A stretch of 63,433 nt of DNA, filler included, from Stramenopiles sp. TOSAG23-3 (taxonomy: Eukaryota), in the NCBI GenBank assembly GCA_900128585.1. It is 47 parts of 47 records of this genome, joined end to end, with 100 filler letters (N's around TTAATTAATTAA, not from the genome) between each part and the next. Parts side by side here need not be neighbours in the genome. Positions count along the whole stretch, not along the records: positions 21,739 to 22,994 come from LT646160.1; 46 more parts are not named here. One strand, given 5' to 3'. A program made the position numbers and the translations under genes. A model generated the notes under the pieces. The model ran no database searches. It saw only the letters and a list, made by a program, of their open reading frames with translations, and was not told the origin of the DNA. Positions 1 through 63,433 of this stretch are shown piece by piece; within the stretch, counting starts at the first letter, position 1, and each line of letters starts with the position of its first letter.

Positions 1-370
1 CTCCGACCGTCTTCGTTTTCTTGTCTGGGTTTTGCTTTTCTTTTGTTCCAAGAAGGACTCTGGAATGAATGGCAATTCAATAGTTTTTCTCCCAGTCAAT
101 TTGACTTTGAATCGGTTGTTTTTCGGCACGTTATTGTATTGAATACCGGGAAAGCAGGACGTGTAGTATTTCTTGGGAAGTTTGTACACGGTTTCGGTAT
201 TGTCTATGAGAGCATAGTAAAACTTTTGGTTCAATTTAAGTATAAAGACATGGTGGGGACCGACAGCATCCTTCACTTGGTCACTTTTGAATCGACATGG
301 CAGCTGCTCTGCCGCCCATACTATCGTTTTTTGTTTTAGGGCACCACTGGTAACAATGTGATTGTACCAT
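1..370 (-). CDS. Hypothetical protein, 3'-truncated (MVQSHCYQWCPKTKTIVWAAEQL...), virus-like contig
   Basis: My translation: open minus-strand frame from ATG at ~370 to the window start; not in the ORF track because it has no stop. Confidence 0.55.
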
Positions 371-437
371 TTCGTCCAATTTTCTTGTTTTGCTCTTGGC
401 AATGGAAAATGCATGTTTACCAAACTACATATGGTAT

Positions 438-962
438 TTATAGTGTCTTCCATGGTGCATCGTATAGATTTGGTAATCCATTTCGAAGAGCGACCGTAAG
501 TGTAAGATTGGATCGGTCTATAACGTTCCATACGCTATCGAAGGCATGGTTGAAAGAAATTGGATAGGATGGGATAAGAACCATTCGGTGTACCCGTTGT
601 GCATGTGCTACACCCGAGTATGGAACGAACAAATCGATTACGCCATTATTGGTGGTTAGTCGATGAAACGAGAGTGGTGGTCCGTGCAATTCCATGTCTA
701 TGATCATTTCGACCTCTATCCGTTCGTGGGATTGAATTCCTGACGTTCCTACGTAAATTGGACATTCACCGTACGATATCTTCTTTTTCTGAAATTCAAT
801 GGGAGCGACCGTTTTCTGATGGACATCGGTCGTATGACCTTTGAATGCAACTCTCCATGGTTTGAAGCGTATCACGTCATCCCGCTTCCATCTCAATTGA
901 ATCTGTACCATTCCAAATACGATAAACAAAAAGCAGATTTTACTACATACCATTTTATACAT
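438..962 (-). CDS. Hypothetical protein with N-terminal membrane anchor, virus-like contig
   Basis: 174-aa ORF, hydrophobic N-terminus (ICFLFIVFGMV), closely packed neighbours, TATA-like upstream motif. Confidence 0.65.
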   Translation of the reverse strand: MYKMVCSKICFLFIVFGMVQIQLRWKRDDVIRFKPWRVAFKGHTTDVHQKTVAPIEFQKKKISYGECPIYVGTSGIQSHERIEVEMIIDMELHGPPLSFHRLTTNNGVIDLFVPYSGVAHAQRVHRMVLIPSYPISFNHAFDSVWNVIDRSNLTLTVALRNGLPNLYDAPWKTL

Positions 963-1023
963 TGTATATTATATTTATACTATTTGAAAATTTAATGTAT
1001 ATTAGTACACAAATCTTTCTCAA

Positions 1024-1262
1024 ATGCTTCGAACATTAATAACATATATGTGTATGTTACTTTCAGTAGAAAGCTTAGAGCTTGCATGTACACGGTTACG
1101 AAGCGATCTGAATTTCAAGTATTCCTACAAAGAGACGGAGGGTACATTAACCGATGTGGATTTTAGTCAACGTGGTGATCGAATTGATTGCAACACCAAC
1201 GCAATCGCCGATGGTATCACGGGACCATTGTGTGAATCGGTCTCACGGTCAGAAGGTCCCGG
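1024..1262 (+). CDS. Putative secreted Cys-containing protein, 3'-truncated
   Basis: Signal-peptide-like start MLRTLITYMCMLLSVES; divergent from 438..962 across a 61-bp AT-rich gap. Confidence 0.55.
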
Positions 1263-1362
1263 NNNNNNNNNNNNNNNNNNNNNNNNNNNNNNNNNNNNNN
1301 NNNNNNTTAATTAATTAANNNNNNNNNNNNNNNNNNNNNNNNNNNNNNNNNNNNNNNNNNNN
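1263..1362. other. Artificial contig spacer (N44-TTAATTAATTAA-N44); first of ~46 identical spacers
   Basis: An identical 100-nt block with stops in all six frames recurs every ~1.35 kb; contig lengths fall steadily from 1262 to ~1243 nt. Confidence 0.99.
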
Positions 1363-1806
1363 CTCTTTTTTATTCGTTTAAAATTTATAGAAGAAGAAAG
1401 AAGAAGGAAGAAGAAGGAAGAAGAAGGAAGAAGAGAAGGAAGAAAGAAAAAAAAGAAGATAAAATCATCATCCATCAAAATAGCAGCTACACAGCAAAGG
1501 GATTTTGGTTGATGACATTTTGTTGTTGTTGTTTTTGTTTTGTTTCTACTACTACTTCTAAAAATAATAATATGTCAGTTTGGGTAAGAAAAGTTCAAAG
1601 TTCAACAAAAGATAAAATATAACTAAAAGAATAACTTTAGAAAGGAGTGAAATGGAACAATAGTAGATTGCTGTAATTGATTAATTTTATACAATTGTTT
1701 CTGTGGGATTTAAAGAACATCCAGTTTCTATTGTATTATAGTAAACAAACACGGAAAGACCCGTTGTCATATTGTCATTTACCGCGCGCAGCTTAGTCGG
1801 TTCCAC

Positions 1807-2514
1807 ATGAAGTTTACGGCACCTGTCTCAAGAACAGTTGGGGGTAATAAATGCGAGAAGAAGAAAGCGCGCCCTTCGCACAGCGTCTCTTCTCGTGGTA
1901 CCATTAACGAATGGCTGAATCTTTCTACGGTCCGAGTTCAGTTTGGAGGGAGACCCACTATACGCAAGAGAAGGCACAGCGTGGCAGCAGCGGCAAGCGC
2001 TACTCCTGTGCAGGCCATAAAAGTAGGCGTGAGAAGAAAACGTCGGGCTGTGTCGTGCCCTTCCATACAAAGGACACTACACAGAAACGAACAAACCGTG
2101 CATGTACAGAAAAAGAAGCGCATTAAGACAACAGACAAAACAACAGCAGCAGCATTAAACAGAGCACCGACCGAAAACGCGCTGTCGGCCGTCGACCTTG
2201 CGTTGAAGTCGGTATCGATGCAGGCAGTTTTTGCCCATAAATTTTTGAACTTATGCAATAAATTCGAATCTCGAGTGAACAAAATGCTCGATAGGATGGA
2301 TAGTAGTGTGAGAACGGTAAAAAGGCGGGCAGATGCAGCACATGCGGCGAAAAAGTCAATAGTTCGAGTAGTTGGCCAGCTAGAGGATGCTAAGAATTTG
2401 CATCCACACGAACTGTGCCTGGTGGGAACGGTAGTCCCGTCTGCTCCACCGCCCCTCATCCACCACCTGCTCGAGAAGCCAAGTTATTGCTACGCTCAGT
2501 TAACAGCATATTAA
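1807..2514 (+). CDS. Hypothetical basic protein with C-terminal coiled coil
   Basis: Complete 235-aa ORF in a GC-richer island flanked by AT-rich DNA. Confidence 0.6.
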   Translation: MKFTAPVSRTVGGNKCEKKKARPSHSVSSRGTINEWLNLSTVRVQFGGRPTIRKRRHSVAAAASATPVQAIKVGVRRKRRAVSCPSIQRTLHRNEQTVHVQKKKRIKTTDKTTAAALNRAPTENALSAVDLALKSVSMQAVFAHKFLNLCNKFESRVNKMLDRMDSSVRTVKRRADAAHAAKKSIVRVVGQLEDAKNLHPHELCLVGTVVPSAPPPLIHHLLEKPSYCYAQLTAY

Positions 2515-2726
2515 GAAGATAACATCTATATATACCCTTGGTATTTAAAAAAAAACTGATTATATAGTATGTTTTAAGACTCTCAAGATTATCTCAATTG
2601 TAGGATCAATTCGTGACTATGACTNNNNNNNNNNNNNNNNNNNNNNNNNNNNNNNNNNNNNNNNNNNNTTAATTAATTAANNNNNNNNNNNNNNNNNNNN
2701 NNNNNNNNNNNNNNNNNNNNNNNNGA

Positions 2727-3125
2727 TGCCCTTCGAAATTGTTTGGCGCGGACGACATTTCGATTCAGCAGGTTGCGATGAACACGGACGGGTCGAAAAA
2801 GGACTGGGCGGCGGTGATCAAGCTGAACACGGGCGAGGGCGGGTACTTGAAGAGTGAGATGCCGCAGTGCGATGACGCAGATTATCTGCCCCGCAACCAC
2901 TTAACCGTCAAAGTGTTCGAAGACAAGAACAAATGTTGCAAAGGCTCGAAGGACAAGGAGAAGTGCAAACTTGGATGCGGCGACATGGCCCCACTGCTGA
3001 ACAAGAATAGAAATCATTTTTCCAAGGAGGTGACCGTAACGGGGACGGTGTACGATGTAAAGGACTCGGTGACCCGAAGACGGAGGTTGCTGCAGAAAGG
3101 CCGAAAAGGCAATTGTCGCTTGTAG
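2727..3125 (+). CDS. Cys-rich hypothetical protein C-terminus ending RRRRLLQKGRKGNCRL
   Basis: Frame open from contig start to TAG; coding-like codon bias; converges on the LRR gene. Confidence 0.7.
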   Translation, partial: CPSKLFGADDISIQQVAMNTDGSKKDWAAVIKLNTGEGGYLKSEMPQCDDADYLPRNHLTVKVFEDKNKCCKGSKDKEKCKLGCGDMAPLLNKNRNHFSKEVTVTGTVYDVKDSVTRRRRLLQKGRKGNCRL

Positions 3126-3201
3126 AATTTAACATAAATTTCTCTCTCTTGTAAAATTTAATGCCACTCTCAATGACAGCCATTAATTTGTTTTCAAAAT
3201 G

Positions 3202-3984
3202 TCACTCTAATCTACACTTTCCACTATCATACAGGCAATTTGGGACGTTGCACTGATAATCACATCCTTGATCTACTGCGTAAATATCCATACACATATC
3301 TGAACATTGGATTGCGCACCCTTCTCCTTCTTTTGCCATCAATTTGCCAACGAGACCAGAGCCTGACCACCCATTTGAACACAATAAGTTTCCACTTACT
3401 GTCAAATGTGTTAAGGACGTCAACTCGCCGAACCACTCCGGCAATTGTGCCAATGAATTGTTCCGCAAATCCAATATTTCCAATTTCTCCAACTGCCGAA
3501 AAGAGGCAGGAAAAGATGTCAAATTATTCCGTGATGCTCCCATGATAAGTAACCCCTGCCCTAAATTTCCAATATTGGAAGGCAGCATGGTCAATTGGTT
3601 CCCGTCGACCGACAACATTATAATGTTCTTGTTACCAAAAAGACTCTTCGGTAAATCTGCTAGCGAATTATTCTGAAGAAAGAGGTAACGCAAGTTTTTC
3701 ATACTGATTTCTGGTAAACCTTTTAGCCTATTTGTGCTTAAATCGATGGAATTAATACCGTTGTGTTGCACTATTCCTTTCGGAAAAGATGAAATTTCAT
3801 TGAATGCTGCATCCAAATCCATGAGATTCGTCGCCGTTGCAAAGGACCTGGGCAAAGTTTCCAACCGGTTAAAGTCGAGGTTAACTTTTGCCAATCCGGG
3901 CATAAAATTTCCCAGTTCCGGCAACGTTCGCAGTGGGCCGTGGTTGATCCGAAGCTTCTTCATTGCCGTCATCGACTCGATCGA
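3202..3984 (-). CDS. Leucine-rich repeat protein with C-terminal LNR (Lin-12/Notch)-like Cys domain, 5'-truncated
   Basis: Repeated LxxLxLxxNxLxxLP units, an LRR cap (GNLLC), then CSDMC...DQGCDYQCNVPNCLYDSGKC matching LNR cysteine spacing. Confidence 0.85.
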   Translation of the reverse strand, partial: SIESMTAMKKLRINHGPLRTLPELGNFMPGLAKVNLDFNRLETLPRSFATATNLMDLDAAFNEISSFPKGIVQHNGINSIDLSTNRLKGLPEISMKNLRYLFLQNNSLADLPKSLFGNKNIIMLSVDGNQLTMLPSNIGNLGQGLLIMGASRNNLTSFPASFRQLEKLEILDLRNNSLAQLPEWFGELTSLTHLTVSGNLLCSNGWSGSGLVGKLMAKEGEGCAIQCSDMCMDIYAVDQGCDYQCNVPNCLYDSGKCRLE

Positions 3985-5074
3985 TNNNNNNNNNNNNNNN
4001 NNNNNNNNNNNNNNNNNNNNNNNNNNNNNTTAATTAATTAANNNNNNNNNNNNNNNNNNNNNNNNNNNNNNNNNNNNNNNNNNNNTCAACAAACGTGCCC
4101 TGTGTGTATGTGTAGTAGGAGCAGAAGTAGTCGCCGGCCGTAGGTTGGTATGTCTGCCCGGTGCACAAGACGAAGCAGCTAGGCTAGGTATGAAATTTCC
4201 GATCCGTCCGTCCGTCCGTCCGTCAACCGAAACAAATTTAAAAAACAACCAAATGCACCAAACCAAACCAAACTCAACTGCGCATACAAAACAAACACAA
4301 ACACAAACGAATACGGACACCAAACCCAAAACCAAATCCAAAACCGAATTCCAAGACCAAATCCAAACGATCGATTGTTCGTCAACTGAACCTTCCCATG
4401 CCTTTCAAACGTATCCATTAAGAAAGAAAAGAAAAGAAAAGAAAGAAAAAAGAATAACGTACTTCATCACATATAAGGTAAGATATACACAATATATTTT
4501 AAAACCAATGAAAGAAAGAAAGAAAGAATGAATAAAACAACGAATTCATGACTAAAGAAAAGAAACGAAAAGAAAAGAAAGACATCAACGTTCCTTAAAC
4601 AATGAATTGGATACAAAAACAAAACGTTTATTTAAGTAGACAATGCTGTGTTCCTATTATTAAAGGAATCGAACACGACACCCTATGCTGTGTGCATGGT
4701 AAAGAAATTTAGGGAAAAGGTAATCTATGCTCTGTATATGTTAAGAAATTGTACCTTTCCTTGTGTCCATGTTGGAACGATGGAATTGGTTTAAATTCAA
4801 TTCTAATGTTTGTTACATTTTAAATTTGATGTTTAGTGGATGATTCATTATTGTTAGGATATAATAAAAAGGAAAGAGTGTTAGGATTAATTCAATACTA
4901 TATGTAATGCTTAACACCTTCTTCGTTCTTTCAAGGTTTCTGATTGGTGGTTCAGATAATACATAGACATAGCATTGGATCAACGAATAAATGAAGGAAG
5001 GAATAGAAGAATAGCATTGAATGATAGGGTAATATAGTAATTTAGAATACTATTCGTTCATTATAAGTATGTGT

Positions 5075-5326
5075 TCTTTTTTCCTTCCTTTTCTTTCTTC
5101 TTCTTCTTCTTCTTTCTTTTAATTCTTCTTCTTTCTTCTTTCTTCTTTCTTCTTTCTTCTTCTTCTTCTTTCTTCTTTCTTTCTTCTTCTTCTTTCTTCT
5201 TCTTCTTCTTTCTTCTTTCTTTCTTCTTCTTCTTTCTTCTTCTTTCTTCTTTCTTCTTCTTCATTCTCTTCTTCTTTCTCTTCTTCTTTCTCTTCTTCTT
5301 TCTTCGTTCTCTTTCTTTCTTCTTTT
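5075..5326. repeat. Polypyrimidine (TTC/TTTC) low-complexity tract
   Basis: ~250 nt almost exclusively T and C. Confidence 0.95.
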
Positions 5327-5447
5327 ATATAAATATGTAAAATTANNNNNNNNNNNNNNNNNNNNNNNNNNNNNNNNNNNNNNNNNNNNTTAATTAATTA
5401 ANNNNNNNNNNNNNNNNNNNNNNNNNNNNNNNNNNNNNNNNNNNNGT

Positions 5448-6705
5448 TTAAAAAAGCAACTGTTACCAGTGCATGGAGCAGTAGATAAAAATGGAAGGCC
5501 GGCGACGGTAGGGGTAAACACAGCGGGGCAATTGAAACGGACAGATGTAAATATTCACCACAAGAAGAGAAAAGAAAAGACCTACGGGGCCTACGGGGCC
5601 CCCCTTCAGGAAAAGCCAGGTCTTGCCGGAGCAGCGGAGAAGTGGACAAAGTGGTACATGAGCGAAAAGCCGGGGACTGCAGCGGGAAGGGTAGACAAGA
5701 ACAGCAAGAAAGGGCCCTTTCCCCGCGATAAACCGTACCCAGTGGTACCCTCTACGGCACCGGCCAAGGCGGGGGGGGGTAGAAGTCCCATATTCACAGA
5801 AACGCGACAGCGACAGTGCCTCGAGCATTTTTGGAGGGGGGCGGCCGTTGACGGGAACGGCAGACAGTTTTGACATGCACCAAAGGCCATTGACCGGGAC
5901 AACGGAGGTGCTTCCCTCGACCCCCAATGCGTACGGCGGCGCACGGCCTGGAACGTCAGGGTTTACGAGCGCCAATAGTTATGTTTTTAATCGGCCGTTG
6001 ACCGGTACAACGGACACGTACAACGTAAACCGCCCGCTGACGGGGACGGCCGACACGTACGACGCAAACCGCCCATTGACCGGGACCGCCGACACGTACA
6101 ACGCAAACCGCCCGCTGACAGGGACAGCCGACAGCAACAACACATACCAGAGACCCCTAACCGGCGCGAGCGACGTGTTGGGCGTGCGGGCGGGCACGCC
6201 GTTGCTGTACGGCACGGGCGGAAACTTTGGTCCCCGCACTGGGACCGCAACGTCCGAGTACTACGGCTACGAGGAGTATTTGCAAGGAGGCAAAACGGAG
6301 CAAGTGTACGAAATTTTTGACCCTAGCATGAAGCCCCCGATCACGCCCTACCCGAGGCGACCGCTTACAAAAGAAGAGAAAAAGAGCAGGGGGAAGAATC
6401 CGAACCAAAAGTCATTGGAACAGAAAATGGGAGCGGAAGATCCGTGGCTAATAGACATCAGGGGAACATTAGAGGTTCCAAAATCTGCGGCAAGGCAACG
6501 GTCTAGGGGAACACCGGATAAGCGGGCATTAATGACCCGGCCCGGTACTGCGACGCTGCCCGCAATTCCGCACCAAAAGCCCCTTACCGCGCCACCGAAA
6601 AAGGAGATCGATGTCCAGGCCCTTTTAAAAGCAGCTCGTGCGAAGCGGCCCCACACGGTGCAGCATGATAGCCGGGCAGGGCATGCGATCAAGTACACGG
6701 ACTCT
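5448..6705 (+). CDS. RPxTG-repeat protein (possibly ciliary/cytoskeletal), partial, with an apparent frameshift at G9 (5771-5779)
   Basis: RPLTGTADTY-type repeats plus RPGT/RPAT/KPGT motifs; the two track ORFs 5469..5873 and 5848.. join if one G is removed from the homopolymer. Confidence 0.7.
5989..6170 (+). repeat. 39-bp coding tandem repeat (NRPLTGTADTYxx), ~5 units
   Basis: aaccgccc(g/a)(c/t)tgac recurs at 39-nt spacing with synonymous variation. Confidence 0.85.
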
Positions 6706-7007
6706 NNNNNNNNNNNNNNNNNNNNNNNNNNNNNNNNNNNNNNNNNNNNTTAATTAATTAANNNNNNNNNNNNNNNNNNNNNNNNNNNNNNNNNNNNNNN
6801 NNNNNATTCAACAGAGAAGCTATGATGGAGGGAATAGACAGGCAGGTATATTCGTCCACATTGAAATTGAATGAATTCTGGAAATTGTTCAACGGTTAGG
6901 GATGCAGTTGTATTTCTGATATGAGAATTATCAGTCGAATTGTTCCATCCTCTGTCGTTTCGTTTCTTTTCTTACTTGCAACGTTCGCCCGTTCCGCCAC
7001 GAACAAC

Positions 7008-7940
7008 ATGTCCGACCAGCCCTCTTCGAAGAAAGTTTGCGCCCTCCGCACGGTAGGCATCGTTGGGTACGGCTCCCTTGGTCAGTTTCTGGCAAAGGCG
7101 ATAATGAACGACCCCGTTGCGTCGAAAGAGTTGCGGTTGGTGTTCGTGTGGAACCGGACGAAAGAGAAAGTTCAGGCCGACATTGACGCGGGCAACCTCC
7201 CAGCAGGCGTGCTCTTGGACGACTTGCAAAATTTTGACAAGCACCACGGTGGCGCGGCCCCTGACCTAATTGTTGAGGTTGCCCACTCCACTATCACTGC
7301 GGATTATGGCGCTAGCTTCCTCTCCAAGTCGAGTTACATGGTGGGATCGCCGACGTGCTTCGCCGACAGAGCAATCGAGGAGAGCATTCGCTCGCAGCTG
7401 AAAGCCAACCTGGAAGCCAACGTCGAGCACGGGGCGTTCATCCCGGCAGGGGCCCTGTGGGGCGCGAACGACATCCAAAAGATGGCAGACCGCGGGACCC
7501 TTCAAGGGCTGGGGGTGACGATGAAGTTTTCCGCTCCGGCGTTGCGCTTGAGGGGAGCCTTGAAGGAGAAGTTAGACCAGATAGTTGCGGACGGGCAGAC
7601 GGAGGAAGTCCTGCTGTTCGACGGTCCGATCCGCGAGCTGGCCCCGATGGCGCCCAACAACGTCAACACCATCGCGTGCGCCGCCCTGGCCGGGCACACG
7701 GTCGGATTCGACAAAACGCGAGCGCGGCTGTACGCCGCAGCCCCCGACCTTCACGCGCACATTGTAGAAATTCAGGTGGAAGGCCCGGGAGGGTTTAAAG
7801 TAGACACCGTCCGGGTCAACCCAGCAAAGAAGGGTGCGGTCACTGGGAACGCGACTTACAACAGCTTCCTCAGCAGCATGCTGGCCGCTGCGAAACGTTC
7901 GGGTGGCGGCGGGAGCGCGGGAAGGATGACCTTTGTGTAA
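7008..7940 (+). CDS. ASPDH: Aspartate dehydrogenase domain-containing protein
   Basis: Rossmann motif VGIVGYGSLG, DLIVEVAH, MVGSPT, GALWGANDIQKMA and APNNVNT are typical of eukaryotic ASPDH/NadX; likely start MSDQ at 7008. Confidence 0.9.
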   Translation: MSDQPSSKKVCALRTVGIVGYGSLGQFLAKAIMNDPVASKELRLVFVWNRTKEKVQADIDAGNLPAGVLLDDLQNFDKHHGGAAPDLIVEVAHSTITADYGASFLSKSSYMVGSPTCFADRAIEESIRSQLKANLEANVEHGAFIPAGALWGANDIQKMADRGTLQGLGVTMKFSAPALRLRGALKEKLDQIVADGQTEEVLLFDGPIRELAPMAPNNVNTIACAALAGHTVGFDKTRARLYAAAPDLHAHIVEIQVEGPGGFKVDTVRVNPAKKGAVTGNATYNSFLSSMLAAAKRSGGGGSAGRMTFV

Positions 7941-8337
7941 AGCCCCTAACGAGTCTAAAAAATCTTAAGTTCACGTGTACCAAAGCTAAGTAATTTTTAA
8001 TTAATAAACGCTTCTAAAAAGTTCTCGTAATTATTCATTTTCCAATATTCGTATTTCCCCCGTTNNNNNNNNNNNNNNNNNNNNNNNNNNNNNNNNNNNN
8101 NNNNNNNNTTAATTAATTAANNNNNNNNNNNNNNNNNNNNNNNNNNNNNNNNNNNNNNNNNNNNATTAAAAATATAAGTGAAGTAGCAGGAAACAGCAAA
8201 CCACAAAATATGAATTTTTAATAAAATATATCATCGACACAAGAGGAGAAATGCGTTGAAACGGAAAAAAAAATTATATATTCATAAATGTAGTTAATAG
8301 AATATGAATTACAAATAGGGAAGAAGTTAAATTCACT

Positions 8338-9423
8338 TTACCTTCTTCGTTTCTTCTCATCTGCGAGCTTGGCTCGTTGTGCTTCTTGTTTCTTTTTCGC
8401 GTCGTCCATGTCTAGGGACCGAGTATCCACCAACAATGCCATCCCATACTCCTTGCACGTTTGTACGAATGCTAACCTCTCTAAACTGCTGGAATTGTCT
8501 TCGCCTTTTTCAAGGGCTCGCTTGAACATGCGAAGGGCTCTCCGAGTTGAAAAGCTAGGGGCCATGCGTTTGATAATTGCACTAAACTCATCGATGTCCA
8601 ATATCCCATCCCCGTTGTCGTCTCCATCAACAAAGGCGCGGATCAATTTGTCAAATATTTGCTTCTCCCTGATCTCCAAAATTTCAATCAATATCTCCAA
8701 GCATACATCGACGTCGGCAACGACTTGAATACTCTCTTCTTCGCTCTCTTTCGCTTCCTCCGCGTTGGATTCTTTCATCATTTCATCGTGGCTTTTGGCA
8801 TTGTCCAGCATTGCAGCGCGCATTGTGAAGCGAACTTCCATGCGCTCGCCGTCGACGGGCTTCACCTTTCCGTCCGGGTGACGGATGGCGACGGCGCGCT
8901 CAACGGTGCGCAAGAATTTTTCCAGTTTTCTCCGGGCCATGAAAGTGGAAACACGGCGCATTTGCTTGATTGCGTGCTCTAATGGAACGAACGTGCGGCA
9001 GTCCGGGGTAACTACAACATGGGAGTCATCGTACTGGGCAGTGTCTTCGTCCATTGCAGGGGTGGACGGCACCCCTTCCAACTCTTCTAGGGGTGTTACC
9101 AGTCGGTTTCTAACGTAAAGGAAGACCTGGAGCACCCCCAGATCAAGTTCAGGAGTGTTTTGAGCAACTTCGTCGCCCTCTACGTGCCCCTTTTCTTTTA
9201 TGCACCCAAGAAAGCGGGCAAACATTCTCACCTTGCTGCTTTTTGGGTAAAATTTCTTGACGGCCATGATGATTTCATACAAATGCATTTCTGCGATGCG
9301 CCTCAGCTTGTATTTCATCAGCAAGAACTCCGTCAAAAAATCGTTCATTGTCTGCAGCGGGTCGCCGTCTCGCAAGTCCAAATAATCTGCCGTCAGCTTT
9401 GCGTGGTAGAGCGTATCTATCAT
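8338..9423 (-). CDS. EF-hand domain protein, C-terminal part
   Basis: Canonical EF loop DDNGDGILDIDEF near the C-terminus; helical region with VRMFARFLG. Confidence 0.8.
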   Translation of the reverse strand: MIDTLYHAKLTADYLDLRDGDPLQTMNDFLTEFLLMKYKLRRIAEMHLYEIIMAVKKFYPKSSKVRMFARFLGCIKEKGHVEGDEVAQNTPELDLGVLQVFLYVRNRLVTPLEELEGVPSTPAMDEDTAQYDDSHVVVTPDCRTFVPLEHAIKQMRRVSTFMARRKLEKFLRTVERAVAIRHPDGKVKPVDGERMEVRFTMRAAMLDNAKSHDEMMKESNAEEAKESEEESIQVVADVDVCLEILIEILEIREKQIFDKLIRAFVDGDDNGDGILDIDEFSAIIKRMAPSFSTRRALRMFKRALEKGEDNSSSLERLAFVQTCKEYGMALLVDTRSLDMDDAKKKQEAQRAKLADEKKRRR

Positions 9424-9639
9424 NNNNNNNNNNNNNNNNNNNNNNNNNNNNNNNNNNNNNNNNNNNNTTAATTAATTAANNNNNNNNNNNNNNNNNNNNN
9501 NNNNNNNNNNNNNNNNNNNNNNNTTTAATCTTTACTCACATAAACCCCTCGAAAATGAATCTGCTCCTAATGGAAGTTTAGATTTTTGTTTGAGCAAAAT
9601 CACACGTTTGTATATTACATCGTGTTCCCTTTTTCAGTT

Positions 9640-10311
9640 TTACAAGGCCTCGATAAAAGCTTTTGCACATGCCGTGGAGGACTGCGGGTTTTGGCCCGTG
9701 ATTAGTTTGCCAGCAATGGCAACGTTGGGTCCCCACGCCGGACCTGCTTGAAAATCAGCCCCCAGCTTTCGGAATTCAGTTTCGATCAGGGCAGGAACTT
9801 TTTCTGTCAAGCCGACTTGGGATTCTTCCACATCCGTAAAGCCTGTGACCTTCAAACCAGCCACCAAGGGCATTCCGTCTGGTTTTTTGGCCCCCAGCAG
9901 ACCTATTGGGCCGTGGCAATCTGCCGCAACCACCTTTCCAGCAGCGTAAGCTTTGTCAACCGCGTCGTACAAGTCTTGGTTTCCATAAAAGTCCGCACAG
10001 GTGCCGTGGCCGCCGGCTAGGTAAATTCCGTCGTAACCGAGAATATCCACTTCCGTCAACTTCTTCGAGTTCTTTGCCTGTGCTTGACCAGCTTCGTCTG
10101 CCATGAACTTGGTACATTCTGCAGTCATGAAATCACCCTGCATCGATCCCTGATCCCACGGAATTTCACCGCCGTTAATAGATATCATGTCGACGTCCAT
10201 TCCTTTTTCTTTGCACATCAGATAAGGAACGGCAGCTTCTTCAAGCCAAGCACCGGTGTCGTGGTCGCCCATTTTTGTGGCGCTCGTGCAGATGATAGCG
10301 ATCGTAGGCAT
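9640..10311 (-). CDS. DJ-1/PfpI family protein (Hsp31/glyoxalase III-like, type 1 glutamine amidotransferase fold)
   Basis: TGAWLEEAAVPY, YLAGGHG, nucleophile elbow AADCHGP, VTGFTDVEE, LITGQNPQS; likely start MPTIAII. Confidence 0.93.
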   Translation of the reverse strand: MPTIAIICTSATKMGDHDTGAWLEEAAVPYLMCKEKGMDVDMISINGGEIPWDQGSMQGDFMTAECTKFMADEAGQAQAKNSKKLTEVDILGYDGIYLAGGHGTCADFYGNQDLYDAVDKAYAAGKVVAADCHGPIGLLGAKKPDGMPLVAGLKVTGFTDVEESQVGLTEKVPALIETEFRKLGADFQAGPAWGPNVAIAGKLITGQNPQSSTACAKAFIEAL

Positions 10312-10911
10312 GGTCAATGTTAGTATTGGTTGGTTGGGTGAAAGAAAGAGGCTTAAAAATTTGAATGAAGTTGTACTGTATTGAATTGAAATTATTATCC
10401 TTTTGAAAACCTGCCCTGAACATTCATTCATTTGATATCGATCGGATCTATCTCAGAACTAAAATATGTTCTGGATGGATGGCAATGGAGGGAGGGAAAA
10501 ACAATTTCCATCCTCCTCCTTCTCTTGTTTTCTCTGCTGTGGTCTATGTTATTATAAATAATAATAAAATGAAATTATTTTTATTTTATTTATTTATTAC
10601 ACCTCGTCTCCAATTATACTTTGTACTGTGTACCTGTTTAGTTAAAATGAGAATTTACTTTTTTTTTTTTTAAATATAATAATATATGAGAAAATTCGCT
10701 ATTTTTTATTTTGTATATTATACTATGCTATGTAACTGTTATACTGCATTTCGATGAAACCCCGAAAAAATATCTTCAAGAANNNNNNNNNNNNNNNNNN
10801 NNNNNNNNNNNNNNNNNNNNNNNNNNTTAATTAATTAANNNNNNNNNNNNNNNNNNNNNNNNNNNNNNNNNNNNNNNNNNNNAGATGTGGACCCAAACCT
10901 TCAGCCCGAGC

Positions 10912-12135
10912 TCATGATTCACCGAAATCAAAATTACGATGTAAATTCACGATTGTTCGCAACTGCGATGGTGCGACGGCGCAGATAATAAAGTTATACA
11001 GACCGCTGACCGCTGTACTGGTAACACAGTAATGGGGAAAAAATGAGACTATAGATGTCTTTGTTGTTTCGATCATTGTCGACGTTATCCGATAAAGTTC
11101 CGACATTCCCCAGAGCGTCTTTGTTTTGATTACTGCCAGGTTTTTCTGTATAGATGTATTTATTGTTTTCCAGTCAAGCACTCCGGGACTAAAAAATGAG
11201 ACTATAGATGTCGACGTTATCCGATAAAGTTCCGACATTCCCCAGAGCGTCTTTGTATTGATTACTGCCAGGTTTTTCTGTATAGATGTATTTATTGTTT
11301 TCCAGTCCTTATGCCCCAAATAAATCACAAAATCTATTGCGGTAGCACACACGACATTTATGAAAACCATTTCCATCGCATCAATGCCATAGTGTTTGGT
11401 ATTTCGGGCGTGTTGGCCTAATCGTGCAGTAAGAACCGTATTTAAATGTTCAATTATACCACACACTGTTTTGTGCATTAGTTCTGTCGTCCGGCTAAAC
11501 AACTCGTAATATTTTGCTTGTGCCCGACTGATTTGTTCGTCAACGTCAAATTCAAAAAGGAAGTTAGCCAATTTGTGCCCCCAGTGACCTCCCAAGACTT
11601 GAAGTTCAACGTTTGGTCCATACACGTGCTTACCATCTTTGGATTTACTATCCCAGTACCCCCAATGGTTCGTTCGTATATCCCGTTGAGGTACTGTTGG
11701 GCGGCTAGCATGACCGTTTTGGTCCACCCGCTGTTGCGTGGTGGTAGTGGTCTCGGTTGTAGGGTAATAAGCCCCACACCACCCGGGCTTCCCATCGGTA
11801 TGAAAATCGGTATCACGGTTGGTGTGTCCGTCAGGTCTAACGTTTTCTCCAGGCTTGTAGTTTTTAGTGTTTCCGTGGGAGTCCGTCTCCTGCGTCACTT
11901 CTTTGTAGTGGTCTACGCGCTGACGGGTATGGACCGTGCCTCCAATTTTCCCATTGGAATCCGTTGCGCTATATGTCTCGTGGCTAATGGGTCCATGCTT
12001 GGAATATAAGTTACCATTTGTCGTTTTAGTTTTTCTGTGACGAAGCAGCCTTTTTATCACTGTCGTGATTGTATACGTTCCGTCTTTGAACGTTACATTT
12101 TCGATTGGCACATTAAACCCAAGGACATCACACAA
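10912..12135 (-). CDS. Hypothetical protein, 5'-truncated, with duplicated C-terminal segment
   Basis: 407-aa open frame; DWKTINTSIQKNLAVIxTKTLWGMSELYRITST occurs twice. Confidence 0.65.
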   Translation of the reverse strand: MCDVLGFNVPIENVTFKDGTYTITTVIKRLLRHRKTKTTNGNLYSKHGPISHETYSATDSNGKIGGTVHTRQRVDHYKEVTQETDSHGNTKNYKPGENVRPDGHTNRDTDFHTDGKPGWCGAYYPTTETTTTTQQRVDQNGHASRPTVPQRDIRTNHWGYWDSKSKDGKHVYGPNVELQVLGGHWGHKLANFLFEFDVDEQISRAQAKYYELFSRTTELMHKTVCGIIEHLNTVLTARLGQHARNTKHYGIDAMEMVFINVVCATAIDFVIYLGHKDWKTINTSIQKNLAVINTKTLWGMSELYRITSTSIVSFFSPGVLDWKTINTSIQKNLAVIKTKTLWGMSELYRITSTMIETTKTSIVSFFPHYCVTSTAVSGLYNFIICAVAPSQLRTIVNLHRNFDFGES

Positions 12136-12240
12136 CCAGTNNNNNNNNNNNNNNNNNNNNNNNNNNNNNNNNNNNNNNNNNNNNTTAATTAATTAANNNN
12201 NNNNNNNNNNNNNNNNNNNNNNNNNNNNNNNNNNNNNNNN

Positions 12241-12940
12241 CCTCGTCCTCGTCGTCCCCTTCTTCATCGGTCCCCGCCCAGCTCTCACATGCGGCGCAGG
12301 CTTTGGCAAAGTGGTGCCAGAACAAACGAAAATTGCTCGGGAAATGCTTCATTTTCTGCTTTCCGCCATAAGGGTTGGCGAGCCTTTCATCAGAGGAACT
12401 GCTTGTGATAAGCTCATGCTGTTCGTCCAAAAACACCTGCGCAGACAGTTCTTCGTATTCGACTTCTGGGCCCATTACTGGCGACGGAAAGCCGAAGCAG
12501 TGAAACATAAAATTGCACATTTCCGCCCCGACAATCTCTGCATTTTCCACATATTTAGACGTAAAAGACGATACAACATCAAAAGTGAGCCTGCCCGGAG
12601 CTAGCAACACGTGGAACAAGGACGTCCCTTCGTCAAGCCCGTTGGATGCACCCCCTATACCGGTTGCAGATGGCTGCCCAGGGACGTTGGATTCGATCTC
12701 TTCCTCGTCGTCCCGGTGAGGTGTCTCTAGCGCAGAGTCGCTCGCCCGCGCCACGCCCGTCGCGTTGAATGCGTGTGTCAAAGTGTTTTCTGCGCCAAGT
12801 TTTGATGGAACGCCTTCTTCGATGTCGCGAGGACTTTGATTCTCATCGTTTTCTTCTGCGGCACTACTACTCGGGGACACGGCCTTCCCCCCCGGGACGA
12901 ACCTTGTCGGTTTTGAGCGCCTCCTTTGACTTCGGACCAT
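12241..12940 (-). CDS. SCC3: Cohesin subunit Scc3/SA (STAG) N-terminal region, 3'-truncated
   Basis: Disordered acidic N-terminus followed by EMCNFMFHCFG...NPYGGKQKMKHFPSNFRLFWHHF, resembling the region that precedes the STAG domain. Confidence 0.65.
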
Positions 12941-14147
12941 CTAAAGAACAGTTGGCGATTTTACTATAAAAAGCGACAAAACTGTGCACAAATCGCAGCA
13001 AAACGAAATGCAGGGACTTGGCAAAGTACAAACGAACAAAAATTCGAAACACGGTCGTTGGCAATCGTTGTAAATGTGCTCTCACGTTCGTTGATGGGTT
13101 TGGAGGAAAAGGATGATGATGATGCGTACGGTATCTCTTGAATGCACTCTTCGCGCGGGACGACAAAAAAACGTTTGTATTCGTCAATGAAAAAGATAAT
13201 GAGTCTCTTTAACTGTTTGTTTTACTAATGATCAAAATGCTGCTGTATCTTCAACTTGCAGGATCATAAAAACAATTTTAATCGATGTGATGTTAAGTAA
13301 AGGATACTTTTGAAATCAATCAATTCTAATCATTATTAATAATAATAATAATAAAAAATCACATCGTCTGTCTTCTTCTTCTATCTTCTTTTCTCATCAA
13401 AAAAGTCTTACTACTTCTTCTTCTTGCTATTCAATGTATTTAAAGAAAGAAAGAAATTAATATCAACAAAAAAAATAAAAAAATGATATTTTTCTTTCNN
13501 NNNNNNNNNNNNNNNNNNNNNNNNNNNNNNNNNNNNNNNNNNTTAATTAATTAANNNNNNNNNNNNNNNNNNNNNNNNNNNNNNNNNNNNNNNNNNNNGT
13601 ACGTACACCCGAGCAGGAAAGAAAGGCAAGATGTGATGATGAGTGAGGAGATACAAGGAATGTGATACGAGGATATGATGCGCATATTTTCTTTTTGCTG
13701 TTGTGTCTATATGTAATAGTGTGTTTATGTTTTTTTTTTTAATTATTTAATATATTTTATCATCTTAAAATAATCTTAATAATTATTATATTTTTCTCAT
13801 CTCATCACCACATCTCTCATCAGAGCTTACTACTTTACATTGAGATAGCATTCTTCATCAAAATATCATGCATGATGCTTGCTTTGTTGAATGTTTTGAA
13901 TTTAATAAAAATAAGTTTGTCATAGAATAGTAATATGGTGTCTTTCTTTTTTCTGTTCTTAGTCTTCTATATCATTTTCATTTGTTTGTTATCTCCCAAC
14001 TAGTTGTTGGATAGATTGTTTGTATTTTTCTTCGGAAGAATGTTTTCGTTATGTTCGAGCACACACACATATATATACATCGTTTTAAACGTCTCATGGG
14101 ATAAAAATCAAATGCCCTCAACTGTAGGTTGTCTGCTCTAGATACAT

Positions 14148-14856
14148 ATGGGGAAGAAAAAGAAAAGAGCTGGAAAGAAGCAAAGGAAAGAGGCCAATGG
14201 GGGGTTCCTTTTGAAAACAGTATTCTTGCTTTTCGCAGTAATGATGATCCCAGTCCTCCTTTTCCTCGACGTTGGTCGACAGAATCGAAGTAATCTTCGT
14301 GTGCGGTTGGAAAAGATTCCTAACATTAGCCCCAGACGCGTCGAGGATGATACAGCGTTACAAATTGTCGATAAATCTGCAGGCGATCCGAATGGCACCA
14401 TCGTGAATGCAGCGAACGTGGCGAATGCACCTCGTCAAGCGGTTTACCTGGAGTCCGTCATGGACGCCTTCGACTCCATGACGTCGAGCGCAAAAATCCC
14501 AAAGAGTATGGTATCCCCTAGAAGGCAAAAAATAGGATTGAAACGGGACGGCAACTTTTACGAAACGATGGTGAAGCAGTTTCCAAAGGCCAAATGCTTT
14601 CGGACGGTAAAAGAAGACGTAAATGTCGATTATATTCCCCCCGTCTTTCATGGAAAGTCGTTGACAGAGTCCATTGCCGCAAACCCGCGGTCGCAGTATA
14701 AAGTTCTCGTCGACCCGCACACCGACGCTGCGGCTTTGAAACGCTCTATTTTGTTGGACCCGTACCAGTTTCTACCGAACGCTCAACGCGACCCATCCGT
14801 TGGTCTTTGCCTTGTAGAAAAAGGCTACGTTTCTGCTACCGGGGACGTCTGCACCA
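14148..14856 (+). CDS. Type II membrane protein, possible Golgi glycosyltransferase stem, 3'-truncated
   Basis: Basic N-tail, single TM (FLLKTVFLLFAVMMIPVLLFL), luminal region; no catalytic motifs visible. Confidence 0.6.
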
Positions 14857-14956
14857 NNNNNNNNNNNNNNNNNNNNNNNNNNNNNNNNNNNNNNNNNNNN
14901 TTAATTAATTAANNNNNNNNNNNNNNNNNNNNNNNNNNNNNNNNNNNNNNNNNNNN

Positions 14957-16149
14957 TGGATTTTTGCATTTTGAACGGGGTTTACTTTTTTTTCAGCCGC
15001 CGGCACATCGTCATCTGGATGGTCTCCGCACTGGCGTTTGCAACACGGATCTTCGTCACAGTCGCACCTTTTGAAGCAACAGCATAGAGGAATGCGACAG
15101 CAACAGAATGGAATGCAATACCAATATCGGCACGATTTTCTGCAAACACAGCGACGCAAACAGCATGACGAAATGCATGACCAGACTAAAACATACAGGA
15201 TAAATGACCCGAAGACGAAACTGATGGCCGAGACCATCTTGGCGGGCGTACTTTCCGCATTTAAAATCCGACCACAAGTGGTCTGACTGTAAAACCCGTG
15301 AAAGTTTTGAGAAGAGCAGGTTTTAACTTCTTCTATATCCTTAACTATCTTATCCCCAACAGTGCCTTTTATAGAAATCTTCTCTACTTTTCCGTGGATT
15401 GTAAAATTTACACAATTTTCTTGTTCCTTGTTGTTCTGCACATTGTTGTTGTTCTTAACTTGTTCTACATCTTCACAGGAACTCGCTTTCTCAGAAACTT
15501 TCTTCATAGTTTCTACCAGTTTAACTTTTCGCTTTTCAATATTTAATGCTGTCTCATTGCATAAACATTTGTTTCCTCGGTTTTTTTTCTCTCTGCTCGG
15601 AAGCCACATGTCGTTGCAAAGGAAGCATGTCACATGATGTACAGATCGGTTGTACAGCCGAGATATCGGAACCCTAACTTTCTGTCCATTTGCAAGCTCT
15701 GCGATATAATCTGGGTCATCAATAAAATACTTGAATAGATTATCGCCAATGTCGGATGAAGGTGGGCCAGAGTAAGGTTTTGGTAGGCGTCTGCAAATAT
15801 CTCCTGAGTATACCGTTGGTGGCTCCCTCTCCCTCGCCTTCTCTCGCCCTCCTACGCTTGCATAAAACTGGTCCTCCGCTTTTTCCAATTCCACACACTC
15901 TTCATAACTTATCTGCGTCTTAAAACTCTCCACTGGTCTACTAATATCATTGTATTGATGTACCGGATCTTTGAAATACTTGTCTGACAATATTCGAAAA
16001 CCACTATTGAAACCACTATTGAAACCACTATATGCGTAACCTTTTATAACACGATCGGTGACAGTTGGCGCAGTAAACAGCTCACCACAATCTTGAAGTT
16101 TTCCATCTTCATTCGTCAGTGAGCATTCAATACGTCTCCATTTATCCAT
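14957..16149 (-). CDS. Single-pass membrane protein with Cys-rich juxtamembrane tail, partial
   Basis: ~400-aa frame; TM AISFVFGSFILYVLVW followed by CCLRRCVC...CCC...CCC...CC. Confidence 0.7.
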
Positions 16150-16313
16150 CTGACATGTTGAACTAAAGCAGGGTCGCTTGACACAAGCGCATGGACAGTT
16201 TTTTTTTTTTTTTNNNNNNNNNNNNNNNNNNNNNNNNNNNNNNNNNNNNNNNNNNNNTTAATTAATTAANNNNNNNNNNNNNNNNNNNNNNNNNNNNNNN
16301 NNNNNNNNNNNNN

Positions 16314-17570
16314 CAATGATTGTAACGAATCATTCTCAATTAACTCAAGAAGACATTGACAACCAACATTACCAATCTTATTACCAGACAAAAAAAGTCC
16401 ATTCAGCATTGGAATAGCAGGAACAACATTACTCAATACAGCTAGACCTTCATCTCCTATATTGTTGTTACCCAAACCAAGCCTCTCCAAGTTTGGCATT
16501 GTTCTTAAGACCGGAGCGATTGTTCGGCAGCCTTCATCGGTGATCGATTTGGAATAAAGATTCAACGTTCCAGTGAACCCCTCGCCTTGCTTCATCTGGT
16601 CCGCCATAGCCTTCCCGACGACCCTTTCCACGGCCTCTTCCTCGGCCTTCCGGATCGCTTCGGCCTCTTCCTCTGCTTTGGCCTTTCGGATCGCTTCGGC
16701 CTCTTCCTCTGCTTTGGCCTTTCGGATCGCTTCGGCCTCTTCCTTGAACTTCTGGATCGCTTCGGCCATCTTCCGGATCGTCTTGGCATTTTCCATGGCC
16801 ATCTTCTCGGCCTCTTCCTTGGACTTCTGGATCGCTTCGGCCATCTTCCGGATTGTCTTGGCATTTTCCATGGCCATCTTGGTGGTCTTCTTGGCCTCTT
16901 CCTTGGCCTTCCGTTTCGCCTCTTCCCTAACCTTCCGGGTCTTCTCGGCATTTTCCTGGGCCTTCCGGATCGCCTCGGCCTCTTTTTCTGCCGTGGCCTT
17001 CCGTTTCGCCTCTGCCTCTTCTTCGGCTGTGCGGTTCGCCTCTTCCTCGGCCTTAGCCTTCCGCATCGCCTCTTCCTCGGCCTCGGCCTTCCGGATCGCC
17101 TCTTCTTCGGCCTCTGCCTTCCGGACCGCCTCTGCCTCTTCCTCGGCATTCCTCAACCAGCGCTCCTGTACAGCCGTTCCACCGGTCTGAAACAGTTCCA
17201 ACGCAAGGACCCCTTGGACCCGGCAAAGATCTTTCTCCAGCTGCTCCCGTGTCTCCGCGCAGTTCTCTGTCCACGCCGTGCACGCCTTGACCGACGCGGC
17301 CACCAACGCCCCGTCCACCATCGGTTTGGCCGCAACGTCAAGTATGCACCCCATCACGGCGTCAGCCACCGCCTTGGAGTCTACAACAATACGACCGGTG
17401 TGAGATTTAGGATTAATCGTTCGCGACGCTAGTGCACAGATGCTTGCGCGGCAGCATTTTGCCACATCGCGTTTGAGCATCTCCATTTTCCCTTTCAGGG
17501 CTGCCTTTGCGTTGGCAAGGATGATCTCGAGAAACGCGTCGAACCGTCCGATTCTCGCCGTCGTCCCGCC
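16314..17570 (-). CDS. Coiled-coil repeat plus RI-like (NLRC3-type) LRR protein, partial
   Basis: AEEEAEAIRKA repeats, then LNLYSKSITDEGC, LERLGLGNNNIGDEGL, LFLSGNKIGNVGC; frame open across the whole contig. Confidence 0.85.
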
Positions 17571-17672
17571 NNNNNNNNNNNNNNNNNNNNNNNNNNNNNN
17601 NNNNNNNNNNNNNNTTAATTAATTAANNNNNNNNNNNNNNNNNNNNNNNNNNNNNNNNNNNNNNNNNNNNTT

Positions 17673-17715
<43 letters not shown>

Positions 17716-18112
17716 CTTTACTTCGTATGATTTCATATTATAATTAAAAAAAAGTGATGAATGATGAAATCAGCAGCAGCAGATTATCAAATAACAACAT
17801 ACACCACTACCAAAAAAAGACAAGTGAAAGAAGAAAGAAATCGTTTTTAACAAGTTAAGAACACTTGTTCATTTCATGTATATATTAAAATAATTAGATA
17901 TCGAATGTAAATATCTTCAACTTGTTTTAAATTCTTTTTAAAAGTTTAATCGAAGAATTTAATGATTTTATGTTTGGAATAATTGATTGGAATATTTGAA
18001 ATACGAAAGAGAGACCCAGAAGGAGTTGTAAGAGACAAGAAGCAGCAGCAGCAGCAGCAGTACGCAATTCTTCCATCCACGAAAAAGTGCTCCGAACGTC
18101 GCACAAGAGAGT

Positions 18113-18926
18113 ATGGCGTCGAACCAAGCCCGGCAGCTGACCATTTCGCCCACGCGGGCGCAGACGAAGAAGAAGCTCAAGCAGGCGTCGACCCCCACCT
18201 GGGTGAAAGAGGTCCACTCCAGCCAAAATCAACCGTGCCACGGGGCCGCCGCGGCCAGCGGGATGCCGCGGGGTTCCCGGCATCAGCAGAATCATCCTCT
18301 GGGGCACCAGTTTGGCGGAAGCGCAAACGGGCCAACGAACAGCCTGTCTGGGCGATTGCGGGCCGTCTCCGACATGTCGAACTCGGGACTGCTCAGCCCG
18401 AAAGAAAAGGCCCAGCTGAAAGACCTCATACTATCTGAAAACGAAGAAGTTCAGCAAGCACTGAGCCTGTACGAGATGACCGGGAGCACGAACGACGTGG
18501 TTCGAGTCTTGAGCTCGGCGAGCTCAATCGCCTCCTCCCAGGAGAACAGCCTGGAGGGGGAGAAGGAGAACGACGAGAGCTTCGCACAGTCGATCGATGG
18601 TTTGGTCTTGAACATAGGGTCAAAGAGGCACCCTGTCCCGTCGGGCGCCGCTGGAAGAGAAAGAGTTCGGCTACCAAAGAGCCCCAGCCACCGGGCCGAG
18701 TTCAACCACATCGGGGCCGCCCACTCCGCGGAGGCACGGAGCGAGCGGGCCCTGAAGGCGGACATACTCGGCGTCGCCAACATCTCCGACCGGTACGCCT
18801 CGTCTTCCAGCTCGTCCCAAAGCACCGTCAAAAGTTTGTCACCCGCTGACAGCGCCCGTTCCTTAGAGGCCATCGCTTGCAGCAGTTCCACGCCATCCCC
18901 CCGGAACGGCCGGCGGAGCCGGACCG
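18113..18926 (+). CDS. Hypothetical low-complexity protein, 3'-truncated
   Basis: ATG after an AT-rich leader; helical motif LLSPKEKAQLKDLILSENEEVQQALSLYE; GC-rich codons. Confidence 0.7.
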
Positions 18927-19026
18927 NNNNNNNNNNNNNNNNNNNNNNNNNNNNNNNNNNNNNNNNNNNNTTAATTAATTAANNNNNNNNNNNNNNNNNN
19001 NNNNNNNNNNNNNNNNNNNNNNNNNN

Positions 19027-19319
19027 GACGTTTGTTTGTTTTTTTCCACTGGCACCGCCTTGTTTGTCACCTTTCTCCACGAAAGCAGGTGGTAGACGAC
19101 CAAGACGAGAAAAAGTGCGGCGAACAAGAAGAATGCCCAGACCATTTCTCGGCCAAGGTCTTCAAAGTCGTAGGAGTACACTGCGGCAAGGTACACGTGT
19201 CCTGCCGCAAGGGTGAGGGCAAAGGCGTACAGACCGACCCCGGGCCAGCCCACGCTCTTGCAAAAGGTGTTCTCGTCCACTTCGAGTTCAATGGACAGTG
19301 TGCTGTTCCCATCGTCCAT
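19027..19319 (-). CDS. Multi-pass membrane protein N-terminus, 3'-truncated
   Basis: Two hydrophobic helices (GLYAFALTLAAGHVYLAAVY; MVWAFFLFAALFLVLVVY). Confidence 0.7.
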
Positions 19320-19669
19320 ATTTTGTATCCAAAGGGGGACGGGTCACGTTAGTTTTGTCGTTAACAGGGTCGTGCTTTAATTCGAGTGTCTCCCACAACA
19401 GAATATCTTTTGCCAAGAACAACCAACGCCTATTGTCTTGTTTTACCTTTTGACTTGTTGTGTGTTATACTTTACTTCGTAAAAATTGTTGACCGAAATG
19501 TGCCGACGCGCCCTTTAAAATGCACTCTGACAAGGGTAAAGCAAATATTCGGTCAAAAGGCAAATACTAACTTAGTTTTGGCCATTCATTTTGTAGTGCA
19601 AACAGGGGAATAATATCGAAGGCCGAGAAAGGGTAGGTAGGGTGCCTGGTGGTGCCTGGGTTTGTGGGA

Positions 19670-20280
19670 TACAGATCACACAGATCATAGCAACGTAGGT
19701 CATTATGCTCAATATTACACAGTCCACGTTGTACTCTTATGTCGTATTGCACTAGGAGAAACAGTATATATAAAAGTACATCATACAGTACACCCAGTCA
19801 AAACGATACATTCGGCGTACATATAAAAAGTACAAGGAAAGAAAAAAAAGGATGGCACCGGGAACGGGCAATCTACGCTGCAAACCGTGCGAAAAACAGG
19901 CCCAGCCGAAGGCTTTCCTTTTTCGAGTCCCGTCCGACCATAACATTATTTAAGGAATTTCAGAATTTTGCCACAATTATTTTATGGATCCCATAATTTC
20001 TTTTATGGCGGTCACGATGCGGGAGAATCCGGACACGGAGACGAACTGGTTATGACGAACTGGTTGTGCTGGGCAACAATGTCCCGCACGGTCCCAGCGG
20101 CACGCACAGTGAGTTGCCGTGGGTATTGCCGTGGGTATTGCCGTGGGTATTGCCTTGGGCGAGTCATGACTCACTGAAATACATACAAGAGTACAACACG
20201 AGAAGAAACAACGATGTCGTAGTGTAAAAAAATTTATCGATCAATATGAACATAATGAACTATGATCTGTGTGATCTGTA
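19670..20280. mobile_element. MITE-like non-autonomous element with terminal inverted repeats
   Basis: TACAGATCACACAGATCATAG (19670-19690) is the exact reverse complement of 20260-20280, and degenerate inverted similarity continues inward; no credible internal CDS. Confidence 0.7.
20114..20154 (+). repeat. 12-bp tandem repeat (TTGCCGTGGGTA) x3.4
   Basis: Directly visible inside the TIR-bounded element. Confidence 0.9.
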
Positions 20281-21738
20281 CCNNNNNNNNNNNNNNNNNN
20301 NNNNNNNNNNNNNNNNNNNNNNNNNNTTAATTAATTAANNNNNNNNNNNNNNNNNNNNNNNNNNNNNNNNNNNNNNNNNNNNTTTGTTGAATATATTTAG
20401 TTATTGATTTAAATAGGTTGTTTTAAATACTTTTTTGTTTGTTTTTGTTCTTTTCTTTCCTGCTGCCTCTTCTTCTTCTTGAGCCTTCAGCATCACATCC
20501 TCGGTCAATTTATTCTCGTAAATTATTCTTATTTTTATAGGGGCAATATCGATAAAATATATAAATTATATACGAGTATATAAAATAAACTACCACCATT
20601 ACGACATTACGACGTACGTAGACGACGCACGAAGACGACTAGCTTATCAAAACAAAGAATTTCAATATTTTATCTATAATATAGTAATTAATCTTTATAG
20701 TCGTCTAGCTACAGTGTACTACAAATTCTTTTAAAATTTTACCTACAGTATTATTCTTCAATAATAATATACAAAATAATATATCTAAATAAAAAATATA
20801 TAAATAAAATATCAAAAGTGTACCTCGTATTTTTTATGTATACATTTACGTCGTAAAGTACAAATCATTTTATTCATTCACAGCTCACAGCTTGTTTAAT
20901 AAATTACAAGAAACACAAGTCAACAAGGAAGGAAGTATATAAATCTCTGCTACTCGTACGTATTTACCGTAATACCATACTTCTCGCTTTGAAGAAAGAA
21001 AAGTTAATTAAAGACGATGGATTCGTATGCCGCTTATTTTTTTTCCACCATGAAGCAATGTACAAATAAAAGCAATTTAAACTATTAACAATAACAATAA
21101 CACAGCAGTAAATCAAATTATGGTGGTAGACTTATAGTTAGTAGAAAAAATAAATTTTAAAGTTTATAGTAGTAGTACGAACTTCGATTAAATATATAAT
21201 TAGTGTTATTGTTAGGGTTATTATGTAGGATGTAGGGTGTTGTTGTACGAGGAGACGATGATTTCGTAGAAAGAAGTAATAATAAGGAATTACAAGGGAT
21301 GTGGTGTCAATCAGATCCGACGAAATAAAATAACTGGCCAATTATTATAATAAATTGGTTCTAACCACATTTTTGTTTTAAAATTATTTAGTAGTAAAAT
21401 AATAAGAACAAGTCTAAAAAATATTATTTAACTAGTCTAGTCGTTCTATTTATTATATACGAAGAAGGGGCGTGAAGTAAAACTTGAAATTCTGGTTTCA
21501 GAGAGGTTGAGGAAAATGAGAGGAAAATGAAAAAGAATTAACATATACATACCATTATTTATCCACAATTCTTTTCTATAAAAAAAATTTGTCGTACTGA
21601 AAAATGAATCGCTCATTTGCACATATAACATAATCACANNNNNNNNNNNNNNNNNNNNNNNNNNNNNNNNNNNNNNNNNNNNTTAATTAATTAANNNNNN
21701 NNNNNNNNNNNNNNNNNNNNNNNNNNNNNNNNNNNNNN

Positions 21739-22994
21739 ACAGGATGCCAAGCATGTAAATTTGAGGGATTAAACGACGATTTAAAAGGCGAATTACTATA
21801 TGTTCTAAAAGGTAGCACAGCAACGTACAAATGGGAAGGGGGAGCGTTTGATCCAACCTGGCCAAGAGACGAAGTTTTGAAATGGGGCGGAGATAACAAA
21901 CATTCGACCTTTACAAAAGACACTGTTCGTGCTGGTTGTCCTTCTTATGGTTTATGGGAATGCAAGGCAAGCGAAGCAGACGGTGGACCGCATCGATGGC
22001 TAGCTACAATTAAAAACCGCACAAAACATGGTTCAGGATGCCAAGCATGTAAATTTGAGGGATTAAACGACGAATTAAAAGGCGAATTACTATATGTTCT
22101 AAAAGGTAGCAAAGCAACGTACAAATGGGAAGGGGGAGCGTTTGATCCAACCTGGCCAAGAGAGAAAGTTTTGAAATGGGGCGTAGATAACAAACATTCG
22201 ACCATTACAAAAGACACTGTTGGTGCTGGTAGTCCTTCTTATGGTTTATGGGAATGCAAGGCAAGCGAAGCAGATGGTGGACCGCATCGATGGCTAGCTA
22301 AAATTTACAGCCGCACAAAACAGGGTCAAGGATGCCAAGCATGTAAATTTGAGGGATTAAACGATGATTTAAAAGGCGAATTACTATATGTTCTAAACGG
22401 TCGCACAGCAACGCACAAATGGGAAGGGGGAGCGTTTGATCCAAACTGGCCAAGAGACAAAGTTTTGAAATGGGGCGTAGATAACAAACATTCGACCTTT
22501 ACAAAAGACACTGTTGGTGCTGGTAGTCGTTTTTATGGTTTATGGGAATGCAAGGCAAGCGAAGCAGATGGTGGACCGCATCGATGGCCAGCTCTAATTC
22601 AAAACCGCACACAACGGGGTGACGGATGCCCAGCATGTAAATTTGAGGGATTAAACGACGATTTAAAAGGCGAATTACTATATGTTCTAAAAGGTAGCAA
22701 AGCAACGTACGAATGGGAAGGGGGAGCGTTTGATCCAAACTGGCCAAGAGAGAAAGTTTTGAAATGGGGCGTAGATAACAAACATTCGACCTTTACAAAA
22801 GACACTGTTAGTGTTGGTATGCATTATTATGGTTTATGGGAATGCAAGGCAAGCGAAGCAGATGGTGGACCGCATCGATGGCCAGCTCAAATTTTAAACC
22901 GCGCAAAACATGGTAACGGATGCCCAGAGTGCTGTTTCCTCGGCACACGATTTACCCGCCAAACATTCCGTCGCATGGTTCAATCATTACTTCC
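21739..22994 (+). CDS. Tandem treble-clef zinc-ribbon (DUF4379-like) repeat protein, partial at both ends
   Basis: Each 98-aa unit has GLWECK...HRWxAxIxxRxxxGxGCxxC, the W-x-C...H-x-W...R...GCxxC pattern of this family. Confidence 0.85.
21742..22917 (+). repeat. 294-bp coding tandem repeat, four complete units
   Basis: GGATGC unit starts at 21742, 22036, 22330, 22624 and 22918 (exact 294-nt period). Confidence 0.98.
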
Positions 22995-23421
22995 NNNNNN
23001 NNNNNNNNNNNNNNNNNNNNNNNNNNNNNNNNNNNNNNTTAATTAATTAANNNNNNNNNNNNNNNNNNNNNNNNNNNNNNNNNNNNNNNNNNNNCATACG
23101 TGAAAAAGTTGTCCAGCGCATACAACGACAACGAAAGCCAGAATGCGCAGCCACAGTACCACAACGGCATGCCAATTTCCGTGAAGAAAAATGGCAAAGA
23201 CCATGCCCGGTTTTTGATGTCGCCGTTGAATGCGAATAAGAAAAGGGGGGGGTGTCCCGGACTTTGGGCGAAAGCCTGGCAGCGGGTTTGTAAGCGACAA
23301 TAGGCCAGCAACGACCATGAACCTTCGACGGTCCCTAGGTGGGGCAGTCGGCCAGAAAAGAAAGCCTCTCCTGTTTGTCGGCTTTCACCCCTGAAAGGCT
23401 ATTATTCTGTTTTATTTTATC

Positions 23422-23474
23422 AAAAACAAAAAATTGGCTGTTATCTAAGAGTAAAATTAAAATTTGTTTTCCTC
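23422..23474 (+). repeat. Dispersed ~45-55 bp intergenic motif (core ATGGCTGT/TTGGCTGT-TAT); related copies at 3154-3194(-), 24625-24664(-), 62462-62512(+)
   Basis: Manual alignment of four copies on four different contigs. Confidence 0.7.
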
Positions 23475-24701
23475 AAATGTACCGCGTGATTTTACTAAAT
23501 TAATTCAATAAATACCCTTTGTCACTTAGTCTCGACTATCATTCCCTGAGATGTACTCCATGTATGCTCGGAATCGGTGTTTGGATTTGCGACGATGTCA
23601 AATGACCCGTAGGCAACTTCCTCATCCGATGCCTCACTCATAGATGAAACAACCCCTGTGTGATTTTCCAACCACCGGCGTGAATGTTTTGGAGGTGCTC
23701 GTTTTCTGTCTTGTAAACCAGTCAAGGAATGGTCATTTGTGGGTTGAGGTGTCGGGAGGGGGTCGGTTGGGTCGGTGTTCGTAATCGGCGTTTGTAAGTT
23801 CTGTTGCGATGGTAAGGATTCGGTGTGCAATGCTGTGGTTGTGGTGCTTCGGCGGGGGTTTATATAATATAGAAACGACTACTACGAATAATAATAGTCG
23901 TAAAATATTTTATTACTATATAGGACTATGAGTATATACCGTGTATATATATATACTATTAAATATTGGAATTGTAGTTAAAATTACACTATTAATTCTA
24001 TTATTCGAATTAAATATATAATCGTCCTTTAATAGAGGACAAGGACGAGGACGTTCGTATTATTTATTATATTTAATAAATGATATGTTGTTGTTGTATA
24101 TGAAAATAATCTTACGGTAGTATATTATTAATAAAAATAATAATGCTGAAATTATTTTAATGCTATGTGCCTCTAAATTGACTGTCGTCAGCAACCCCTC
24201 GTCATCAAAAAAACGTACGCACTTTCATTTTTATTAGTTATTATAGATTCAAAGGAGTATTATATTTTTTCATGAAATAATCTGCTCCTAATTAAAAGTC
24301 CGTCTCCCGTTTTTACTTGAGAATAACGTAAAGTTTAAAAAGTATTCAANNNNNNNNNNNNNNNNNNNNNNNNNNNNNNNNNNNNNNNNNNNNTTAATTA
24401 ATTAANNNNNNNNNNNNNNNNNNNNNNNNNNNNNNNNNNNNNNNNNNNNGGCAATCTTTTTCGAAGCCGAAAAGGATGTTAGTTGCGAGTCCGTTATAAA
24501 GGGACAGGCATTGCTCACGAAGCCAAAGATGACTTGCGATACCGAAGATTAGAGGGTATGATGGTAGTATGCCAGAGGCGAAAAAGGGTAAATTAATTCG
24601 TAAGGTAATAAGGCCACAAGCAATACTTAAATTTACTTTTAGATAACAGCCATTATTTCGTTTCTAATTACCCATGATCTTGTTTTTACGCTCGTACCAG
24701 C

Positions 24702-25703
24702 TCATCCCATGGACTTCCCCGTCGTATCCTCAGGCAGAAAAAATGTCGCGAGTGCCGCGGCAGCGTACGCGGACGAAACGAAATAGAGCGGGCCGTTCAC
24801 GTTCTTGGTAATGAAATACCCCGTTATGGCAATGGCAAAAATCATACTGACGCGCGAGAACGCGCTCACGACCCCAGTCACCGTGCTTCTAATTCCAGTC
24901 CCGAACGATTCCGCGCAAAAAGCAGCCACAACGACCCACAGGATTGCCTGGGCCATCTGATGGCAGCCGCTCAAGAGCATGGCGCTAGCTTCGGTCTTTG
25001 CCAGGGACAGGGCAAAGCTGCACGCGGAAGCCGCCAAAGAGGCGAACAGAAGGAACCTTTTGCGCCCGAATTTGTCGACAAAGCAGGCGGCCAATGCAAT
25101 GGCAATGAAATCAACGATGGAATTAAACATCACAACCTTCAACGGGCTCAATTTCTCGCCCCCAGCCCCCGATTTTCGCTCAATGATTATTGGCAACCAC
25201 GTACCAAGCCCCCAACTCCCCGCCGAGAGAGAGCAGAAGAACAATGCAAACGCCAGGATGGGGCCGTACGTTTTTGGGCTCTTTCGGATCAACGAAAAGC
25301 CGTTGCTGTCGACCGTGGCGTCTGCTTTTCCACTGTCCGGTACCGCATCGACAACGTCGGAGCTGGGCGCCCCCACAGCCAACGGTTCGAAGCGATTTCC
25401 ATACAGTTGCTCTTTGATGACCGCTTTCACCTCTTTCCACATTCCCTTTTTTATATGAAACCGCGGGCTCTCGTCAAGGAGGAAAAACGCAGCAATTGGA
25501 AGGACAGCGGAGGGGACCGCGGCCATTCGCAGGACCGACCGCCAATTCGGAAGCGCAACGGTTGCAATCGCAACGGACAGGGTGCTCCCGAGCGGCCAAC
25601 CGCAGCAGTACATCACTACGTAGAGCCCCCGGTTGTGAACGGGCATAATTTCAGCCAAAAATGTCGGTGTTATCAACCAAACTCCCGCGACTGAAATGCC
25701 CAG
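24702..25703 (-). CDS. MFS transporter, SV2/SVOP-like, 5'-truncated
   Basis: FLAEIMPVHNRG, LDESPRF, VDKFGRK, AESFGTGIRST, LPEDTTGK sugar-porter-family motifs; many TM helices. Confidence 0.9.
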   Translation of the reverse strand: MGISVAGVWLITPTFLAEIMPVHNRGLYVVMYCCGWPLGSTLSVAIATVALPNWRSVLRMAAVPSAVLPIAAFFLLDESPRFHIKKGMWKEVKAVIKEQLYGNRFEPLAVGAPSSDVVDAVPDSGKADATVDSNGFSLIRKSPKTYGPILAFALFFCSLSAGSWGLGTWLPIIIERKSGAGGEKLSPLKVVMFNSIVDFIAIALAACFVDKFGRKRFLLFASLAASACSFALSLAKTEASAMLLSGCHQMAQAILWVVVAAFCAESFGTGIRSTVTGVVSAFSRVSMIFAIAITGYFITKNVNGPLYFVSSAYAAAALATFFLPEDTTGKSMG

Positions 25704-25805
25704 NNNNNNNNNNNNNNNNNNNNNNNNNNNNNNNNNNNNNNNNNNNNTTAATTAATTAANNNNNNNNNNNNNNNNNNNNNNNNNNNNNNNNNNNNNNNNN
25801 NNNTG

Positions 25806-27057
25806 GCAGGACCTTTGGGGTATACGGGAGGACTCGGGTGGTATTTTCCAAAATCTGGGGTTGAAAAATTAAACATATCTACATTTCGTAATTTAAGAGA
25901 TTCAGGTGTTGCTGAAAAATTTGGAAGACTGTTAACATGGGGAGAATATTGCTATAAAGTATGGAAAGGTGAAATACCAAATGACCCACCGGATGAACTC
26001 AATTCAAATGGGCGTCGCAGAAGATGCGCGCAGGCGGACATAGATTCCGCTAACACTTGTAATGTTGGAAGTTGGGTCGAAGGTGCCCCTAGAGATGACT
26101 CTTTCTGCGAGCTTTTTTACATGTATGGCAAACCGGCATCGATCGCTGGTGGCACAGAAATGACAGAAGAAAGTTGCAAGGGCGCTAAACCTGGCAGCCC
26201 AGTAGACAACATCCACTTGTTGTGCTCTAAGTATGTACTAACAGTGCAAGACATATTCAGCTTACTGTCCCCTTTGGCAGCAGAATTAAGCAGTTCTCGC
26301 TTTTCTGGCATTAATCCGTTATATTCTGGGTATTTTCATAATGTTCGTGATAATAACAACAGACCGATAGGGACGTTGGCCGTCGGGGGATGCAACTGGA
26401 AGAACCCAGGCCGACCAGCTGGCGCAACATGGACCCATGACTACTTTGAAATGGTAACTCAAGATGGCATGCAGCTTGAAATAGTAGATTACGGAGCATT
26501 TCTGTATGACGTACATGATATTGCTGCGAGAAAAGCTACCGATGAAAATATTTATCAACCGCAATTATTATTTCTTGGGAGGCCCAGCCCTCAAATGCAA
26601 AGGCATAAATTTTCATCTAATGTTCGAACACCGTTCACATATAATAAACGAGAACCTGAATTAGTGCGAGGAGGCAATGCATTTAAGTTGCAGGAGCTAA
26701 AATTAGCGGAGTGGAATAAAGGCTGTGAACAGCGGCGCCACGAATTATACGCAGGGCACTGCCCACATAACGATACTCTTCTGGTCCAGAATATCCTGTC
26801 CCGAAAACAGAAGAATTCCTACTCTTGCACAAATAGTAATATATCAGTTTGTTCTCCAGTTTATGATCACTGCGGGTATAAAAGACACAACCCTATGAAA
26901 ATAATATCCTCACGGCTGCATGAATTCATGCCCGAAGTACATTATTTTTTACGGCAAATGAAACTTAATATTAATGATCTAGAATATATGCTGGCGTCAG
27001 CAGGGTATGACACAACATTTACGGCAGCAGAGAACCAAAATTATGCCCAACGGCACG
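25806..27057 (+). CDS. Extracellular protein with OpuAC-like (glycine-betaine substrate-binding-like) motifs, partial
   Basis: LGYTGGLGWYFPK near the start and KIISSRLHEFMPEVHYFLRQMKLNINDLEYML near the end resemble the ends of OpuAC-type domains; Cys-rich insertions in between. Confidence 0.5.
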
Positions 27058-27157
27058 NNNNNNNNNNNNNNNNNNNNNNNNNNNNNNNNNNNNNNNNNNN
27101 NTTAATTAATTAANNNNNNNNNNNNNNNNNNNNNNNNNNNNNNNNNNNNNNNNNNNN

Positions 27158-28411
27158 TCGAAAAGATGCCAAGCGCGTACGCCCACCAAATTGTTTCGTC
27201 GAGGGGTCCGTTTCTTAGAGGCCAACCGAATTGCTAGCTCTCCGCACGTGTTTCGAGAGTGGGATGAAACTTTTTCGGACCAGCAAGAAAAAGAAGACTT
27301 TTGGGAAATATGGACCGATACGGAGAAACGAACGTTTAGCGTCGGTCCAATCAATGGCCCCGCAGGATCTCCCAGCAAAGTCCATGACTTTGTGTACGCT
27401 GGCGACAAGGTTACCAGCCAGTGCGGGGTCTCCGATAATTACTACATGTGCTTTGCGAATTGCAACGACTACTCGTCTGCATCCGTAAAATTTAAGTTTA
27501 CAAAAGTTCACGAGCGCGGAAAGTGTGGCCTCGGACCCTTCGCATCGACAATCTCCCATGGGGAACAGGTTCTCCTCTTCGGAGGAAAGCATAGGAATCT
27601 CAACATGTTTGAAGGAAAAGCGGGGAAAGGGTATACAGTCAAAGAGAAACGCGAGTTCGAGAGGGCGGTAAAGCAAGCGCTCGAGCAGGATGGCAAAACG
27701 CTTCCGATTGCAAATTGGAACGGTTACGAGGTCGTCGAAAAGGCCGGAGCAGGGAAAGACCCATCGTGCTGCTCAAACTACTGCGACGGTGAATTCTGCG
27801 CTAACAAGGAAGGGTTCGCACCTTCCAAGAGCACCGAAACGTGCCAAAAGTCCCGAGAAGATTTTCAACTCCTGTGGGAAGACGCAAAGGCAAAGATGTC
27901 GAAGTGCTACGAAGTTCAAACCAGTGGCAATGCCGACTTGGACAAGGTTACAGACAAAGCCATGTTTCACTTGCGCCAAAACAAACTCAGCAAGCTGAAA
28001 GGGTTGGCCCGCCTTAAAATGGCTGTAAAAGCGACGCAATTGAAGCGGCGAAACTCTTACAAAAGAGAATCTGTTGCAAGGGACGGGAGTATGGAGACGG
28101 AAGAGGTTTCGTGCAGCCCAGAAAGCATCAGGGAGTATAAAGAGGAAATCGCACAGTATGCAGAATTGATGACCAGCGTGAAAAAGATAGGGTGCGGAGC
28201 CCGCTGGAAAGCGGTCATGAAAAACCCTAAGGCAGGGTTTGACGTGGACACATTGCCAAAAGAAAAATGGTACAAGATTGCTTTGCTGGCCGAGCCAACA
28301 CCAGAGGACAAAGAGAATCGGGGGAGACTCGGCCGTTGCCAACATGGCAAAGAATTGTCGATTGGTATTGAGGACCGTTGCAAGGGCGACTGGAAAGAAA
28401 TACGCATCCCG
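27158..28411 (+). CDS. Hypothetical Cys-rich protein, partial
   Basis: >400-aa frame open across the contig with coding-like bias; no family recognised. Confidence 0.75.
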
Positions 28412-28511
28412 NNNNNNNNNNNNNNNNNNNNNNNNNNNNNNNNNNNNNNNNNNNNTTAATTAATTAANNNNNNNNNNNNNNNNNNNNNNNNNNNNNNNNN
28501 NNNNNNNNNNN

Positions 28512-29734
28512 TTCAACGGCACCCGGAACAAGTTCATGACCGTTGTCCTCTGCTTCTCTGGGATGTACGTGCCTCGCAACGTACCAAACGTGGGGAAAAA
28601 GCAACCGCACAACCCCTCGAACACCAAAAAAGTCAAGAACGTGAGGTATTGGTTTCCGATGAACAGGCAAGTAAATACAGTCGCCGCCATGGCGGCGCCG
28701 TGAATGTAAAGAGGAAACTCTTCCACTGGTTTTTTCTTCAAGGCGATAGAAAACAACGTCGAACCACCCATTATCATGGTCATGAACACTGCAAATATCA
28801 GGCCGAACGGAAGGGCTTTCGCGTCGCCTTCCAAGCCGAACGTCAAGGCCGGTGTCCACAAGAACACGAACGAGTACATGCAGCCTTCGAACAAACTCTG
28901 ACAAAGTCCCAAGTAGAAGACGCGCGGGTCGTTTTTCAGTACTTCGACCCCCTCCATCGTCGCTTTCAATATGACGTCTTTGTGTTTCTGCCAGTCGAAG
29001 CTGGCATCGGCGGTCCCGTTGTCCTCCACTTCGGTCGTCGAAAAGGCCTGTGAACTCTTGGAATCGTCGTACCACTGCGTGTGAACGATTCCAAGGCCAA
29101 TGGTCAACGGCAACACAGCGAACAGAAATGGGCCGACATACCCACCAAATCCAACCGTTGCATCGCTCATGAGCCCGGCTGCTATTGCAACGAGGCCGTT
29201 CCCAAAAGTGGCTACGGTAAACGTTTCGCTCAAAAGCGCCGAGCTAAAGCCTTTCCGGGAGTGCTCTTGGATCATCCAAGCTTCGAACACGCTAAAAAGC
29301 AGGGACGTCGCAAACCCACTTAGGATTCTGCCAAGCATAAGGATGAAATAATTGTTGATCGGTTTCGTCAAAGCGCTGGCAATGTAAATGACGAAGAAGG
29401 CTTTGCACATGCGCTGCCGCCCGTACTTGTCCGCGATGGCGCCAACGAACGGACCGCTGACCCCACTAGCCAAAAACCCAGACAGAAACAGCATTGCAAT
29501 GTCGCTCTTGTTGTAGCCGTACGATTCGTACAACGCGTACACGTAGGGGCCTTTGAGCCAGTCCGCAAACATGGCCAGCAAGTACACGCTCAAATATGAC
29601 CTCTGAAATCGAATAAAATCAACATTGCGGTCGGCGTTGTTGGCAGTATCGTCGGTCTTCCTGCTTTGTTTTTCTTTAACGGTGTAAAACCCGACGCCCC
29701 CTGCCACGGCGAAGAACACGAACCAGTAGAACAT
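28512..29734 (-). CDS. MFSD5: Molybdate-anion transporter (MOT2/MFSD5 family), 3'-truncated
   Basis: Family motifs FQRSYLSVYLLAMFADWLKGPYVYALY, SLLFSVFEAWM, QSLFEGCMYSFVFLWTP, MNLFRVPL. Confidence 0.95.
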
Positions 29735-31925
29735 TTTGAAACACGTAAAGAAACGGGGATGAACNNNNNNNNNNNNNNNNNNNNNNNNNNNNNNNNNNNN
29801 NNNNNNNNTTAATTAATTAANNNNNNNNNNNNNNNNNNNNNNNNNNNNNNNNNNNNNNNNNNNNACACATAAAAATTGAGTAAAACTGATCGTTTTTTTG
29901 TAAAAAAGTCAAAAATACCATTTGGATCATCGCTCCCCCTTAATAAACAAATAATTATTAAAAGAAACTCTGGCACGAAACTGATTTTAATTATTCAGCA
30001 GTTGTTTTTTCTTTCTTTCTTCGCTGTTACCTATTACTACTGTGATGGGGAAAGATTGTTAAACATATTAACTGATGTTAAATACTTACGTAGTAAAGTT
30101 GTTATTTTTATAGATAGAGTAGTATCGTATCTAATGAGAGGGCTTAAGGGAACGAGTCTTCCTTAAGAATAAATGCGCTGAAGGCTTGCTAATTTTATAT
30201 TGAATAATGAGAATGTTATTTGGTTATAATAAAAGTTTATTATTATGTTAGTATTTAATTTATCTTCTTCTTCTTCAACAGTTTCTTTTGTTTTGTGAAC
30301 ATCCTTCTTCGCACACACGTTCGGTCTGGACTATGAGTACTATATCCGACGTGCGGTACGTGCGTGGGTACGTATGGTACGCGTTCGCTTCTTACGAATG
30401 TGTCGCCTACTATTCTCATATATTTAAGAGATTAAGCTCCTGCGAATGGCTGTGTTCACTCACAGCTTTGGTAGAACTAATAGATCCGGTAGTTTTTCCC
30501 TTTGTTTAAGGGGCCGGTTTTTGCGCAATGGTTGGCTATCGTTCTTCGGCGGTGCGGTGTTTTTGCGTCAAAAACCAAACGCAGGAGTATCAATACTTCT
30601 GTGTTATTTTGGGAGGAGGACCTCCTCTTAATAGGAGTGGCGATGACACCTCCAGGAGGTGAAGGTCTTCCTGCCTGTGTGGGCTTATGCGTGGCGCTCT
30701 CAGCTTGGTTTTATTTTGGTAGCGGGTGCTACACAATGTACTCCGCTGAGCGGCGCAAGCCCATGGGGTTTTATTCGAGTTTGCTGTGGCGTCGTATTTT
30801 GGTCGACTTGGTTGCAATATTCTCCCCTAGCTTTGGTGAATCTTTTAAGGGATAAGTCGACCAAACGTCTGGTACTTCCTTCAATTGTTCATTTGATTCG
30901 AGGACCTTTTCTTGGCCTTTCTTCGGAAGGTCACGTAGGTTGTCCTCTGTATCAGAATAACTACTAAACTAGACCGTATTCTCGTAAACTTTCGCCTATT
31001 GAGCCCGTATCTGGTGCTAACGTAATGTAAACGTAAACAAATGATTATAAACAAAGGGATATATAATATAACTTAGGCTAACTGTGTGTTGTTTTTTCTG
31101 TGGGGATTGTGTTTCTTNNNNNNNNNNNNNNNNNNNNNNNNNNNNNNNNNNNNNNNNNNNNTTAATTAATTAANNNNNNNNNNNNNNNNNNNNNNNNNNN
31201 NNNNNNNNNNNNNNNNNTGAAGGGGATTGTGATGGAGATGTAAGGAGGTATTGGTATATTAGTAATATAATACAAGTACGATAATGGTACTGTAAATGAA
31301 CATTTGAATAGGAAATTGTTTTGTTATTCTTCTTCTTGAAAATTCGCGAGAAGAAAGAAAGAAAAAAGAAAGAAAGAAAAAAAGAAGAAGAAGAAAGAAT
31401 CATAATAATATGATATCATATCAATAATATTATTGATGATGATGATGATAATTTTTATTATTATTATTATCTCTACAATGCTGTACAGTGTTTTGTCTCT
31501 TCATTGATGTGATTTTTTCTTCTTTCTTTATTATTTTTTTTTCTTCTTATTACGACGACAACAATATGGAGAAAGCATTGTGGAATTCAATCGTTGAATT
31601 GATACGATGATGAAGAAGAATTTATCAATCATGCACAACACGCCACACACTGGAAAGGGCGTATGGAATGGTGAAAGTTTCTTGACAGTGTAGAGAAAAG
31701 AAAGATACGTAATAATAAATTGAAACAACACAAAGAAGAAGAAACGAACGAACGAATTTTTTGTGTTGAACATTTGTAAAAAACGCACACGATTGAAGAT
31801 AAAAAATAAAATAATCTTACGAACTCTTATTGTTTTTTAAGTAACTGTTGTCTGTGTGTGTTGCGTGTACTATACAAAATTGGAACTGAATCATCTCGAT
31901 CATCCATGCAATTGGTGGGGTCTGA

Positions 31926-32468
31926 TTACTGTTGGGCGCATTTCGAAGCCCCCGCGCCTTTGCCCATGCCTTGCTCTGCCTTTTCACGGAGCCGGCTGCC
32001 AATGCCAACATCCTTGCAGAGCTGCATGATCAGTGAGAGCGCCTTTTCATCGCCCAAGTGTATGGCCAAATCCCCGGCTTCTTCCCACACCTTCAACAAA
32101 ATGAAACACTCCATCTGCACCCGCTTGTTCGTCGACATTATCGCCAACTTCAAGGCAACGTCCTTCTTCCCTTCCTTGAGGCACTCTTCCACGAACGGCC
32201 GCATTCCATTGGTCTCTTTGACGAAAGAGGGGAGCTTTGCGAGCTTTTCCAACGCGTCCCACGCGTGCGTCCGAACCAGGCCCTTTATTAAACAAAGGTT
32301 GTAGGCCTTCCTCGGCACTTTGAACTGCCTGGCTATGTCCTCCGCGAGGCTTATTTGCTGGCGGCAGACCGCGTCGAAGATGGTTTGGTGCAGCGAGCGG
32401 CCGACGAGGCTGCTGGACAGCTGGTTTTGGCTTTTTTCCAGATCGCACCGGTCGGACGTCGTCAGCTG
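31926..32468 (-). CDS. Vps16 C-terminal-like protein (Vps16 or VIPAS39/Spe-39 paralogue), 5'-truncated
   Basis: My extended translation GRSLHQTIF...AEDIARQFKVPRKAY...IKGLV...WDALEKLAK...GMRPFVEEC matches the Vps16_C pattern. Confidence 0.75.
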   Translation of the reverse strand, partial: QLTTSDRCDLEKSQNQLSSSLVGRSLHQTIFDAVCRQQISLAEDIARQFKVPRKAYNLCLIKGLVRTHAWDALEKLAKLPSFVKETNGMRPFVEECLKEGKKDVALKLAIMSTNKRVQMECFILLKVWEEAGDLAIHLGDEKALSLIMQLCKDVGIGSRLREKAEQGMGKGAGASKCAQQ

Positions 32469-32569
32469 TNNNNNNNNNNNNNNNNNNNNNNNNNNNNNNN
32501 NNNNNNNNNNNNNTTAATTAATTAANNNNNNNNNNNNNNNNNNNNNNNNNNNNNNNNNNNNNNNNNNNN

Positions 32570-33437
32570 AATTTACGAGATTCAGCTTGGCATATTTCGT
32601 CGGGTTGACATTTATCGCCAGGCGTGCCCATGTACAAATGAAAAATGGAGTTGGGTTGACCGGCAAATCTTTTATCCCTTTTGGCGGGTCGATGAACCAT
32701 GTATCCAGGCGGAGCCTGTCTACGATTCGTTCCACAAGCAATGATACAGACTGTTGGAGCGACCGAATTTCCTCTGCGGTTACGTTGCTGGAGGATTCCT
32801 GGACGAGCGCACGAACGCTAGCGAGGCCAAATGCAGCTCCTAAATATTGGTCTCTAGATTCTTTCCCCAGCCACGTCAAATTAATATAAGGTGCGGCACC
32901 TACATGCGAAGACGAGCTCGATGGCCCGATGTACTTTTCGTAGTACGGATCGCTCGTCAATCCGGCGAATCGAGCCAGGTACCCTACTTTTGTGGTCAAC
33001 TCACCGCTCAATAAATCCACGGTGTCGATGTAGTCCTTTATCTTATGAAATGATTCCCGGTCCCCACCAGTAACGTTGTAGTAGTGGGCAATTGCGGTAG
33101 CGTAGTGGGACGTCCAAAACAACGAGTCCCCCACGTCGTCGTACGACACAACTTTTGACCGGTCAAACCTTGCATTGTACACGACGTCCACGGCCTGATT
33201 GTAAAAGTGGTGAAACTTTTCAAACACCAACAACTTTGAAAACGTTCTATTCCTCAGCGTCGCCAACGCGCCGGGACTAGACGCCGGGAGGGACGCGTTT
33301 TGCGGAGAGCCATGGGACACTGAAATCAACCACGCTTTCTGCTCTACGTTGAGAAGGGATTGCGATGCGCTTACTACCACCAACACAATGGACATTAAAA
33401 ACACCAAACTTGACTTTACTCGACGAGGCATCTTCAA
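32570..33437 (-). CDS. Secreted hypothetical protein, possible helical-barrel enzyme, 3'-truncated
   Basis: Signal peptide; motifs GDSLFWTSHY, GYLARF, WLGKESRDQYLGAAFGL. Confidence 0.75.
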
Positions 33438-33921
33438 CTACGGACTGCGGAAGACTGTGCTGGTAGATGGGGTCGAGTTGGCCGACTTCAAAATCGTAAA
33501 CCACCACACCGTTAAATGAACGCCCTGTTTCACGCTTACCACTAATGTTTCTTTCTCTTCCTTGGCGAACGTGAACATTAATACTAACTAACTTATGTTT
33601 TCGTACGAAGATGATTATATTTCTTTTAAACTATTATACCAGGAAGGTTTTATTCCGCCGCACATCAATCAATCACGATGTTCACAATAATATATACACG
33701 AAGAAGAAAGAAGAAGAAGAAGAAACACTACTAGTAGTAGACTATCTAACTTCTTCTTCTTCATCATCATAAAAATTAATAATTATAATATCGCGATCTT
33801 CTTCTTGCTTACTAGTACTCGNNNNNNNNNNNNNNNNNNNNNNNNNNNNNNNNNNNNNNNNNNNNTTAATTAATTAANNNNNNNNNNNNNNNNNNNNNNN
33901 NNNNNNNNNNNNNNNNNNNNN

Positions 33922-35169
33922 GATTGACCGGGCAACCTTTACCCTTGGCCTTGAAATGTAGTTGTCCTGGATCAGGCGGACGCTTTCGTACATCCCGTCG
34001 AACTGCAGGCAAAACGTGCGCCACTGCCTCGCGTCTTCAATATCGTCTATCTTCACCGCACGTTTGGGGGAAAGTAGGGGTGCGCGTATACCCTCGGAGT
34101 TCAAAATAGCCTTGAAACCGGGAAGCCCTGGCCGTTGTTCTATTTCTGCTGCCTCCATATCGTCCTCACCGATGGTGGAGGGGGCCACATCCGTGCTAAA
34201 TGCGTGGGTGCCGCCCTCGTCCACCAGCTTCGGGCCAGCGGCCCCGGAGGCATCCTGGCGGTTCTCTATCGTTGCGTAATATGCCCATAAGTCCATTTGC
34301 ACGAGCGAGGAAAATTCTTTGTCAGACCGTTCCACAGTCATTGCAACAGCGTCGTCACTGATGTGCAGGTCAGACTGCCGTTCCACGGCTCTTGCCCTAG
34401 CGAGCACGTCCTCCTTAGGGGCAACCACGTGCACAGCGACGAATTCGTACTGCGGGTACGTCTCCCGAAGGCGTACAAACCACTCTTTGCACCAGTCGCT
34501 AGACGCCAGAGACGAAGAGAAGGCCACGCTCTTTTTGCATGACATAGCCTCCTGGACGGCGATCTCTGCAATAAACCCGGCTTCCTTCGACGTCTTTTTG
34601 AACGCGAGCAACTTTTTCATTGGGTCTTGAAGAAGCAGTTTTGTTTCGGGGATCTGCAGCGTGATCTGCTGCGTGTCTATCCATACGAACGCCTCAAGAG
34701 GCAGCCGCCCATACCGGTTCAATGCTTTCATTGCATGCGCCTTTCCCGCCCCGAGCCCACCGACGAGCAGCAGAAATACAGGCTTCTCCGTCGGGATGCC
34801 CGAGCGGACGATGTTGCTCACCATTTGATCCTGCAGCTGCTGCCTCGATCGCATATAGACCCCGTGGTACCCAACGTCAACCGTCGAGCGGGCACGGACG
34901 AATGGCCCGTACCACAATTTTTGGTTTGACAGTGCAGTACCAGAGGTCCCAGCTTTTAGCGCGTCTTTTCGAGTAATGCTTGCATACGCATCGCACGTGT
35001 CCATTTCGTTGTTGTACATGATCTCGACGTCACAAGTGTCCGTCAGTCGAGTAAGGGTTGAGGCCAGCGGGTAACACAGGCCTGGTTTTACCAAAATTTC
35101 GACCGGTTTCTTCGTGACCTGCCGAATCAAACCGTAACGACCCAGCCTCGTGGTCGTGTACTCTGCCAC
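33922..35169 (-). CDS. Zeta-toxin-like P-loop domain protein, partial
   Basis: VDVGYHGVY..SRQQLQD, FLLLVGGLGAGKAH, FVWID, KEAGFIAEIAVQEA, VHVVAPKEDVLARA. Confidence 0.8.
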
Positions 35170-35298
35170 GTNNNNNNNNNNNNNNNNNNNNNNNNNNNNN
35201 NNNNNNNNNNNNNNNTTAATTAATTAANNNNNNNNNNNNNNNNNNNNNNNNNNNNNNNNNNNNNNNNNNNNTTTGCAGCTAGCAATAGTGGGTTCCGA

Positions 35299-36520
35299 AT
35301 GAGCCTTCCGCGGGTACAGAACAACGACGAGAACGAGGGGCCAATGCGCTCGAGCATGGTGGGGGACCGGTCCAAGGCGTCGAGCGACCTAAAGCAGCTT
35401 CGGGCTGCATATTCAGAATTGCAAAACCAGTTCGCCCGCTTGCAGGCTTCGGAAGCCTCTGCCAGCTCTCACCTGCAGCAGTCCGCGTCCCAGCTGCAAG
35501 AGTTGCAGGCCCAGGCGGCAAAAAGCAAAAAGGGTTACGAAAAGTACAAGGCGTTGGCGAAGGAACACGAGCACACTATTTTCCAGAATAAAAACGATAT
35601 CAAAACGTACGAAAGCCAGAGGCAGGCGTACAAGAAAGAAGAAAAAGTGCTCCAGGTGAGAATTGTGGAATTGGAGCAAGAGGTACAAAACGCTATTGAG
35701 CGCGCGGCCGACATGCAGGACAAGCTAAACGAAAAGTATGTGGAGGAGGATGAACGAAAAACTCTCGTGCTGCAGCTGGAACAGGAGCTGTCCAATGAAA
35801 TGGAAAAATCCAGCGCGTACAATGGGGAGAAACAGGCGTTGCTTGAAGCCAAAGCGAAGCTTGCCGCCACGGTCGAAGAACTTGAGAATTCTTTGAAAGA
35901 GCACACGAGCAAAAATTCTAGCAGTGCGGGCGAAGTTAAGAGGCTTCAAGACGAACTGGCCGGGCTAGAAGGGGGAATGAAGGCAGCGAAAGACGAAGTC
36001 GCCGCTGCGAGGGCGAGCGCAGAGAACAACCAAAAGTGGTTCGAAGAAAGCCAAGTGGAGCGCAAAAGGCTTGCGGAAGAAGTAGATCGTAGGAGCGATC
36101 GGGAAAAAGAACTGCAGAAGCAAGTGATAAACGGGAACAAGACTCTGCAGACGACGGCGGAGTTAGTGGAGCAGCAAAAAGAAACGCTCCTACAGAAGGA
36201 GCGCCGCATAAGCACTCTTCAAAACGACCTTGCCAAGCTCAGCGCTTCGGAATTCGACACAAAGTCCAATACCGATGCGCTGAACGGGCGAATCAAAGAG
36301 TTGGAGAAAAGCCTACGAATCAGTACTTCGTCTGTCACCCAGTTGACGTCGGAATTGGAAAAGTTGAAGAACCAAAACGACCGGGCCAACAATGCTGCCA
36401 AAAACGCTGCAGAAACGTTGGCGCTGCAGGAGGCGGCCGGTAAGCGCGAGCTGGCCGCCCCTCTTGCCCTCATAGAAGAGTTGGAGCAAGAATTGAAAGA
36501 ATCGCGCCACACAAATAAAA
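35299..36520 (+). CDS. Long coiled-coil protein, partial
   Basis: E/K/Q/L-rich heptad pattern over >400 aa. Confidence 0.85.
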
Positions 36521-36620
36521 NNNNNNNNNNNNNNNNNNNNNNNNNNNNNNNNNNNNNNNNNNNNTTAATTAATTAANNNNNNNNNNNNNNNNNNNNNNNN
36601 NNNNNNNNNNNNNNNNNNNN

Positions 36621-37049
36621 ATTACCACCTACCGGCTATGGAAGCAAATAGATTTTAAACGAAACCGCGAGCTTCTGGTGCTCGGGCGAAAGAATCCGAT
36701 GGAAAGGGATTTTGAAATCGTGCACGAACTGCTGGACAGTGGCAGCGTGGCATTCGGCGATTTGATCGACGAACTTGAATACCAGCTCCGCGCGGGAAAA
36801 GTTGGACAGCACGAGGAAGCCGCCACTACGATACAAAGGTACTGGCGGGGGTACACGGTCCGATCGAAAGAATTCTTCCTCCGAACGGTATTCCACAACG
36901 AATGGAAAGAAAGAGACCGACATGTGTACGAACAGGAAGAAAACAACTTTGAATGTGAATTCTTTCATGAAATTGAAATCGAAGATTTAACCAACATAGC
37001 AACGGTTGAAGAAATGGAACAATCCATCATCACCACCAACAACCTTTAG
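36621..37049 (+). CDS. IQ-motif protein C-terminus
   Basis: AATTIQRYWRGYTVR IQ consensus; frame open from contig start. Confidence 0.75.
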   Translation: MTTYRLWKQIDFKRNRELLVLGRKNPMERDFEIVHELLDSGSVAFGDLIDELEYQLRAGKVGQHEEAATTIQRYWRGYTVRSKEFFLRTVFHNEWKERDRHVYEQEENNFECEFFHEIEIEDLTNIATVEEMEQSIITTNNL

Positions 37050-37484
37050 ATCTGTTCGACGACGACAACCAATCTTTCTAAGCAACAAACAAACAAAGAA
37101 CCAATCGTTCTAAGAAGGAAAGAAAGAAACGAACAAACAAACAAAGAAACGAACAAACAAAGAAATGAACAAATAAACAAAGAAAGGAAGAAAAAATCAA
37201 TCATTCTAAGAAAGAAAGAAACAAACAAAGAAAGAAGAAGCATAATATATACAAACTGATCGATCTGATGATGATTTTTTTTTGTGTTAGTAAACTTCTC
37301 AATTCCAGATCCCCACAGAGGAGTCCAGAGGATGATGATGATGTAAAAGTAGAATGGAGTTAGTGTTACATAAAATAACATTGAATAACAAAGAAAATGA
37401 CGAAAACACTTAGAATTTTAACCTTCAGCTTATTCCTATGTGAATTATAGTTATTTTCATATAATAATACAAAAGAAGAAGAAG

Positions 37485-37588
37485 TTCTTTTTTTCTTCTT
37501 CTCTTCTTTCTTCTTTTCTTTCTTCTTCTTTATCTTCTTCTTCTTTATCTTCTTCTTCTTTATCTTCTTTCTTTCTTTCTTTCTTTCT

Positions 37589-37629
<41 letters not shown>

Positions 37630-37850
37630 TTTTCTTTCTTCTTTTATCTTCTTCTTCTTTCTTCTTTTATCTTCTTCTTCTTTCTTTCTTTCGTTCGTTC
37701 TTTCTTTCTTTCTTTCTTTCTTTCTTTTGTTTTCTTCTTCCTCTTCTTTCTTTCTTGCGTTTTGCGCTCTTTCTTTCTTCTTTTTCTTTTTCTTCTTCTT
37801 CTTTCTTTCTTCTTCTTCTTCTTTTTTTAATTATTTTTCCTTCTTCATTT
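37485..37850. repeat. Polypyrimidine (TTC/TTTC) low-complexity tract
   Basis: ~360 nt dominated by T and C. Confidence 0.95.
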
Positions 37851-37969
37851 TCAAATACTTCTTCAATTTNNNNNNNNNNNNNNNNNNNNNNNNNNNNNNN
37901 NNNNNNNNNNNNNTTAATTAATTAANNNNNNNNNNNNNNNNNNNNNNNNNNNNNNNNNNNNNNNNNNNN

Positions 37970-39218
37970 TTACCTATGGAAAGTGGCCTGGCGTTTGCAC
38001 GTACAACAAAGGGTACAAATGCAACCATGTTCGCTTTTGGGTCAGGGGCCCGCCATCGCCCGTGCGGTTAGGCGACACACGTTCAACACCTGCCGTGAGC
38101 TGCCAGGAAATTTATGAAGACAGGAAACGGACGACGTTGGGCCTGGAGGATGGCCTGTACTGGCTCAAAACGGCGGCGAACAAAAAGGCCAGCCGTACTA
38201 TGTGTTCATTTCAATGGATTATGGGCGATTCACGTTTCAAGCCCGCCGCTAGCTGCCGTGCAATTTACGAAGACAAGAAAGGGGAAGCACAGTGCAAGAA
38301 GAAATCTGAAACCATGCAAGTCCCGAGGAAACAGCGGTGCCAAACGTTCAGGGCGGCAACATTCAAAGCTGTCAAAGGAAAGCGCTACTCTATCACTGTG
38401 AAAGGAGAGATGGCAAAATCGCGTGGTCCAAGGTGGGACGGGGGACACTGCACCTACATTCAAGTTGATGGAACGAAGAAATTCTTTCAGCAGCCTGGTT
38501 TCGAATCTTGCAACCTGAAGAAAAGCCGTCGCTACAAGGACAATTGGAGCGTTGTTGCATCAAGCAAAAACGTACCGATCAATATCGATTGGACAGGTGA
38601 AGTAAACCTTTCGGAGATTGTCGTCTACACTGTCCATTGCGAAGGTTACTTTGAGCATTCCAAACCGCTCACCGTGTCCGTGAAGCAATTGGGATGTAGC
38701 GATGCAGATCCTGAAGATGGCCGTTACTGGATAAAAGCGGGTAGCAAAGTGGTTCACGCCATGTGCAAATTTGCTCAAGGCACAGGCTCGAACCAATTCT
38801 TTCACAGCTACAAAACGGCCGTGGATACAAATGGGGACAACCCAAGTGCGCCTACGTATTCAATTTTGAAACACGTAGGCAGTTTTTCTGACGAAAAGGG
38901 AAAGTTTGAGTTTCTTTACGAAAATGTTCAGCACGGCTATTGGGTTTGGAGTCAACAGAACGAGAACCCGCTTTCGCGAAGTCAGTGCCCCACAACGGAC
39001 TTTTCGGGCAGCAAAGGAGTTGTCAAAGCGAACTTTAAACCTGGCGATAGTGGTGGTCTCTTTTGTGGGTATGCAAAGCATAAAGATGCCGCACTGGTTG
39101 GGTACCCCCCCAATTGGACACACGGTGTTGGGCAGTACGTTACCTATGGAAAGTGGCCTGGCGTTTGCACGTACAACAAAGGGTACAAATGCAACCATGT
39201 TCGCTTTTGGGTCAGGGG
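37970..39218 (+). repeat. 79-bp identical direct repeat at both contig ends (37970-38048 = 39140-39218)
   Basis: Exact match; offset 1170 nt = 390 codons. Confidence 0.97.
37972..39218 (+). CDS. Extracellular repeat protein with fibrinogen/collagen-C-propeptide-N-like (SC..I...DG.YW) modules, partial
   Basis: PAVSCQEIY...DGLYWL...MCSF and PAASCRAIY...DGRYWI...MCKF; later YSIL...KFEFLY...WVWSQ..NPL; frame open throughout. Confidence 0.75.
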
Positions 39219-39447
39219 NNNNNNNNNNNNNNNNNNNNNNNNNNNNNNNNNNNNNNNNNNNNTTAATTAATTAANNNNNNNNNNNNNNNNNNNNNNNNNN
39301 NNNNNNNNNNNNNNNNNNCAGGTATGGTACCACCACCAACCGGTCGTCGGTAGAAAACAAAAAAATGTGTGAATGAATGTTCTCCTCTAATTGATCTATT
39401 TTATTACTGTGCATTTTTGAAATTACGTTTTCTGTAAATGTCAATGT

Positions 39448-40566
39448 ATGAAGAAAACAATTCTATTATTGCTGAGGCATTTGTGTGGCTTAATATACAG
39501 CAGCAACAAACATGTCGTTTCTACGCGTTTCCTGATTGATCCTACGACTCGTCGCGGGCCTGAAGCTTTGTTGCTTGGCACAATGGTTGTGGGGGTGCAC
39601 GTAAACGGCAGGGGCGGTCCGATGTGTTCGCGCGCGTTTCTAACACTGGTCGGTCTGATCAGCCTAGCCTGTTTTTACACCATTGCGAAGTTTTCACAAA
39701 AACTGGGCTATGGTTTTAGAGCGAAAGAGCGCCTATTGGCCAAGCCTTACTCATGGGAAACGGTCGCTCAGAACCTGACTCGAGGCCTCCCGAGCAGGTT
39801 TCAGGCCAACCTCCAGTTGTATTTGGACCGCGGTGAGTGCACGGTTCCACAGCTTATTCACCAAACCTGGAAGTCAGAAAAAATACCAAAGCGGTATGCT
39901 AAGTACGTAGCATCGTGGCTTAGGGTCAATCGGGATTGGAAGTACTCCTTTACCACGAACGAAATGAACAGGGAGCTCATTGCAAAGCGCTTTCCTGAGT
40001 TTCTAAAGATATACGATGGTTACCGCAGCGATATTCAACGCGCCGATTTTGTCCGATACTTTCTACTGTATGAATTTGGGGGCGTGTATGCTGATATCGA
40101 TTTCGAAGCGTTGAAGCCGTTGCAAGGGGCGCTTGCGGGCCACTCGTGCATCGTGGGCCAGGAGCCCTACGAGCACGCCCATGTGCTGTATGACCTTCGC
40201 AGATTGATTTGCAATGCAGTCATGGTATCTTGTCGGCACCACCCCTTTTGGCTTGCAGTGTTCCAAGAGTTGATCGTTCGGAAAGAGATCAAAACTGTGC
40301 GAGCAACTGGCCCAAAGATGCTTTCTGCCGCGTTAGAACAGTATGAGTCCCTGCAGGCCGCCGTAGAAAATAACCAGCACAGTTCAAAAGGTATGCCAGT
40401 GTTGCCTAAAGTTCACATTCCGCGCCCCTCACAATTCTACCCATTTTTTGACGAAACGAACGTTAACCATCGGCTCATTTGTGCAAAGTCCCTTCAAACT
40501 GCGAGTGCCCGCAGGCGAAAGGCGTGCAAACACCTTCGTGCAAACCATTTTAGAAACAATAAAACG
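39448..40566 (+). CDS. Glycosyltransferase family 32 (DXD; OCH1/SUR1-like), 3'-truncated; true start probably further downstream
   Basis: VPQLIHQTWK, IQRADFVRYFLLYEFGGVYADID, NAVM...HHPFW, ATGPKML; N-terminal TM. Confidence 0.93.
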
Positions 40567-40667
40567 NNNNNNNNNNNNNNNNNNNNNNNNNNNNNNNNNN
40601 NNNNNNNNNNTTAATTAATTAANNNNNNNNNNNNNNNNNNNNNNNNNNNNNNNNNNNNNNNNNNNNT

Positions 40668-41123
40668 GCCGGGGACGAGGCCAGCATCCAATGCGGTATT
40701 GAATGGTCCATTGCGTCCACGGCGAATTACTTGATCGGCCTGTGCTTGACAAGCAACGCGGAAGGGTTGCGCGACCTTGCGAACCGGCCGAACCCTAAAT
40801 CGTTCTTTGTCAGCGACCCGATCATAGCGTCCTGCGATACGGACGACGTGGAAGTGTACAGGGCAACGAAAGAGTCGCGCATGGACAAGGACGGGGCCAC
40901 GGTCTATACGTTCCACCTTAGTTTTCAACGCCGGGCGGAAGCCGGCGAGGGCGTTGCCGACGTAGGCTTCGCTTTCTCCAACGTTGGCGCCGGCACGATG
41001 GCTCGTTTTCTTCACCCAGAAGCAGCCGAAGGCTGCACGTTTCAAGACGGTACGCTTTTGGTGGCCGCCGTGCCCGGCGGAAAGCGCCTGAACGTCTGCG
41101 TCGAGTTGTCTAAAACAGTATAA
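40668..41123 (+). CDS. Hypothetical protein C-terminus
   Basis: GC-rich open frame from contig start to TAA, followed by AT-rich intergenic DNA. Confidence 0.6.
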   Translation, partial: AGDEASIQCGIEWSIASTANYLIGLCLTSNAEGLRDLANRPNPKSFFVSDPIIASCDTDDVEVYRATKESRMDKDGATVYTFHLSFQRRAEAGEGVADVGFAFSNVGAGTMARFLHPEAAEGCTFQDGTLLVAAVPGGKRLNVCVELSKTV

Positions 41124-41490
41124 TATGATCTTGTGCACTGCAGCTCCCCTTGTCGTTACAAATTTTACTGCGTGGTGTTGAAACTAAAGAGAGTTAAAAA
41201 ATATTGTGTTTGTATACATTCTCTCGAAGCTTTCAAGTGAAATTTTTCAGCTGCTTGTAAATTCAAAATAAATACACTGCACTTATAAAAACAAATTCCT
41301 GCATGTATTATATAATTTGTTTTTCTAAAATAAAAAACAAATTCTTAAACAACAGAAGCCAATATTTTGTTTTTAAAAACTTCTTTGTACTTATCTTATC
41401 ATATTTTATACCGAACAATAAAAAGGTCATGGTGTACGCATGGTCTGCGACAAGAATGGAAGAAAGTTTTCGTACTCCTCTCCCTGTTTT

Positions 41491-41913
41491 TTACCTTTGC
41501 TCACTGCGCCCCGGGGGTCGCCAGCCAGCCAGCCCTTTCTTCTCCAGAAACTGTGCCACTGCAATACTGCGGTGGTCAAAGTATGGGCCAGCAACACACT
41601 GGACACTCAGCGGCATGCCGTTTGCTCCAGAAATTCCCAGAGGGATGGCTGTGCTGGGAAATTCCAGCACGTTGAACAGGCATGTGCTGCCTACGTCCAG
41701 AAAGCGAAGGATGCCCTCGTGGTGCCGGAACGCCGTCGACGGGAGCGTTGGTAAGAGGAGAACACACGCCCGCTGCGTCAGCAACTTGGTCAACTGTGTT
41801 TTCTCTGTTTCGAACTCCTTCACCAGCCGAACACGTTCGGACGGGAAGAGGTTCACGATCATCTCAAAAACGGCCAGGCCAATGGCAGGAATCGTGTGCA
41901 GCGTAGACTGTCG
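41491..41913 (-). CDS. Amidase-signature enzyme C-terminus (FAAH2-like)
   Basis: VLLLPTLPSTAFRH, TCLFNVLEFPSTAIPLG, GMPLSVQCVAGPYFD, AQFLEK..AGWRPP. Confidence 0.88.
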   Translation of the reverse strand, partial: RQSTLHTIPAIGLAVFEMIVNLFPSERVRLVKEFETEKTQLTKLLTQRACVLLLPTLPSTAFRHHEGILRFLDVGSTCLFNVLEFPSTAIPLGISGANGMPLSVQCVAGPYFDHRSIAVAQFLEKKGLAGWRPPGRSEQR

Positions 41914-42015
41914 CNNNNNNNNNNNNNNNNNNNNNNNNNNNNNNNNNNNNNNNNNNNNTTAATTAATTAANNNNNNNNNNNNNNNNNNNNNNNNNNNNNN
42001 NNNNNNNNNNNNNNG

Positions 42016-43261
42016 CATTTTGGGATTTTATTACAGAAATATCTATCGTTTCGGGAAGTGAGAGATTTAAAAATAAAAAATGCACAAAAAGATATGCTGA
42101 CAATGATGAAGAATAGAATGCGAAAACTTGATCCGACAAATATAGCAAAATACTCTCAGCGTTTCCGGACGGAATTATTTTGTGGACTAAATCCAACTGT
42201 CCAATATAGAATATGTAACCAAATGATGAGGCCGAAAGCAGGGCCGCTGTCACGCCATCGTGCTTTTGCTGTGACTTATGCACGACGACAACAAACGGCG
42301 ACATTGGTCCTAAAGAACAGAATCGCTTTAATCAAGCACCTCCAAATATTGCACAAAAGAAGAGTTCAAAGTGCAGAAAAATGGATGATAGTTGAATTAG
42401 AAAATTCCTTCAATGAACAAGCAACGTCAAATGAATTATGTTTTTCCAAAGAAATACAGCGCATTAACAATTCTTTAAATAGTGAACACCACAACACTTA
42501 TACTGACACTGGAAAGGATTACAAAAATGACTATGAGCAAGACATGGCATTTGTCAAAACTTTCAAGTTATGCATCTCAGCACTATTTGTGTACCCTGCC
42601 AAAGGAATCAGAAACGTGAATGGGCATCGCGATACTAGAGGCTTATCCTATGGACTGGATCGATTAATTGAGGGGAAAATCAAAAGACGTATGCCCCATA
42701 AAATGATTTGTTTTAAACGCCAAGACAAAAGTTTGTGGGGTTGTTGGGGTCAATTGTTGAGTCGAAGAACCGAACATGATTGGTCTTTGTTTTTTAATGC
42801 TTTACAAATGAGCAAAATTCGGGTAACGAAAACTCAGACAGAACAAATTGTAAAACTGGTTCAGCTGAAGTACAAGCGAATATTCTTATTTAAAACGTCT
42901 TTCCTTTTAAATTCCTTGTGTTTTATTCAGAGGCGCTATGACGAGGCAAATACGTTCGGAGAAATACTGAAAGTCTTCAGCATCAAATACAATATTAATT
43001 TGGGAGTAAGAATTACTCGACTGTGCTTAGGAAACATGAAAGTATTGTCGAACAATTACAAGAGCTATAATATGTTCGCTCGAAAAAAATTCTGTCAGTC
43101 TATATCATCAGGATCTCGGTTTCTTTTAATTAAAATACTTCACCGCAATCAAGTCAAAAACAGACAAATTGCAATTTTAAAACAAATTATTGTGAAAACA
43201 ACGAATGCGCCCATAGGTAATTTATTCTGTCAAATTGCATTGGTGAAGCATAGGCAAGCAA
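42016..43261 (+). CDS. Hypothetical basic protein, AT-rich codons, partial
   Basis: ~415-codon open frame in AT-rich DNA, unlikely by chance. Confidence 0.65.
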
Positions 43262-43408
43262 NNNNNNNNNNNNNNNNNNNNNNNNNNNNNNNNNNNNNNN
43301 NNNNNTTAATTAATTAANNNNNNNNNNNNNNNNNNNNNNNNNNNNNNNNNNNNNNNNNNNNAAAGGGTAAATACACACACGCTCTAATTCTTACGAAGTG
43401 AGAAATAC

Positions 43409-44584
43409 TTAATTGCCAGTGGAAGGGCACTTCTCAACGTCGGAAATTACAGCGGACACGGCGGCGTGGAGCGGTTTGTCTTCCAGGCAAACGGTGCCTC
43501 CTCCCCGTTGACGCTGCGATGTCATCCTATTGATTCCGCCGATGCACGTGATCGGTGTGCCAGCATCCTGAGACACTCCATACTTGGAATGGTCTCGTGT
43601 GTAGCTCCAAGTATTGCCGCCACCAAAATCGACGTTCTCCACGTTCAAGGAAGTGTAGGTCCCTGTGCAGTTGGAGTCCTCCTCTGGGCTCCTTCTCCAG
43701 GTCTCCCAGAAGAAACTGTCGCGAAATTCTTGCTCTACGAAGTCTACGTACAAGTCCTCTCCCCATTTTCTCGATTTTGCAAACGAAGTAAACTCCGTGT
43801 TCCCGGTCGTTTGAATCTTCTTCATGCTTGTCAACGTGTCAACATCTTCGCCGTTGATCAGGGATGCCATGGTGGGCACGTCCTCGGCAAGCGAGGACGG
43901 CATGTTGGAGTAGCACATGCCCGGGGTGAGCGCTTGAATTTGGTGGCTGGCCACCTCGACGTTGTCAGTATTGAGGCTCATGCAGAGAAAGGACTGGCCG
44001 TAGGTATCGTCCCCGGTCCACTGAAAGCTATCAAGGTCCATGTTGACCATTTTCGGGACGCTGTGCACTACCCAAAAGCCATTCTTCCCGTCAAAGGCCA
44101 GGACACCCTTGGAGTGCGCCGCCTTGACGCCCAGACGTCGCTTGGCGCGGCTGGCTTGGGCCGCGTCATCTGGGCACTCGTCGTTCCACGAGGCGTACGC
44201 CGTGCTCTCTTTGTCTTCAAAAATTTGTTGGACCGTAGCGCCAAAGCAGCTGCTTTTCTCGTCAAGGGTTACACCGCTCAAAATTTCGAGACTGCTCGAA
44301 CCATCCGAGTTAGCGTCACGGTAGGCAAACGAGAAGCCACCCGGGGCTTTGAAAGCGACCCACCAGTCCACTTCCTTCCCGTTGTTGTCGAGGCAGGAGA
44401 GACCGCCGTGGGACGGGCCAGGCGCTGGCCCCGCAGCGGAGCAGTGACCATTCTCCCATCGGCATCCCAACGAACTGCCCTTGCAACCGCTTTCGGACTC
44501 ATACTGAGAGCAGTTCGTGTACCGCGCCGTTACCGATGGCGCACAGGCCACTGCTGCAAGAAAAAACAGCGCGCACTTCATCAT
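43409..44584 (-). CDS. DNASE2: Deoxyribonuclease II (lysosomal acid DNase, plancitoxin-like), complete
   Basis: Signal peptide, SCLDNNGKEVDWWVAFK, two HxK motifs (AHSKG, DHSKY), GFWVVHSVPK, YGQSFLC, INRMTSQRQRGGGTVC. Confidence 0.96.
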   Translation of the reverse strand: MMKCALFFLAAVACAPSVTARYTNCSQYESESGCKGSSLGCRWENGHCSAAGPAPGPSHGGLSCLDNNGKEVDWWVAFKAPGGFSFAYRDANSDGSSSLEILSGVTLDEKSSCFGATVQQIFEDKESTAYASWNDECPDDAAQASRAKRRLGVKAAHSKGVLAFDGKNGFWVVHSVPKMVNMDLDSFQWTGDDTYGQSFLCMSLNTDNVEVASHQIQALTPGMCYSNMPSSLAEDVPTMASLINGEDVDTLTSMKKIQTTGNTEFTSFAKSRKWGEDLYVDFVEQEFRDSFFWETWRRSPEEDSNCTGTYTSLNVENVDFGGGNTWSYTRDHSKYGVSQDAGTPITCIGGINRMTSQRQRGGGTVCLEDKPLHAAVSAVISDVEKCPSTGN

Positions 44585-45004
44585 TTTGTGTGGTTCGGTC
44601 GGTTAGTTNNNNNNNNNNNNNNNNNNNNNNNNNNNNNNNNNNNNNNNNNNNNTTAATTAATTAANNNNNNNNNNNNNNNNNNNNNNNNNNNNNNNNNNNN
44701 NNNNNNNNTTTTGTCCGTATAAATACCAACTTTTGTATCACATATGCGGTACGTCATCCCCCATTCAGCATTATGGATTTCATCTCGATCAAAGTGGGTG
44801 TACTATAGGGCAAATGGAAAGCCAATACCTAGACATAGGGTCCACCCGGATTACTTGTGACCTTCCGACACATTTCTTTCGATCCTCGAAAAAAATTCAA
44901 AAAGTTTTCGATCCTCGGAAAAAATTATCCATCAGTCCAACCCAAACATACATTCAGCTCGCTCAATGACAAAAGCCGTCGATATCCTGAAACAACCCGT
45001 GCGA

Positions 45005-45442
45005 CTACGGACGAATGGTTATCTCATGGGTAGGATCAACTCTAGAGAATGCTAGAACATCTTCGTAAAGGGACATCGCCAAGGCGTCAAATCCTGAACG
45101 GTAAGGCCCCAATCGCTCTATAAACAACTCCTCCTCCATCGTTGCGATGAACACCCAGCTTTTAACGTTGCATTTTAACTCCATCATATACACGGCCGGG
45201 TTGTTCGCCGCTTCCAGTTGGCGCACGCACTGGTGGATATACAACAGCTGAATATTTCTTATTTTCGAGCGCCAGTTTTCCAAACGAAGAAAGTCCTTGA
45301 CGAAGAAATCCCAGCGCGGCGACTCTAGGATGTCCAGCGATGCTCCATCTTGCAATAGCCTGTCAACTTCATCGAAATCACCGTGCAATACCAGCTCGTC
45401 GAGAGACTCTTCTATGGAAGAATCAGAAGAACTATCGTACAT
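45005..45442 (-). CDS. Hypothetical protein, virus-like contig
   Basis: 145-aa ORF starting 2 nt after the stop of the upstream ORF; weak ankyrin-like GDFDEVDRLLQDGASLD. Confidence 0.6.
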   Translation of the reverse strand: MYDSSSDSSIEESLDELVLHGDFDEVDRLLQDGASLDILESPRWDFFVKDFLRLENWRSKIRNIQLLYIHQCVRQLEAANNPAVYMMELKCNVKSWVFIATMEEELFIERLGPYRSGFDALAMSLYEDVLAFSRVDPTHEITIRP

Positions 45443-45444
45443 AC

Positions 45445-45870
45445 CTACAAGACAATTCGAGTGGGCTTATATACATAGCAACTTTTCCTGTCCGCTCCAT
45501 AGTCTCTCAATGGATAATATTGCTTCACCAGTTCCCATTTTATCCGTACACCATCGTACTGGAACCAACAGTGATCTGGAAGATGTTCAGACGGTTTAAA
45601 CGCTTCGCAGGAGAGTTCCAACAGTCCGTCCTTGGTTTTAATATCGTGGTACTGCTTGGGCAAAAAGTACAAGCCGGTTTTCATATCCCGGCCTCGGCAT
45701 TTGTCTAGTATTGTTTTACCATCCGTGAGTGTTACAAGGTGTTTCGATGGGCATCCTTGCGCTCTATGAGCTACAGAACATTGATTGGACGCTTTCCCAT
45801 CCTGATCGAATTGATATATCAAGTATTCACGATAGGAACCTCCGAAATATTCCCAAACTATGAGATGCAT
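45445..45870 (-). CDS. Hypothetical protein, virus-like contig
   Basis: 141-aa ORF with AATAGTATAAAT 20 nt upstream of ATG. Confidence 0.65.
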   Translation of the reverse strand: MHLIVWEYFGGSYREYLIYQFDQDGKASNQCSVAHRAQGCPSKHLVTLTDGKTILDKCRGRDMKTGLYFLPKQYHDIKTKDGLLELSCEAFKPSEHLPDHCWFQYDGVRIKWELVKQYYPLRDYGADRKSCYVYKPTRIVL

Positions 45871-46315
45871 TTCTATATTGTATTACATCCATTTATACTA
45901 TTATTTTTCAAGTACATTGAATAACCAGTAAAGCATTTCTCCTTGTATTTCAATANNNNNNNNNNNNNNNNNNNNNNNNNNNNNNNNNNNNNNNNNNNNT
46001 TAATTAATTAANNNNNNNNNNNNNNNNNNNNNNNNNNNNNNNNNNNNNNNNNNNNCTTCTTTTACTTCTTCTTGTTCTTCTTCTTTCTTCTTTTTCTTCT
46101 TTTACTTCTTCTTCTTCTTCTTGTTGTCATCTGTGCATATTTAAACTAGACTATAGACTCCTCGTACAGTACTATTAGGAACAAAAAAAATAGTCACAAT
46201 AAGAAAAAGAAGAAGACTGACATTGAAAGAGGCTACAAGGAGACGTTTGCTTGACCATTTTAAAGGTACGCCGTCTGTGTTCCTTTCCATCTTTCTTTCC
46301 TTCTTTCTCCCCCAT

Positions 46316-47302
46316 TTACCCCTGGTCTTGTTGAATTTTTCTGTTTGTCTCCATCATACGATTGTATTCGTCCCGACTTATTTTGCCAGAACTGAGCATA
46401 TCGTTAGCTATTTTCACCAGGTCTACACCATGGTCTGGTCCCGCCGAAACACCGCTGCTCATTCCCCGCGACGACCTGCCAAACATAACAGCAGATTTCA
46501 AACTCTTCAACGACGCGTCCACGGATGCAGCCCCACGGGCTACGCGGTTGATCCATTTTGGTATGGTGCCCACACCAAGCTTTGTGCAAAACACATCCGC
46601 AAAATGGCAGCAATTGCGATAAATCAGGTCGTAAGAGGTGCCGACCCACATCAACGACAAGCCATTGGGTCCACACAACAAATCAATTTCTTTTGGGGTC
46701 AACAAAGAGCTGCCGTCGTCACTTGGAACCTCCCTCCCTCCTGGTGGCATTACGATAGATTCCCTGAACGAGTGCCCCATAACTTCATGTTTAGGCTGCG
46801 TCCAATAAATCCCACCGGCCCCAAACGCCCATTCTTTGCCGTACACTTCCACGCCGACGTGGTACGCACCTCCGAGCAAGTGCCGCGCGGCGCGATTCAC
46901 CGCCAAAACTGCCTTTTGCTGGACGGGAGTCAGTCCACCCGTCACGTCATAAACTCGCAAAGTCACTTGCCGGTACCGAGTCCAAAAGCGCTTCTCTATT
47001 TCTACAGCATCTTCCCGGGTGTCTATGTTCAATGGCGAATCCAGCCAGGTCTTCCACCCCACGTACGCCCCGCCAAACCCTAACCTTTTCGCAGCTTTCT
47101 CTTTCTGTTTGATGCACTCAGTGCTGTTGCCCCCGCCTTTTCCCTTCTTGCCATTTCTCGCAAGCTTGAGCAGCACGATACCGTTTGCGTTTACGTCTAG
47201 TGCCCTCTTTGAATATTTTCCAAACCCTATGTGATACAACCAAGCCGCAGTGTCGATGGGGAGCCAGGAACGTATTGTTTTTACGTGAAAGCTTTCTTCC
47301 CA
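46316..47302 (-). CDS. PPPDE/DeSI-family peptidase (desumoylating/deubiquitinating), 5'-truncated
   Basis: VTLRVYDV, AYHVGVEVYGKEWAFG (catalytic His), YDLIYRNCCHFAD (catalytic Cys), IPKWINR. Confidence 0.93.
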   Translation of the reverse strand, partial: WEESFHVKTIRSWLPIDTAAWLYHIGFGKYSKRALDVNANGIVLLKLARNGKKGKGGGNSTECIKQKEKAAKRLGFGGAYVGWKTWLDSPLNIDTREDAVEIEKRFWTRYRQVTLRVYDVTGGLTPVQQKAVLAVNRAARHLLGGAYHVGVEVYGKEWAFGAGGIYWTQPKHEVMGHSFRESIVMPPGGREVPSDDGSSLLTPKEIDLLCGPNGLSLMWVGTSYDLIYRNCCHFADVFCTKLGVGTIPKWINRVARGAASVDASLKSLKSAVMFGRSSRGMSSGVSAGPDHGVDLVKIANDMLSSGKISRDEYNRMMETNRKIQQDQG

Positions 47303-47402
47303 NNNNNNNNNNNNNNNNNNNNNNNNNNNNNNNNNNNNNNNNNNNNTTAATTAATTAANNNNNNNNNNNNNNNNNNNNNNNNNNNNNNNNNNNNNNNNNN
47401 NN

Positions 47403-48290
47403 ACCTTCAGTTCTGTCCGATTGCGCCTTGTCTCCGTGGAAGACGAGCCATTGGAACACGTTGATACATCCCAGCCATTGGTACTTGGCTCTGAAAAACA
47501 CACAGAATTGAGCAAACTAAATACTGTGACAAAGGACCATGTTCAACGGTATCTTAACATGGTTTACACCGTCGTCTTTGATTCGCTGCATTCAAGGAGG
47601 CAACAGCGGTTAACCATGCTTGCTCCCCGGGTCGCACTTTATTTACAAAAAATGATGGAATATGTAATTCTGCACGGCATTGAAGGAGATTTTGTGGAAG
47701 CCGGCGCTTATCGAGGCGGGTTGTGCGCAGCTATGGCGGCAGTAATAACGGCGTACGGCCAACAGGAGAGGCGGCGAGTATGGTGCGCAGACAGTTTTAC
47801 AACTTTTCCAGACTTGGAACATCCCATGGATGCCGGGTTACACCCCAGGGACACTGCATTGGACATGTTGCCCGTGGATGGCGTCCAGCAAATGCTGTCT
47901 AGGATGGACTTTTCTGTGGCAAAGGCCGGCAGCGACGATAGTGCTTTGATCCAGCTAGTGCCTGGGTTTTTCAACGAAACGCTACCTACAGAAGGCATGG
48001 TGAGCAGCAAGGTTGCATTTTTACACGTAGACAGCGATTTGTATAGCAGCGTGACGGACACACTAAATGCTGTCGGGACGAGCCGCGTCCTTGCCGAAGG
48101 AGCACCCGTCGTGATTGATGATTACCACTGGCATTCCAGTGAAGCAGCGAAGAAAGCGACGCTCGATTTTAGACGAAAACACGGGGTGAAGGAGACATTG
48201 TTTTGCATGGACAAGGGCCCCGTATTCTGGTTTCACAAAGATGCAATGGTCGCAGCAGAAAGAAATAGTCGCGACAACGTTGCTTTATAA
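47403..48290 (+). CDS. TylF/MycF/NovP-family O-methyltransferase domain, 5'-truncated
   Basis: IEGDFVEAGAYRGG, VWCADSF, GFFNETLP, VAFLHVDSDLYSS, VVIDDY. Confidence 0.92.
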   Translation, partial: TFSSVRLRLVSVEDEPLEHVDTSQPLVLGSEKHTELSKLNTVTKDHVQRYLNMVYTVVFDSLHSRRQQRLTMLAPRVALYLQKMMEYVILHGIEGDFVEAGAYRGGLCAAMAAVITAYGQQERRRVWCADSFTTFPDLEHPMDAGLHPRDTALDMLPVDGVQQMLSRMDFSVAKAGSDDSALIQLVPGFFNETLPTEGMVSSKVAFLHVDSDLYSSVTDTLNAVGTSRVLAEGAPVVIDDYHWHSSEAAKKATLDFRRKHGVKETLFCMDKGPVFWFHKDAMVAAERNSRDNVAL

Positions 48291-48750
48291 AAAAAATATA
48301 TAATTATATAATTATAAAAAAAAAAATAATAATGGATAAACCTTGAGAGTCTTAAAACATACTATAATATAATCAGTTTTTTTTTTTTATAATTAGTTTT
48401 TTATAATTATAAGGAGGTTAAAGCAGTGCATGGAATTAGATTTTAGGCGTGAAAGCTTCTTCTTCACCACCACTCTCACTGCTCTCTTCACTGCTACTAC
48501 TGCCACTGCCACTGCCCACCTCCGCCGCCGTCTTCTGAGCAGATCGTTTCGCGGCCGCTGCCCTGTCCCTAGGAGTAGACACGTAAGTATAGGAAAACAA
48601 AATAAAAGTACAAAGCAGAAGGTGAACGTTTTGTTCTAATAGTGTTCTANNNNNNNNNNNNNNNNNNNNNNNNNNNNNNNNNNNNNNNNNNNNTTAATTA
48701 ATTAANNNNNNNNNNNNNNNNNNNNNNNNNNNNNNNNNNNNNNNNNNNNC

Positions 48751-49995
48751 TGGGACAACCCGTTCGTGAAGACGGAAATTACGGGAAGCACGTTGAAGAA
48801 AAGGGCGAAAATGCAGTTCAACTCTGGGCTGTACGAGGAGGCCATCGAGACGTACGAGAAAATTTTGAACGATCCGAAACTGTTGTATAGAGTGGAAACG
48901 AGGGCGGGGGGCAAGAGCGTTGGGGTGGGCGACGCCGGGGCCGACAAGAAAATAGGAGTAGACGATGGGAATTTCTACCGGACAAAGGGGCAGTGCCACT
49001 TCTACATTTACAAGAAAGATGACAGTAGCAAGAACGTACAGAAAGCGTTGGAGTGCTACCAAAAGGCAATCGACGAGCTGAACTTTGTAGACCCAGAGGT
49101 GCTGTGCGAGGCGGCCGAAGTGTACCGGCGCCACAACGCGCACGAGGGTGCCCTGGTCCTGTACGGGACGGTCATCGAGCACTTTCCGCGCTTCAAGGGC
49201 ATCACGACCGCGGCAATGAACGCCGTCTGCTGCATGTTTCGCACCGGCACGTTGGACCAAGCCACGGACTACCTGTTCTGGTTGGCCGATGCTCCGCCCC
49301 CAGGCGTGCCCGAGGACGTCCTCTACCTACTAGCGGCCCGGGTCTACGAGCTGATCGGGAGGGAAGACCTCGCCGCGATGGGGTTTGAGGACCTCTTCCA
49401 GCGCAAGAAAGCGCAGGGCCTCACGCAAATGCACGACAACTGGGCGACCTGGCGCGACGACGCGGAGCTGTGGCGGCAGTGCAGCGAGCTGTTTTTAGAG
49501 TTAGAGATGTACGAGCTGTTGGACCACTGCAATGCCCAAACGTTTAGATGCTCCCCCTTTCACACGGGGAGCTTTTTCGCCCACTGGGCGCACACCAACT
49601 CTCTGATGGGGGACACTGCGACGGCCGAAAAGCACTTGAGGAGTATTTTCAAGGGAGAATTCATCAAGGATGCGTGCGACTCAAAGCGCACGATTACCTC
49701 GCAGGCCGACCGCGACAGCGAGCGGGGGGGCAAGTACGGCAAGCCGCTGACGGGGGAACATTTAGAGATTTTAAACATTGTGGAGAAGAGCGAGTTCATG
49801 CGAAGGTACATACAGAAACGGGTGACCCTGGCCGATCTGAACGCCCGCCAAATCATGGAACAGGAGCTGATGGCTCAGGCGGAGGTGGAAACAAAGTGGT
49901 TCCTGACGGAGCTTAAGATTTGGACCAACGGGATCAAAATCTGCGCGTACGCGCGCGGCCACCTGGCGAGAAACTACCGCCGGAAGGCCTACAAG
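48751..49995 (+). CDS. TPR-like helical repeat protein with probable C-terminal IQ motif, partial
   Basis: GLYEEAIETYEKIL, ALECYQKAI; ICAYARGHLAR at the end. Confidence 0.75.
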
Positions 49996-51531
49996 NNNNN
50001 NNNNNNNNNNNNNNNNNNNNNNNNNNNNNNNNNNNNNNNTTAATTAATTAANNNNNNNNNNNNNNNNNNNNNNNNNNNNNNNNNNNNNNNNNNNNCCGTT
50101 CCAGGGCCTTCTTCCCTTTCCCCTCCTCTACGTCTGTCGTCTTTGAACTACCAATGGTATTCCCACTCTCGGTGGGACCCGGCAACGCCGCCATTTGCTC
50201 AGCAGCTCTAAGGTCTAAGTAAGTACACTGACAACGAACGAATTCTCTTTCGTTCTTCCAGAAATCAAAGCGAAAGGTCCCAACAATCAACCAATCGTTC
50301 TAAATAAAAAAAAAGCAACAATTACCTTCTTTATTTCTTATACCTTCTTGTTTTTCTTTCTATCTTTTTTCCATCATCAAAAATTACACAGAGAAGGAAC
50401 GGGAAAAAAAAGAGAAAGAAAGAAAGAAAGAGTGAAAGAAAGAAAGAAAGAAAGAGTGAAAGAGAGAGAGAAAGAAAGAGAGAGAGAAAGAAAGAGAGAG
50501 AGAAAGAAAGAAAGAAAGAAAGAAACCGATAAGCTATAGCTATTATTATTATTATAACAAATAAATTATTAAATAAAAAAGTCGATTTTTTTTTAATTAT
50601 TATTATTATTTTTTATCTTCTCTTCTTCTTCTTTTTTAGATATTCTTTTTTTTTTATACATTACATAACAATACCATCGAGAAGAAGTTTAATTTTTACG
50701 TAATAATACATTTTTTTTATTTTTTTTTAGAGAAGAAAAGAAGAAGAAGAAGAGGAGGAGGATCGATGAAGAGGGAAGAAGAAGAAGAAGATAAAAAATA
50801 AAATCTATGCTGTGTCTATATTATTAATAAAATTACCCAAAAGAGTGCGAATCTGGAAATCGAATTAATTATTTCATCATTAGAAGAGAATAGCATGGAC
50901 TTCTTTTTTTTTAAAGCGTCGTCGGTCGTCGTGTATTGGAATGTTGGTTACATTTTATTATTCAATGCTATTTCATATTATTCTCCTCCGCGATATTTTT
51001 AGACAAAAAGAAAATTGCGGAAAAAAAAAAAAAACTTCATATATAATCATAGTATTAATACTATACTAATTAATATAAAAGTATATATTATATAGGTAAA
51101 ATATTATCCTTCAGCCGGGTCTTTCATTTTATTAAAGAGCTGGCTTATTATATTAGATCGACTATTTATAAGGACTAATAGTTTTTTAGATACGTATTTT
51201 CATATTAGAATACTATATATACATTTTAACTATAATTAAAATAACGAATCAATTTAAAAGACCAAATAATCCACCTACAATTAAGGATATATTTCTATAT
51301 GTGATTTTATATGCTATGTGTATATAAAAGAGGTATATTTCNNNNNNNNNNNNNNNNNNNNNNNNNNNNNNNNNNNNNNNNNNNNTTAATTAATTAANNN
51401 NNNNNNNNNNNNNNNNNNNNNNNNNNNNNNNNNNNNNNNNNTATGTTAACGTACATAACTTTTTAATTACGCAAAATTTTAATTATAAACCTATACTCGA
51501 ACGTAAGTTCACGTCCCGTAGAAGATGCCTA

Positions 51532-51894
51532 TTACATATTTATAGTGCTTTGACATGTTGGGCAACTCTTTCTATATTTTACTGAAGTCTCTATACATTT
51601 CTTATGAAACAAGCAATTACAGTTCTCTAGCTGTATTTTAGGACCAGAGCTTTCTAAACAAATCGCACAGTGCACATCTGAGCTGGTAATTGCGCCTTCG
51701 ACAGTGAAGCAACCTTCAGGTTTAACATGGGTGTTTGCGATTATACCGACGCTCAGAAGCAAATCATAGAGAACAATGGTACGTTTACTGAGGTGTTTGC
51801 GTTGGATGGCGTTTGCAAATGTTTTAATGCTGAGGGCGCTGGAAGAACACCACGACGAAAAAGCGGCTCGACAATTTCTAGACAAACACAGCAC
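51532..51894 (-). CDS. RING-H2-type zinc finger protein C-terminus; start uncertain
   Basis: CAICLE...LENCNCLFHKKCI...SCPTCQ. Confidence 0.75.
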   Translation of the reverse strand: MLCLSRNCRAAFSSWCSSSALSIKTFANAIQRKHLSKRTIVLYDLLLSVGIIANTHVKPEGCFTVEGAITSSDVHCAICLESSGPKIQLENCNCLFHKKCIETSVKYRKSCPTCQSTINM

Positions 51895-52471
51895 GCGTGG
51901 AATGAAGCCGAAAAGCGTTCTGTTTTACACGACCAAAGAGAGCCTGGAAGGGGCACTCGAATTTGCAAAGGAATACGACCCATGGGCGTGCATCGCGCAC
52001 AACGGGAAGTCATTCGACATGCCCATTGTACTTGGCAACGCCGAACGGTGCGACATACGGTTCGATGTACCGTTCCAGGACTCCTTGCCGATGTTCCGTA
52101 GAAAGTTGCCCGGGCACGACAGTTACTCGCAACCGCTGCTGTACAGGGACATTTTCCATCATGGGTACAAAGCGCACCATGCACTAGACGACGCAAAAGC
52201 ACTGTATGAACTCATGGAACATGCGCTGAAGAAAGAGTCATTGGAATCATTGTTTCATGTGAAGAAGTTGTCCATCAAAGTTCGTCCGAATAGCACTGAT
52301 CTTAGGAGCATAAAGGGCGTAGGACCGAAGAGTGCCGCGATCTTTGTGGAATTGGGGATAAAGAACAAGAAACAGTTGAACGCATGGATAAAAAAGTACG
52401 ACAAGGATCAATTTATGAAAACGTTTAGTGTCGTCCGCCAAACTGTGCGTATCAGCGTGCTGGTTGTGTAG
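51776..52471 (+). pseudogene. DEDDh 3'-5' exonuclease with C-terminal helix-hairpin-helix, lacking ExoI (truncated)
   Basis: ExoII IAHNGKSFD, QDSLPMFR, ExoIII AHHALDDA, HhH DLRSIKGVGPKSA; in-frame TAG at 51767 and no DxE motif upstream. Confidence 0.65.
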
Positions 52472-52786
52472 TGTGTAATACACCCCTACCAAATTGCCCA
52501 ACAGAACCACCAGAAAGATATACAGGTTGTTTCCCATGACCAAAATGATACGAGCGATCCACACCAATGTGCTCCTTCCTCAGGTTTCACAATGGACGAC
52601 GAAAAGGGGGGGGGCGGGTTGCACCTTTTAGATGCCAGCTTGAGGGGGATCGGACAGGTATTTTTCTGTAATTCTCCAGTGTCTGGNNNNNNNNNNNNNN
52701 NNNNNNNNNNNNNNNNNNNNNNNNNNNNNNTTAATTAATTAANNNNNNNNNNNNNNNNNNNNNNNNNNNNNNNNNNNNNNNNNNNN

Positions 52787-53302
52787 GACGTCGCTAAAGA
52801 GGAAAAGGGACTCGTCGCTAAAGGCAAAGACGTCGCTAAAGAGGAAAAGGGACTCTTCGATAAAGACGTTAGAGACGTCGCTAAAGACGGGTACAAATGG
52901 TTTACCGATTGGGGAAAAAAGAAATTAAACGGCGCCAAAGACCAATGGGACTCATGCACGCTTGACGGAGCAGTCAACAAAGCTGCGAAAGTCGCAAAAT
53001 GGACAGCTAAAAGTGCTACTAAAATCTCTTTAGCAGGAGCTGAAGGTATTAGAGAAGAAACAGCTAATTCAAACGTAGGAAGGTTGGCAATAGTTTACGT
53101 TGTGCTTGAATATTTCCAAGTAGTCTTACCGTATTTCGTGTTATTGGTACAGGTGTATTGGGTCTGGAACAGCCGAAGGTCCTACCCGCTAGAAGCGCGA
53201 GTAAAAGCGCTAGAAGCGCGAGTAAAAGCGGTAGAAGCGCTATCGCAAAAGCAAAAGGTGCTTATTTCATCAGATTCAGCCCCAAGGTTAACTGCTTCTT
53301 AA
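52787..53302 (+). CDS. Hypothetical membrane protein C-terminus with DVAKEEKGL and LEARVKA repeats
   Basis: Frame open from contig start; hydrophobic segment LAIVYVVLEYFQVVLPYFVLLVQVYWVW; stop overlaps the convergent gene. Confidence 0.65.
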   Translation, partial: DVAKEEKGLVAKGKDVAKEEKGLFDKDVRDVAKDGYKWFTDWGKKKLNGAKDQWDSCTLDGAVNKAAKVAKWTAKSATKISLAGAEGIREETANSNVGRLAIVYVVLEYFQVVLPYFVLLVQVYWVWNSRRSYPLEARVKALEARVKAVEALSQKQKVLISSDSAPRLTAS

Positions 53303-53624
53303 TGCGGGAAGTCATTTTCATCTCTTGACCCTGAAACGTGAACATATCGCCGACCTCGACTTTATTTAACTTACGAAGTTCGGACTTCTTGAATTTGTAA
53401 TCTTCTGGAGCTTTTAAGCTCTTATGAAGTCCGCCTTTCTTGAAGTGTATCTTTTTGCCTCCTAGTTCGGCTACGCCTTTTTTTTTACCTTTGGTGGTGG
53501 GAGCGGCTTTAGTAGCAGTGCCTTTACCTTTGTAGGATGCTTTTGCTGCACTCATTGCTTGCTTGTACGAAACTTTATGCTTCTTCGCGTAGGCTTTTAC
53601 ATGTGTAATCCAACTTGAAACCAT
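53262..53624 (-). CDS. Small Lys-rich basic protein (WITHVKAYAKKHKVSYKQAM), virus-like
   Basis: Complete 120-aa highly basic ORF with TATATAAG 16 nt upstream. Confidence 0.8.
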   Translation of the reverse strand: MVSSWITHVKAYAKKHKVSYKQAMSAAKASYKGKGTATKAAPTTKGKKKGVAELGGKKIHFKKGGLHKSLKAPEDYKFKKSELRKLNKVEVGDMFTFQGQEMKMTSRIKKQLTLGLNLMK

Positions 53625-53669
53625 GATGTATATAACAATACTTATATAATATTTTTTGTTATATGACGA

Positions 53670-54029
53670 CTATATAAGTTGACGTTCAATATCTTCTAAA
53701 GCTCCCATCATTTCATAATACTCACTAGCCTCGTTAGAAGGACCAGCTTGATTTGCTTTCTTCTTCTTCGGCGCTGCTTTCTTCTTCTTAGGCGCTGCCT
53801 TCTTCTTCTTAGGGGCTGCTTTCTTTTTAGGCGCCCTTGCTGGCGTTTTTCTTACCAGTCTTCTTTGGTAAGATATTCTACCGTCTGGTTCTTCTACTCT
53901 TGTTAATCTCTTTCTAGGCTTTTTCTTTTGTTTCCCGCATTTGTGTGTTCTAGCACACGCGTGATAAGCTTGTACTCCTTTATTGCGCTTGATGAAACCA
54001 GCAACTGCTCTCTTAGCTGCTTCTCTATC
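53670..54029 (-). CDS. Lys/Arg-rich protein with histone-H1-like AAPKKKK repeats, 5'-truncated
   Basis: My translation ...RKTPARAPKKKAAPKKKKAAPKKKKAAPKKKKANQAGPSNEASEYYEMMGALEDIERQLI*; missing from the ORF track. Confidence 0.75.
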   Translation of the reverse strand, partial: DREAAKRAVAGFIKRNKGVQAYHACARTHKCGKQKKKPRKRLTRVEEPDGRISYQRRLVRKTPARAPKKKAAPKKKKAAPKKKKAAPKKKKANQAGPSNEASEYYEMMGALEDIERQLI

Positions 54030-54438
54030 TNNNNNNNNNNNNNNNNNNNNNNNNNNNNNNNNNNNNNNNNNNNNTTAATTAATTAANNNNNNNNNNNNNN
54101 NNNNNNNNNNNNNNNNNNNNNNNNNNNNNNTTTCAAATGCAGCAAGAAACGATCGAAGGGCTCGAGAACGACGTGGAAGAGCTCAGCGAACTGAAAGTTT
54201 TGGAGTTGGCAGAGAACTACTACGTGTCCACCCAGAACGGGTACAATTAGGGGGAAGGAGGGAGAGGACGCCATCGACGACGAATGTTTGTTGTTTGGTT
54301 TAAATATTGGGCTGGGATCAAATTACAAGAGTAAGAATTGAAATTATAAAGAATTATATCATTAGTTTTTTATATATTTTAGTAAGTATTATTGAAAAAT
54401 GCTTTTTAGTATTAATACGCCCCCTCCCTCCCTCACGC

Positions 54439-55170
54439 TCACTTCCGATGGGCTTCATCGTCGTGAAGGTACAACAGTTGAAGCCGCGATGCGTCGTGGG
54501 GATTGATGCTCTCGGCCGCAAGCTCGACGGTAAGACCAAGGCGCTCGGCACGGTCGATCATACTGCTCTCCCGGTCCATTTCCTGCTGGATCACGTTGAC
54601 CCCGCAGTCGATCGCCGTCCGCCGGCTCAAGGTCGGCAACGGCTTCTCCCGAAAGTGTTCCCAAGGGTCGTAGTCCTCCGGCTTCGACGGGGCGGCGGCC
54701 GCCTGCGCGTGGCCCGTTTCCTCCCGCCGCCGCTCCCGCTTCTTCTGTATTTCGTCTATCTTTGCCCGGTGGCTGTCCGCGACCAGCTGGCCCAGCGCGT
54801 TTTTTAACCTGCCGTTGTCAATGTCACGGTTCCCGTGCTTGATCATCACGGCACGACGCCCATTGCGAAGGTCTTCCGGCCGCTTGCCTTTCTCCTTCAA
54901 CTCTTTCTTCACCCGCTTCTTAAAGCTGGAGAGTTTCAACCCAGACCGAATCTCCCCTCGTTTCTCCCCGCCAAACAGTTTTGCAAACTGAACCCCTTCC
55001 CCGTCGTGATTTGAGTAATCGACACCCACCTTTGCCTTGTGCTCCGTCCGTCGAATCACCTCTTCCATCACTAGTTTCTCTTGCTCCGCTTTGCTTAATT
55101 TTTTCACCCCCGGCTCACCGTCGGAGTCTCCTCGGACACCCAAGAACCGTTCCAACGAGTCCACGTCCAT
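54439..55170 (-). CDS. Hypothetical charged protein
   Basis: GC-rich ORF with likely start MDVDSLERF, flanked by AT-rich DNA. Confidence 0.7.
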   Translation of the reverse strand: MDVDSLERFLGVRGDSDGEPGVKKLSKAEQEKLVMEEVIRRTEHKAKVGVDYSNHDGEGVQFAKLFGGEKRGEIRSGLKLSSFKKRVKKELKEKGKRPEDLRNGRRAVMIKHGNRDIDNGRLKNALGQLVADSHRAKIDEIQKKRERRREETGHAQAAAAPSKPEDYDPWEHFREKPLPTLSRRTAIDCGVNVIQQEMDRESSMIDRAERLGLTVELAAESINPHDASRLQLLYLHDDEAHRK

Positions 55171-55474
55171 GGTGGGAGAGTAGAGAGTGTATGGTATAAT
55201 ATTCGTCAAAATGAAAAATATACGAACATCTCAACACAATCTCAATCCCTACGTTGATAAAGACATGGAAACGACACCACCGGTGAACAGAAAACAACGT
55301 ATGGAACGGGAAGAACACATTCATTCGTTTCTGCAAGAAAGAGTAAAAATCGGTTTCAGAAGAAGAATTTGAAANNNNNNNNNNNNNNNNNNNNNNNNNN
55401 NNNNNNNNNNNNNNNNNNTTAATTAATTAANNNNNNNNNNNNNNNNNNNNNNNNNNNNNNNNNNNNNNNNNNNN

Positions 55475-55630
55475 GTGCCTCGTCGCGTCGGCGTTGCATG
55501 TGTATTTACCCGCCATGTACGCACAGCGCTCTTTCGTATAGACCCGACGCTCGGTCGTCGGTGTTTGTATTGCAGTTGCATACATAACACCGGGTATGGA
55601 TAATAATAATAATAAAACCAACTTCATCAT
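55475..55630 (-). CDS. Secreted protein N-terminus, 3'-truncated
   Basis: Signal peptide MMKLVLLLLLSIPGVMYA. Confidence 0.55.
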
Positions 55631-56820
55631 GACGTTTTGTTTGGTTTCTCAAGTGTGTTCTGAAGAATGTTTCTGTTTCTTCCTTCTTTTTCTTTTCGAC
55701 GTCTTAAATGCTTTGTAGAAATCTTTAGTGCCTATTGAGTTGGCAATTGATGTTCATCTGCTTGCCAACCATCTAATCCAGATAGACTAGCATTTTTTGA
55801 GCGTAAAAAAGAAGAAGATAATTATTAATCATCATCATCAGCAAGCAGCTATTATTCCTTGGTAATAGTATTAGCACGGTCTTTTTTTTATTTATTATTT
55901 AAAAAAAAAAAAGCTTCTTCTTCTTCTTCTTCTTCTACATACTGTGTTTAAATATCTTCTTTCTTCTTCTTTTTTGTTGCGTGTTAGTCTATTATTACGT
56001 ATATCATATTATAACTTATACCGTAAGTATTACAGTATATTATAATACTACCTGTACTTTTTGGAATTTAGTCTATTTGGGCACACCTTGACTCCTTCTG
56101 GGTGGTACGGTACCCTTGACCCTTGCCGTAAAAAAATGTGCTGAAACTTATTAGTCTAGTCGTCTATTCATATCACCTTAAAAATAATGGTTTGGTTCTT
56201 TTATTATAAGGATTATTTACCGGTAATATTTTTTTTCCACCACAACCACCGAACGAACCAAACCCCACCGAACTTGGCTTTTTTAGATACGAAGCACAAT
56301 AATAATGTTTATAGTATATATATCCAACAAACAATGCCTGTCAGTGTATTTTACCCCCCCTTTTTTTTCAAGATTTGCAGGCAAGTCTTACTTTTATACC
56401 ATACCAACCGGGACGCAACCCCATTCGTTCGTTTGCGATGGACGCGTCTTTTGACTCGTCTGTTTCAGGGTCCGACGCCGGGTTTCAGCTGTTCAACGAC
56501 TTGCTGGAGGAGAACGATGCGTATGCCACGGAGGACTTGCAGTGCCGAGATTCGCCTGCAAGGTCCGAGGATAGCAGCGTAGTTGGCGCCGATGGGAGAC
56601 GCGCCGTAGGTGAGGAGGTCCTGGAGGGAACGAGATGTACGCCGGTGGTCGTCTCGTGCTGCCCCTCGTTGAAAATTTCGTGCTTGGGGGCCAAGCAGCA
56701 CGACGTGAAGATGAATCTNNNNNNNNNNNNNNNNNNNNNNNNNNNNNNNNNNNNNNNNNNNNTTAATTAATTAANNNNNNNNNNNNNNNNNNNNNNNNNN
56801 NNNNNNNNNNNNNNNNNNGG

Positions 56821-58061
56821 TTTGAACCAGGTGAAGATTCTAATGTCTTTGATCAAGTGGCAAAAGATTTTGAAAAGCCATATCCAGAAGTGCTAACGTT
56901 GCAGCCTGGCGATATGGTGACTGTATATAAAAAAGGGTTAGGACTAATTTCACATGGATGGTGTTCTGGAGAAATTTTTGGTCATCGAGGTATATTTCCT
57001 CAAGATATACTGGATGCAACTGATGTACATGCACAAATGCATCAGCGTAGTGCAGAAATTGCAATGAAAAAACAAATGTTAGAAAATGAAAAAGATGAAC
57101 TAGAATGGGAAAAAGAACAAGAATATATGAAAGAATGTACGTTTACACCGAATATTAGAAAGACTAATATGAATGTCTATATTACGTTGCCCGTCGTACG
57201 AGATTTTACACGTGAAGATTTAGCACGGTTTAATAATGAATTTAACAGCGATGAACATGTACCATTAATTGTACTTACGGGGCAAATGGTTAAAATTTTA
57301 AAAAAAGGCTTAGGAACAAGTAAAAACTGGTATTATGCGCAAACGCGAGACAAGTTAAATCATAAAGGGTATTTACCATATCGTTGCATTGATCATCATG
57401 GGCATACGCATACAATGCATGCACTTGATCGAAAAAAAGCAATAGAAATCAGTAAATTAAGAAGTGAAAAAGCTGAAGCGGAGTCGCAAATTTATACATT
57501 TCAACCTAAAATAAATAAAAGAAGACAAGAAATGTATTTACCGGCAGATTATAAACGTGCAAGAAGATTGCGTGAAGAGAAAAGACGATTAAGAGAATTA
57601 AAAGAAGCAAATAAGGAACTAACATTTCAACCGAACATATATCGCCCGACTCGAGCAAAAATAGATACAAATGTCAGAATTATTCCTGATCCTACACAAA
57701 TTGAAAAAACTATCGATGTATATGAAGAACTTTTTGGCGAACCAAAAGCGAAACGTGTAGCACCGTCACATGTAAAAGACAGGTTAAAAGAACGAACGAA
57801 TTTAGGATTAAAAAAAGCTTTTGTGACAAAAAATTTTAAATTCTCACGGCCTGGTGCTGCGGTAGAAGTTTTAATTGCAGATTTTGGTTTAAAACATCCT
57901 GTACCCTTGGAATTGTACGTTGGCGATAAAGTAACTGTCCTTGAACATGGTGTTGGAAATAATGGGAAATGGACATTAGGTCATCTAGGTAATATTACAG
58001 GAGTTTTTCCTACAACTTGTATAAAACCAAATAGAAATAATAAAAAAAATAATAACAACAA
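56821..58061 (+). CDS. Multi-SH3 protein with TFxPxI repeats, partial
   Basis: Three SH3-like units (LTLQPGDMVTV..GWCSG..RGIFP; LTGQMVKI..WYYA..KGYLP; LELYVGDKVTV..KWTLG..TGVFP) and ECTFTPNI/YTFQPKI/ELTFQPNI. Confidence 0.85.
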
Positions 58062-58437
58062 NNNNNNNNNNNNNNNNNNNNNNNNNNNNNNNNNNNNNNN
58101 NNNNNTTAATTAATTAANNNNNNNNNNNNNNNNNNNNNNNNNNNNNNNNNNNNNNNNNNNNGTCGGGGGTGTGGCGGGTGAAGACAGTAAGACTACTGTG
58201 GATTTTAAACGGGACGTCTTGAAGGCCCTGTTACCAATTGCTGCCGTGGTCACATTTTTTGCAGCACTATTTCTCTTACTGTTATGGTTGGTTCAGAATG
58301 CATGAGAGGGAAACCCTACGGGACTTGTGGAATATTTTAAATATATTCAGCAAGTTACTTAATATTTAAGTAAAAAAGCACTCTAACAATATACTTCGTG
58401 TTACAAATGTAAGAATTCCTAAGACTCCCCCTCCCGC

Positions 58438-59403
58438 TTACCCGGAAGGTATAACGTACCGTAAAAATAGATCGTAGCAACACGAGCAGACCCTGGTCTC
58501 CTGCAAAAACCTGTACTTGACATCGGCCTTTTCAGACTTGTCGTTAAACTCAAACTCTGGAACATTCATCTCGAAAAATGACGTGCGAGATGATGCCGAT
58601 GGAGTCGTGCCGATCTTTATCCAAGATTTTCCGTCGTCGATACTAGCAAATATCTGAATTTTCCAAGCCATGAAAGACATAAGATTTGACGGGTCACTTT
58701 CTTTCGGCCGTTGCGTCAGGTCGATCACTTCTGCAGAATGGTTTGCAATCGCTGCCCTCTCCACAGAGGCCCTTTGCTCGAGCGAAAATTTTGCCGAAGG
58801 AATGGCGTTTTCTCCTCCACATCTTCTCCCTCCGTCGGCGGCATTGGCAAACGAGTATTCGAACCGAAGTGTTCGAGAATCTGGCAATGCGTCGGTTTCG
58901 TACATTACAAACTGCGTCTCTTCGTCGACCGCCAAAGTGAGCTTCGCCGTGGGAAGGCACCCTTTGCCGTGCCTTCCTACAGGGCCAACAAGGCTATCGC
59001 ACACGTTCAGGTGTTTTCTTTTGGGGGCTGTTTTGGCATAACGAAGGGACCATTTGTCGCAACATTCGCAAAATGAACCTTCCTGCTCAAACTGGACGCG
59101 CAGGAAAGGCACGGTTCGTAGCTCCTCCGGGAGTAGCACGTAAAATGTGGTCCACGTATGGGTAAGAGCTTCAAAAGGAATGGCGTGCAACTCCGTGAAT
59201 GATTTTCCGTCGTCGATTGAATACTTGACCAAAATTCTATATGCCTCCTCCACACTGCCCTTCCTCAGTGCATTGGCCTGGCTGCTGAAGCTAGTGAAAA
59301 CATTCTTTTCGAACGATTCTATGTGATCTCTTTCGGTTTGAACGTAAAGTGTTACCCGTTGGGGGGCAAACCTGTGGCGACTGAAAAGTCTTCCGGCTTG
59401 CCT
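58438..59403 (-). CDS. Protein with reelin-like/Asp-box modules, 5'-truncated
   Basis: Two modules: YSIDDGKSF...LRVQFEQ...CECCDKWSL and FASIDDGKSW...YRFLQ...CSCCYDLFL. Confidence 0.7.
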   Translation of the reverse strand, partial: RQAGRLFSRHRFAPQRVTLYVQTERDHIESFEKNVFTSFSSQANALRKGSVEEAYRILVKYSIDDGKSFTELHAIPFEALTHTWTTFYVLLPEELRTVPFLRVQFEQEGSFCECCDKWSLRYAKTAPKRKHLNVCDSLVGPVGRHGKGCLPTAKLTLAVDEETQFVMYETDALPDSRTLRFEYSFANAADGGRRCGGENAIPSAKFSLEQRASVERAAIANHSAEVIDLTQRPKESDPSNLMSFMAWKIQIFASIDDGKSWIKIGTTPSASSRTSFFEMNVPEFEFNDKSEKADVKYRFLQETRVCSCCYDLFLRYVIPSG

Positions 59404-59504
59404 GNNNNNNNNNNNNNNNNNNNNNNNNNNNNNNNNNNNNNNNNNNNNTTAATTAATTAANNNNNNNNNNNNNNNNNNNNNNNNNNNNNNNNNNNNNNNN
59501 NNNN

Positions 59505-60739
59505 CAGTACTTAAAATTTACATTCCCGGATCTGGCATTCAAAACCAACTTCTCTTTCCCTTCACTAAACACCACGGTCTCCTTTTCCTCGCCTACCCAA
59601 ACCAGGCACTCGCAGAAGCGTGGGCTCTTATTGCAATCAAACGTGTAGAAATCGTCCACCTTGCGATCCATCCCTTGGAACACGTGCGTCGCGTCATTCT
59701 CGTTGCACTCGCCATCGACGTTTTCAAACGACCCGGACGTTTCTGCACCGACTTGAAGCAAGGATCCCGTACTGTCTATGGTGAGATTTCCCGCAGCCTG
59801 CAGCCCGCATCCGTAATATCTACGAAACTCTTCCTTGACCACGTGGCATATGTTGCCATCGTTTACATCACTTTTACTTCCGATTTTAAGATAGTTCTTA
59901 GCCCCAAATGGGCATTTAGTATCGTTGTTCCATACTTTCGTACACTTACGGTGGTCTGCAACGTATTGTGTTGATTGAAGGTATGTTGAAACCACCCAAG
60001 CCATGCTCGCTGTGCCCATCGTTCCTCCGGCGCCTTTTGTCCCTGAACTTAAAATGTGTTTTTGATGTTCCAACGTTTCTGTTAGACGTGCAATTTTATT
60101 ACCTGATTGAGCTTTAATATCACGAAACATCTTCGCTGCCTTTTTGTCCCTAATTTTTTGAGATTTATGCTTGTTACCATCTTTTTTCTTGTATTTCTTG
60201 AGTCCACCATGAATATCTTCATTTCGAAATTGTTTTCGAGCCTCTGCATTCAAATGTACTCTCTCTTTCGCTGGTTTCACCTTCCTTTCTTCATAACGTA
60301 AAGCCCAACGTTTATCCTTATTCGCCGCCAAGACTGCCGCATGACGGTCTGCGACATTCTTTGAACGTCTCAGCCTTTCATTTATAACATTTATATTCTC
60401 ACGGTGGAGCTTAAGCTGATGTTTCTTTTTCATACGTTCGGATTTTCTGTTGCCCTTTTTCTTCAAGTTAGTTTGAGGCTCATTCGTTCTAGTCTTCTTA
60501 TTATTTTTTGAATTTTGTTTGGCAGCGAGTTTTCTTTTCTTCTTTTGTTCTTTTAAGAACACTTTCCTCGCTTTTTTTTCTTTTTTAAGGTTTATTTCAG
60601 CGTTCTTCACCGCGTCGTCCGCGTTCTTTGCTACTTCGTCCACAACCTTTGCTGCATCCACAACATCATCTGCGCTCTTCGCTACTGGAGCTTTATGATT
60701 CGTTCCGTACTTTTTGTTAAACTTATCAATTTGCGACAT
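59505..60739 (-). CDS. Hypothetical protein with Lys-rich region then Cys-rich region, partial
   Basis: >410-aa frame open across the contig. Confidence 0.7.
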
Positions 60740-60869
60740 TGGTTTTTNNNNNNNNNNNNNNNNNNNNNNNNNNNNNNNNNNNNNNNNNNNNTTAATTAAT
60801 TAANNNNNNNNNNNNNNNNNNNNNNNNNNNNNNNNNNNNNNNNNNNNTTGCCATGAGAGGCAGTCGTAG

Positions 60870-62090
60870 AAAGTCGTTTGTCAACGAAACATCTTCGTTC
60901 ACTGGGTAACGCAAAGCATCTTCGCTCTTACGGACGTTAAAGATGGAAAGTACTACTTTCAGTACATTATAGCTTTGGAATTTGTTGAAATAACCTTGCA
61001 AATGGTATCCTTCGATGCAATGGTTCGAACGAACGATATAAAGTATGTGGTCGGATCGGTGTGCATTCTTTCGGGGAACCTAGTGGTGACACCGCTCGCT
61101 TTGCATATGTCTAGGTTCGACGAGGCTTTCGGGCGGGAGGTTACGTTTGTAACGGACGCAATCCTGGAAACTTTGTACTTGTTTTTGAACTTGAACTATG
61201 TTTCCGAAAGCGATTTGCAGCAATTTTCAATATTACTGTCCGTGGCGTTTCCCGTGTGCACTTTACTTGCAAAAGTGGACACATTTATAGAATACAAAGC
61301 AATGTACTTAGTAAACAAAGCCGATCGTGACACATGGATGAAACACTTGTTCGACAAGCCTAGTAAATGGCGGTCGACTTTCATCCAAGGCAATATCTGG
61401 AATAAAATAAAATGGAAAAGAGCTTCCTGCTGCATCAGTACTGTCATGGTCCTGTCTGGTATCGGGTTCTTCGTGGTAATGATGGGCAATATTTTTGCTC
61501 TAGGCCGCAAATGCGGAAATCACTTGGGGGACAAAATATGGGATGGCGCATACCCGAGGCGAGTCTTAACAAATGGTGCTTTTGAAGCACCAGAGTGCCA
61601 CTTCGAAACCATTGAAAGCATTGAAGCCGAGGGGCAAGGAATAAATAAGTTGACAACGTACATCGGCCACTTGACCAATCTAAAGAAGATTCACTTGCCA
61701 AACAACGACATCAAGACCCTTCCCAGGGAGATGACAAAATTGACGAAGCTGACGCACGTAGACCTAAGCAACAATCGTGTCTGGACAATTTTGGAATGGG
61801 AGCGGCAAAGTTTCAGCAGATTTCCGCGTATTATCTCGCATTTTACAGATCTGCGTTGGTTGAGTTTATCGCACAATCTAATCAAAACGGTACCCGGGGC
61901 TGTTGCAAGGCTGAGCAAATTGGAAGTGCTGCTGCTTCAAAACAATTCAATAGCCCGGAAAGGTCTCTCTAAACAGATAACAACCCTTTCCAGGCTGGAG
62001 TCACTAAAACTCTCTGCCACCGAAGTCTCGTACTCGGTTTCGTCAGTCCACTCGCTCTCCTCGTCCGACATGCCCCTCTCACCCCCCGTT
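60870..62090 (+). CDS. Multi-pass membrane protein with C-terminal LRRs, partial
   Basis: Several TM helices, then LTNLKKIHLPNNDIKTLP, LTHVDLSNN, LRWLSLSHNLIKTVP, LEVLLLQNN. Confidence 0.85.
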
Positions 62091-62810
62091 NNNNNNNNNN
62101 NNNNNNNNNNNNNNNNNNNNNNNNNNNNNNNNNNTTAATTAATTAANNNNNNNNNNNNNNNNNNNNNNNNNNNNNNNNNNNNNNNNNNNNAAGTAGCAGC
62201 ACTTCAATTAGAATACGATAAAATTCCTAATATTTTTAGTAAATTTCTTTCAGGGTAATAATAAATGTATCTAGAAGAAAACGAAGAAGGATGAGAATAC
62301 ACTCCAAAGTGCGCGTTCAGTTTTCATAATTGCGAAAATAAAGAATACAGAAGAATAGTAGTTTTATAATTTTAAATGTTCCTATAATAAATAAATAATC
62401 CACATAATACTCTTCGATGTCTAAAAATAATTAAAAAACGCTCAGCTTCGTGAAATTCGTTAAAAACAAGAAAATTGGCTGTTATTTAAAGTAATTAAAT
62501 TTAGCTTCCTCATACCCTAATCCTGACTGGATTCTGTAATTTTGTTTCATTGTTGGTTGTCAATCACCGAGGGGATGATGTAATTTCCAATGAACAATTT
62601 AATGAACAATTTAATTCCTTTTGTCCGTTATCGGCCTCATCCGATATCTCACTCAGAGATAAATCAATCCTTGTACGATCGTGAAATTCGTTTACTTCAA
62701 TTTCCCCGTCCTGAAGTTTCCATTTGTGCCCAGAGCCGACAAGCAATTTTTCACACATGATCATGATCAAAAGCTATGAAAACATAAAGTCTAAGACTCT
62801 TACGAAGTAT

Positions 62811-63431
62811 TTATTTGCCTGCTTCCTTATTCAGACGTTCTCTCTTCTCTTTTTCTAAGTTGTTTTTATGGGTCTGGGTAGACATAAATATTTCTTTCCT
62901 GGTTTGCATAAAATTGACCAAGGGCCCGGTTTCGTCCCTCAACTGGGTGGGGTTAAAATTTGTTTGGATCGGGTTCAAAATGCGACGGACTAATTGCCGC
63001 TGTCGGGCCAAACGCGGGCAAGAAACGTACGCTTTTCGGGGCCCGCGACTATACTCCACAGCGACTTTGTCCGCTCTCCACCCTCTGGCCATTGCGGTCG
63101 GCATGCCAAGCACCATAGCGGCGGGTAAAGTTTGGTCAACTCTACAGTCATGACTTCGTTGGACTAGCTCAAGAGCATCTGCACATGTAATTCCATATAG
63201 TCGCCCTAAAAGGCACGCGCCGACCATCCCAGCCCGTCCGTGCCCGTGTTCGGAGAAAATGTACAGCCGCTCTCTGCGCCGTAGCCTGCGTTCAAGGTGA
63301 ACCAGGAGGTCTTGAAAGTTTTGTTCTTCTTCCATAGTGACGGGGATTCCAGGATTTTGCGTAATAATATGCACAGCAAAGCGCAAGTATTTAGTCAGCC
63401 GATTATAGGCTATTTGGTTCAATTTGAGAAC
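62811..63431 (-). CDS. Protein-tyrosine/dual-specificity phosphatase-fold protein with inactive P-loop, 5'-truncated
   Basis: LYIFSEHGHGRAGMVGACLL corresponds to YxHCxxGHGRTG with the catalytic Cys replaced by Ser; downstream SCP...QRQLVRR Q-loop-like motif. Confidence 0.75.
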   Translation of the reverse strand, partial: VLKLNQIAYNRLTKYLRFAVHIITQNPGIPVTMEEEQNFQDLLVHLERRLRRRERLYIFSEHGHGRAGMVGACLLGRLYGITCADALELVQRSHDCRVDQTLPAAMVLGMPTAMARGWRADKVAVEYSRGPRKAYVSCPRLARQRQLVRRILNPIQTNFNPTQLRDETGPLVNFMQTRKEIFMSTQTHKNNLEKEKRERLNKEAGK

Positions 63432-63433
63432 AT

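Follow-up and report, generated by a model that had tools for sequence, protein, structure and literature searches.

A tandem array of extended DUF4379 modules

The window, the whole stretch of DNA analysed (63,433 nt), consists of 47 unrelated contigs of ~1.25 kb each, separated by N44-TTAATTAATTAA-N44 spacers. Since these contigs are unrelated and merely concatenated, the neighbouring sequence gives no genomic context for the array described here, and none of the other contigs in the window codes for a relative of it. The array contig (LT646160.1; positions 21739–22994, 1256 nt) is exactly one part of the window and stems from a marine single-cell or metagenome assembly, probably of eukaryotic origin. 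The whole contig (21739..22994, plus strand) is an internal fragment of a single ORF with both ends open (frame 1, 418 codons). An Rfam search of the window gave zero matches, and the GC3 of the array (0.32) was at the low end of the very heterogeneous contigs of the window.

Tandem Repeats Finder (TRF) returned a period of 294, 4.0 copies, 93% matches, zero indels, and a score of 2025. In the phase adopted by an earlier note on this DNA, the four tandem 294-nt (98-codon) units lie on the plus strand at 21739–22032, 22033–22326, 22327–22620, and 22621–22914, and the nucleotide identity between unit pairs is 91.8–94.9%. The single homogenised array of four near-identical 294-bp units described in that note was thus reproduced by the TRF period and the 92–95% identity. 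Its phase cuts through the zinc finger. In its natural phase, the module begins at residue 8 (F) and ends at residue 105, which places module 1 at 21760..22053 and modules 2–4 at 22054–22347, 22348–22641, and 22642–22935 (plus strand); the secondary structure predicted by AlphaFold2 (AF2) is the same in all modules. The repeat ends with the last CxxC knuckle (N-G-C-P-E-C; 22915..22932, plus strand), which belongs to the fourth finger. Codons are numbered here from the first codon of the contig, and the positions in the earlier note are one too low on this scale.

In a Pfam search of the array protein, PF14311 (DUF4379, a probable treble clef zinc finger) matched in 4 stretches with 89.4 bits against a cut-off of 24.5 (E = 1.7e-25), so the units, previously described as DUF4379-like zinc ribbons, are DUF4379 treble-clef fingers by Pfam. 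The match spans the C-terminal ~55 aa of every module, and the finger sits within a 98-aa extended module in which a ~35-aa helix-strand-loop extension precedes it. The order of elements in the module is helix, strand, long loop, helix, beta-hairpin with the C and H ligands, variable helix, and CxxC knuckle. In unit 1, the first Zn ligand Cys (codon 75) is at 21961..21963, the ligand His (codon 85) at 21991–21993, and the CxxC ligands (codons 3 and 6 of the next unit) at 22039–22041 and 22048–22050, all on the plus strand. As had been claimed, none of these ligands (C75, H85, C3, and C6) varies between the four units, and they are constant in the family alignments A1 and A2 as well. The DUF4379 core pattern W.C ... 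H.W ... R ... GC..C is present, its W and R are likewise invariant between the units and in A1 and A2, and the family-wide identity at ligand/core columns is 0.88–1.00. In the same Pfam search, CapR was unmatched at E ≤ 1, and neither C2H2 nor SET families appeared at E ≤ 1. Weak rows for ApbE (25.4 bits, below cut-off, with no passing stretch), Fer2_BFD, and Phage_fiber_rpt were dismissed as chance matches of a repetitive query. A PDB sequence search with the array protein gave 0 matches, and a PDB fold search gave nothing at E ≤ 1e-3, its best, non-significant matches being kinetoplastid mitoribosomal proteins (E = 0.015).

Only 20 aa of the contig remain after the array. This non-repeat tail (22933..22992, plus strand), ending in ...MVQSLL, resembles the G-T-S-Y-P-E-Q start (first helix) of the PD-(D/E)xK/Vsr-like domain found after DUF4379 arrays, and phmmer alignments of P0076, P0085, P0127, and P0144 continue into it. 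The tail has Arg where 8/8 comparable junctions have Glu, the motif having been written to admit Arg, and the tail helix (407–417) is predicted by AF2 at low confidence (pLDDT 42–59). The effector domain had been proposed to lie upstream or past the contig end. The upstream placement does not hold in at least one copy, because a contig of sequencing run X1 joins the module start to a short leader like that of the relative P0005; a putative effector domain would lie past the contig end.

Amino-acid differences between modules

Codon-by-codon comparison of the units gave 25 columns that differ in amino acid and 2 that differ only silently (GAC/GAT, codons 13 and 81), the same figures as in the earlier count. 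Among the 42 minimal substitutions, at most 2 are silent, against a silent-site share of 0.213 (binomial P = 0.003). The Nei-Gojobori dN/dS per unit pair was 2.1–7.5; the excess of amino-acid changes is borne out by the pooled test, with weak single-pair Fisher tests (P = 0.04–0.15; n = 4 units).

Two patches, together 18 of the 98 codons, contain 28 of the 42 substitutions. Patch A (unit codons 64–69; RAGCPS, GAGSPS, GAGSRF, and SVGMHY in the four units) is at 21928..21945 in unit 1, with its repeat copies at 22222–22239, 22516–22533, and 22810–22827 (plus strand). It contains 10/42 substitutions and directly precedes the strand ending in the first Zn ligand. Patch B (unit codons 88–98 and codon 1 of the next unit), with 18/42 substitutions, is at 22000..22035 in unit 1 and at 22294–22329, 22588–22623, and 22882–22917 in units 2–4 (plus strand). 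The two patches reported earlier are therefore real, with these corrected positions, and the columns with four different states are codons 90, 92, and 1. Patch B comprises the end of the strand after H-x-W and then helix 91–97 according to AF2; its codons 88, 90, 92, 93, 95, 96, 97, and 1 vary, and A89, I91, R94, and G98 are constant. Both AF2 models (pLDDT 89.3 and 83.1) contain strand 86–90 and helix 91–97 in all modules and place this main variable patch on the strand end and on short-helix positions +2, +3, +6, and +7. In the models, the variable codons 92, 93, 96, and 97 on one side and codons 91, 94, 95, and 98 on the other fit opposite faces of the predicted helix.

The pN/pS was 7.9 in patches A and B versus 1.67 in the scaffold outside them. 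The richest 12-codon window held 18 substitutions (permutation P about 0.01), a number that 0 of 20000 draws reached in the best 12-codon window under a multinomial null. Nearly all multi-state differences fall in 13 of the 18 patch codons, no patch codon differs only silently, and several have 2–3 base differences between identical flanks; among the unit differences, transversions outnumber transitions (19 vs 10). Clustering of the amino-acid excess, as asserted in the earlier note, is thus supported by the binomial test, the patch pN/pS, and the permutation test. Codons 27 and 44 pair units 1,3 vs 2,4, and codons 40 and 88 pair units 1,2 vs 3,4. With these conflicting groupings and the high nucleotide identity, the units are indeed mosaic, and the modules are homogenised via exchange between repeats. 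These results support a PRDM9-like evolutionary signature in the array. A mutagenic origin of the kind found in diversity-generating retroelements (DGR-like) was dropped, since the variable bases are not confined to one base and the assembly is eukaryotic-looking.

Contigs of 4 sequencing runs contained 33 changed codons, 29 amino-acid-changing and 4 silent, and 24/33 were within the two patches. New residues occurred at codons 92, 93, 97, 1, 67, and 68: patch A had a new state at codons 67/68 in run X2, and patch B had new states in runs X1, X2, and X5. The patches of the array contig were recovered letter for letter (0 differences) in X1 records 6, 7, and 8, X2 records 11 and 13, and X5 records 19, 22, and 25, and X1 records 7 and 8 join unit 4 to the non-repeat tail. 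Run X1, the likely source, holds at least one further junction variant (a fifth) beyond those of the array contig, and its loose end before 21780 translates to the N-terminal leader of P0005. Contigs of X1, X2, and X5 (records 8, 18, and 26) run on past the end of the array contig for 358, 226, and 681 nt, respectively. The unit order and copy number derive from the original short-read assembly, and the longest exact repeat within the contig is 68 nt. Some marine runs contain 25–30% of the array words. Six RNA runs contain 12–18% of the sampled array words; one of them, X15, yielded two contigs that differ from the array at 5 and 9 sites in 22618–22902 and come from a relative and not from the array gene, with DNA carry-over possible.

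Relatives and known systems

The extended module (~85–98 aa; consensus L..E.LFVLK...W..F...W....WG..NKH...T..TV..GS...LW.C...H.W.A.I..R...G.GC..C) is shared by nine of the 153 retrieved relatives (P0011, P0068, P0006, P0007, P0012, P0024, P0052, P0089, and P0125), one of which is from the cryptophyte Hemiselmis. Their identity to the array is 31–39%, and only P0005 (72%) and P0014 (66%) are closer. P0005 has a short N-terminal leader and two extended-type modules in tandem after the start codon. P0011, 1168 aa long and from the Hemiselmis andersenii transcriptome, is helicase-like by eye in its N-terminal region, Pfam giving only DUF4379, and P0068 (2389 aa) has extended modules fused to an SNF2-like helicase; a nuclease was seen in neither. 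What the extended-module proteins have in common with the array is the ~85–98-aa module, and they differ in their partner domains, which are helicase-like or unassigned. In near-identical module pairs elsewhere, 3/6 differences in P0006 and 3/19 in P0011 fall in the patches. Word-index protein searches returned three distant bacterial arrays at near lengths and P0005 and P0014 alone at shorter ones. Scans of IMG/VR with peptide patterns from the array ORF (P0001), P0005, and P0014 yielded zero relatives, and the sole JGI metagenome locus (L001) was a false lead, a bacterial contig without a zinc-finger array.

Nuclease cores of the form D...EYDG..WH are visible past the last finger in relatives. 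DUF559 was above its cut-off in P0021, REase_MTES_1575 matched weakly in P0008, P0085, and P0021, and some relatives have tails judged by eye to be GIY-YIG-like; with these and the helicases of other relatives in view, the effector of the array may be of another type. The variability of the family was measured with an iterated profile on 611 units from 103 proteins, each with 4 units or more. Units of the same protein had an identity of 0.24 at the 13 hypervariable columns versus 0.51 at the 48 remaining columns (Mann-Whitney P = 1.2e-4), and 9 of the 13 most variable DUF4379 columns in the 103 proteins coincide with hypervariable columns of the array. The hypervariable columns are thus the least conserved of the family, which would fit specificity residues and an unconstrained surface alike.

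The closest known kind is a CapR/DUF4379 array followed by a Vsr-like nuclease of the homing type. In the available text of PMC12350094, 3–5 copies of CapR/DUF4379/DUF723-like domains precede EDxHD/Vsr nucleases and are called 'likely DNA-binding', and arrays of such domains with EDxHD/Vsr-like homing endonucleases are described in phage group I/II introns, with thousands of unannotated UniProt matches. I-Bth0305I is the prototype of the EDxHD family, to which the Hef type belongs (PMC3239194, available text). The array resembles this class in its tandem treble-clef zinc modules N-terminal to the putative effector and in its nuclease-start-like tail; four complete fingers lie in the contig, with more units indicated, and the class has at least three tandem zinc modules. 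However, the module of the class is ~60 aa, in contrast to the 98 aa with a ~35-aa extension found here. The array also differs in its marine eukaryote-type source, near-identical modules, and dN/dS above 1 at a few codons, and its contig ends before any nuclease, with Arg replacing the Glu conserved in junctions of this type.

Several DUF4379 domains occur in giant-virus proteins (Marseillevirus, Lausannevirus, Barrevirus, and others; PMC5513546, available text, and BFVD matches). A search of BFVD gave 6 fold matches at E ≤ 1e-3, namely three giant-virus proteins named 'restriction endonuclease', one 'treble clef zinc finger', and two without a name; among weaker matches (E 0.01–0.1) were phage Hef-like and CapR-homology proteins. 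In fold, the array matches the giant-virus DUF4379 proteins best (E 1.3e-4 to 9e-4, probability 0.98–1.00), and they share the array-plus-nuclease architecture, but their sequence identity is 13–22% and the extended module is not evident in them. The statement in the earlier note that DUF4379 tandems occur in giant-virus and algal proteins, sometimes ahead of nucleases, agrees with these relatives and with the accessible parts of PMC12350094 and PMC5513546, and it extends to bacterial proteins; the nucleases that often follow such fingers are PD-(D/E)xK/Vsr-like. CapR of the Vibrio cholerae PLE satellite binds DNA sequence-specifically, and this binding is abolished by a four-Cys mutation, according to the available text of PMC8096241; its zinc module is of a related class, the only one backed by experiment. 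CapR differs as a single-domain repressor without a nuclease, and the array protein is linked to it via relatives such as P0002 and the fold matches.

The array had also been called PRDM9/TALE-like. With PRDM9 it shares a coding tandem array, homogenisation by repeat exchange, and positive selection at a few positions on or near a helix; the contact positions of PRDM9 C2H2 fingers are -1, 2, 3, and 6. However, PRDM9 has C2H2 fingers in 84-nt units and a PR/SET domain, whereas the array has treble-clef fingers with C/H/CxxC ligands in 294-nt units. TALE repeats are helical, 33–35 aa long, and have a two-residue RVD, in contrast to the zinc-dependent, mixed alpha/beta units of 98 aa with ~13 variable codons. 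Membership in either family is excluded, as the array lacks both the C2H2 fold and TALE repeats, but the evolutionary signature, homogenisation with clustered selection, is upheld. Unlike PRDM9, the array is tied to recombination by no evidence obtained here, and its ORF has no PR/SET domain.

Candidate function and alternative explanations

We infer that the gene codes for at least five tandem 98-aa modules, preceded by a short N-terminal leader and followed by a C-terminal domain past the contig end. Target recognition would be the task of the array within a nuclease, homing-type or restriction-like, of the CapR/DUF4379 plus EDxHD/Vsr-like class. Each module may grip nucleic acid, most likely DNA, with the face of helix 91–97 (positions -1, +2, +3, +6, and +7) and the patch before the first-ligand strand setting the target of the module. 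In a manner much like that of PRDM9 arrays, the composite target would then be adjusted through diversifying selection together with exchange between repeats. Taken as a whole, this explanation, a diversifying zinc-module array that serves as the recognition part of a CapR/DUF4379 nuclease and is retuned in a PRDM9-like manner, seems to us slightly better than an even bet.

The differences between modules might instead reflect recent tandem duplication under relaxed constraint, in which case the variable codons would be an unconstrained surface, the amino-acid excess a small-sample effect, and no recognition code would exist. The low conservation of the variable columns, the lowest in the whole DUF4379 family, speaks for it, as do the weak single-pair tests on four units and the scaffold pN/pS, which also exceeds 1 outside the patches (1.67). 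Nevertheless, we consider it unlikely, since the pooled count leaves at most 2 silent changes in 42 (P = 0.003), no patch codon is silent-only at a patch pN/pS of 7.9, and patch codons differ at 2–3 bases amid identical flanks with an excess of transversions. In addition, further residues occur at these codons in independent runs (29 amino-acid-changing vs 4 silent). Equally unlikely in our view is that the array recognises RNA or protein instead of DNA, as a helicase-linked or antiviral surveillance surface diversified by an arms race. The SNF2-like fusion in P0068, the helicase-like N-terminus of P0011, the absence of a nuclease in both, and the mitoribosomal proteins among the non-significant fold matches point that way, as do a contig that shows no nuclease and a tail without the conserved Glu. 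On the other hand, SNF2-type helicases are DNA translocases, and most relatives examined carry DNA nucleases. Furthermore, CapR, the sole experimentally studied relative of the domain class, is a sequence-specific DNA binder according to the available text of PMC8096241.

An assembly artefact, namely a chimeric de Bruijn path through paralogous or allelic units of an amplified single-cell or mixed sample, would make the array and its order unreal. The contig starts and stops at branch points and contains an exact repeat of 68 nt, the Logan contigs of X1 break within every unit and one of them has the fifth junction variant, and none of the mapped run contigs covers the entire array contig. Yet each variable patch was found exactly in X1 or in metagenomes of other studies, the X1 records connect unit 4 with the unique tail, and P0005, a separate record, has two such modules in tandem past its start codon. 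We regard the artefact as very unlikely, and the variation and the amino-acid excess hold even if the unit order is wrong.

The favoured explanation, recognition of a target by the array of a CapR/DUF4379 nuclease, concerns a module family that is already known from DNA-cutting selfish genes; DUF4379/CapR-type zinc-module arrays before nucleases are very common and almost unstudied. A broader proposal is that bacteria, giant viruses, and marine protists share, in DUF4379/CapR-type treble-clef modules, a modular code of natural origin for recognising nucleic acids. In every module, the -1, +2, +3, +6, and +7 helix face and the loop before the first-ligand strand would together read a short DNA step, and exchange between repeats with diversifying selection would retune the arrays. 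We hold this proposal to be distinctly unlikely. If the modules do read DNA additively, C2H2 fingers, TALE, and PUF/PPR repeats would be joined by another modular recognition system found in nature. If the code reading is true, nature would have supplied, in the near-identical modules, an experiment from which to derive the code, along with a new programmable scaffold. If reading is not additive, the locus would be a fragment of an ordinary selfish nuclease whose surface loops evolve fast. The near-constant scaffold with a few amino-acid-variable codons, together with variability of the same columns in the 103 arrays, gives a short list of candidate specificity residues.

Variation among the units of the repeat array

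The array coincides with exactly one contig of the window (21739–22994, + strand, 1256 nt), in which all 418 codons of frame 1 are open and the reading frame is open at both ends. Tandem Repeats Finder gave 4.0 copies with a period of 294 nt, 93% matches, and no indels, and the four 98-codon units showed pairwise nucleotide identities of 91.8–94.9%. Cutting the contig into 98-codon units reproduced the hand count of an earlier note, 25 amino acid-variable columns and two silent-only columns, both GAC/GAT. The columns are the same, but they were numbered one too low compared with a count from the first codon of the contig, by which the silent-only columns are unit codons 13 and 81, and four different residues occur in the four units at codons 90, 92, and 1. 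The variable patches are codons 64–69 (patch A) and codons 88–98 together with codon 1 of the following unit (patch B). The zinc ligands were invariant in the four units, as the note had stated, and in the family alignments. Codons 27 and 44 separate units 1 and 3 from units 2 and 4, while codons 40 and 88 separate units 1 and 2 from units 3 and 4; such a mosaic is the pattern that exchange between repeats produces.

The four units differ at 35 variable nucleotide columns, requiring at least 42 substitutions. No more than two of these are silent, against a silent-site fraction of 0.213 (binomial P = 0.003). Nei-Gojobori dN/dS ratios of the unit pairs were 2.1–7.5, and Fisher tests on the six single pairs gave only P = 0.04–0.15. 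At the two-state variable columns (21739–22914), 19 transversions were found versus 10 transitions. The substitutions were clustered, with 28 of the 42 lying within 18 of the 98 codons and 18 in the richest 12-codon window (codon-count permutation, P about 0.01; multinomial null, none of 20,000 draws as extreme). The excess of clustered amino acid change claimed from the sequence alone was thus borne out by both the pooled and the clustering tests. In the two patches, pN was 0.32 and pS 0.04 (ratio, 7.9), with no silent-only codons, and pN/pS was 1.67 in the other 80 codons; these patch-specific figures are descriptive because the patches were drawn from the same data, and the pooled and sliding-window tests are independent of the choice of patches.

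In a word index, parts of the array stretch occurred in 20 sequencing runs from 19 studies: one small run containing 46% of the sampled words, which is the likely source (X1), 13 marine or seawater metagenomes (24–30%), and six RNA runs (12–18%). Four of these runs were compared piece by piece with the array contig. Every variable patch was found letter for letter in X1 or in other studies (records 6, 7, and 8 of X1; 11 and 13 of the public run X2; 19, 22, and 25 of the public run X5), and no piece in the four compared runs covered the whole stretch. Decoding the listed differences gave 33 changed codons, 29 amino acid-changing and four silent, of which 24 fell within the two patches; among the 29, two read as stops, in an indel contig and at a contig end with an incomplete difference list, and are not to be taken as real. 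New residues appeared at codons 92, 93, 97, 1, 67, and 68 in pieces from other runs. The variation of the array is confirmed and is stronger than the four units alone suggest. Since a fifth junction variant was present in X1, the true array has more than four units, and the unit order is tentative.

The DUF4379 module and its variable columns

The protein of the array matched Pfam DUF4379 (PF14311, "probable treble clef zinc finger") in four stretches, scoring 89.4 bits (cut-off, 24.5), in agreement with the earlier description of DUF4379-like zinc units. The phase in which the units had been cut splits the finger; the natural module, residues 8–105, consists of an extension of ca. 35 aa followed by the DUF4379 core of ca. 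60 aa. An exhaustive HMMER search of 1.84 billion representatives returned 388 matches at E ≤ 0.001, only one of them below 1e-30. Among 153 retrieved relatives, the extended module was found in nine proteins (13 modules), including a transcript of the cryptophyte Hemiselmis andersenii; apart from P0068, the remaining relatives have the usual period of 60–70 aa. The Hemiselmis protein (P0011, 1168 aa) carries three extended modules in its middle, and its N-terminal region appears helicase-like by eye, Pfam reporting only DUF4379 there. P0068 (2389 aa), which the extended-module profile missed, has by eye about a dozen such modules before an SNF2-like helicase.

With an iterated profile of the DUF4379 core, we aligned 611 units drawn from 103 proteins, each of which has four units or more. 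Within-protein identity averaged 0.24 at the 13 hypervariable columns of the array and 0.51 at the remaining 48 columns (Mann-Whitney P = 1.2e-4). With two edge columns without data left out, nine of the array's hypervariable columns are among the 13 most variable of the family. At these columns, units of the same protein resembled each other no more than they resembled units of other proteins, while the other columns showed an excess of 0.1–0.3. The patches lie where arrays throughout this family vary from unit to unit, as specificity residues would. At the same time, they are just the columns under the least constraint in the family, and the test cuts both ways. Two near-identical module pairs of relatives gave only modest support, with patch differences accounting for 3 of 6 (P0006) and 3 of 19 (P0011). 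The Ser of the "GS" motif, nearly invariant across the family, reads C/S/S/M in the four units.

AF2 models of two modules (pLDDT, 89.3; pTM, 0.61) and of the whole fragment (pLDDT, 83.1; pTM, 0.52) both predicted, in each module, a helix, a strand, a long loop, a helix, a hairpin with the Cys/His ligands, a seven-residue helix, and a CxxC knuckle. Patch A directly precedes the strand ending in the first ligand. The seven-residue helix comprises codons 91–97 and varies at 92, 93, 96, and 97; variation also occurs at codon 90, immediately ahead of the helix, and at codon 1, behind it; codons 91 (I), 94 (R), 95 (T/A), and 98 (G) were noted as constant. Judging from this spacing, the variable residues would lie on one face of the helix. 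Foldseek found no match in PDB at E ≤ 1e-3 (top, a kinetoplastid mitoribosomal protein; E = 0.015). In BFVD, six matches reached this threshold, four of them giant-virus proteins named "treble clef zinc finger" or "restriction endonuclease" and two without a name, and phage Hef-like homing endonuclease and CapR-homology proteins followed with weaker E-values. ESM Atlas agreed, giving DUF4379 clusters from eukaryotes, Nucleocytoviricota, and bacteria.

Flanks of the array and comparison with nuclease arrays

The effector had been placed beyond the contig end or upstream. One X1 contig departs from the array before 21780, and its upstream letters, when translated, give the N-terminal leader of P0005, a relative of 201 aa (72% identity) that leads from its Met start straight into two modules. 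Therefore, in at least one copy, only a leader of ca. 25 aa precedes the array, and the upstream placement does not hold there. Contigs of a marine metagenome (runs X1 and X2) diverge from the array into unlike sequence at 22013, 22044, and 22074, and one of these continuations reads as another version of the leader. The sea therefore holds related genes that have other junctions.

Downstream, three contigs continue 226–681 nt past 22994. Within the array contig, 20 non-repeat residues follow the CxxC of the fourth finger, and AF2 predicted this tail to be helical with low confidence. Phmmer alignments to P0076, P0085, P0127, and P0144 extend through the tail, and the equivalent segment of all four relatives forms the first helix in a PD-(D/E)xK-type domain. 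The tail has Arg where 8/8 comparable junctions have Glu; the junction motif was written to admit this Arg, so that the array matches it by construction. Many relatives with the 60–70-aa period end in a nuclease: DUF559 was above the cut-off in P0021, weak REase_MTES_1575 matches were obtained for P0008, P0085, and P0021, and a D...EYDG..WH core comes after the last finger in eight of 150 proteins, those with the tight junction motif. By eye, three bacterial arrays end in a GIY-YIG-like tail. Our best guess, with the chances about evenly balanced, is that a Vsr-like nuclease would lie downstream of the array.

Excerpts of published work describe three to five CapR/DUF4379/DUF723-like domains of ca. 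60 aa preceding an EDxHD/Vsr-like nuclease; the authors regard these proteins as a large group of homing endonucleases that had gone unrecognised, and the domains as "likely" DNA-binding (PMC12350094). Excerpts also define the EDxHD family, including the Hef type (PMC3239194), report four DUF4379 domains with a restriction endonuclease domain in marseilleviruses (PMC5513546), and show binding of CapR to a specific site, which is lost in a four-Cys mutant (PMC8096241). The array probably belongs to the same class as these DUF4379/CapR arrays of homing-type nucleases, from which it differs in its 98-aa extended module, recent homogenisation, and diversifying patches. From such relatives, we reasonably infer that the array may bind DNA. 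The PRDM9-like mode of evolution proposed earlier is supported by the mosaic of homogenised units and the clustered amino acid change. By the note's further proposal, each module would read a few bases through its variable residues. In the literature searched, neither hypervariable positions nor dN/dS >1 had been described for DUF4379 arrays.

Composition of the window and origin of the assembly

The window, of 63,433 bases, consists of 47 contigs in descending order of length (1262 down to 1243 nt) separated by N44-TTAATTAATTAA-N44 spacers and is not a contiguous locus. Because the contigs were joined artificially, the neighbours of the array tell nothing of its genomic context; none of the other window contigs encodes a relative of the array. 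These contigs encode SH3, PPPDE-peptidase, LRR, TPR, and MFS_5 domains. One MFS_5 transporter was 100% identical to proteins of metagenome collections (JGI, Logan, and ENA) and only ca. 42–50% identical to those of the named eukaryotes listed (apusomonads, amoebozoans, and stramenopiles). Given these domains and identities, the source of the assembly is most plausibly an uncultured marine eukaryote. GC3 across 21 ORF-filled contigs ranged from 0.20 (56821–58059) to 0.80 (48751–49995), with 0.32 for the array. The contigs may come from more than one organism or from a single, very heterogeneous genome, and an associated virus is also a conceivable source.

AT-rich non-coding contigs of the window contain long (TTC)n and (AGAA)n microsatellites (5074–5325, 37485–37823, and 50413–50525) and resemble eukaryotic intergenic DNA in this respect. 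A contig-filling ORF at 33922–35169 (− strand) has a kinase-like Zeta_toxin domain (E = 2.1e-10). The GC-rich contig at 16314–17570 (− strand) has one fully open frame with nested coding tandem repeats of 30–75 nt and an LRR_6 match.
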